A stretch of 64,000 bases of DNA, from assembly GCA_964016885.1 (NCBI GenBank), contig OZ024749.1:35526001-35590000 (forward strand), read 5' to 3'. Positions 1 to 64,000 of this stretch are shown here, one piece after another. The notes under the pieces are model-generated. The model searched no databases. It saw only the letters and a list, made by a program, of their open reading frames with translations, and was not told the DNA's origin. The first letter of the stretch is position 1. Each line of letters starts with the position of its first letter. A program made the position numbers and the translations under genes. Source of the stretch: Eledone cirrhosa. Lineage: Eukaryota.

Positions 1-1483
1 TAACATAGGATTCACAGGGAAAATGTTGTGTGTAGCTTTATATGTATAGCTGTGTGTATCCAATTTACACTCCATCCTTGCATGTCATAAGAGGCATATA
101 AAAGGATTAGCACCAAGAATGACATTTAGCTGTAAAACATTGCCTCTAAAAGAGCCATATGGTGAGTATGATATCTTTCACGAGTTCCACAAGGCTAACC
201 CCTATTTTAGCAGTGGGAAAACGACCTTAAAATGCTTTGTGTTGTATTAATAAATTGAATTAATAGAAATAAAAACAGTTGAAATTGAATTCAAAACATT
301 ATTATAACTGTCACATGATTTATACTTTTCAAAATTTATTTAACTTCGTCGTTTGGTTTTCACAATGGAATCAAACACCAAACTTTAAACTATTTTATGG
401 GATACAAAACGAACAGAGAGAGAATAATTTGATAGTAAATTTAATTTTCCATCAATGTACATATTCTTTATGTAATTTTACAGTATATTTTCAAATAATT
501 ATATATTTTAGGTGGAGTAATTGGTTGGTTGGTTGGGTGATGAAAATGGTGTGTAGTGAAGGGGATGCTGGTTGTGCTGCTGGAGGGGATGGTTGATATG
601 TGATGATGGGGATACTGGTGCTGCTGGTGGTGGGTATGGTTGATATGTGGTGATGGGGTTACTGGTAGTGCTGGTGGTGGGGATGGTTGATATGTGATGA
701 TGGGGGATACTGGTGGTGCTGGTGATGGTTGATATGTGGTGATGGGGATGGTGACAATGGTGTAATGCTGATGGTGTGTAGCACAGGTAGGGATGCTGGT
801 GGTGGTGGTGGTGGTGGTGGTGGGGATGTTGATATGTGGTTATGGGGATGGTGACATGTGATGGTAGTGCGATGGTGTGTAGTGAAAGTGGTGGTAGTGA
901 TGGTGGTGGTAGTGTGATGGTGTGTAGTGAAAGTGGTGGTGGTGGTGGCATGATGGTATATAGTGAAGGTGGTGATTGTGTTGGTGTTATGTTGATGGTG
1001 TGTGGTGATAGTGATGTGATAGAGGTGGTGGTGGTATTGATGGTGGTGAAATGCTGGAGATTCAACTTGTGACCTGCCCTCGTCTCCTTTGCTAAAACAA
1101 TTTCAACTGAGAAGTATATTCCTTAATAACTCCTCAGTTGTAGAATAACATTGATTGATAGTGTCATTAAGGGAAAGAAAGAGTTACAATTATTAGTTCA
1201 ATTTCAGCCCCCACTGTCCCTGTCTATTGTATTATCCCCTTTTTGTTGGCCCTTGTGGCAAATAAAAAAAAATTATTATTATTATCCCTTTAGCATCCCT
1301 TTACGTTCTGAGTTCAAATCCCGCTGAGGTTAGCCTTGCCTTTCACTCTTATGGGATCGATAAAATAAAGTACCGGTAATGCCCTGGGGTCGATTTAATC
1401 GACTTTCTCCTCTCCCCCCAAATTGCTGGCCTTGTGCCTAAATAAGAAACCATTATTATTATCTTATTATTATCAAGGCAGGG

Positions 1484-1662
1484 AATTGGCAGTATCAGTA
1501 GAGGGTTGGACGCCATGCTTTCTAGCATAGTTACGTCCCTTTACAGTCTGAGTTCAAATCCCGCCGAAGTTAACTTTGCCTTTCATCCCTACGGGGGTCG
1601 ATAAAATAAAGTACCCGTAATGTACTGGGTAATTGCTGGCCTTGTGCCTAAAGTAGAAACAA
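1484..1662 (+). mobile_element. tRNA-derived Meta-type SINE (further copies at about 1294-1452 and 2095-2260)
   Basis: attggcagtatc.gtagagg...gagttcaaatcccgccga.gttaactttgcctttcatcc...gtcgataaaataaagtacc...ggccttgtgcc, followed by an (ATT)n tail. Confidence 0.8.
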
Positions 1663-4600
1663 TTATTATTATCTTATTATCCTTAATAATGTTATTTATA
1701 TCGCATGTTGTAACTGCATTATTGAGCACAGCTCTGTGTTGTTTTTGGTCTTGTTTATTTTATTGTATTGAAACATCGTCATTTATGTCGAGTTACTGCT
1801 TTTTAATTTCTATATTTCCACATTGATGCACGCATAGGTTTTCGTATTTCTTTTGCCTTAAATTCAAAATTTTTACTCATTTTCTGCAGAATTATACGGT
1901 GTTTATTTATCTCGTTTTTATTGTTTTCTGTGTTCATTGGTGAGTGCTTCGACCCGTTATCCACCTTTATTTTAGGCACATGTTTTCTTATCATAAACGC
2001 TAATAATATATCAACAAACAATGAATTTTTAAATTTTATAAGTGTAACTTACATGCTTCGGTTTTTGTTTTCTTTTCAATTTATTTTGATGTTTGGATTG
2101 GCAGTATCGGTAGAGGGTCGGACACCATGCTTTGCAGCATAGAGTTACGTACGCCCCTTTACGGTCTTAGTTCAAATCCTGCTGAGGTTAACTTTGCCTT
2201 TCGTCCTCACGATAAAATAAAGTACCAGTAATGCACTGAGATAATTGCTGGCCTTGTGCCACGTGTTACCAACGTCACCAAAGGAATCTCTATATATAAT
2301 GAAATTATTGCTTACAGTGCTCAAGTGGAGACAAGCCTCACATAAAATTTAATTTTACTTGGGTTCACTTTGTTCTTGGCTAACATATTCCTTTTCCTTC
2401 TGGACAAGTTTCACTTTTATTTCGACGATGTTAATGGATTACTTCACATCTTGCAAGAAGCCTTGGTATAGGCATTCATGATGTTAATCAGCTAGGGACC
2501 GTTATTATTTCCCTTTCCTTTCATGTCTATTACCATTTCCCAAGATTCTTCAACTCTCCTCACAAAACCTGTAAGTTTGGAGTTTCTCACAAACATAATA
2601 TCGATTTATTTTCTCTACAACAACATCTATAACAATAATAACAACACAACAATAAGAACACCATCAACAACATTAACAGTAACACCAACAATGGAACCAC
2701 CACAAACAACAACAACAACAACACCAACAGCAACCATAACAATAAGAACACCATCAACAACATTAACAGTAACACCAACAGCACCAACACCAGCAATAGA
2801 GCCACTACAAACAACAACAACAATAATACCAACAGCAGCAACTACAATAAGAACATCATTAACAACATTAACAGTAACAGCAACAACAACAGCACCAATA
2901 ATAAAACCACCACAAACAACAACAACAACCACAATAATATCTGAAAAGACAGAAAAACAATATATGTAGTGTGAAAATCACCATAAAATGAATTATGAAT
3001 ATAATTAATAAAACCCTTCACATTCCTATGTCAAAAATATTTAAAACAAACATAAACAACTCTTCAAAAGTTTCCCTACTCTTTACAATACATTAAACAA
3101 TTATTTTCTTCTATTTTTCTTGTTCAGATTTTACTAAAAAAACAACAAACTAAAGGATTTTTCTAAAACCCTTTTGATACCAAACCAACTGAATCTGCTC
3201 TTGGTTCTATCATATAAAACTGCTTATTTTAAACTGTTTATTGTTATCTAAGAACCTTCCATCATCATAATTTAATGTAAGGATCTTTGATAGGTTATGC
3301 TCCAATCACCAACTTAATAATGGTTTCTAGTTCAGGCACAAGGCCAACAATTTTGAGAGGAGGGGGAAGTCAATTATTTTGACTCCAGAACTGGAACATC
3401 ACTTTATTTTATTGACCCTGGAAAGATGAAAGTCACAACTGACCTTGATGGGATTTGAACTCAGAGTGCAGAGTACTGGAATTCCAACTTAATAATGAGA
3501 AAGTTAGTTACATTACTAAATCCTTCCATGTTCTTGATTGTTTTTCAACAGAAATGTGGTGACAAAAAAGGGTTAAGAAGGGTTTAAAGCAAAAAAGAAA
3601 GACTCAAAGACAGGATATTTTCTGAACCAACTTGTTTTATTCAATTGTGGAAGCATACAAAGCAAATATATGAGGGGGGAGATCTACAAATATAGCCACT
3701 CCATATAATTTCTGCTAATGGAGGGCAACTAAAACAAATAAATGCAACTACTTTTCACAACTATATTCATTGCCATCACCAAATATTTTGAAGCTCATCG
3801 TTCATGTTTAATGATTCTCAGCCACAACCAAAATGGCTTTGGAAAAGAAGGTAGTTTTCATATTTTTTCTTTAAACTTTAATAATTCATGTTTTAAATGA
3901 TTTTTCTTTAAACTTTAATAATTCATATTTTAAATCATTTTTCTTTAAACCTTATTAATTCATATTTTAAACCATTTTTCTTTAAACTTTAATAATTCAT
4001 TTTTAAAAATTATTTTTGTCTTTCATTTTTTTCCTTTCTTTCTTGTAAATCTAAAAGGTATTTTAATTGCTTTGTAATGGAAAGATAAACGTTTGTAGAA
4101 GAAGATTAAAAAATAAATGAAATGAGGAGTCAGAGTGAGAGAAATTGTAAATGAAACAGGTGTGGAATAGTAGTTTGGAGTCGTCGATAAGGTTAAAAAG
4201 GTAATTTGTAACAGGTGTGGAGTAGTTTGGAGTTTATAAGGTTAAAAAGATAAATTGTATACATGTTTGTATATTTAAGGCAGCTCCGAATATGGAGAAA
4301 GAGATTGTCAGAAGAATTAATAAAAGAATTATTCCACACAGAACAACAGCTGCATTAGTTGCTTCTCTGGATTATGGCTATAGAAAATGATGTGGGTCGG
4401 AAAGGTTTAGAATAGATTCTGTGAGTGAGTGAATGTTGTAAAACTTAATAAACCCATACTTTTTTGGTAGTTATTTGATAATTTTTATTTTTTGAAGAAA
4501 TATAGTTTTAAAATATTTCCTTAATTTTTTAAAATTTTATTTTTTATCTCTTTTTTTTTGGTTATTGTTATTTTTTTTTTAAATTTAAATTTAGATATTT

Positions 4601-4829
4601 GAATATTTTCAAAGCTACAAGATAAAAATATTCCAAGATTGGATACATAATTCAGAAAAAAATACAACAAAAAAAGAATTTTTAATAAGAAAAGTATGTT
4701 TTCTTTTGTAGAGATATTGTTTTATATATATAAGCAAAGAATAAAATTATTTGACATGAATAAATGGTTATGATGGAATAAAGACCATTTTTTTTTAGAG
4801 GCATCGATATGAAAATTAGGAATGTTACA

Positions 4830-5102
4830 CCTGTGGCATCTGGTAAAAGTAAAGGTAGTATCAAACCACTTACCTATAGCAAGGATAGAATTTAACCATT
4901 CACCTGTAGCAAGGGTGGTATTAAACTCCTCACCTGCAGTAAAGGGGGAATTTAAACCACTCATCCATAGCAAGGGTGGTATTAAACCACTCACCTGTAG
5001 CAAGGGTGGTATTAAACCCCTCACCTATAGCAAGGATAGTATTAAACCACTCGCCTGTAGCAAGGGTGGTATTAAACCCCTCACCTGTAGCAAGGATAGT
5101 AT
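4830..5102. repeat. 30-bp tandem repeat
   Basis: attaaaccactcacctgtagcaagggtggt, about 9 copies. Confidence 0.9.
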
Positions 5103-6312
5103 TGTTCTGATAAAGTTTGGCCCAAAATAAAATAAGAATAAAATCACAACTGACAATAACAATGACAATAGCAACAACAACAATATCAATGACAACAGCA
5201 ACAACCACGACAATAGCAATGACAACAATTTGTTGTTGTTGGACCTCAATGACAAGTATTCCAGTGAAACAGCCTGTAATTGGCTGAGCATTTCATAGAC
5301 ACATGTACTCCTACTGTAGTTCTCAGAGAGATCCAGCATAGCACAGTGTGTGAAATTGAATTACAGACATAACTCATATTTGCCAGCTGACTAGACTAGA
5401 GCAACATAAAATAAAGCATCTCGCTGAAAGACATAAAATGCCACCTGGAATCAAATTCATGACCTTACATTTGGGAGCTGAAAAACCCTAACCATTAAGC
5501 CACATGCCTTCAAACAACAACAGCAAAGCTACACATTCTTCACATACAAAACCATAGCAAGCTACTACATTAAGGGTTGCCTATATGTAACTTATAGTAG
5601 GGTGCATATTCACACTTCACCTTTAAATGTGGTTTATATACAATAAGAAACCATAGTAAACAACTATAAAGGTGTCCTTTTGGTAACTTATATAGGCTAT
5701 AAACCCATATTTATCCTTTACAATAGGGGTAACACAAAATGGCCCTTCCTTTGTACACAACTTTGTACATAACAGAAAACATGGAATAAACCACAATCAT
5801 AAACCCTTAAACATTGTAACAGATACAGGAAGAGATTTTGTGATAAAATATTCTGGATTCTTATAAGAATAAAGACTGCTAGATGTGTCCAGTTTACAAT
5901 AGGGACACTGTATCCTTGTATGTTGTAAGAGGGCCATAAAACATTGCTTCATAAATGACCCCGTGATCAGCATGGGTCCTGCAAGGTTAACCCCTGTTTT
6001 AGCAGGAAAAATGGCTTTGAAATACTTGCTTCTTAATAAAGATACCAGCATTGATTGTTTTAACTCTGTTGTTGTTTATATGGTTTGATGTTCCTTAATG
6101 ACTTTCTATTATCAACTTAGCTCTGTTGCTCTATCTTCCTATTGCCCACATACAGAACAATCCCATACCTGTAAACTGACCACCTTTCTATCATAACTCA
6201 GTTGTGTTGTGAATCACACAACTTTGATGACTACACAACACACAGAGCACAACCCCATAGCTATGTTCTGAGCTTCTTCCAGACTAAACCAATAAAAATA
6301 TAAATAAAGACC

Positions 6313-6693
6313 TACTCTCGGGTCCTAAATAATAGGGTGGGGTTGGAATAAGCGAGGGGTGGAATAAGTGAGGGGTGGAATAAGTGGGCAGGTTGGAAAA
6401 TTGGTAATTTTTCTAGGCTGTCTTCGTTGAGTATTTTTTTAAAACCAGAATTTACATATTGAGACGCAAACTCATCTTATTTATTTTAAAATGTATGAAA
6501 TTTCTTGTAATATAATTTTTTTTTTTGTCATGTATAATGTTTTTTAATGTATAAAGAAAATTAATTTCTGAGGAAATGCTACCACTTATAATAAAATTTC
6601 GTCAGAGATAGATTAGTAGAATTTAATAAGCACAGGGAGGGGGAGGGATCTGAAAAATTAATAAGAAGAGGGGGTATTCAAGACCTGAGAGTA
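6313..6693. mobile_element. Non-autonomous DNA transposon (Tc1/mariner-pogo type MITE)
   Basis: Ends TACTCTCGGGTCCTAAATA and TATTCAAGACCTGAGAGTA match 16/19 as inverted repeats, with TA at both ends. Confidence 0.7.
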
Positions 6694-6859
6694 GGTGAAA
6701 TATGGTAAAATGTCAGCATTTATATATGTAAGTCAGAGAAAAAGACATTTTATGAAAGAAATATGCCAATTTATTTGAGATAAATTAATAATTCATAAAA
6801 CATTTTAAAAATCTTGCTTTGCTACTTTGTTTGTTGTAAAACTGTAAGCAGAATCAGTA

Positions 6860-7110
6860 TGGAAGAGAGACGACTGTGCTAGTATGGACATGTGATGTGT
6901 ATAGATGTTGAGTGTTGGGTGAAGAAGTGCCAAGTGATCCTAGTCGAAGGAAGCTGCAGTAGAGGAAGATCTGGCTAGAAAGGGTGAGAGCTGATCTAAA
7001 AAAGAAATGCTGAACCTCCCAGGGAAGTATATCAAGGAATGCTGTACTGAAGAAGACCCATACAACTCATGTAAGCATGGTAAAATGAACATAAAATGAT
7101 GACCATGATG
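6860..7110 (+). mobile_element. Degenerate RTE LINE 3' end (similar fragment at about 44480-44660)
   Basis: RRLC*YGHVMC...CWVKKCQ...EGSCSRGR, followed by a (TGA)n tail. Confidence 0.65.
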
Positions 7111-7639
7111 ATTTACAGTAAAGCTAGTTACAATATGGGTGACATGTAGTAAAAGTATAACTGTACATATTTCGAACAGAACTAGGTAGGTTAGAATTAA
7201 ATATAAAGGTTGACTTGTAAATTAATAATTAAACAATGACAGAAGATAGAAAGTACAAAGTTGGTGGTGGTAGTGGTGGCGGGTTAAATAAATCCATATT
7301 TAGCATATGTCACCTGATAAACAAATAACCATAGCAACTAGAGAACAAGCAATCGCAACAGCAGCAGCAACTAATATTATCATAGAAGAAGTGGGAGAAG
7401 ACTTAACAATATCTGTAAGTTCTCATGTCTAGAATCATATGGAACTTACATTTGGTTTCTAACTAAATTATTGGTTTCTTTGAAGTAGAAGAATATTGAA
7501 ATAAAACTTGAAGAAATGAAATAATTATACCAATTCTATGTAGACTGTAAACATAGCAGAAATATTGAAGATTAACAAAGTGAGATAATGGAATTATAAC
7601 CTATCAATAGAACAGAACAAAATAAATATAAGTGATGTT

Positions 7640-7738
<99 letters not shown>

Positions 7739-7854
7739 GTATATGTGTATATATGTGTGTGTGTGTGTGTGTATATACATATAAAATGATGATGATATAT
7801 GTGTGTGTATATATATATATATATGTATTTATATGTGTATATGTATATATTATG

Positions 7855-8462
7855 TCAGGTCACCAGTTGGTGCTACTGGTAACATGTATCCCAGTACAAC
7901 CTGTCTCATGGTCGGGTCGTTGGCGACTAAACTGGCAACCCCACCAAGGTTTCTTGGTGAGGAGGGTGACTTTGGACATCCTGCAGGACTAAAAACAAAA
8001 CCTGTCAAAGGGCAAAGGAGCTCTTAAGAGTCAATGGCCATCCAAAATCACCGGGAGAGATGACCCCTTAGCCTTTGTCAAGGCAGAATTCTAGGAGAAG
8101 GAAAACTCTGATATAACACCTGCAACCCTGATGGTATCCAATGATGTTGACTTGTTCTTCTTTTTGGTAAATATCATCTTGGTTAAGAGAGTGGGACTGG
8201 CTTTGTGCAGTGCCTTTGCTCACTATAAAAGCTTCACGGCACAGGCATTGCTTTATATCTGGAGATCTCTCTGCACTTGTCGTCACATGGTACCATGGGC
8301 CCAGCACTATGTGTCAATAATTGTCACAAGTGTAGTGTTTGTACCAGAGTTTTCAAGTCGCTGGCTGGAATAAAAAGTCACATTCGTTCAGCGCATCGGT
8401 AGGGGTTCTCCTACATGTATATAAAGTAGTGGCCGTACTCGAAAACGAGTTGGCAGCCACCA
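7855..8462 (+). mobile_element. Probable non-autonomous RTE-derived element (5' UTR-like part joined to 3' end)
   Basis: CTAGGAGAAGGAAAACTCTG resembles an RTE 5' UTR motif. 8322-8402 encodes [26 protein letters not shown] (C2H2-type finger). Flanked by (TA)-rich tracts. Confidence 0.6.
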
Positions 8463-8624
8463 TATGTATATATATGTGTATATATATATTTATATGTATA
8501 TATATGTGTATATATATTTATGTGTATATATATTTATGTGTATACGTATATATATATGTGTATACGTATATATATATGTGTATATATATTTATGTGTATA
8601 CATATATATATGTGCATATATTTT

Positions 8625-8671
<47 letters not shown>

Positions 8672-8953
8672 ATATGGGGTGGGGGCATGAATGTATATAT
8701 GTGTGTGTGTGTGTGTAAACCACAATTTACTTAAAGAATTGTATAGAGAGATGATAGTGGAATTAAGGTGAATAAAACAAGTAAAAAGTTCTCTGTGAAG
8801 GAAAATATTAAAAGACATTCATCAAAGAACAAATGGTGTAAGCTAGAATATACTACATGAAATTAAAATGGAATGAGAGAAAGATCAGCCAGGATATAAT
8901 CAACTATATAAGTAGAATAAAACAACAAAATTACTGCAACATATATACTGTGA

Positions 8954-9403
8954 TCATCATCATCATCATCATCATCAACGTTTAACGTCCGTGTTCCACG
9001 CTTGCATGGGTTTGGACGGGGGTAGTCCCACTTGAGGCAAGAGTGATTGTCTTGCTCGCATAGGACTGTCTGGCAGGTTTTCTACAGTTGGATGCCCTTC
9101 CTAACACCAACCACATTTACAGTGTGGGGCTGGGAGGTTTTTACCGTGTTGCCTACACGACCACATTACAGCGTGGACTGTCTGGCGGGTTTTCTACAGT
9201 TGGATGCCCTTCCTAACACCAACCACATTTACAGTGTGGGTCTGGGAGGTTTTTACCGTGTTGCCTACACGGCCACATTACAGCGTGGACTGTCTGGCAG
9301 GTTCTCTACAGTTGGATGCCCTTCCTAACACCAACCACATTTACAGTGTGGGTCTGGGAGGTTTTTACCGTGTTGCCTACACGGCCACATTACAGCGTGG
9401 ACT
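8954..9403 (-). mobile_element. SINE/RTE-tail element with an internal 112-bp segment triplicated (single-unit copy at 25619-25839, +)
   Basis: ggactgtctggc...cagcgt recurs at 9063, 9175 and 9287. (CAT)n tail at 8954. Confidence 0.8.
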
Positions 9404-9680
9404 GTGTGTTTTTTTGTCGTGACACCTACACGATCTCATTTGTTTCGGCCTGGATGGCGCGGCACCAACATAACTTTACATAGAACGGGGTGGTGTGGAT
9501 GGGGTGGGGGTGGTGGTGGTGGGACGGGGTGTATTTTGTTAGAGATGCCTACTGGTTGGAGTAGGTTTTACTATATATTTAGGTAATATATATACTGTGA
9601 TATGTATATATATATATAATTAGAACACTGGTGGGTTATATCCATAGTAGTAGCGCACTCAGTCCATGGTACGAGTTTAA

Positions 9681-9816
9681 TATAAGTAGTTCCACAACAG
9701 TTAATTTGCCATTTCTGAGAGCAATTGTTTCACCACTTAAACCGAACAGATGATCTGAATAAGGTGAAAGAATTGTTCTCTGAAATGGTGAATTAACTGT
9801 TGTGGAACTACTTATA
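9681..9816. repeat. Imperfect inverted repeat (54-bp arms) with HHR remnants
   Basis: tataagtagttccacaacagttaatt... versus ...aattaactgttgtggaactacttata. GAAACAATTG on the minus arm. Confidence 0.85.
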
Positions 9817-9979
9817 ACACTGTTATATATGTATACAGAAAATATATATATATATATTTCGTTTCTGAATTTGTTTAGCAAGATTCTTTATCTGAACATT
9901 TTTTTAAATTTATAATAAATTGGAGTGAAAGCAACTGGTGTGTGTGTTTCTTATTAGCAACATGACCCTCCCAAAGTAT

Positions 9980-10032
<53 letters not shown>

Positions 10033-10057
10033 TGTTATATATATATATATGTATATA

Positions 10058-10090
<33 letters not shown>

Positions 10091-11694
10091 CACTGTTATA
10101 TATATATATATATATATATATATCACTATTATATATAGAGGGAGAGGGAGAGAGAATCACCATTATCATCATTTAATGTTTACTTTCCCTGCTAGCAAGG
10201 GCTGAATGGATCATTATAGGCAGTACTTAATCAGAGCTACTGATCTCAGAGTGCTGTTGGTGTATTTTATCATGTAGCACTAAGTGAGGACTGGAGCATA
10301 CCATGGAGTGAGAATTGAAGCATAGCTTAGAGTGAGGACAAGAGCATAGCTAGGGGTTATAGCTAGGGGTGAAGCTTCTTACTATCTGTCTCCTCTTTAC
10401 AGTTACTTTCAAAGAAATCCTATCCCCATCATCCACCACAACATTTTTCTTCCGCGGTAACTCTCATTCAGTGTTATTCCATATTTAAGACCAAATGACA
10501 ACTAGAGGAGCAATAACACCATCATCAACAACAACGACAACAACAACAACAGCACAAATAAACCAAAAAAAAAATCGCAGTACCAAAAATAATTAAAAAA
10601 AAGAACATTTTTCTCAACAAATAATAAAAACATTGAATATCTTTTGATTTCCAGGAATGAAAGGTTAATGACCATAAATTGGAAGGGTGAACCATTTTGA
10701 AAGCAAAATTCAACCTTGTTTTGGAGTGTATTAGTCCATGTCTAGGCCCCCATGCCTTTATCTTGTATCTCTGATTTAGAATAGGTGCACCATATCCTTG
10801 TTAGAGGTGTCTAAAAAGGTTGGTACAAATGCTTTGTGTATCCAGTTTAGAATAGGTACACCATACCCCCTATGTCATAAGAGGGATTAAATGGATTGAC
10901 ACCAGGAAGGGAATCCGATAGTAAAACAGTGCCTTAAAAAGTATCTCATGAGGAATATGAAGCTTTTTATGGGACCTTCATGTTTTAGAAGGAAAAATAG
11001 CCTTAAAACACTTTTTATGGGACCTTCATGTTTTAGAAGGAAAAATAGCCTTAAAACACTTGTTTTATGTATATACATGCATACTTATATACTGTGTGTA
11101 ACCAATTTCAATTAGGTACACCATATCCCTGTGTTGTAAGAGACAACTTAAAGGGTTGATGTCAGGAAGGGCATCTGACTGAAAAACCCTTCCCTCAGAA
11201 AGTATGTCACGATATGAAGCTCACAATGCTAACTCCTGTTTTAATGGGGTCAAGGTAGCCTTAAAATATTTGTTGTTATTTGTTTTAGTGTTCATCCGAT
11301 TCCAGTTTAATCCATCTCTTGTCAGACCTGGGAGTAAATTACAATTAATTTCTAATGGGTTTAAAACAGGGATTTCTGAAAATTTAAAATTATTATTTTT
11401 TTTCTTGAAATTTTAACAAAATCTTGCAGAAGAGAAAAATGAAATATGGATTTTTTTCAATTCTTTTAAGATGTCAAATGCTTTCTCTTCAAAGATGTCC
11501 TTATTTAGCAATAAAACTTTAATATTTTCGCATAATTTTTCAAGATGAGGAAACAGGAATATATTTTGATTTATGTATTTTTTCCGAATCCCCTATTTTT
11601 AAAAATTATTTTTTTTGTCTTTTTTTTAAATATTATAATTATTTGAAGTTTATCATCCATTTTATACAACCCCTTTAAACATTATCATCTCTCT

Positions 11695-11757
<63 letters not shown>

Positions 11758-11763
<6 letters not shown>

Positions 11764-11895
11764 TGTAATAAACAACATAAGATAATTATTTCATTTACCA
11801 GTGGTTTCTTGAAGACAGATGTTGTAGACAACATCTGTCTTCAAGAAACAACTGGTAAATGAAATAATTATCTTATGTTGTTTATTACATAACTA
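11758..11895. repeat. Hairpin, 68-bp arms, 1 mismatch, adjacent to (TA)n
   Basis: Centre gatgttgt-ag-acaacatc. Arms carry GAAAC(C/A)ACTGGTA. Confidence 0.92.
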
Positions 11896-11957
11896 ATAAG
11901 CTCTGTAGCCTACATAGAGCACTCTCTTTTCCTGTACCTTTCTGATGGAAATACTTC

Positions 11958-11997
<40 letters not shown>

Positions 11998-12019
11998 ACA
12001 CACACACACACACACACAC

Positions 12020-12073
<54 letters not shown>

Positions 12074-12219
12074 TCAACATGTTGATCATGGCACTGTAAT
12101 ATTTCACTATAGTGTATCATAAAAATTATTGCCTCTCTATATTTCTCTGTTGGATATTATTGTCAAGAATGTTCTCTGGTATTCCAGTATTAAGTAGCAT
12201 GATCTATCAATTTTTCAGG

Positions 12220-13720
12220 TATTTCACTTTTAAACATTATCGTCATGTGATAATTATTTTTTAAACATTATCACTATAGTATTTCATTTTTAAACATTAT
12301 CATATTGTGATACTGTATTATTAAATCTTATCATCGCATCATGTATCATTATTAAATGTTATCACTATGCGATATTTCATTTTTAAACATTATCACCACA
12401 ATAATAATCATTTCTTTTTAAGCATTATCATCACATGATATTTAATTATTAAACATTATCATCATATGATGTATAATTATTAAACATTATCATCATGTGA
12501 TGTATCGTTATTAAACATTATCATTATGTGATGTATCGTTATTAAACTTTGTCATTATGTGATGTATCATTATTAAACATTATCATTATGTGATGTATAA
12601 TCATTAAACATTATCATTCTGTTGATATTTCATCAAGAGATTATCACCTTTATACATGTTTCATTGCAAGACATTATAATCTCTTGATGAATTTTATCAA
12701 TGAACATTATCACCTTTCTACGTATGGCTACATTTCTTCCTTTTGAGACATCTCATCATCATCATATCATCATAAGTCAGTATCACTTTTCTATATATTT
12801 CATCATTAAACTGTGTATTTCATCTGTCTGTGTATTTAATATTCAAATATAATTAACTTAGATGATGATGATAATAATGATTATTTCAAACATTAAACAT
12901 TATCAACGTCATATTTCATGAACACACAATATCATCCTCTACATTTTAACAACATTATCATTCTCTACATTTCAACAAAAGTTATCATCTGTTACAATTC
13001 TTCAACAAACATTATCGTCCTCTATGTTTCAACAATCATTTCCTCCACAACATTTCTATATCAAACATTATCATACTCTACATTTCTATATCAAACATTA
13101 TCATACTCTACATTTCATTATCAAACATTATCATACTCTACATTATATCAACAAAATCATGCTCAACATTATGTTAAAGGATATCAACCTCAATATTAAA
13201 TCAACATACATTATCACACTATATACTACATTATAAAACAATATTATTTGCTACATTATATTAACAAACCATATCATACTCTACATTATATCAACAAAAT
13301 CATACTCAACATTATGTTAAAGAATATCATCCTCAACATTAAATCAACATACATTATCATACTTTACATTACATTATCAAACAATATTATTTGCTACACT
13401 ATATTAACAAACCATATCATACTCTACATTATATCAACAAAATTAATCATTATTAACATTTTATTAACAGATATCATTCTCTACATTTCATTACCAAACA
13501 TTATCAAACTTTACATTACATTACGAGACATTATCAAACTCTACATTATATTAACAAACATTGTCACACTTTACATTAAATTAACAGACATTGTCATACT
13601 CTACATTATATTTACAAACATTATCATTCTCTACATTACATAAAACAAACATTATTATTTTCTGTATTATATTAACAAACATTATCATTCTCTACATTTC
13701 ATAAAACAAACATTATTATC
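12220..13720. repeat. AT-rich ~30-bp degenerate tandem arrays
   Basis: Recurrent aaacattatcat... units. Confidence 0.8.
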
Positions 13721-14053
13721 CAGTGATCTATCACCTCAAAAATATCTACATACAAAACTCAGGGAGGGTGGGGCAGGTAGTAAGGTCCATATTGTAAATA
13801 TTATGTGATGTTTGTGTATGTGTGTGTGCTTCTATGAGTTTATGTAAATGTGTTACACCAATGTATGCTTTGAAGTATATGTAGATGTGTATCATGTGTG
13901 TGTGTGTGTATGTAAAGGGAGAGAGAGAGAGAAAAAGAAGCAAGGATGGAGATTGATAGGCAGATCATTAAATCAACATATAGACATTTGAACAAACATA
14001 CACACATGTATACATTCATATATACATACACACATGTACACATACATATATAC

Positions 14054-14118
<65 letters not shown>

Positions 14119-14275
14119 CACACATACATATTTACACACATACATACTTCCATACACACATACATACATCCATACTTAAACTCACAAATCAATCCATCCA
14201 TCCATTCCATCCATACACACCTATCCAGATACATACACACACATAGAGGTGTGTGTAAGTTCCATGAAAGTAACA

Positions 14276-14409
14276 TTACAAATCAAATCGTACATCAGTA
14301 GTTCTGGTTGATTTTAAGGAGCAATGTCCTGAGCTCAAGTTCTTGGCCCGGCAGTGGTTCACATGGCCGTTTAGCAGCTCCACCTTTTCACCGTTTTCTT
14401 GGAACACGT
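14276..14409 (-). CDS. bves: BVES/POPDC-like probable last coding exon
   Basis: Strong acceptor ttcttctgtcttgtgttttag|AC, phase-compatible with exon 6: (D)VFQENGEKVELLNGHVNHCRAKNLSSGHCSLKSTRTTDVRFDL*. A GC-richer island in AT-rich DNA. The tail is not a conserved domain, so certainty is lower. Confidence 0.72.
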
Positions 14410-15029
14410 CTAAAACACAAGACAGAAGAATTCTAGACATGAGTAGCAAAGGAAGAGCAACACAGGAATTCTAATATATGAAAAAGTGTATATATATATT
14501 TTTCAAATTATTAACTTTCAGCTGCTAGTATATATATATAATTAAAAGGTGTATGTGGGTTAGAAGCGAGGTCAATGTTAAGAAATATTTTACCAATGTA
14601 AATTGGTAAAATTGGCCGGTATAATGTCTCACACGAAATAGTGTGGTTTCTTTTCACGTGTGTGTATATGCATATGGTATGTATCTGTATATAAATCTGT
14701 GTGTATATTGTTGTTTATATGTTTTGTGGAGTACTTACTGCGATCCTTAAGGGACGTAGTAATTTGTTTTGTTTTTTTTCCTTTTTTCCCCGTCCATGTC
14801 CACACGTGGTTTGTTGGCGAAAATCAAGTGAAATTATATATACTTCGTTAAGATAATTCTATCTTGAAACTGGTACTAGTTGTCAGGGAACAGTGAAAGT
14901 AATTGTGATAATGAATATTGTAATCCATCTGACATGTGTTTAAAGGGCAGTTTTTGGTGAAAATATTATATTTTGTTCGGTCAAGACGTGGTCAAGCGAC
15001 CTTCCTTGTCGCCATGTATGTATGTATAT

Positions 15030-15450
15030 TAATGACTTTCGCAGACATTTTTTCACGCTCAGAGTTGCTGAAGCATGGAACAAACTGCCTGCGTCAATTG
15101 TTAGCTGCCGAGACACTGCATCCTTTAAGACACTCATGCTTCCCGAAATACGCCAAAACTACACCTGATGTGCCCCTTCCATACACATGCACACATGTGT
15201 GTATCATGACTCGTTTACTGTTCATTTTACTGATGTTTGTGCATTGCCCTATGTACTGTACATGCACTTTTTTGATGGGTTGTGGTGCACCTGGGGACTG
15301 TGCACAATATTTCATTATTGTTATTGTTATTATATCATGACTCATACACTGTTCATTTTCCTGACATTTGTACATTATTCTATGTACTATACATGCACCT
15401 TTGATGAGTTGTAGTGCACCTGAGCACTGTACACAATAATTTCATTATTA
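15030..15450 (+). mobile_element. CR1/L2-like LINE 3' end with duplicated 3' UTR
   Basis: FFTLRVAEAWNKLPASIVSCRDTASFK. The 3' UTR block is repeated (15215-15330 and 15345-15450), each copy ending in (ATT)n. Confidence 0.65.
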
Positions 15451-15476
15451 TTATTATATATATATATGTGTGTATA

Positions 15477-15507
<31 letters not shown>

Positions 15508-15906
15508 ATATTATGTATATTTTGAGTCATACACACAAAACTTTATAATGCTACCTTAGGTTTCATAGTTAGATACAGAGATATGTAGATATGTATATGT
15601 GCATGTGTATATATAAAACATCAAAACTAATTCATAACATTCTAAGATTTATATTGGAAAAAAATTATATTTCTTTATTTTTAAAAATATCAACTTAAAA
15701 ATTATTAAATAAATAATTCAATTATATTAAATAAAATGTTGAAAAATGCATAAGGCATTATTATTTTAAGGGCTGAAATATTTTTTTTTATTCATAAAAG
15801 TTAAAAGATTTAATTAATCCATACTTTAAAAAAATTCAAGATATAAAAATAACAAATACTAAATATTTTAAAAATGTAATTGAAATATAAAATCAAACAT
15901 TTTCCC

Positions 15907-15963
<57 letters not shown>

Positions 15964-16586
15964 GATAGAGAGAGAGAGATAGAGAAAATAGATAGATATT
16001 TATTATTAGCTCAGATTAAAAGTTTTAGCAAACATAATTTTTGCTTTCACCCTAAAGTGGGATCTTCTGAAAAAGTGTAAATTGATATATAGATAGCTAT
16101 ATAGAACTACACCTTTTAACTATATGTATCATCATCAACATCATCATCATCATCACCATTTAACGTCCATTTTTTCATGCTTTCATGGGTTAGATGGGTT
16201 ATCCACGTTATGATATAAGTTTGGCCAGTTGGCTGCACCGTACCTTGCTCAAACAGAACTGTACTGTGGTAGGGAGTTTTACAGCTGGATGTCATTCCTA
16301 ACACAAACCATGTTTACAGTGTGAAACTGGGTGGTCCTGTTATGAGCCAAGTTTGGCCAGATGGTCACGCCGTACCTTACACATATCTGGGACTGTATGT
16401 TGGCTGTATTTTTACGGCTGCTGGATGCCCTTCCTAACACCAACCATGTTTACAGATATATGTATATATATAAGTATATCCCAGGTTTAGTTGGGGGTAA
16501 CCACAGTAAGTAAGGTACTCAATACATAGCAGAGTATAATGATGATTTCCTTTGAGTGAAACAGTTCTAGTCCTGTAGAATCCATT

Positions 16587-16630
<44 letters not shown>

Positions 16631-17678
16631 AGATGTTGTAGCTTGCATGAAGCATTGTTTATAATATATAATGTGGAAAGTGATATAAGGCAAAATGGAT
16701 GGTAAGATGAAGGTAACAAAACAGTTAGTTACCTGGTAATCTTTGTTTTGTTTTGTTTTTGTTGCTGTTGTTTCTTTCTTGCTACGCATATGTATATGTA
16801 TGTATGTATGTATTAATGTATGTATATGTGTGTGTGTCTGTTTAGTGTTTAAAATATCTAAAAGCACAGAGGGAATTCGATCTGTGAGAAGAATCGTAAT
16901 GTGTGTTTTAAATTTCCACTGGAAATAACCATTTAATATATCTTTCATTATTTTGAGCTGATTATTATATATAATTGATTGAAAACACATCTTCAGCTTG
17001 TGCCACGATGCAAAGTAGTTTACAATTTACTATAAGCAGACTGTGTTTTGCATATATTAACAGTATATCATTGACTATATCAATTATATAACCTTCTAGT
17101 TATGTTACAAGATGAAATGATATATAATAAAAATGGAAGAGAAAAACATTCAATTGACATTCTGTTAGCATATCATACCACTCTTATCATACCATATAAC
17201 TGATATCATATTAGTGACAGACCATAACCACTGACATCATACCAGTGACATAGTAATGATATTCATTGCAAATTAAATAGAGAGAGACTAACATGCATAC
17301 CACTGACATGCCATGTTGATGACAATGGTATAGTAGTTGATAATATACATGCTAGAGTAAAAGATGGTTAGTCAATGGTATAACATGGATATATCTCTGG
17401 AATAGCACCAAAATACCAATGATATACCACTTTTCATTGACATACCATTGAGATGCCATTGTGAGCCATGCTGTATTATAAACATTTCATGTATTGCAAT
17501 GAGAGAATTGAGAGTAAAAAGTTGAGAGTTGAAAGGTGAGTGGGAAAGAGATAGATAGATAGATAGATAGACAGAGGGGGAGAGAGAGACAAGCAGATAG
17601 ATAGATAGATAGAGAGATAGATAGATAGATAGATAGATGTGTTTCTTTATTAGCCACAGGGGCACAAAAGAAGGAGAC

Positions 17679-17819
<141 letters not shown>

Positions 17820-18670
17820 CTGGTATATGTATATATATAGTGAGAGAGGGAGAGAGAGAGAGAGAGAGAACTATCAGCAATAAACTACAGCTAGACTTGT
17901 TGTTCACCTTCCTGTTTTCCATTTTGTTGGTTGCTGTTCTGCTTCTTCTCACTGTTGGTAATGTTGAAAAGAGTGCATGGTTCAAAATGTGTGTGTATAT
18001 ATATATGTATGTATAATATATATATATGAGTTTTCCAACATGAATGGACCTGTTATTTTTCTCTAAAAAATTTTTTTTACCATTTCTGCCTTACCCATCT
18101 CCTCACTTTTTCTATTTCTTCTTTAATTTCTCATTCTTTTGTCTGGTGAAGGACTAGTGACCGAAACGTTAAGACTCTCTTCCTGCTATTTCAAGCATTA
18201 AACTATGTTAAACTAATATATTCCTTCCATGTACTGTGCCATTTGTTTTGTAATCTTGTTATTTCTGTTTCCCTTATATATTTGAAAACAGCTGGTGATA
18301 TGCATGTAAGTAAATATTCTCTCTATCTGATAGTTTGTAAACTTACATAGATCAATAACTGAGTATAGATACAATGTATTATCACCATCTAGAAACGATT
18401 GTAAAGCAGTGAAGTATATCTCTAATGACTTGATTTTTTATTTCATTGTTTTAACTTATATATATATATCTGTTGCTTAAACCATTTTGTTTGTTCACCC
18501 TAACGTCCCCTTTATTTACGTGTCCCAACGACTTTTTTTAGCCGTTGTTCGCACCAACCTGAGGTATATGGCCCTTAAAGCGATGAAATGCCTAGGACGG
18601 TTGGAGGGTCACTGATGAAGGACTTACTTTTTCATATGTAACCCATTTGCAACGCCGGAGCTCCATTATT

Positions 18671-18727
<57 letters not shown>

Positions 18728-18733
<6 letters not shown>

Positions 18734-19255
18734 ATGATATTAATAAATGGAAACTATGTTAATTCTTTTTAAATTCATGTAAATACCAACTCTTCTTTCT
18801 TTCTCTTTCTTCTTCCTACACATACATATATATATCCTAATAATTATTTAAATCTACCTAGCGTCTAAAAATAACGTTTTTTTCAGCCCTATACCTCAAC
18901 CTCATTTGCATATTCATCTTAATAATTTGAAATATTTGACTTTTTCTCTCTTTCCCCTCTTTCCCTTTTACTATCCAGGAAAAACTTGAACTGTTAAGAT
19001 CTCCTTCCTGGATATGTTAATATTTATAAAACAAACATTGTATTTTATCTGATGAGAGCGTACCAAAGTTTTGGTACCCTTGAAATATATATAATAGAAT
19101 AAATATGGTTTTATAAATATAGTTTCCATTTATTAATATCATTGATATTATACTCCAGAAAACTTGTCGAGTGCTTTGACTCAGTTATAAATATATATAT
19201 TTGTTGAATTACCAACAAATTAAATATCCCTTTTGCTTTTATATATATATATATA
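18728..19255 (+). mobile_element. Family A HHR element, diverged copy with a short inverted arm
   Basis: 18728-18757 is inverted relative to about 19119-19149. HHR at 19041. Shares the family tail (tactcc...ttgtcgagtgcttt...cagttataaata). (TA)n on both sides. Confidence 0.65.
19041..19101 (+). ncRNA. Type I hammerhead ribozyme motif, family A
   Basis: TATTTTAT-CTGATGA-GAGCGTACCAA agtt TTGGTACCCTT-GAAA-TATATA-TA-ATAGAATA. Intact core, 8-bp stem I, long stem II, self-complementary stem III (ATATATAT), AUA cleavage triplet. Confidence 0.8.
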
Positions 19256-19574
19256 GCAGTGATTTGAACTCTTGTTCTGATTGTCAGCAAAGTGGGTCAG
19301 TGTGACCACACATGCTGACTCCTGGATAACATCATGTTTATTTTCCCTTTGTTTCGAACTGTCTTCAGCTTGTCTGTAGAAAACATTCAACTAAGGCCAT
19401 TGGCAGTTTATTTAAAAACCAGTTTAATCATGAAAATATCAGTTATCTGAAAATCATCACGATATGGTAACAAAAAGTTTAAGTGAAGTGAAATAGTGAC
19501 AACTAGGACGGGAAACTATCATAATGAGTTGATCTTTACAAATTCCCAGCCAATAAATTTCTTGTAGTTCTTCT

Positions 19575-20235
19575 CAGAGCTGGTGCCTAGATATTTAGCA
19601 GCCTAAGTTAGACCAGCAATGTGTACCCAGGTATTTAGCAACTTAGTCTAACCTTACATGGTGTGCCAGAGTATTTAGCACCTTAGGTTAGCTCTAAAAT
19701 GTGTACCTGGGTATTTAACACCCTAGGTTAGCTCTATAATGTGTCCTGGGCCTGGGTATTTAACACCCTAGGTTAGCTCTACAATGTGTAGCTGGGTATT
19801 TAGCACTCTAGCTTAGCTGTCTAATGTGTGCACCTTTTCTCCCATTTATGAACTTCATTCTCCCAAATAAAATAATTACAACTTATAGTTTGGGTAAGCT
19901 GATGAACCTAGTTTTTGACAATTCTTGCTCTGACCACGTAAGAAAATTACCAAGCCTGCATTTTCTACTACACTGTCCACACACACCTATGCCAAATCAT
20001 GTGACAGTTCATAACACAGTACAACCTTCTCCACTACTTTGGATATTTACACAATGCTACTACACTGCAAAAATGTTTGGCAATTTATTCATTGATCATT
20101 AGAAATTATTATACATTTAATTTAATTATATAAATTTGTATAAAACTGTGATTTTTTAAGGTTTAGTAACGTAGCTCTTTGAGGTCTGTGCCCTTGACAG
20201 CTGCCTAGTTGGCCTTAATAGTAGTGTCGGTCCTG
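19575..20235. mobile_element. hAT-like MITE with internal ~40-bp tandem repeat (related copy at about 22625-22930)
   Basis: Degenerate TIRs cagagctggtgc and gtgtcggtcctg. 8-bp flanks gttcttct and gttcctct match 7/8, consistent with a hAT target-site duplication. Confidence 0.65.
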
Positions 20236-20506
20236 GTTCCTCTCCAACATCTTCATATGTTGTTAGAATACACAAATATATGATGGATCCAGTGAAGGTT
20301 ATATTGACTCACTGATATTTGCAATAACTTAATTACCACTAATTAGCTATAGCAGGATTCTATGCTGCTAATTAATAATGGGTATTCGCTCCCCCCTCCC
20401 CATGATGGCATCTTCACACACGAAATACAACATGCAAAGAATTTTGTCACCAAATCAATACATTTTTGTAATTTTATATATTTTAGTTGTATTGTAGCAT
20501 TGCTTC

Positions 20507-20955
20507 GGAATATGGTAAATCATGTAAGTATTAGATAAGTGTAAAAAACTACAGTTATGGAATATGGTAAATCATGTAAGTATTAGATAAGTGTAAAAAA
20601 CTACAGTTATGGAATATGGTAAAGCATATAAGTGTTAGATAAGTGTAAAAAAAAACTACAGTTATGGAATATGTTAAATCATGTAAGTGATAGATAAATG
20701 TGGGGGAACTGCAGTTATAGTAAAGTGTGTAAGCGTTAGATAAGTGTAAAAAAGCTACAGTTATGGAATATGGTAAAGTAAGTGTTAGATAATTGTAGAA
20801 AAGCTACAATTATTGAATATGATAAAGCATGTAAGTCTTAGATAAGTGTAAAAAAAACTACAGTTATGAAATATGTTAAAGTGTGTAAGTGTTAGATAAG
20901 AGTAAAAAAAGCTACAGTTATGGAATATGGTAAAGTGTGTAAGTGTTAGATATAT
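20507..20955. repeat. 52-bp tandem repeat
   Basis: ggaatatggtaaatcatgtaagtattagataagtgtaaaaaactacagttat, about 8 copies. Confidence 0.9.
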
Positions 20956-21664
20956 TGGTGTTGAGTAACTGTTAAAAATAAGGAAAAGAAAAGGAGCTGA
21001 TTGTCAGATCAGACCAAGGACGAAATGTTTTCATTGATCTTTTCATTGTTCATTCTATCTGTTGGCTGCAACTGATTATTATCATCACCAACATCCTCTT
21101 CGTCATCAACATCATCACCATCATCATTCTCATTATCATAATCATCATTATCATCATGACATTATCATCATGACCTCATCATCATGGTTGTCATCATCAT
21201 CATCATCATCATCCATGATATCATCATCATGGCTATCAACATCATCATCACAATCATCATCAATATATATTGCATTAAATTATGTTACAGCAATTCTACA
21301 CTACGTTTCTAAATATAAGTCAGAATTATAACAGAGTTTGGGTATAATTACCAAATGTATATATATGTATATTGATATATATGTATATGTGTATGAGTTT
21401 GTAAACTTGCACTACTATAAAATATACACAATATATATACATAAATTGAAGCAGAAATAGAAGGCTTGATAACAGGATGTATAAATTCACTGAATGGAAA
21501 AAGATGGGTACCACCCCACATGTGTACTGACACCCATATTGTTCCATTCACTGGGTTTATATGTCCCATTATTAAGACTATATTATTTAGTCAAGTGTTA
21601 CAGTGAAGCCTTCTATATCTACTTCAATTTTCAAACTTCGCTTGATGCTTTGTAAACATACTTC

Positions 21665-21729
<65 letters not shown>

Positions 21730-21855
21730 AAGTTTTATTTAAATTGTTGGGTTACAACGAGTAAATATTTATAACTGATATAAAAGCACTCAACAAGTAT
21801 TTGGAGTATATTTACGATATTAAATAAATGGAAACTATATTTATAAAACCATATT

Positions 21856-21921
21856 TATTTCATTATATATATTTCAGGGATATCATATTAAAAATATGCT
21901 ATGCCTTCTTCAGACAAAATA
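21856..21921 (-). ncRNA. Type I hammerhead ribozyme motif, family A (left arm, sense to the bves pre-mRNA)
   Basis: Exact reverse complement of 22077-22142. Confidence 0.8.
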
Positions 21922-22076
21922 CAATATAAACAGTCTTATAAATAGATAGATTCGACATACCTTTCAACTTCAACTTCCATTTGAAAAGTTGATTTGACTA
22001 CCAAATCAACTTTTCAAATGGAAGTTGAAGTTGAAAGGTATGTCGAATCTATCTATTTATAAGACTGTTTATATTG

Positions 22077-22142
22077 TATTTTGTCTGAAGAAGGCATAGC
22101 ATATTTTTAATATGATATCCCTGAAATATATATAATGAAATA
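22077..22142 (+). ncRNA. Type I hammerhead ribozyme motif, family A (right arm of palindrome)
   Basis: TATTTTGT-CTGAAGA-AGGCATAGCATATT ttt AATATGATATCCCT-GAAA-TATATA-TA-ATGAAATA. Confidence 0.8.
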
Positions 22143-22268
22143 AATATGGTTTTATAAATATAGTTTCCATTTATTTAATATCGTAAATATACTCCAAATA
22201 CTTGTTGAGTGCTTTTATATCAGTTATAAATATTTACTCGTTGTAACCCAACAATTTAAATAAAACTT

Positions 22269-22327
<59 letters not shown>

Positions 22328-22372
22328 CCTAGTGGAAAATATGTGACCTTGTCTGAAATTGAAGCTACTTAC

Positions 22373-22550
22373 CTATGTCTTCGTCATCATTACCGTTCTG
22401 CAGACATGTAGTCCCAGGGATACCAGAAACTGATTCTTGAACTGATTGGTTGATTCCAGCAATGGTCTTCCTGATATCTCGGCCAGAATGGATTGAGGAA
22501 GAAATACTGGGCAGACGTATGTCCATTCTTGAACCTTGTGGTGTCAGCAC
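22373..22550 (-). CDS. bves: BVES/POPDC-like coding exon 6 (C-terminal tail with DIRLPS motif)
   Basis: aatttag|GTG gives VLTPQGSRMDIRLPSISSSIHSGRDIRKTIAG...NDDEDI. Donor G|GTAAGT, phase 1. Confidence 0.9.
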
Positions 22551-23089
22551 CTAAATTGGGTCAAACAAATATTGAAACAAAACGCTCTTATTTGGAGGAA
22601 GAGATGGAGGTTCTTGTGTTAGTAGGACCAAAACTGACCCCTGGCTATTTAGTGTCTTTTGATACCTCTTCCTTTGACCACACTAAGAAAATTACTAAGC
22701 CTGCATTTTCTACTACACAGTCCACACTCCCCAACATTAAATCATGTGACAAGTCAGAATACCACATGACCCTCTCCACCACTTTGGATATATCCATAAC
22801 ACTGTTATGTAACAAAGATGTTTAGTGATTTATTTATCAATTACAGGTTAATTATACAGTGATCTTTTAAGGTTTAGTAATGCACCTCTATACAGCTGCC
22901 TAGATGATCTAATGCTAACATCAGCCATGAGTTTACCCAAATTCAAATTACAAAGTTTGAGTTGACCTGAGGATATCATAAAAGACATCTGCCAAGATGT
23001 AACACAGTGGGATCAAACCCAAGATCTCTGATTGCAAACTTTTTAATCATTTAATTATCCAACCATGCCTGTGTCCTTCAGGAAAAATA

Positions 23090-23722
23090 GAGTGAAGCTG
23101 ATCATCAGATTGGACCAAGGAAACAATGTTTCCATTGGTCTTTTCATTGATGACACTATCTGCTGGTCACAGCTCCTGACAGAAGAGACAGAAAAAAGGA
23201 GCTAATCACTTGATCAGACCAAAGGAATGTTTCCATTAATATTTTCATTGTTGACACCATCTGCTTATCACAACTGACAAAAGAAAGGAATTGCTCATTA
23301 GATCAAACCTAGGAAACAATGTTTCCATTGATCTTTCCATTGCTGATGCCATCTGCCTATCACAACACCTGGCAGAAGAAAGAAGTTGATCATCAGATTG
23401 AACCAAATAAATTATGTTCCAATTGCTCTTTCCATTGCTGATACTATCTGCCTATCACATCACTTAACTGAAGGAGAAAAGAATTGATCATCAGATTGAA
23501 CCAAATAAATTATGTTCCAATTGCTCTTTCCATTGCTGATACTATCTGCCTATCACATCACTTAACTGAAGGAGAAAAGAATTGATCATCAGATTGAACC
23601 AAAGAAACTATGTTCCCATTGCTGATGCTATCTGCTTGTCACAACACTTGACAGATGAAAGTTGATCATCAGATTGAACCAAAGAAACTGTTTCCATTGC
23701 TGATACTTATCTGTTGATCACA
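23090..23722. repeat. Imperfect ~90-115-bp tandem repeat in intron 5
   Basis: gatcatcagattgaaccaa...tttccattgctgat.ctatctgc, about 7 copies. Confidence 0.85.
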
Positions 23723-24076
23723 ACTCAAACTAAAGTATATTATTCAAGAACACATGTGCTACCTTGTCCCGGAATGAAACTCAAAATCTTTTCATTATTA
23801 TGTTACCACCTCCAACCACTAGACAATGTGCCCACTTGTGATAGACTCACACTCATATCCAGGAGGACATTTCCCCCTCATCTTATTGATGCTACAGAAA
23901 CTGCAATTAACACTGATTAATCTTGTGAATTCCTTGGAGATATTAAAAGATTAGCTTCAGTTGTTTAATTATTCTACAAGTGTTTCCATGGAAACTGATT
24001 AGTAATGAAGTCTGACTAATTATTTCACAGTAAACCAATTAATAAATGTTGTAATGACTGCTACAGTTAGACTCAC

Positions 24077-24229
24077 CTTTTCATTTAGAGCGTATAATTT
24101 ATTCGTGATGTCACGGCCAAATATGAGACAAAGCACTGTAGCCAGGTAAGGTTCTTTGATCATTAAATATTCTAAACTGTGGCGTGACCAGAAAATATAA
24201 CGACATGTGGTGTCAGCAACTATAGAGAC
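24077..24229 (-). CDS. bves: BVES/POPDC-like coding exon 5 (end of Popeye domain)
   Basis: tttcag|GTC gives VSIVADTTCRYIFWSRHSLEYLMIKEPYLATVLCLIFGRDITNKLYALNEK, with the conserved CRY..W and G.DIT.KLY motifs. Donor AAG|GTGAGT, 153 nt. Confidence 0.95.
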
Positions 24230-24247
24230 CTGAAATAGAGATAGAGT

Positions 24248-24289
<42 letters not shown>

Positions 24290-24403
24290 GACAGAGAGAA
24301 AGGGAAGAGATAACGAAAGGGGGGACAGAAAGAGAGAGAGAGAGGGAATAGATAAAGAGAGCAAGAGAATATAATAAACACACACACACACATAAATATA
24401 TAT

Positions 24404-24484
<81 letters not shown>

Positions 24485-24612
24485 AGATAGAGAGAGAGAG
24501 GGGGGAGGGAGAAGGAGAGAGAAAGAGACTACATTACAGACATACACTTATATATATATTGAGAGAGAGAGAGAAAGAGAGAGAGAATGAGGGGGATTCA
24601 GTTCGAACGTAC

Positions 24613-24718
24613 CTGGTACTTCTCTTCACCGGACACACTTGACTCAAATTCCGGAGTGTCAATAAACTGTCCTTGACAGATATGATGGAGGAAGTTCCTG
24701 CTACTGTATACACTGAGC
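24613..24718 (-). CDS. bves: BVES/POPDC-like coding exon 4 (cAMP phosphate-binding cassette)
   Basis: aatccag|G gives (M)LSVYSSRNFLHHICQGQFIDTPEFESSVSGEEKYQ, matching the FLH.I...F(L/I)DSPE(F/W) Popeye signature. Donor CAG|GTACGT. Confidence 0.93.
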
Positions 24719-25881
24719 CTGGATTACAGACATAGTATTGTGAGGGCATGTGATTGTGGGTGGGCAACATGTTGGAGGAGAGAACAGGTGACAAGGTGGG
24801 TAACACATGTGGCACAATTGGGGACAGAACAGATGACATGGCGGGTGATAGAACATGTGGCATGGAGAACAGAATGTGTTACATTGGGTGGACAGAACAT
24901 GTGGCATACCAGGTGCTGCATGTGGTATAATGGGTTTACAAGGTAGAGGACATAGTGAGGATATGAGGGAGGTGGTACACCATGTTGAATAATGGAGGAT
25001 ATGGTGGGGAACATGTTGGATGGCAAAACATGTGGTATAGTTTGGGCTAGAATAAGGGGACGTGGTAGAAAACACATCAAATGAAATGATAGGAAGTACA
25101 TCAAATGTTCATGTTGATTTTGTTAAGCCACAGGTCAGCTCTGATTGAGTTGACCTATGATCAAATATGCCATGACCATCTGTTTTATTCATGTGTCATG
25201 TAGCTAAGACTATATCACAATCATACTTGTCTGTCTGTCTGATAAGAGACATACAGATATACATGTTAATATATATGTTTACATACATATAGATATACAT
25301 TTAAGAGACAGATATAGATCTTAACAGATGTACAAATGCATACACACACATGCATACACACACACATATATATACACACACACATATATACATGTTAATA
25401 TATATGTTTACATACATATAGATATACATTTAAGAGACAGATATAGATCTTAACAGATGTACAAATGCATTCACACACATGCATATACACACACACATAT
25501 ATATATACACACACATATATATATACACACACATATATATATACACACACACAAACACACACACACACACACACATATATATACATATAAACATAAGCAT
25601 ATATGTATGTACATATAGTCCACGCTGTAATGTGGCCATGTAGGCAACACGGTAAAAACCTCCCAGCCCCACACTGTAAATGTGGTTGGTGTTAGGAAGG
25701 GCATCCAGCTGTAGAAAACCCGCCAGACAGTCCTATGCGAGCAAGACAATCACTCTTGCCTCAAGTGGGAAAACCCCTGTCCAAACCCATGCAAGCGTGG
25801 AACACGGACGTTAAACGTTGATGATGATGATGATGATGATATATGAATGATAAAGGAATGAATATGATTTGTGTTACTTAC

Positions 25882-26004
25882 ATTCCAGATATTAGTAAAC
25901 CCAACTTGTCTGTCTTCGTGATAGACTGTGTTGCATAACACTCACCTTGGTACAGAGTCATAAGAGTGCAGTAATCTGCATGTGTTAGTTTTTTGAACAG
26001 TGAT
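25882..26004 (-). CDS. bves: BVES/POPDC-like coding exon 3 (Popeye domain)
   Basis: ctatttcag|A gives (R)SLFKKLTHADYCTLMTLYQGECYATQSITKTDKLGLLISG(M). Donor AT|GTAAGT. 123 nt, phase 2 in and out. Not in the ORF track. Confidence 0.93.
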
Positions 26005-26495
26005 CTGAAATAGAAGGAACATAACAGTGTGGTCTATGTATGTTAGAACAATGCTACATTCACTTTCTGACCTCTAAACACTGACCTCTTAACCAGTATA
26101 TACTATTCCTATGACCTCTAGCCTCTGGCTGTTTAAATATCTAAATATTTTAGATGACTTTTTGTTATTAGAATTATAATTTTCTAGACTTTTCACATCA
26201 TATTTAGTGTGTACATCTATACAATATTTAGTGTATGTTTGTATGTATGTATGTTTGTGCGTATATGTGTGTATGTGTGTGTGTGTGTATGTATGCATGT
26301 AAGTATATGTGTATTTATGTATACATGTATGTAAGCATGTAGCCATTTTCAGTTGAGAGAACTGGAGCAATGTGAAATGAAGTTTCTTGTTCAAGGATAC
26401 AATGTGTCACCTGGTTTGGGAATCGAACCCACAACCTCATGATCATAAGCTCACCACACAATCCACTAGGCCACAGGCATTTACACTGATAAATA

Positions 26496-26677
26496 ATTGT
26501 TTCTACTTTTGGCACAAGGCCAGCAATTACTCAGTGTATTACTGGTACTTTATTTTATCGACCCCGTAAGGATGAAAGGCAAAGTTAACCTCGGCGGGAT
26601 TTGAACTCAGAATAGCAAGGGCCGTAACTCTATACATCAAAGCATGGCGTCTGACCCTCTACCGATACTGCCAATCC
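26496..26677 (-). mobile_element. Meta-type SINE
   Basis: Reverse complement of the 1484 family. Confidence 0.8.
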
Positions 26678-29489
26678 ATCGATAAATAATGACAGGCTAT
26701 AAAACAAAGTTATATTATGTAATCAACACAACTTTTATTTCTAAGTATTCTACTCCCCCCACTACTCCTTCCTACTCCCCCCACCACTCCTTCCTACTCT
26801 CCCCATCACCACCACCACTACACCACTCCCAGGTATTCTGCCATTATGCTAAACTTCTGTTGATGTTACAATAATATCTCCTTTATTATGTTTTCTTCAC
26901 ATGACATCTCTCTAATTCCTGTCTTAGGAAGGGGAGAAGGGGGAGCAGGAGGAGGAAGAAGAGAAGGAAAAGTAGAAGGCAAAGAAGATGAAGGAAAAAA
27001 AAGAAGAAAAGAAAAAGAAGAGCAGCACTAGTAACAACAACAACAACAACAACAGTGTAAACATCAACATCAACATCAACAACAGCAGCAACAACAATAG
27101 CAAGAAAAGCATCAACAGCAACAACAACAAGAACAGCAAGAGCAGCTATAGCAAGAGCAACAGCAATATCATCAGCAATAACAACAACAGCAACAACAAC
27201 ATCAACAGCAGCAACAACAACATCAACAGCAGCAACAACAACATCAACAGCAGCATCAACAACATCAACAGCAGCATCAACAACAAAAAGACCGTTTTCT
27301 GTCCATGCAGGTTGAAAAAGATTTGTTCAGTTCAGCTCAACCAATAATGATACAAAAGCCCAAACAATCCCAGCCAATGAAAGACTTCAGATTTTTCTCT
27401 ACGAGAACATGGAACACATATTCTAGCTGAAAGATTTCTTTGTAGAATTATTGACAATTTATCAATCATGAAGAATGGAACAATCCCTCTGAGGTTTCCT
27501 CTAAAAATGGCAAATGATCTAATTTTATCTCAATAATTGTTCAGTCAGATTCCCCTAAGATATTGTGGCTCCTTATAAAGATTTATATCAAACAAATACA
27601 TTAACCCTTTTCATACTAAACTGCCTGAAACCAGCCCTGGTTCTATGATACAAAGCTGTTTATTTTGAAGTGTTTATATATATATATCTGAATATCTTCC
27701 ATAATAATTTTATGTAAGAGTCTTTGTTAAGTTATGTTACAAACTCCAGCTAAATAATCCTTTCTAACATTGCCAGGGCCATGACCTCTGGCATTATGCA
27801 GTAATACCGAAGACTCGACTTCCCACGGGTACAAGCCAAAGCTGAAGCATATAGACAAGACAGTAAGCCTCCACCTCCTCCTACTGTAAAGTGGTCATCT
27901 AGGTGTCACAGCAAAAAAGCACCCAGTTCACACTGTAAAGTGGTTGTGTAGGTGCCACGGTAAAAAGGCACCCAGTACTTGCTGTAAATGAGGTTGGTGT
28001 TATGAAGGGTATCCATCTGTAGAAATCAAGCCAAAATCAGTTCTGTGTGAGCAAGACATGGTCACCTGACCTGGCATTGCCCACAACAGGACAACCCATC
28101 TAACCCATGCTAGCGTGGAAGAATGGACGTAAAACGGTGATAATGATGATGATGATTGCCACAAAGCCAGCAATTTGAGTGAAAGGAAAATTTGATTATA
28201 TTGACCCCAGTACTTAACTGGAGCTTATTGACTATGGAAGGATCAAAAGAAAAATTGACTTCAGTGGGATTTGAACTCATATGATGTCCAAGTGAAAGAC
28301 AAAGGCCAATACAACTTGGCACCAGTGTCGTCACTATAGACACAGGTGGTTTTGAACTCATATGATGCTGTCCAAAAGAAAGGCAAGGGAAATACAACTT
28401 GGCACCAGTGTCATCACAACTCATTCCCTATATATAGAGGGGGACTTGAACTCAGAACATAGAAAGTTATAACTATATTCCACAAAGCATTTTGTCCAAT
28501 GTTCTGATACTGCCAATCCACTGCCTCAAACAACACCTTAATTAAAGAGAAAATTAATTATACTAAATCCCTCCAAATTCTTCATTATTTTAAAAGTTAT
28601 TTGAAAATCATAGGCAGTGTCTTTCATTAGAAATATGGTAAATAAAGGGTTAGTGTTTATATTCATCTAAAATCTTCCATTATAATTTCCTGTAAAAATC
28701 CTTGTTAGGTTATAATCCAAACACCAGCTTAATTAAGGGATTATATTACTAAATCTCTCCAAATTCTGGAATACTTTCAAAACTATTTGAAAGTCAATGG
28801 CAGTACACCAGCATGGCCCCAGCTAGTCGACTAGAACTGGTAAAAGAGTAAAAGAGTGTTTTTCATTAGAAATATGGTAAAGAAAGGTGTACTAACAAAC
28901 ACTGCAGACACTTTGGAAATATGGAAAGAATATAGTTTCCCAAGAACTTTGTCAGTTCCTTATATTTGGATATTATTGAAGGAATGGAATGAATGGTTTT
29001 CTTTGAATTTATTGCGTTTCCAAAGTTTTCAATAGATACATTCTTTTGTTTTTCAAGTGGCACCATTCTATGGTCTCTTGTGGTTTTGGCAACTGACCGA
29101 ATTTATTGGAAAACAACAATGTCTGTTGAATTGTAACTTTAAATGGTGCCTTGTCTCCACAACATGTGGTGTTATGGTGTGGTGGTGGTGGTGACGTGGT
29201 GTTGGTGGTTGTGACGGTTTGATGGTGGTGGTGACATGGTGGTTGTGGTGATGGCAGTGGTAGTGGGTTTGTGTTGATGTAGTGGAAGTGGTGGTGTTAT
29301 TGGGGTTTGATGGTATGGTATTGGTGGTGGGGGATATTAGTGGTGATGGTGGCAGTGGTAGTCAACACTACTTTACAAAGAGCTGTGGACTGTTGGAATC
29401 ATAAAAATTGTCAAACATGAGACCTTGTTTGTATTTGTTCCATCTTTTTGTATTCTGAGTTCAAATCCCACCAAGGTCTACTTGGTAAC

Positions 29490-30045
29490 AGCTAATATTG
29501 ATACAACTTGGGACAGGTGACAGATGACAATGATACACCTTGGGACAGGTGACTGATAACAATCACACACCTTGGGAGAGGTGACAATTAATAATAACAC
29601 ACCTTGGGAGAAATGACAATTAATAATGACACACCTTGGGACAGGTGGCAGTTAATATGACACACCTTGGGACAGGTAACAGTTAATATGACACACTTTG
29701 GGATAGGTAATAGTTACTGACACACCTTGGGAAAGATAACAGGTCTTAATGTTACACATTGGGACAGGTAACAGGTAAGAATGACACACCTTGGGACAGG
29801 TGACAGTTAATAATTGTTTCTACGTTTGGCACAAGGCCATTATTTTATCGACCCCAGGTGACAGTTAATAATGATATACCTTGAGACAGGTAACAGGTAC
29901 CATTGATACACCTTGAGACAGGAGAAAGTTAATAATGACACACATTGTGACAGGTGACAGATAACAATGACACACCTGGGAACAAGTAACAGGTACCATT
30001 GATACACCTTGCAACAGGGGAAACTTAATAATGACATACCTTGGA
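29490..30045. repeat. ~32-bp tandem repeat beginning at the exon 2 donor
   Basis: Variants of gacacaccttgggacaggtgacagttaataat. Confidence 0.88.
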
Positions 30046-30229
30046 ACTCTCAGTGGTTGGAAAACACCAAGGTAGACTTCTTCAAGTTCATCACAAAATT
30101 TCACCGGACGGATTCGGTAGGTTATCAAAAGTAGTTGAACTCCATTTATTATCATAAAAGCAAAATTCCAAGAAAAGAAATCTGGTGCACAAAGAATTAC
30201 CCAAGACCAGGCAGACAACAGAAGAAAAC
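30040..30229 (-). CDS. bves: BVES/POPDC-like coding exon 2 (TM2-TM3, start of Popeye domain)
   Basis: ttattgcag|GT TTT gives GFLLLSAWSWVILCAPDFFSWNFAFMIINGVQLLLITYRIRPVKFCDELEEVYLGVFQPLRVP(R). Donor AG|GTATGT. Phase 1 in, phase 2 out. Confidence 0.95.
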
Positions 30230-30264
30230 CTGCAATAAATGAATAAATGGAAACAGATGGATAA

Positions 30265-30810
30265 CATTTAGTGAATCCCCCAAATCTGCTCATAGGTACA
30301 AACGCTACAACCTTAGAAATACATGGTGGACATTTAATGAATCCTCAAATCTGCCTACAGGTACAAACAATACAACCTTAGAAATACATGGTGGACATTT
30401 AATGAATCCCCAAATCTGCCTACAGGTACAAACGCTACAACCTTAGAAATACATGGTGGACATTTAATGAATCCCCAAATCTGCCTACAGGTACAAACGC
30501 TACAACCTTAGAAATACATGGTGGACATTTAATGAATCCTCAAATCTGCCTACAGGTACAAACAATACAACCTTAGAAATACATGGTGGACATTTAATGA
30601 ATCCTCAAATCTGCCTACAGGTACAAACGCTACAACCTTAGAAATACATGGTGGACATTTAATGAATCCTCAAATCTGCCTACAGGTACAAACAATACAA
30701 CCTTAGAAATACATGGTGGACATTTAATGAATCCCCAAATCTGCCCACGAGTAGATACTGTGACCTTAGAAACAGATGAAGAATATTTAGGGAATTCCAA
30801 AGTCTGCCTA
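30265..30810. repeat. 65-bp tandem repeat (about 7-8 copies) abutting the exon 2 acceptor
   Basis: ccttagaaatacatggtggacatttaatgaatcc recurs at 30311, 30376, 30441 and onward. Confidence 0.93.
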
Positions 30811-31684
30811 CACTGTAAATGTGGTTGGTGTTAGGAAGGGCATCCAGCCATAGAACACCTGCTGGAAACAGTTCTGTATGAGTGAGACCCGGTCTCCCGA
30901 CCAATCTTGCCTCAAGTGGGACAAAACTGACCAACTCATGCTAGTGTGGAAGATGGACGTTGAATGATGATGATGATGATGATGAGGTGGATGATGTACA
31001 AACACTACAACCTTAGAACGATCTGAATATTTAGAGAATAAAAAACACCTGCCCATCAGTAGAAACACATGGTGAGCATTTAGGGGATTCAGTGACACAC
31101 GTACTCTGGTGATGATGATGGCTGTGATGATGATGGCTGTGATGATGATGACTATGATGACTGTGATGATGACTGATGATGATGGCTGTGATGATGAAGA
31201 CTGTGATGATGATGGCTGTGATGATGATGATGGCTGTGATGATGATGGTTGTGATGATGATGGCTATGATGATGATGATGATGATGATGAAAATTTGCAA
31301 GATATAAACTCATGTCATTGAACTGATGTTATTTATGATAGTGGTTGTGACAATGATGATGATGATGATGATGATGGTGATTATGATGGTAATGGTGGAT
31401 CTGATGATGCTACTGATGATAGGGATGATAATATTGATGATGAGGATGATGATGATAGTGGAGATGCTGCTGCTGATGATAGTGATGATGAAGATGGTGG
31501 GTGGTGGCTGTGATTGTCCTCAGATGACAGAGAAGCTGTCACTAACTTAATCCCTTTTTTTGTCTGGATTATCCAAGATTAATCAAACTATTTAAAAAGT
31601 CGATTAACAAACTAGGATTAACCACTTTCATGTATAAAATTGTCTCTCTATTGCCAACAATCCACCCTACCTTTGTTCATCCTA

Positions 31685-33680
31685 CCTGCTGTCCACCCTA
31701 TGCTCTGTCCACCTCCATCTTCTGTCCACCTCCATCTTCTGTCCACCCTATACTCTGTCCACCTCCATCTTCTGTCCACCCCTATACTCTGTCCACCTCC
31801 ATATTCTGTCCACCCCTATACTCTGTCCACCTCCAACTTCTGTCCACCTCCATCTTCTGTCCACCTCCAACTTCTGTCCACCCCCATCTTCTGTCCACCT
31901 CAATCTTCTGTCCACCCCTATACTCTGTCCACCTCCATCTTCTGTTCACCTCTATCTTCTGTCCACCTCTATCTTCTGTCCACCCCTATACTCTGTCCAC
32001 CTCCATCTTCTGTCCACCTCCATCTTCTGTCCACCTCCATCTTCTGTCCACCTCCATCTTCTGTCCACCCCTATACTCTGTCCACCTCCATCTTCTGTCC
32101 ACCCCTATACTCTGTCCACCTCCATCTTCTGTCAACCCCCATCTTCTGTCCACCTCCATCTTCTGTCCACCTCTATCTTCTGTCCACCTCCAACTTCTGT
32201 CCACCCCTATCTTCTGTCCACCCCTATACTCTGTCCACCTCCATCTTCTGTCCACCTCCATCTTCTGTCCACCTCCATCTTCTGTCCACCTCCATCTTCT
32301 GTCCACCCCCATCTTCTGTCCACCCCTATCTTCTGTCCACCCCTATACTCTGTCCACCTCCATCTTCTGTCCACCCCTATCTTCTGTCCACCTCCATCTT
32401 CTGTCCACCTCCATCTTCTGTCCACCCCTATACTCTGTCCACCTCCATCTTCTGTCCACCCCTATACTCTGTCCACCTCTATCTTCTGTCCACCTCTATA
32501 CTCTGTCCACCTCCATCTTCTGTCCACCCCTATACTCTGTCCACCTCTATCTTCTGTCCACCTCTATACTCTGTCCACCTCCATCTTCTGTCCACCCTAT
32601 ACTCTGTCCACCTCCATCTTCTGTCCACCCCTATACTCTGTCTACCTCTATCTTCTGTCCACCCCTATACTCTGTCCACCTCCATCTTCTGTTCACCCCT
32701 ATACTCTGTCCACCCTATACTCTGTCCACCTCCATCTTCTGTCCACCTCCAACATCTGTCCACCCCTATACTCTGTCTACCTCTATCTTCTGTCCACCCC
32801 ATACTCTGTCCACCTCTATCTTCTGTCCACCCCTATACTCTGTCCACCCTATACTCTGTCCACCTCCATCTTCTGTCCACCTCCAACATCTGTCCACCCC
32901 TATACTCTGTCCACCTCTATCTTCTGTCCACCTCTATCTTCTGTCCACCCCTATACTCTGTCCACCTCCATCTTCTGTCCACCTCCATCTTCTGTCCACC
33001 CCTATACTCTGTCCACCTCTATCTTCTGTCCACCTCCATCTTCTGTCCACCCCTATACTCTGTCCACCTCCAGCTTCTGTCCACCCCCATCTTCTGTCCA
33101 CCTCCATCTTCTGTCCACCCCTATACTCTGTCCACCTCCATCTTCTGTCCACCCCTATACTCTGTCCACCTCCATCTTCTGTCCACCCCCATCTTCTGTC
33201 CACCTCCATCTTCTGTCCACCTCCATCTTCTGTCCACCTCCAACTTCTGTCCACCTCCATCTTCTGTCCACCTCCAGCTTCTGTCCACCTCCATCTTCTG
33301 TCCACCTCCACCTTCTGTCCACCCCTATACTCTGTTCACTTCCAACTTCTGTCCACCTCTATCTTCTGTTCACCCCTATACTCTGTCCACCTCCAACTTC
33401 TGTCGACCTCCATCTTCTGTCCACCTCCAACTTCTGTCCACCTTCATCTTCTGTCCACCTCCATCTTCTGTCCACCTCCATCTTCTGTCCACCCCTATAC
33501 TCTGTCCACCTCCATCTTCTGTCCACCTCCATCTTCTGTCCACCCCTATGCTCTGTCCACCTCCATCTTCTGTCCACCCCTATACTCTGTCCACCTCTAT
33601 CTTCTGTCCACCTCCATCTTCTGTCCACCCCTATACTCTGTCCACCCCTATACTCTGTCCACCCCACCTTCTGTCCACCC
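31685..33680. repeat. 17-bp minisatellite, about 2 kb, in intron 1
   Basis: Interleaved variants CTGTCCACCTCCATCTT and CTGTCCACCCCTATACT. Confidence 0.95.
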
Positions 33681-33809
33681 CCACCCCCAACCAATGTCTA
33701 CTGTTCACATTCAGGAAAATGGCTGAGTATTCTACAGACATATATGTGTTCACATATATGATTCTTAACCAGAATCAGGGTGACACAATATGATATGTAA
33801 CACTATTTT

Positions 33810-34400
33810 AAACCCGACACACCCAAAGATACAGTATACCAGTTATAAACTAGTGATACATACAGGGATACAGTGTACCTATTGTAAACCTGATACATAC
33901 AGGGATACAGTGTACCTATTGTAAACCTGATACACACAGGGAGACTATATACCTTTGTAAACCTGATACACACAGGGAGACTATATACCTTTGTAAACCT
34001 GATACACACAGGGACACTATATACCTTTGTAAACCAGATACACACAGGTATACAGTGTACCTATTTTAAACCTGATACACACAGGGATACTATGTACCTG
34101 TGTAAACCTGATACATACAGGGATACAGTGTACCTATTGTAAACCTGATACACACAGGGAGACTATATACCTTTGTAAACCTGATACACACAGGAAGACT
34201 ATATACCTTTGTAAACCTGATACACACAGGGACACTATATACCTTTGTAAACCAGATACACACAGGTATACAGTGTACCTATTTTAAACCTGATACACAC
34301 AGGGATATGGTGTACCTATTTTAAACCTGATACACACAGGGATATGGTGTACCTATTGTAAACCATATAGACACAAGATTACAATGTACGTATTTTAAAT
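33810..34400. repeat. 36-bp tandem repeat just inside intron 1
   Basis: gtaaacctgatacacacaggga recurs at 33921, 33957 and onward. Confidence 0.9.
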
Positions 34401-34473
34401 CAGATATACTGTACAATGAAACAAAATAAGATTAAAAGAAAATGAAAATTCAGAGAGAAATGATTCTACTCAC

Positions 34474-34789
34474 CCAGTAAAAATGTGCTGTGAAGGAAGA
34501 GAACACCATAAGTTCCATCAGGAGCCATTAACCCAATGCAAAGGGCAGCATTGGCCAACTGGAAAAGAATATGGTTGACTGGTTGCCATGATGTACAACC
34601 AGCTACTGTGAAAGGTGCAGTCATTATTAGTAGTGGTGTTTGTGCTGTTGGTGATTGTGGAGGGGATGAAGATTCATTGTATGAGGCAGGTGTCGTAGTA
34701 AGGCTTGTTGAGGAATCACTGCTTCGGAAAACAGAGTTGTTGCCAAGTGAAGCTGAGATGGGAAGGAGTGCAAGGTCACCCCAACCCAT
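34474..34789 (-). CDS. bves: Popeye-domain protein (BVES/POPDC-like), coding exon 1: extracellular N-terminus, TM1 and start of TM2
   Basis: Acceptor tttcacag at 34797-34796, ATG 6 nt later. Reads MGWGDLALL...NNS...NES...CTSWQPVNHILFQLANAALCIGLMAPDGTYGVLFLHSTFLLG, including the Popeye-type C-x2-W...FQLAN segment and two N-glycosylation sequons. Donor G|GTGAGT, phase 1. A 5' UTR exon must lie upstream. Confidence 0.92.
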
Positions 34790-35683
34790 GATGTTCTGTG
34801 AAATCAGAGAAGAAAACAATATATAATGAGATAATGGCAAAGATAAATAAAACCAACCAAAATCAAGCTGAAATTCTAAGAAATGAAACCATCAATTTTA
34901 AAGGGCTTCTATTTAAAACAAATCTTTTAATATAATTCTAAATAAGAACCATATGTTAAGTAATGAAATAATTAATAATTTTAGTTAATCCCCCCAAAAT
35001 GTTCATTAATTGATTGAAATAGGGTGTATTTCATTAGAAATATGTTGACAAATGGGTTAACTCTAATGTTACTATATTTTTAATGAAAGACACTGCCTAT
35101 GATTTTCAAATAATTTTGAAAATAATCAAGAATTTGAAGTGATTTAGTCATATAACTAACTTTCTCATTACTAAGTATTTGGAACATCTTAAGAAAGGTT
35201 CTTACATAAAATTGAACCAGTTTTAGGTGGTTTGATATCAAAAAGGTTAACCTTTTTTAATAAAATACAAGCTAATTTAATTAATCAATGAAGCATTTTG
35301 AGAGATTTTCTAAGATAGTAAGTAACTTAATAAATGACTCTTATATAGAATTATGCTGGGTTACTTTAATTCAGACAAGAATTCTTTAAAATGGGTGGTT
35401 TTGTTTCATAGAACCAAAGCCAATTTTGAATCAAAAAGGGTTAAATATTTGCTAATTATGTTTAATTCCTCCAACATTACCATATGTTATTTCTGTGCTG
35501 TTCTATATATTCAGACTTAACAGATTGTCAACATAGAACTACATATTATTTACAACTTCAGAAGAAATAGGTGGAAAAATATCATGTGATCTCAGCCACA
35601 TCATTTTACAAGAAGATTAATTATGTTTTTACATGCAGAATTAATTCCTTTGTGTCTGGTGTATTTCAAAATGGTATACACAC

Positions 35684-35733
<50 letters not shown>

Positions 35734-36005
35734 GTATGTATATATATGTATATGTATGTATATATCTGTATATGTATGTATGTATATATATGTATATATA
35801 TGTATAAATATGTGTATGTATGTGTGTACATATATATGTATATGTATGTGTGTATATATGTATGTGTGTTTATATATGTATGTATATATATGTATATGTA
35901 TGTATATATATATATGTATGTGTGTATATATGTATGTGTGTTTATATATGTATGTATGTATATGTATGTATATATATATATATATGTATGTATGTATGTA
36001 TATAT

Positions 36006-36039
<34 letters not shown>

Positions 36040-36080
36040 GTATGTATATATATATATATATATATGTATATGTATGTATG

Positions 36081-36139
<59 letters not shown>

Positions 36140-36206
36140 ATATATATATATATATGTATGTATATATATATATATATATGTATGTATATATATATATATA
36201 TACATG

Positions 36207-36240
<34 letters not shown>

Positions 36241-38149
36241 TACTTATATATAAATTTAAAAAAAAAAAAAATTATTATTTCAGTCAGAACTAATTATAAT
36301 TTTATCTAATCCTGGGATAATTAAAATATTAATAATTCAAAACTTCATTATATTTCTGCCCCAAGTGTCAGCTACACTAACTTCATTTTATTTCATGTTT
36401 AACCAGCCAGAGAGTCAATACAGACATAACTGTGTGGGTAAGGAGTTTGCTTTACAGCCTCACTGCTTCAGGTTCATTCCCACTGCATGCCACCTTAGGC
36501 AAGTGTCTTCTACTATGGACTTACATACTTACATGCATGATGTTTCTTGGGCATTTTAAGCCTGGCATAGCCCATCCCTCCCCAGGCCTGAGTACAGCAG
36601 ATTTCTTCTAGAGAAAGATAGAAAGTGAGAGAGAGGAAATGAGAAAGGGATATAGGGGAAGAATTTGCTCCAGTACAAGATTAGTACTTTTTTCTATCGA
36701 CCTCAGGAGGGTGAAAGGCAAAGTTGCCTTTGGTAGAATTTGAACTCCAAGAGCAGAGAGCCGGATTGAATACCAAAAATATTCTATCCGCCATTCTAAT
36801 GACTCTGCCAATTCACCCCCCCCTCCCATAGACTTAGGTTGACCAATAACTAATGAGTAAAATTTCGTTGATAGAAACTGAAAAGAAGCCTATTGGAGGG
36901 ATTGTACCAATAAACCAAAGGTCCAATCTTGTCACATATCGTGTCATACTGAATATCCCTAAAGACTATATTAATCCTTTCATTACCATATTTCTAATGA
37001 AAGACACTGGCTATGGTTTCCAAATAACGGCGAATTTGAAGAAATTTAGTAATAGAACTAAATTTCTCATTAGTATGCTGGTATTTGGAACATAACAAAA
37101 GTTCTTATATAAAATTGATGGAAATTTTTTAGATAAACATAAACACTTTACACAACCTATCCAACCGATACTAGTATGGAACATGGATATAAATTGATGA
37201 TGATGATGATTTCATTACTGAGACAGTAAACTTAACATATGGTTCTTATATAAAATAATGTTGGAAGATTTAAATATAAATAGGAACCCTACAAAATGGG
37301 TGATTTTGTTTCAGAGAACCAGTTGTTTTGGTAAGGTTGATGTCAAAAAGGTAAAAATGTGAGGTTTTATTTCATAGAAGCAGAAATGGTTTGGGACAGG
37401 ATGGTATCAACAGGAATGGTTGTTATAAAGACGATGAATACAACAATACAACTACTTAGTGTTCTTGTTTTTTTCACTTGACTTTATTTTACAACAATGG
37501 CCATGAGGCAGTCAAGTCATTGGTTAAAATAAGCATTAACAATCAAAAGAAGACACACAAGCACACAAACAAATATACACATATACATATATACACACAT
37601 CCACACACACACACATACACACACATATATATATACACACATATATATATATACATATATACATACATATATATATATACATATATACATACATATATAT
37701 ATACACATATATATACATATATATATACATATACATATATATATATATACATACACACAAACACATGTATACATATACATATATATATACACAAACACAT
37801 GTATACATATATATATATACACACACACACACATGCGCACAGACATTTATTTATGCATACATAAACACATGCTTTCAAACATACATGCATAGAATTAAAC
37901 ATAGGAACATAAATACATTCATGCATACAGACAGACAGACAGACAGACAAACACACATACAGACATGTATACATACATATTATATTATATTATATATATA
38001 TATATGTGTGTGTGTATGTGATATATATATGCTACATGTTGATATTTGTCCATGTAAGAGTGGAAAGCCCCAAGGATGTACAACACCAATAGAACAGTGA
38101 AAACTGTAGAAGCATGTAATACATCTAGAATTAACTGGTCTCCCCTACT

Positions 38150-38415
38150 GAATTATAGTAGACTTATCCAAACAAGAGGTATCAAATGTTGTGTTCTGGA
38201 GAGGAGGTTGCATTGGTATGGGCACGGGATGTCTATGAAGGACGACAGGTGTATAAAAAAGTGCAGGGCAATGAAAATTGATGGAAGCTGCGGAGTGGGT
38301 AGACCTAGAAAAACCTGGGATGAGGTGATAAAATCTGACCTTGTCCACCTACACCTCTCTAAGACAATGACACTGGATTGAGACCTTTGGCGCTATGCAG
38401 TTGTACAGAAGACTA
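38150..38415 (+). mobile_element. RTE-clade LINE 3' fragment
   Basis: RRLHWYGHGMSMKDDRCIKKC...GRPRKTWDEVIKSDL is the typical RTE C-terminal motif. Confidence 0.85.
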
Positions 38416-38980
38416 CCATTGCATACAAACCTACAGTCAGTAGGCACCTCTTAACTTAATGTACACCCCACCGCCACACCCTACCCCATCCTTCCGCTCC
38501 CGTTCCTTCCACTGTGTCAATGGCACAACAGTCCACACTGTAAGGTGGCCATGTAGGAGACAAGGCTCCCAGTCCACACTGTAAATGTGGTTGGTGTTAG
38601 GAAGGGCATCTAGCTGTAAAAAAAACCTGCCAGATACGCTTCCGTGAGAGCGAGACATGGTCTCCCGACCATTCCCGCATCAAATGGAACAAAACCGTCT
38701 AACCCATGCTAGCGTGGAAGATGGACGTTGAACGATGATGATGATGATGATGATGATTATCTACTACTAAATGGTCTCTCTTACGCAACTACAATAGACT
38801 GATCCATTTACTAGCTGGTCTCACCACATTATACATAATCAATGCTAACTGGCCTCCCTTTCAGAATCAAAATAGACTGCTATTAACAGGTCTCAACCAA
38901 GTTAACCCAAATGTGCATGGCTTTAACACCTTTGATACCAGCCAAGCCAACTCTGATTCTATGAAGCAAAGCCACCCATT

Positions 38981-39209
38981 TTAACCCTTTAACATTTACA
39001 TTATTCAATATATACTATTATATTTTCATGGGAAATACTTTATTTCACATAATTATCTCACATAATATCGAATCTACGAGATTTTGATATTATTTATTTT
39101 GAGAACAATACTTTGACATAAGTATGAGCAGTCAGTTACGGTCGGTTTGAACAGAAAGAGGTGAGAGATTTATGGCCGGATATGGCTGCTTTAAATGCTA
39201 AAGGGTTAA
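38981..39209. mobile_element. piggyBac-type MITE (related copies at about 50570-50772 and 56409-56636)
   Basis: TTAA-CCCTTTAACATTTA ... TAAATGCTAAAGGG-TTAA. A second TTAA/CCC-ended family occurs at about 3167-3576, 27601-28652, 35057-35249 and 59325-59571. Confidence 0.7.
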
Positions 39210-39544
39210 AGGAGTCCTATTTAAATTTAAATCTCCCACAATAATTTTATATAAGAATTAAATATTTAGTGACCATCTTAGTAATGAAATTAAAAAAAAA
39301 ATTATTTTAATGAAAACTCTCAAAATCTTCATGAATCTATTGAAATATGGTGATGAAAGTGTTAAAGTACTAGAGCAGAAAATGTATCAGATATGTTTGG
39401 AGTGGTGAATATTCTAGCATGTTCTGTCTGTCTTCAGGCAGCTTCTCTCGTTCCAATGTAACAATATTGGTCAAATTATTGAAGATGTACTTTAGTACAT
39501 CAAGTAGAGAACAGGTTGCTATGGTGATTCCACAGTTTCGGGTG

Positions 39545-39583
<39 letters not shown>

Positions 39584-39651
39584 CAATTCAAATATATATA
39601 TATATATATACAATATTAAATAAATGGAAACTATATTTATAAAACCATATT

Positions 39652-39717
39652 TATTTCATTATATATATTTCAGGGATAACATATTAACAATATGCTATGC
39701 CTTCCTCAGACAAAATA
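39652..39717 (-). ncRNA. Type I hammerhead ribozyme motif, family A
   Basis: Minus strand TATTTTGT-CTGAGGA-AGGCATAGCATATTGTTAATATGTTATCCCT-GAAA-TATATA-TA-ATGAAATA. Confidence 0.78.
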
Positions 39718-40237
39718 CAATAAACAGAGGTTTGTAAGCCTCGCCTGTGTCTGGATATTTTTGAATTTTCTCTCTCTCTTTTTTTCTCTCTCTATATTTT
39801 TTCTCTCCCTATATAACAGCTGGTTTTCCCTCCATATATCTCCCTTACATTAATACTAGAGCTAAATAAATAAATAAATAAATAAATAAATGTATCATTG
39901 ATACGTTATTCAACAGTCGTCCCACTACCTAGCTTTCTATATATGTATCTATCTCTATTTCCTCTCTCTCTCTATATATATATCTCTTTCTGTTTCTTTA
40001 CATGAAGTTCTTCTCTTTATCTATCTTTCCATCTCTCTATTTTGTTCCATGCATTTCTTCTTTTTCTTTTTCTTCGTTTTCTGTCTTTCTTTCCTTTTTT
40101 CTCTCTTTTTCTCTCTTTCTCTCTCTCTTTCTTTCTCTCTGTGTACAATTTTGTCACAACCAAATCAACCTTCTCAAATGCAGGTAGATGTTGTTACGGT
40201 ATGTCGAATCTATTTATCTATAAAACTGTTTATATTG

Positions 40238-40301
40238 TATTTTGTCTGAGGAAGGCATAGCATATTGTTAATGTTATCCCTGAAATATATATAATGAAAT
40301 A
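40238..40301 (+). ncRNA. Type I hammerhead ribozyme motif, family A
   Basis: TATTTTGT-CTGAGGA-AGGCATAGCATATTGTTAATGTTATCCCT-GAAA-TATATA-TA-ATGAAATA. Confidence 0.78.
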
Positions 40302-40532
40302 AATATGGTTTTATAAATATAGTTTCCATTTATTTAATATTGTAAATATACTCCAAATATTTGTCGAGTGCTTTTATATCAGTTATAAATATTTACTAGT
40401 TGTAACACAACAATTTAAATATAACTTTCCATATATATATATATGTGCAATTCAAAACCCTTTTCTTCAACTTATGTTAAAGAAACTCAATATTCTACAC
40501 GCACACATACATATATACACACATGCACATAG

Positions 40533-40571
<39 letters not shown>

Positions 40572-40642
40572 GAATGGAAAACAAAAAAAATCAGTGATAT
40601 ATATATATACATATATATATACATGCAAATATAAATAAATAA

Positions 40643-40674
<32 letters not shown>

Positions 40675-40754
40675 GTATATAAATGTATATGTATATGAAT
40701 ATATATATCATCATCATCATCATTTTACGTCCGCTTTTCCCTGCTTGCAAGGGT

Positions 40755-42522
<1,768 letters not shown>

Positions 42523-42752
42523 TCTATTATATACAAAAGTTGTTATATACACATATATATTTAGATGTAAGTTCAAATTACAACCATGTAATTTCAGTAA
42601 AAACATACATTACCTCTCATTGAAACCGGTTGATAATATATTTTTTAGTGAGGCTAAAACATGTGTTAGTAAAATACATGATCCTAAGTTTAACATCTCA
42701 ATATACCCTAACAAGCTGTTCTGTTCCTACTAATTAAATACACACACATGCA

Positions 42753-42786
<34 letters not shown>

Positions 42787-42904
42787 GGAAAAAATATGAC
42801 CCCGACGGCAGAGTTCAAGCCGTTTCGAAGATATATATACGCCAGCATGAAGATTGGATGATAAACCATGATATATATCTATATATATATATATATATAT
42901 ATAC

Positions 42905-42939
<35 letters not shown>

Positions 42940-43023
42940 TATATATGATATAATATGATATATATATATATATATGTATATATATTCTATAATATATATA
43001 TATATGATATATATATATATTAT

Positions 43024-43364
43024 GGAGGCACATGGCTTAGTGGTTAGAGCATTGGCCTTGCAATCGAAAGTTTGTGAGTTCAATTCTCAGACCAGGTGAT
43101 GTGTTGTTTCCTTGAGCAAGACACTTTATTTCACATTGCTCCAGTTTACTCAGCTGTAGAAATGAGATGATACGGACTGGGGTCCATATCATACCACTCC
43201 AAAGTGGTCGTGGAGGTGCCACGGCAAAAAAGCACCCAGCATTCACTGTAAATGAGGTTGGTGTTAGGAAGGGCATCCAGCTGTAGAAATCAAGCCAGCA
43301 TCAGTTCCCATCCCACCCTTGCAAGCAGGGAAAAAACGGACGTAAAATGAAATGATGATGATGA
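43024..43364 (+). mobile_element. tRNA-derived CORE-type SINE, full length
   Basis: A-box-like TGGCTTAGTGG, B-box-like GAGTTCAATTCT, CORE-like CCTTGAGCAAGACACTT, tail ending in (TGA)n. Near-identical copies at 54586, 58396 and 62868. Confidence 0.85.
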
Positions 43365-44291
43365 TATATATATATATATATATTCCAACCCTTGTAAGCA
43401 GGGAAAAGCGGACGTAAAATGATGATGATGATGATATAAGATACATATATAATATATATAGCATATATAACATATATATATATATGACAGGTTTTTGCAG
43501 CTAACAAATTTCACTCACATTTATTAATTTACCCAGAGCTATAGTTGAAGAAACATGCTTAAGGTGCTACTCAATAGGAGTGACTTTGTGACCTGCACCC
43601 GTATTTATTCTGTTTGAATGTCAGCAATATTATGAACTGTTTTAAAGCCAAAAGCAGGCATTTATATTATTATTATTACTATTTATGTGTGTGTATGTAT
43701 ATATGTACACACACATATATATAGATTCAAAACAGGGTGTGCACAGGACAAAGACAATGGTAAAAACAACGGGAAGACTGACAGTCCCATCTATTCAGTC
43801 AACCTCTGGAAATCACAATGGTTTCGGTTCATTAAGGTTGATATGATTCATTCCAGTGCACATTGGAACATAACAAAACAGGTAGCGACAAGTTATGCCT
43901 TTAGGCAAATTGCAGAAATATAGAGTGTACAAGGGTTTATCCAAAGGAGAAAAAATATAGAAAGAAAAGAAATAGTAAAACAGAAAAGAATAATAAGGAG
44001 TGTAGTTCAACTTGCAGATAAAGAAATATGAAACTGAGGTGTAGAAAAGGTATGATGGGAGAGTAGAGGAAAACAGGCTGAGCGGTGTGATGTCTATTAC
44101 ACGATAGTTTTAAAAAGCCCCATATTACTAAGTCTTTAGAATATAAATTCAGAATAGGGAGCGCAGAGGACAACACCAATGGAAAAATAACAAAGGAAAG
44201 ACAGATAGTCCCATCACCTCAGGCAACCTCTGGAAATCACTACAGTTTCGATGCATTAAGGTTGATACAATTCATTCCAGTGCACATTGGG

Positions 44292-44340
<49 letters not shown>

Positions 44341-45093
44341 TTTATATGTTTATAATTTTTTAATCTATTTACCTGCTATGATTCATGGGGGTAGGGGGCA
44401 TACACAAATACTCACCTGCCCATCCCCCCCCCCCCCCCCAAAAAAAAAATGACTCGTTATATCAAGTATAAGTTTATATATATTTATATATGGATAATGA
44501 TCACTGGGTGAAGAAGTTCCAAGAGTTCTCAATTGAAGGAAGCTGCAGAAGAGGAAGACCTGGGAAGAAGTAATGACAGCTGCTTTTAAATTGCTGAAGC
44601 TTATAGATGAGATGATGAAGGGACACAACATGCAGAAGAAAGCTATGCTGAAAAGAACTCATCCATCCCAAGCAAATACAGAAAGGACAGACATAAAACA
44701 GTAGACAAGGTCCTGATACCATCTGAAAAATGGCTGTGCTCAAAAGATCACTGAAAACTTCCTTCAACTTTCTAATAAAATCTAGTTTCTCAATCACTTA
44801 CTTCTCTCTGTGATATACTACAAACCTATCTGATATATAATCCTATATAGTTCTGGCTACCAAACCTTGTAATTAAAACCTTTGGCTTATCTTTTTATCT
44901 CCTCACACACCCAGCTCTTGTAAGAATATAATCATCACACCGTATCCACTTGTATGTTCTGGAATATTCCAGCATTAACAGAACAGGCAGTACATTTTAT
45001 TCGTATTTTCAACTTCACACACACACACACACATACACACCTAGCTACTGTAAGAACATAATCACCACACCATTTCCCCCTGTTATAGCCTGG

Positions 45094-45094
<1 letters not shown>

Positions 45095-45125
<31 letters not shown>

Positions 45126-46095
45126 CCACCATCACCATCATCATCAACGCTATCATCATCATCATCATCATCATTATCAATACCATCATTACCACCAATA
45201 TCATTATCATCATTACCAACTCCATCATCATCATCAACACTATCATCATCATCATCATTATCAATACCATCAATACCACCAATATCATTATCATCATTAC
45301 CAACTCCATCATCATCATCACCATCACCATCAACACTATCATCATCATCATCACCATCATCAATACCATCAATACCACCAATATCATTATCATCATTACC
45401 AACTCCATCATCATCATCACCATCACCATCAACACTATCATCATCATCATCACCATCATCAATACCATCAATACCACCAATATCATTATCATCATTACCA
45501 ACACCATCATCATCATCCTCAACACCAGCACCATCAACACCAAAACTATCATTATCGTCATCAATATCATCATCATCATCACGATCATCACCATCAATAT
45601 CATGAAGCAGATGAGCATCATCTTCTTCACTACCAACCAGTGCCATCATCGTCACCTATACCACCACCACCACCACCACCCATCATCGTCACCTATACCA
45701 CCACCACCACCACCACCACCACCCATCAGCATCACCAATACCACCATCATCACCAATACCACCACCACCACCACCACCAATACCACTACCATCATCACCA
45801 ATACTACCACCACCACCATCCTCATCACCACCACCACCTCCACCACCACCACCACCACCATCATCCTCATCACCACCACCACCTCCACCACCACCACCAT
45901 CATCATCACCACCACCATCATCATCACCACCACCACCACCACCACCACCATCATCATCATCACCATCACCACCACCACGACCATCATCATCACCACCACC
46001 ACCATTACCACCACCACCACCACCACCATTACCACCACCACCACCACCACCACCATCATCATCACCACCACCACCACCACCACTACCACCATCAC
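45095..46095. repeat. (CAT)n/(CAC)n compound trinucleotide array (similar tracts at 520-1050, 2620-2935, 26930-27290, 31105-31500)
   Basis: Direct reading. Confidence 0.95.
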
Positions 46096-46443
46096 TTTAC
46101 ATCTGTTTTTTTTTTTCCCCAGAAGCAGCAGTACATATGATTCCTATGTTCATATCCACACACACCCAGCTATAGTAACAATATAATAACCACACTATAT
46201 CCAATGTTATATTCAGGAATATTCTAGGATTAACAGAATAAGCAATATATTTTGTTTATTTGTTCATGTATTGCCATTACAGATTCTTTCTGCAGAATGT
46301 TCTTTTATTTCTTTGTTATCTTTTACTCATATTCCATGTTCTTCTTTCATTCCTCATTATTCCCAGAATAAGTTAAAATATCTTTGGTGCAATCACAATA
46401 ACAGGACAATAAAAAATAAAGTTCCACCTCTACTTTGTACCAA

Positions 46444-46481
<38 letters not shown>

Positions 46482-46560
46482 GCATATAATTTTGCATATA
46501 TGTGTAATGTATGAGTGTATATATTCATGTGTGTGTGTGTGTATATATATATATACATAT

Positions 46561-46625
<65 letters not shown>

Positions 46626-47072
46626 CACACACTCATTGCACATATATGCAAAAGTATATGCATATATATATGTATGTATATATATATATATGTGTGTGTG
46701 TATGTATGTATATATTTTTTCCTCTTCTTAAAGAAATATTATTTGTTAAAATATGCAGTGAATATATTTAAATTGGATTCATTGTGGAGAAAATAAATTC
46801 TATAAAGAAATGGTACTTTGGTAATATTCCTGGAAATTTCAATGACAAAGATAGATTAGTTTAGAATAAATAAAAAGGGTTGTTTGAAAAATACCCTGAA
46901 AAAATTCTCTGAGTAAATACTCTGAGAAGATATCACCAGAAAATTATTTTGAAAACTTGTTTGAAGAATATTTATGAGCAAGCATGGCTGTGTTGTTTGC
47001 TTTAGAACCACATGGTTTGAGGTTCAATCTCATTGCCATTGCATCTTGAACAAGTGTCATTTACTATAACCA

Positions 47073-47388
47073 CAGAGATTCTCAAATTTTTAGGGACCCC
47101 CCCCCCCCTCACAGCCATGCAATACCCTCAGTCCCCCTACCCCTATTTCCAGAGAGACCTGCCTATATGCAAATTGTAAATAATATATAATAAATAATAT
47201 AATATATACTATGTATAAATAAATATATACATTTTTTATTTTACTCTATATAAAAATATGTATCATTTGATATTTAATATACTATTATATCATTTCCACC
47301 CCTTACCCCACCCCTTAGGCTGCAGCGCCACCCTGGACTTTTTCAATGCCCCCCCGGGGAGCAGTAGCACCCACTTTGAGAACCTCTG
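47073..47388. mobile_element. hAT-like MITE next to or within a SINE
   Basis: TIRs CAGAGATTCTCAAA and TTTGAGAACCTCTG. No clear TSD. Confidence 0.65.
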
Positions 47389-47399
47389 TCCTAGTCAAA

Positions 47400-47770
47400 T
47401 GTCATTTGTTGACATCTTAGACAGGTTGACATCTTAGACAAGTGTCATCTCTATAGCCACAAGTTGACATCTTAGACATGTCATCTGCTAGAGAGACAGG
47501 ATGACATCTTGGACGAGTGTCATCCCTTTAGCCACAAGTTGACATCTTAGACATGTCATCTGCTAGAGAGATAGGATGACATCTTGGACAAGTGTCATCC
47601 CTTTAGCCACAAGTTGACATCTTAGACATGTCATCTGCTAGAGAGATAGGATGACACCTTGGACAAGTGTCATCCCTTTAGCCAAAGGTTGATATCTTAG
47701 ATAAATGTCTTCTACTATAGCCATGGGTCAACATCTTAGACATGTCATCTGCTATAGACATGGGTTGACC
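47400..47770. repeat. ~32-bp tandem array derived from the SINE CORE segment
   Basis: gttgacatcttagacaagtgtcatct...tagcc units resemble catcttgaacaagtgtcatttactataacc at 47042. Confidence 0.75.
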
Positions 47771-48116
47771 TATGCCTTGTCAGAGAAATCTTCTGGATAG
47801 AAACTGCTTCGGAGAGAATACTTTCTGGTATATGTTCCAACTCAATGCACTACAAGTTCAAATTCCACTTGAGGTGAGGCCAACTGTCTTTCATTCTTTC
47901 AGGGATGGGAAGCAGATCAATAAATAAAATACCAGTCCTATACTGGTGTAAATCTTTCTCATCTCTCTTCCCTCTCCTTGGAATCAAACATGGAGAGGAA
48001 TAGGCAAGACAGGGAAACTAACCCATCTGTTCCCGTTTAGACAAAATTTTCCAAGACCTGAACATCACCAAAACCACTATCAGTTTCCAGCATTATCATA
48101 TTTACCATCACAAGGG

Positions 48117-48303
48117 TGGTGGATTGGCAGTATCGGTAGAGGGTTGGAAGCCATGCTTTCTAGCATAATTACGTCCCTTTACGGTCTGAGTTCAAATCCT
48201 GTCGAGGTTAACTTTGCCTTTCATCCTTACGGGGTCGATAAAATAAAGTACCAGTAATGTACTGGGTAATTGCTGGCCTTGTGCCAAAAGTAGAAACAAT
48301 TAT
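48117..48303 (+). mobile_element. Meta-type SINE (5'-truncated copy also at 49067-49177)
   Basis: Same family consensus. Confidence 0.8.
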
Positions 48304-51300
48304 CATATTTACCACCAACATAAACCATTATCATCCTCATCACTACTGTTATTATCTTCATTATCACCATCACCATCATCATCACTCCACTACTACCATC
48401 ACCACCACTGTCATTATCATCCTCACCATGACTATAATCATCACCACCACAAAGCCGACTACCACCACCAACACCACTGCCACCATTATCATATCATCAT
48501 TTAAACATGTTAAAGCCAGAATCAAAAGTAATAGCGATATATATATATATATATATATATACATACACACACACACATATATATAATTCCGATGTTGATG
48601 GAACTGATGTTATTCCACTGCACCCATATTTAGTCCTCTGAGACAAGCATTAAACATTTACATTACAGGAATCAGTGAATCAAAAGTGCTTGATCAAAGA
48701 TTTCTCTTCCACTTGGTTGATATGCTATTAGACATTAAGCAAAATCAATATATCAACTTTGATTTTGATAAACCACAACACCAGAGAAAATTACTTGAAT
48801 TATTTATGGAAAAAAAAAATGTATATTTTGGTCAAACCAGAAGGTTCTAATGGCATTCTCTGTAATTGGTAGGGATAGAAACCTGCTTAGAATCAATGTT
48901 TCTGATTTTAGAAGGAATATTTCCTGCAAATGATTTGGATTTGTGTATTAAGAAGCTTCTGAATTATTCTAGAATTAAAGTATTTCTTTCGAAATAGCTC
49001 TGCAAAATTACCTATATCAAAGTATATTTGTCAAAGTTTGCCTGTCGTTATATTTGTCAAGGTATTAGTTCAAATCCCACCGAGGTTAACTTTGCCTTTC
49101 ATCCTTACGGGGTCAATAAAATAAAGTACCAGTAATGTACTGGGTAATTGCTGGCCTTGTGCCAAAAGTAGAAACAGTTATATTTGTCAAGGTATTTCTG
49201 TCAAACTATCTCTATGTTACTATCTCTGACAAGCTATCTCTCTTAAAATATTTGATTAAATATATCAAACTATCTTTATGGTACTATCTCTGTCAAACTT
49301 TCACTGTCAAACTAACTCTGGTGACAGAGATACCTTGACAGAGAATCTCTGTCAATATAGATCTGTCAATCTATTTATGTTAAGCTCTTTCTTTTGGAGT
49401 TTTCTGTATAGTATTTCCATTTTAGTATCGCTTTTGCAGCATATCTGTATCAAAATATCTCTGAGTGTGTGTCAAATTATTTATGTTAAATCATATCTTA
49501 AGTGTCATGGTGTATGTCTACCTATCCTGGATGAATGATTCCCATCACATACCCAATTAATTGAACTAAGTTGAAAAAGACATTTCTAATGATCACGATG
49601 GTTGATGGAACAGATGATGTTAAAAACAAAAACATTCTCCTTCAACAAACCACATCAGAGAAAACAGGTTAATACAACAACAATAACAACAGCAGCAATC
49701 ACTGCAGACAGGTTGATACAACACCCCCTCCACCATTAACAATATTACCCTAAAAAATCCACACAAACTACAGGACCCTGTCAGATCTCAGGATATTGTT
49801 ATCCATTATACAGTACAAAAGATATCAGTGAAAAAGGACTGGTCCTTTTACACCCATACAATCTATTGTCTGCTCTCTATACCTGACCACATGCCAAGAC
49901 CTTTACATTGAATAGAAACTTTTTACATTTGGCTCTTAATATATATAGAGCTTTCTCCAAACACTTTTAAAAATTTATTCACATTTTTCTTTTCTTTTTC
50001 TCTTTCTTTTTTTGTCACTTTTATATATTCCTTCTGTATCATACTACAATTCATTAGCGTTACTGTCTCCTTGTCTACATAGGAATAAACTTATAGAAGC
50101 TCCAATTAGAAAGGGTCATTTTATTTCAGACATTCAAGAGCAAAGTACACAAACACCTTGTCGCTATCACCTTCATTGATGCCAATGACCCACTAACTGA
50201 CCATCTTGACCTCTTGGTTTGTGATGAAATTTTTTTCTTCTAACAAGATGTTATTGATAATGAACAAATGAAATAACATATATAACACCTGTCTTAATTG
50301 TAAGCTTATCTCTAATTTATTTGCCATCAGTAAAATGTTTCTGTGATGTTGAGATGCTGAAGTAAATATTAAAACTTTTAATGATCTGCATGTTAATTAT
50401 GAATACACCACAACACTAAAACTTTCCAAATAACTTCCCAGTCTCCATCGGAACTAACCGTGCAGTTATTATTTGATTTACTAATCACTCTGCCTTTTCA
50501 TAATTTCAGTCATGCCAGTGTATTGATTGATTCTTGTAGCAAAATATAGGTGAAGGTGAAGGATATATTTCTTTAGCATTTACATTATTCTATATATACT
50601 ATTATATTTTTGTGGTAAAGGCTTATTATATCGAATCTATGAGATTTTGATATTATTTCTTTTGAGAAAAATACCTTAATATAAGTATGAGCAGCTGGTT
50701 ACAGCTGATTTAAGCAGAAACAGGTGAAAGAATTCTAGTCAGAAACAGCTGGTTTAAATATTAAAAGGTTAATCATAAAGTCATGAGTTTGATTTCCAGA
50801 CTGAGTTTCTTTCAGCAAGCCTTTGGTCATGATACTGCATTGTTTAGTCATTTTAATGATAGTTTCTGATTTGTGCACAAGGCCAACAATTTGGGAGAAG
50901 GGGAAAGTCGATTAAATCGACCCCAGAACTTTATTTTATCAAACCCTGTAAGGATGAAAGGCAAAGCTAACCTCGACGGGATTTGAACTCAGAATGTAAG
51001 GGACCATAACTCTATGCTACAAAGCATAGATACTGCTAATCCACTGTTATTGTAATAATACTGGTGAAGATGTGTGGCTGAGTGGTTAAAATGTTCAGCT
51101 CTTGATCATAAGTTTGATTCCTAGTAGCACATTGTATCTTTATTTCACATTGTTCCAGTCCACACTACTAAAAGAAAACTGAGTTGTACCCGTAATTCAT
51201 TATATAAATTAGTAATTGTAGTAATATTAGTGAAGGTGCATGGCTTAGTGGTTAAAGTGTTAAGCTTTCAATCATATGGTCATGAAATCAAATCCCAAAT

Positions 51301-52464
51301 CAAGTGATGCTTTGTGTCCTTGAGCAAGCCACTTAATTTCACATTGTTCCAGGCCACACAGCTGGAAGAAATGAGTTGTACCTGTAATTCAAAAAGCCAA
51401 CCTTGTTTCACACTGTGTCATGCTGAATCTCCCTGGACCCTACGTTATGTGTGTACATGTTTGTGGAATGCTCAGCCCAAGTGTTGGCATCATGATAAAT
51501 TCACCTAGTACACTCTATAAAGTGGTTGGTGTCAGGAAGGGCATCCAGCCATAGAAACCATGCAAAACTAAAATATGCAAGCTAGATATGGTCTTCCAAC
51601 ATGATTTGTCTATTCTCAGGTCATCCTGTCATAGAAAACTATATAAACAAATAATCAAGAGGACTCTTTAGTCAATATCAAATACACAACAACCTCCCTA
51701 GTTCTGGTGCCATGATAAAACACACCCAGTAAAATGCTGAAATGTATGTAAATGAAATACAGCCCCTGCCCATCTGAGAGAGCAGTAGCACCAATTAAGT
51801 ACTGGTTTTGTCTGTGATGATCTGTCCAACTTTTGCTAGCATGGAATATGGTTATTACATAATGATGACTTCATTAGTAAGATATTAAAGTATGGTTCAT
51901 ATACATAATTGTACTGAAGATTTTAATTTAAATGGCTACCCTTTAAAATGAGTGGTTTTGTTTTATAGAACTAGAGCCAGTTTTGGTTGTGTTGGTATGA
52001 AGAGTGTTTGAAAAATTTTGATGGTTTTCCTAAAATTATCGATCAGTTCAAGGCTAGAATATTAACTTAACATATGGTCCGCGTTTAAAATCATGTTGGA
52101 AGATTTAATTTAAATGGCAACCCTTTAAAGTGGAAGATTTTCATAGAACTAGAGCCTCTTTTGATCATGTTGGTATGAAAAGAGTTTGAAGAATTTTGAT
52201 AGATTTCCTAAAATGATCAATCTGATCAGGACTAGAATATTAACTTAACATATGGTTCTCATTTAAAATTACATTGGAAAATTTTAATTTAAAAAAGAGG
52301 GCTTTAAAATGGGTAAATTTGTTTCATTGAACCAGAGACATGTTTGACTGGATTGGTATCAAAAGAGTTATTAAAGATATTTTTGGAGCCTCTAAGCCTG
52401 GTAAAATTCTTTGTGTTATTTTTGGTTACATGAGTGAATTAAGCTAGAATTCATTTAGATTCTC

Positions 52465-52630
52465 TGCGTAGTTGCGATGGTCACGTGACTAAGATTTGTT
52501 TCCATTGTTGAGATTAAAGCAAGAATTTCTAAATTCTAAACAATCCTTGTTCATAGTTTAATTGGATCTCCGTGGAATATGTCGTGATTTGTTATTCTTG
52601 ACAGACTTCATCAGATTAAGTCGCAGTAAA
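52465..52630. promoter_or_regulatory. Candidate promoter-like patch with palindromic E-box GTCACGTGAC
   Basis: GTCACGTGAC at 52480-52489 in a locally CpG-retaining, non-repetitive patch upstream of the bves coding exons. Confidence 0.3.
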
Positions 52631-54481
52631 TTATGTTTTCTTCTTCTTCTTCTTCTTCTTCTTCTTCTTCTTCTTCTTCTTCTTCTTCTTCTTCGACTTT
52701 GTCTCCTTCTTTTTCTTCATCATTTTTTTCTCTGTTATATTCTGTGCTCTATTAAATATCAGTGAAAGTGCATGGTCTAGTGGTTAGGGTGTTGGACTCA
52801 TGATCATAAGGTCATTGATTTGCTCCCTAAGCTATGTGTGTGTGTTATGTTCTTGAGCAAGAACATTCATTTCACATGATTATTCGTGACAGGTCTGGGG
52901 CTCCAATTATTAAAACACAGCTTCTTAGGTGGCTAGCTAAACCTGCAGAGGCATGAGTTGCAACAACAATAACAACAACATAATATGACTAGGGTTCCTA
53001 TCATTAAAACTCAAGAAACCTCCTATAAGATACAACCTCATATGTGGCCAGCTAAATATACATTGATGTGAGCTGTAAATTTCATTTTCTTTTCTGTTAA
53101 ATATCACTCTGTAATTATCAGTTCATGCATGTACATTTGAAGTTTAGTGGTTAGGATGTAGGGCTCATGATAGTAAGGTTATGAGTTCAATTCTTGGACT
53201 GGATAGTGTATTGTATTCTTAAGCAAGACACTTTATTTCATGTTGGTCCATCTGGTGTAAAAAATTAGTTGTGATGACACTACTCCCAAGCTATATCAGC
53301 CATTGCTTATCCGTTAGATAACATATATAGTGTATATATCAACAGTCGATCAACTTTTGTCAAATCGGACCAAGGAAACAATGTTTCCATTGGTCTTTCC
53401 AATTCCTAATTCTCTCTATCAGTCGCAATTCCAGGTAGAAGGAGCAATGTGAAGTAATGTGTCTTGCTCAAGGACATAGCGCATCGTCCGGTCTAGGAAT
53501 CGAACTCACAACCTCCCGATTGCGAGTCCAATTCTCTTACCACTCAGCCACGCGCCTTCACACAGTGTGTGTGTGTATATATATATATATGAGTTACAAA
53601 GACAGTGATGCCAAACTATATTAGCTTTTGTCTTTCCCTCGGACAACATCTTATATGATATATATAGTGTGTATAGTATCATCATCAGTATAGCGTGTAT
53701 ATAGATTGTATGTATGCATTATAACAAGACTGGTGCCAAGCTGTATTGACCTTTACCTTACAGTGCAGCACCTTGGGCAAATGTCTTCTACTAACTCAGA
53801 CTAACTAATACTTTAGTGGAAAATTTGGAAGTCAGAAATGTAGGAGTCATGACAAAAAGTACCAAGCACATAGTGTAAATGTGGTTGGCATTAGGAAGGT
53901 GATCCAGCCATAGAAATTGAACTAGAAACAGTCCTATATGAGCAAGACACGGTCACCTGAGCCAACTTGCCTCTAATGGGACAGCCCGTGTAACCCATGC
54001 TAGTGTGGAAAATGGACATTAAACAATGATGATGAGAACCTGATATATACACAACCACTCTATTGTATTCCTCACTTCAAAAGACATTAGGCATAATTTG
54101 AGTCAGATTTGGCTGCTATATCTAGCTAGTCAAGCGACCACATATAGTCCATCTAGTGTTCCAGGGTCCTCAAAACTGTCCAGTTTATTGAACTTTGAAC
54201 TATTACAAGAATCTATAAATACAATTATTGATTCCTTTGTTTAGGATTTACTTTCATCAAGGAAAAATTTGTGGCCATATTATATATTCTTAAATACTTT
54301 ATCTTTTGAAATAGATATTTCAATAGATCCATTCTTTCAGTATTGGACCAAGTAGAGCTGTCTTATGGTTGACTGGACAAATCCAGAGATCTGACCAATT
54401 AAGTTTTATAGTGATCCAAACTTTGATAAACCTGATCCAGAGAAATTTACAGACATAAAATCTGAATATTGAAATAAAGAC

Positions 54482-54515
<34 letters not shown>

Positions 54516-54585
54516 GACAGACAGTTTGAATATACAGATGAAGATTAGATATATAAAGATATATCCAAATATAATAGATGACTAT

Positions 54586-54927
54586 ACATGGCTTAGTGGT
54601 TAGAGCATTGGCCTTGCAATCGAAAGGTTGTGAGTTCAATTCTCAGACCGGGTGATGTGTTGTTTCCTTGAGCAAGACACTTTATTTCACATTGGTCCAG
54701 TTTACTCAGCTGTAGAAATGAGATGATAGGGACTGGGGTCCCTATCATTCCACTGCAAAGTGGTCGTGGAGGTTCCACGGCAAAAAAAGCACCCAGCACT
54801 CACTGTAAATGAGGTTGGTGTTAGGAAGGGCATCCAGCTGTAGAAATCAAGCCAGAATCAGTTCCCGGCCCACCCTTGCAAGCAGGGAAAAGCAGACGTA
54901 AAATGAAATGATGATGAATGATGATGA
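54586..54927 (+). mobile_element. tRNA-derived CORE-type SINE
   Basis: High identity to 43024-43364. Confidence 0.85.
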
Positions 54928-55005
54928 TATATATATATATATATGTATGTATATATATATTTAATCTCACTTGTATATATATATACATATATATATATAT
55001 ATACA

Positions 55006-55310
55006 TATCATCATCATCATCATCCTCATCATTTTACGTCCACTTTTCCCTGCTTGCAAGGGTGGGACGGTCCTATTCAGCATCTCTCCACTTGTCACGG
55101 TCCTTTGTCATCTCCTCCGTGAGCTTCAGCGATCTGAAGTCTGCTTTCACCACCACCGCCCATGTTTTTTGTGGTCTTTCTCTACTGCATCTTCCTTCTA
55201 CTGGGATTTTTTGGCACTTCTTTATCCAGCGGTCATCCTCCATGCGCATCATCACATGTCCATACCATTTCATTCTTCTCTCCCGCTCACCACAACTTAT
55301 CCCTCTTATA
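55006..55310 (-). mobile_element. RTE-clade LINE 3' end
   Basis: KWYGHVMMRMEDDRWIKKCQKIPVEGRCSRERPQKTW followed by the same CCCACCCTTGCAAGCAGGGAAAA...(TGA)n tail as the CORE-type SINE, indicating a LINE-SINE partnership. Confidence 0.85.
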
Positions 55311-55363
55311 CAGTTTCTCTCTCAACTCATATATCTATATCTATATATATATCTATCTATCTA

Positions 55364-55423
<60 letters not shown>

Positions 55424-55744
55424 TGAGATTAAATATATATAAAAGTAGTGGTGACTAAATATTGAGATGAGACATTAAATACACAGTCTTTTTCAGATGA
55501 GGACTAGATAGATATAATCACAGACTCCATCACAGTTGCAATCAACATCGTCCTTATTTTTTATATTTGCTGTCCCTGCTGGTATGGGTTGGATGGGTTA
55601 TTAAACTCCAAGTTAGTTTTGGCCCTTTTAGAAATTTGGTGACAATATAAGTTATTTGTCACCAGATTTCTAATGAAAGACATTGCCTGTGATTTTCAAA
55701 TAATATTGAAAATAATCAAGAATTTTGAGGGAATCAGTAATAGA

Positions 55745-56150
55745 TAGGAACCTCAAGTTGTGATGGTGAAAAGACAGAAACCTGTCTGGTATGGTCACAT
55801 CTACCACAATCTCCCTGTCGAAAACTATCCTTCATGACACAGTTTAGGGAGGGCAAAGAAAAGGCTGACAAAGAAAATTCTATTCTAACAATATCAAAAA
55901 CTGGATGGGTCAAAAAACCAAAACTTCCTGTCTAAAACTATCCTTCAGGACACATGACAGTGACAAATAACATCAATGGATAGGTCACATGGCCACATCT
56001 CCCTGTCTAAAACTATCCTTCAGGACACAGTTGAGGCTGACAAAGAAAATCCTAGCCTGATAACATCAATGGATTGGTCATATGACCACAACCCTTCTAT
56101 ACATAACAGAGAATAGAAACAAGTAGCGACAGCTGATTGCACAAATGTCT
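55745..56150 (+). mobile_element. Degenerate RTE-type LINE 3' fragment with internal duplications
   Basis: KRQK..WYGH.....SKTILQDTVE-like segments occur three times. Confidence 0.6.
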
Positions 56151-57616
56151 AGTATGAAATTTCAATGACTTGTTGAACTTGCTGATGGATGAGTAACAAT
56201 AATTAATTTTCTCATTATACGCATTTATTATCTTATTTCTAACGACAGATACTGATTAGGATTTTAAACTCATATTTAAAATAATCAAGAATTTGAAGGG
56301 ATTTAGTCAAATACCTAATTTTCTTATTATAAAGCTGGTCTTTGAAACATAACAAGGGTTCTTAAATAAAATGATGGTGGAAGATTTTTAGATAGATATA
56401 AAACACTTTAATCCTTTAGTCTTTAAACCAGCCATATCCGGCCAGAATTCTCTCACCTCTTTCTGTTCAAACCGGCCATAACTGGCCACTTATGCTTATG
56501 TTAAAGTATTGTTCTCAAAGTGAATAATATCGAAATCTCACAGATTCAATATTATGTAAGATAATTATGTGAGGTGAAGCCTTTACTGTGAAAATATAAT
56601 GGTATATATAGAGTAATGTAAATGCATAAGGGTTAAAATAAATAAAAAGTACTGAGTTGTCAGAGGCTGAGTGATTTCAGGTGGTTTAGTAATAGTTTTT
56701 GTGTTATAGGAGATAGGATGATTCCAAGCAATTCAGTAAGAAAAAGGCTAATATTTGATTCCTTTGTAATTTTAAAATGTCAACTACAAACCATGTGATC
56801 ATGTGATGCCATAAATTGTCACAACTTCTCACTTTCCTCCATACACTTCTATATTTATATTTATGAAAGGAATCACAAACATACATACACATGAACACAC
56901 ACCCATACACATATATAAAAGTATGCATATATGTATTTATGAAAACGTGTGTGTATATATATATATATATGTTTGCATTTAGAAGTGTATGTATATATAT
57001 GTGTTTGTGTGTGTAGGTATGCATAAAGTACTAAGTGTACATATGTATGTAATTATATATATCAACAAAGAAATAGAAGACATATTTACCAAAATATTCT
57101 AAGTCTAAAAGCATCGATGATTATACAAAACAAAAGAAAAAGTAAAGAAATAAAATGAAGTAAAAAAAGAAAAACGTTTCCATAGAAATAGTTTAGTCTC
57201 CATGGAGATAAAATTCCAAGATTTATCTTTCCAATTTCTGATCATGTTGTATTGGCTTCCTTTTTAATTATATCATGAAATAACATCATAATGTCTAAAT
57301 CAAAATCTAGAAGCTTCCATTAGTCTGAAGTAAATTAAGGAAGAAATGGACATTTTTGCAAGTTTTGATGGCAATTTTGGATTACTAGAGTACCCGAGTA
57401 TATTTCTTAAACCTTTCATTATCCTATATTTCTAAAAAAAGACACTGCCAATATTTTTCAAATAATTTTGAATAAAGTCAGTGGCGTATTGCTGAGTTCA
57501 TTCCACTATACATATACATACACATACACACACATACACACATACATACATATAAACAAATATATATATATATATACGATATTAACAAATGGAAACTATA
57601 TTTATAAAACCATATT

Positions 57617-57681
57617 TATTTCATTATACATATTTCAAGGATACCAAGTCAAACTATGGTATGCCTTCATCAGACAAAATA
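57617..57681 (-). ncRNA. Type I hammerhead ribozyme motif, family A (left arm)
   Basis: Reverse complement of 57830-57894. Confidence 0.78.
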
Positions 57682-57829
57682 CAATATATACCAGTTTTAT
57701 AAATAAACATTGACGTACCCTTTCAAAATGCAACCGTTACTTTTGGAAAACATCAGGATGTCTTCCAAAAGTAACGGTTGCATTTTGAAAGGGTACGTCA
57801 ATGTTTATTTATAAAACTGGTATATATTG

Positions 57830-64000: not shown

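Follow-up and report, generated by a model that had tools for sequence, protein, structure and literature searches.

A perfect hammerhead-bearing palindrome in an intron of a Popeye-domain gene is probably a head-to-head insertion of Penelope-like terminal repeats

The perfect palindrome in intron 6 of a Popeye-domain gene, which lies in the 64,000-nucleotide stretch of Eledone cirrhosa DNA analysed here as a whole (the window), is very probably composed of two 5'-truncated terminal repeats of a Penelope-like element (PLE) placed head to head in a (TA)n microsatellite, probably by one recent insertion. It forms a 323-bp inverted repeat with zero mismatches, in which positions 21674-21996 pair with 22002-22324 around a 5-nt loop (Table 1), and the non-TA part of each arm is 270 bp long. 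This confirms the mismatch-free 270-bp arms described in an earlier note on this DNA and shows that the pairing is perfect over 323 bp. The left arm is 5'-truncated and stops 5 nt short of the start of the right arm, and the loop ACTAC begins at the A of the initiator-like TCACT of the element, which is the junction hot spot of the family. The earlier note also traced the symmetry outwards to CTTT/AAAG (21665-22327). Three bases beyond the tracts are indeed mirrored, but the extension requires a 6-nt bulge because the TA tracts are unequal (59 vs 53 nt). A 3-mer is shared by two random TA-tract ends in 8.7% of cases (126 ends within the window), so that the mirrored flank bases are not evidence of anything. 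As a sign of conversion, flank symmetry was rejected for being within this chance level.

Table 1. Coordinates of the palindrome, its hammerhead motifs and the neighbouring exons of the host gene, as positions in the window.
Feature	Position	Strand	Remark
Left (TA)n tract	21668..21726	none	59 nt, target microsatellite
Left arm	21727..21996	-	inverted pLTR and 81-nt tail of Penelope-like element
Type I minimal hammerhead	21921-21856	-	sense in host transcript; predicted cut after 21864
Loop ACTAC	21997..22001	+	equals the first 5 nt of the right arm
Right arm, pLTR part	22002..22191	+	end (about 22185-22191) equals the short 'S' terminus of the family
Type I minimal hammerhead	22077-22142	+	predicted cut after 22134
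Tail of right arm	22192..22271	+	end equals the long 'T' terminus of the family; mirrored at 21727-21806
Right (TA)n tract	22272..22324	none	53 nt
Coding exon 6, POPDC3-like host gene	22373..22550	-	donor GT begins at 22372
Coding exon 7, host gene	14279..14409	-	closes intron 6 (22372-14410)

Comparison of the arm with its own genome resulted in 1,703 candidates, and the best 40 of these 1,703 match at 99-100%. The arm corresponds to the terminal repeat, i.e., the pLTR plus the 81-nt tail, of a young Penelope-like element. In the locus L031, direct copies of the arm at 3588-3858 and 7512-7782, which are 3,924 bp apart, flank an open reading frame (3938-6136) encoding a reverse transcriptase (RT)/endonuclease-type protein of 733 aa, and an inverted truncated 3' piece is located upstream of the full unit. 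The ORF contains the motifs RWR, DKT, YRDD and CxCx5C, a CxxC before E and a CxH after N; CCHH is absent. It has 368 homologues, and YRDD and the RT motifs are conserved across 15 of them. For the L031 ORF itself, Pfam and the PDB sequence search gave 0 matches each. RVT_1 (Pfam) was matched by one of the 15 homologues with an E of 9e-6, which is below Pfam's cut-off, and the L031 ORF is similar to a second RT ORF in L034 (E 2e-8). A GIY-YIG-like pattern (IIY...YVG, R, E, N) was recognized by eye, with a weak Pfam GIY-YIG match (E 0.012) in one of the 15 homologues. These motifs match the description of the Hydra clade of Penelope-like elements, to which the ORF is provisionally assigned by motif description, RWR replacing RWK (PMC8557442). 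The Hydra clade also targets (TA)n (PMC8557442), and the family copies are flanked by TA, i.e., the insertions abut (TA)n. Moreover, a short asparagine-rich insert at residues about 470-505 of the L031 ORF is missing from most homologues and shared with two close ones; it resembles the N-rich inserts of rotifer Penelope ORFs (PMC3846280).

The 3' part of the ribozyme occurs in 6,426 exact copies in the genome. Head-to-head junctions at the junction point of the window were found 174 times genome-wide, and the same count at four control positions gave 3, 0, 12 and 9, a ratio that is rough because the controls differ in length and polymorphism. Among the first 100 ribozyme matches, the adjacent pairs within 5 kb or less comprise 29 outward, 6 same-strand (4 forward, 2 reverse) and 1 inward, and by exact pattern 34 of the 64 clusters consist of a single copy. 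Insertions end at a fixed short site, S (2,213 matches), or at a tailed site, T (839 matches), the T-end pattern being more subfamily-specific than the S-end pattern. Among the first 50 of the 174 junction loci, 44 combine S with T, five T with another end and one S with S, and none has T at both ends. By coordinates, an outward S end lies within 10 kb of 32 of 46 T ends; T-T pairs were absent among 100 T ends and S-S pairs among 100 S ends. The arms of the first 50 junction loci reach at most 2 nt past the initiator A, with a pattern that allows a 14-nt loop, and longer spacers between arms also occur, e.g., in L014. An initiator-like TCACT was also noted in rotifer Penelope pLTRs (PMC3846280). 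Within 180 nt, the two arms show no difference in 21 and at most one in 31 of the 50 loci. The perfect identity of the arms had been read as implying a recent insertion, arm-to-arm conversion or an artefact; since identical arms are ordinary in this family, no artefact is needed to explain them. On average, the first 50 junction loci carry about 11 differences from the window, and three of them show 21-51 differences owing to indels.

The window itself harbors further traces of the family. At 57555-58021 lies an older palindrome (84-87% to the arm) with a short and a tailed arm and a 14-nt spacer, and at 39603-40431 an outward pair whose arms are separated by about 430 bp of 3' UTR. The family copy at 40161-40431 is directly followed by about 1.9 kb of degenerate (AT)n (40597-42533). 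A solo diverged copy (78%) at 19021-19226, in intron 6, has an intact hammerhead core and a different stem II.

For the origin of the palindrome we propose that the protein of the element would cut both strands of (TA)n, that each of the two 3' ends would start cDNA synthesis close to the 5' end of one shared RNA, and that both cDNAs would extend to the transcription start before being joined and filled in. By this route, the arms would share every variant and the ribozymes would point outward. Usually, one end would be primed at S and the other at T; for the copy in the window, T would have been used by both ends, or a short arm would later have been converted to match the long arm. From the initiator-like motif and the pile-up of junctions we infer that transcription of the element may start at the junction motif. 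In vitro, the protein of another Penelope element was shown to cleave AT-rich DNA on both strands, to extend both, and to start at two sites, which define the tail (PMC11167929).

A 40-nt motif is duplicated in L031 (3760-3915), with one copy directly after the S end and the other after the T end, and the two copies are candidate protein-binding sites setting the two start points. In a coordinated twin priming, a dimer of the Penelope protein might bind two tandem motifs on one RNA and prime one target strand at S and the other at T, both cDNAs reaching the transcription start and being joined. We put this forward as a tentative proposal that is plausible, if somewhat short of probable. If true, it would account at once for the inverted pLTR, the tail on one side and the identical arms; every insertion would be born with its ribozyme self-masked, and the two-tailed copy in the window would represent a rare slip.

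Alternatively, with the same Penelope-like origin, the second arm may have arisen by fold-back of the first cDNA or its self-primed copying, or by later arm-to-arm conversion, and run-through to the TA tract would have produced two tails. Self-priming was proposed for head-to-head palindromes in rotifers (PMC3846280), and self-priming or conversion would cover the identical arms, the two tails and the three mirrored flank bases at once. However, the junction offers no stem for priming, and the flank mirroring is within chance (8.7%) and missing at L058. The family includes junctions without any loop between two full-length arms (L045, L071) and junctions with a 2-nt overlap (GGTACC), and judged from these sequences the joining of two ends appears to fit better than fold-back. 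Fold-back or conversion is in our view rather unlikely. A cap-derived G before the junction A was also considered: a G is present in 18 of 23 arms, yet the opposing arm could be cut at 7 points, 4 of which likewise leave a terminal G, and this candidate is therefore left unsupported.

The copy in the window carries a tail on both arms, a form found in none of the first 50 junction loci (0/50). Three other two-tailed cases (L006, L058, L060) were identified. The whole-palindrome search gave two other short ones among 40 scored, and L006, which has a 685-bp spacer, came from 48 rows (two duplicates dropped), a sample enriched for such cases. L060 (G000:C1:87793782-87797308) additionally shows small nested hairpin duplications at its centre and at one end. 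Given that two tails are rare, that the arms are 100% identical and that no contig bridges the element, the two-tailed and fully symmetric form might be an artefact of assembly or polishing, with an ordinary one-tailed insertion underneath. No bridging read was seen either, and the contigs of runs X1-X3 break at both TA tracts. However, the flank contigs of X1-X3 agree with the window as far as the tracts, with 0-1 differences, the two flanks are not mirror images of each other and the host gene continues correctly across them, the TA tracts are unequal in length, and L058 and L006 are also two-tailed, with one arm mismatch each. An artefact is very unlikely on these grounds. In run X4 (organism B), a contig over exon 6 diverges from the window after 22336 and the element is almost uncovered; the RAD-seq runs X6 and X8 gave no coverage of the unique flanks. 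An empty insertion site was not seen in the reads, including those of X4, where a coverage hole proves nothing.

The host gene encodes a Popeye-domain protein on the minus strand, with seven coding exons by tblastn, and the exon beside the palindrome is 92% identical to Popeye-domain protein 3 of octopods. The spacing given earlier is right: AAAG lies 45 nt from exon 6, and the non-TA arm is about 100 nt away from it. In run X5, which is not recorded as RNA, two contigs end at the edges of exon 6 and then run on, like spliced cDNA. Intron 1 of the gene contains a 17-bp tandem array of about 118 copies (31689-33683), which is followed by a 36-37-bp array (33803-34406).

Each arm contains the CUGAnGA, GAAA and UH core and the stems I-III of a type I minimal hammerhead. 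On the plus strand, stem I is formed by 22077-22084 with 22135-22142, the core CUGAAGA (22085-22091) is followed by stem II (22092-22122) and GAAA (22123-22126), and the palindromic stem III AUAUAUAU lies at 22126-22133; stem III has 2 bp in each arm, with a palindromic loop. Rfam hammerhead models gave 0 matches at gathering thresholds within the window, and the fold of the isolated motif is no more stable than those of shuffled sequences (z 0.14). The stems covary among 20 relatives, with 11 of 19 pairs changed on both sides and 95.5% of cells paired, which is above all shuffles (0/500). The 20 rows were chosen from 48 variants collected in the fetched loci by core pattern, so that conservation of the core, though not of the stems, is by construction. 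A stem III variant, AUAUGUAU, present in 4 of 20 rows (alignment A1 column 62), is self-complementary via two G-U pairs, and this self-complementarity matches what the dimer model expects. For the monomer, the active fold has a predicted energy of -3.4 kcal/mol vs -8.4 kcal/mol for the best fold, which corresponds to a predicted probability of about 7e-6. For single motifs of this hammerhead class no cleavage was reported and for dimers low cleavage (PMC4209133), and cleavage was absent unless the protein of the element was supplied (PMC11167929). The hammerhead likely serves the element's own RNA, with a second copy or the element's protein needed for activity.

The earlier note suggested that the ribozyme masks itself, and its description of the palindrome and the ribozyme geometry was right; the Penelope-like element behind the arms was missed. 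Its statement that the hammerheads point outward, so that on either strand the antisense copy is transcribed first, is borne out by the coordinates. The ribozyme is indeed predicted to be in duplex as it emerges, with a mirror pairing of 0.999 also for a transcript ending just after the ribozyme, and the hairpin in the host transcript is predicted at -487 kcal/mol. In its complete form, the suggestion holds that the hammerhead is active and masked by the antisense arm, that selection keeps masked intron insertions and that editing or unwinding switches on cleavage after exon 6. Next to this predicted geometry and thermodynamics, the covarying stems indicate selection on the ribozyme within the family, the single solo copy of intron 6 is antisense to the host, and tandem retrozymes were reported to be depleted in Xenopus introns (bioRxiv 10.64898/2026.07.22.740005).

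However, the outward geometry is the default insertion product of the family (29 outward vs 1 inward among the first 100 ribozyme matches); masking, which follows from the shape of the insertion, would be a by-product, and the view that it is anything special here or the reason why the insertion is tolerated is unsupported. A single solo copy is no test, and more than half of the clusters among these matches (the 34 of 64 above) are single by exact pattern. As to unmasking by editing, a crude model speaks against it: with 30% of adenosines edited, all five core adenosines, which we take to be essential hammerhead positions, stay intact in 17% of molecules, so that editing probably hits them before the duplex opens. 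With A-to-G changes as a proxy for editing, which overstates stability, the duplex stayed closed. A-to-G differences within the arms cannot be interpreted as editing, since reads from thousands of copies map to them. Moreover, the host transcript offers no second sense motif as a dimer partner, which would leave the hammerhead nearly inactive anyway. Since monomers of this class were reported not to cleave (PMC4209133) or to depend on the protein (PMC11167929), and each host transcript carries one sense copy, masking is probably redundant. An active hammerhead kept by selection because it is masked is highly improbable.

For the locus itself this means little, as it is one among at least 174 similar short hairpins and a host function is unneeded. 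Cephalopods are a group with heavy RNA editing, and the family provides numerous near-perfect hairpins in introns, which are likely substrates of ADAR or of small-RNA pathways. A young and abundant family also offers countable footprints, i.e., the S/T pairs, the junction hot spot and the duplicated motif, which make twin priming testable. How inverted pLTRs and one-sided tails arise was described as an open question in previous reports (PMC8557442; PMC11167929). Head-to-head pLTR palindromes, one-sided tails, (TA)n targeting and opposite-strand hammerhead pairs are already in print. A literature search, covering mainly non-subscription main texts, found no paper that treats the strict pairing of S with T or masking within host introns, and nothing on point for masking of intronic hammerheads, Penelope twin priming or cephalopod hairpin editing. 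For Octopus vulgaris, 31 recently active Penelope-like families were reported, without such detail in the accessible text (PMC13282606), and the supplementary Hydra consensus sequences belonging to PMC8557442 may include the family of the window.

Compared to known systems, the element resembles most features described for the Hydra-clade PLEs with a C-terminal endonuclease (EN+): a single ORF of about 700 aa with RW-K/R, DKT and a CxCx5C linker, CxxC and CxH around E and N without CCHH, a pLTR hammerhead, insertion into (TA)n, an inverted 5'-truncated copy at the 5' end and a tail that is usually one-ended (PMC8557442). It differs from this description in the length of the unit (3.9 kb vs generally under 3 kb) and of the tail (81 nt vs 30-40), in having RWR instead of RWK, and in the tail on both arms at the locus in the window (PMC8557442). 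As in the pLTRs of Adineta vaga Penelope, the repeats are head-to-head inverted with junction palindromes, an optional tail on one pLTR and TCACT; in A. vaga, however, copy numbers are low and target-site duplications are present (PMC3846280), whereas thousands of copies lie in (TA)n here, where such duplications are unreadable. The hammerheads share with the minimal type I hammerheads of metazoan PLEs the short palindromic stem III that needs a dimer and the long stem II, and differ from them by a longer stem I of 8 bp with two G-U pairs (PMC4209133). For Schistosoma, opposite-strand hammerhead pairs 100-700 bp apart were already reported, and masking in host introns is not discussed in the accessible text of the same study (PMC4209133). 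PAc (Poseidon) of Anolis, studied in vitro, likewise has an AT-rich target, two tail-defining start points and a pLTR hammerhead; it belongs to a different clade and both strands used both start sites alike in vitro (PMC11167929), whereas the pairing of S with T is almost strict in the genomic copies analysed here. Finally, non-LTR retrozymes are also short and non-coding, derive from PLEs and carry type I hammerheads, but they form head-to-tail tandem arrays that can dimerize in cis (bioRxiv 10.64898/2026.07.22.740005), whereas the arrangement here is head to head with one sense motif per strand. Identity with a non-LTR retrozyme was rejected, the pair being head to head and outward pairs outnumbering same-strand pairs by 29 to 6 among the first 100 ribozyme matches.
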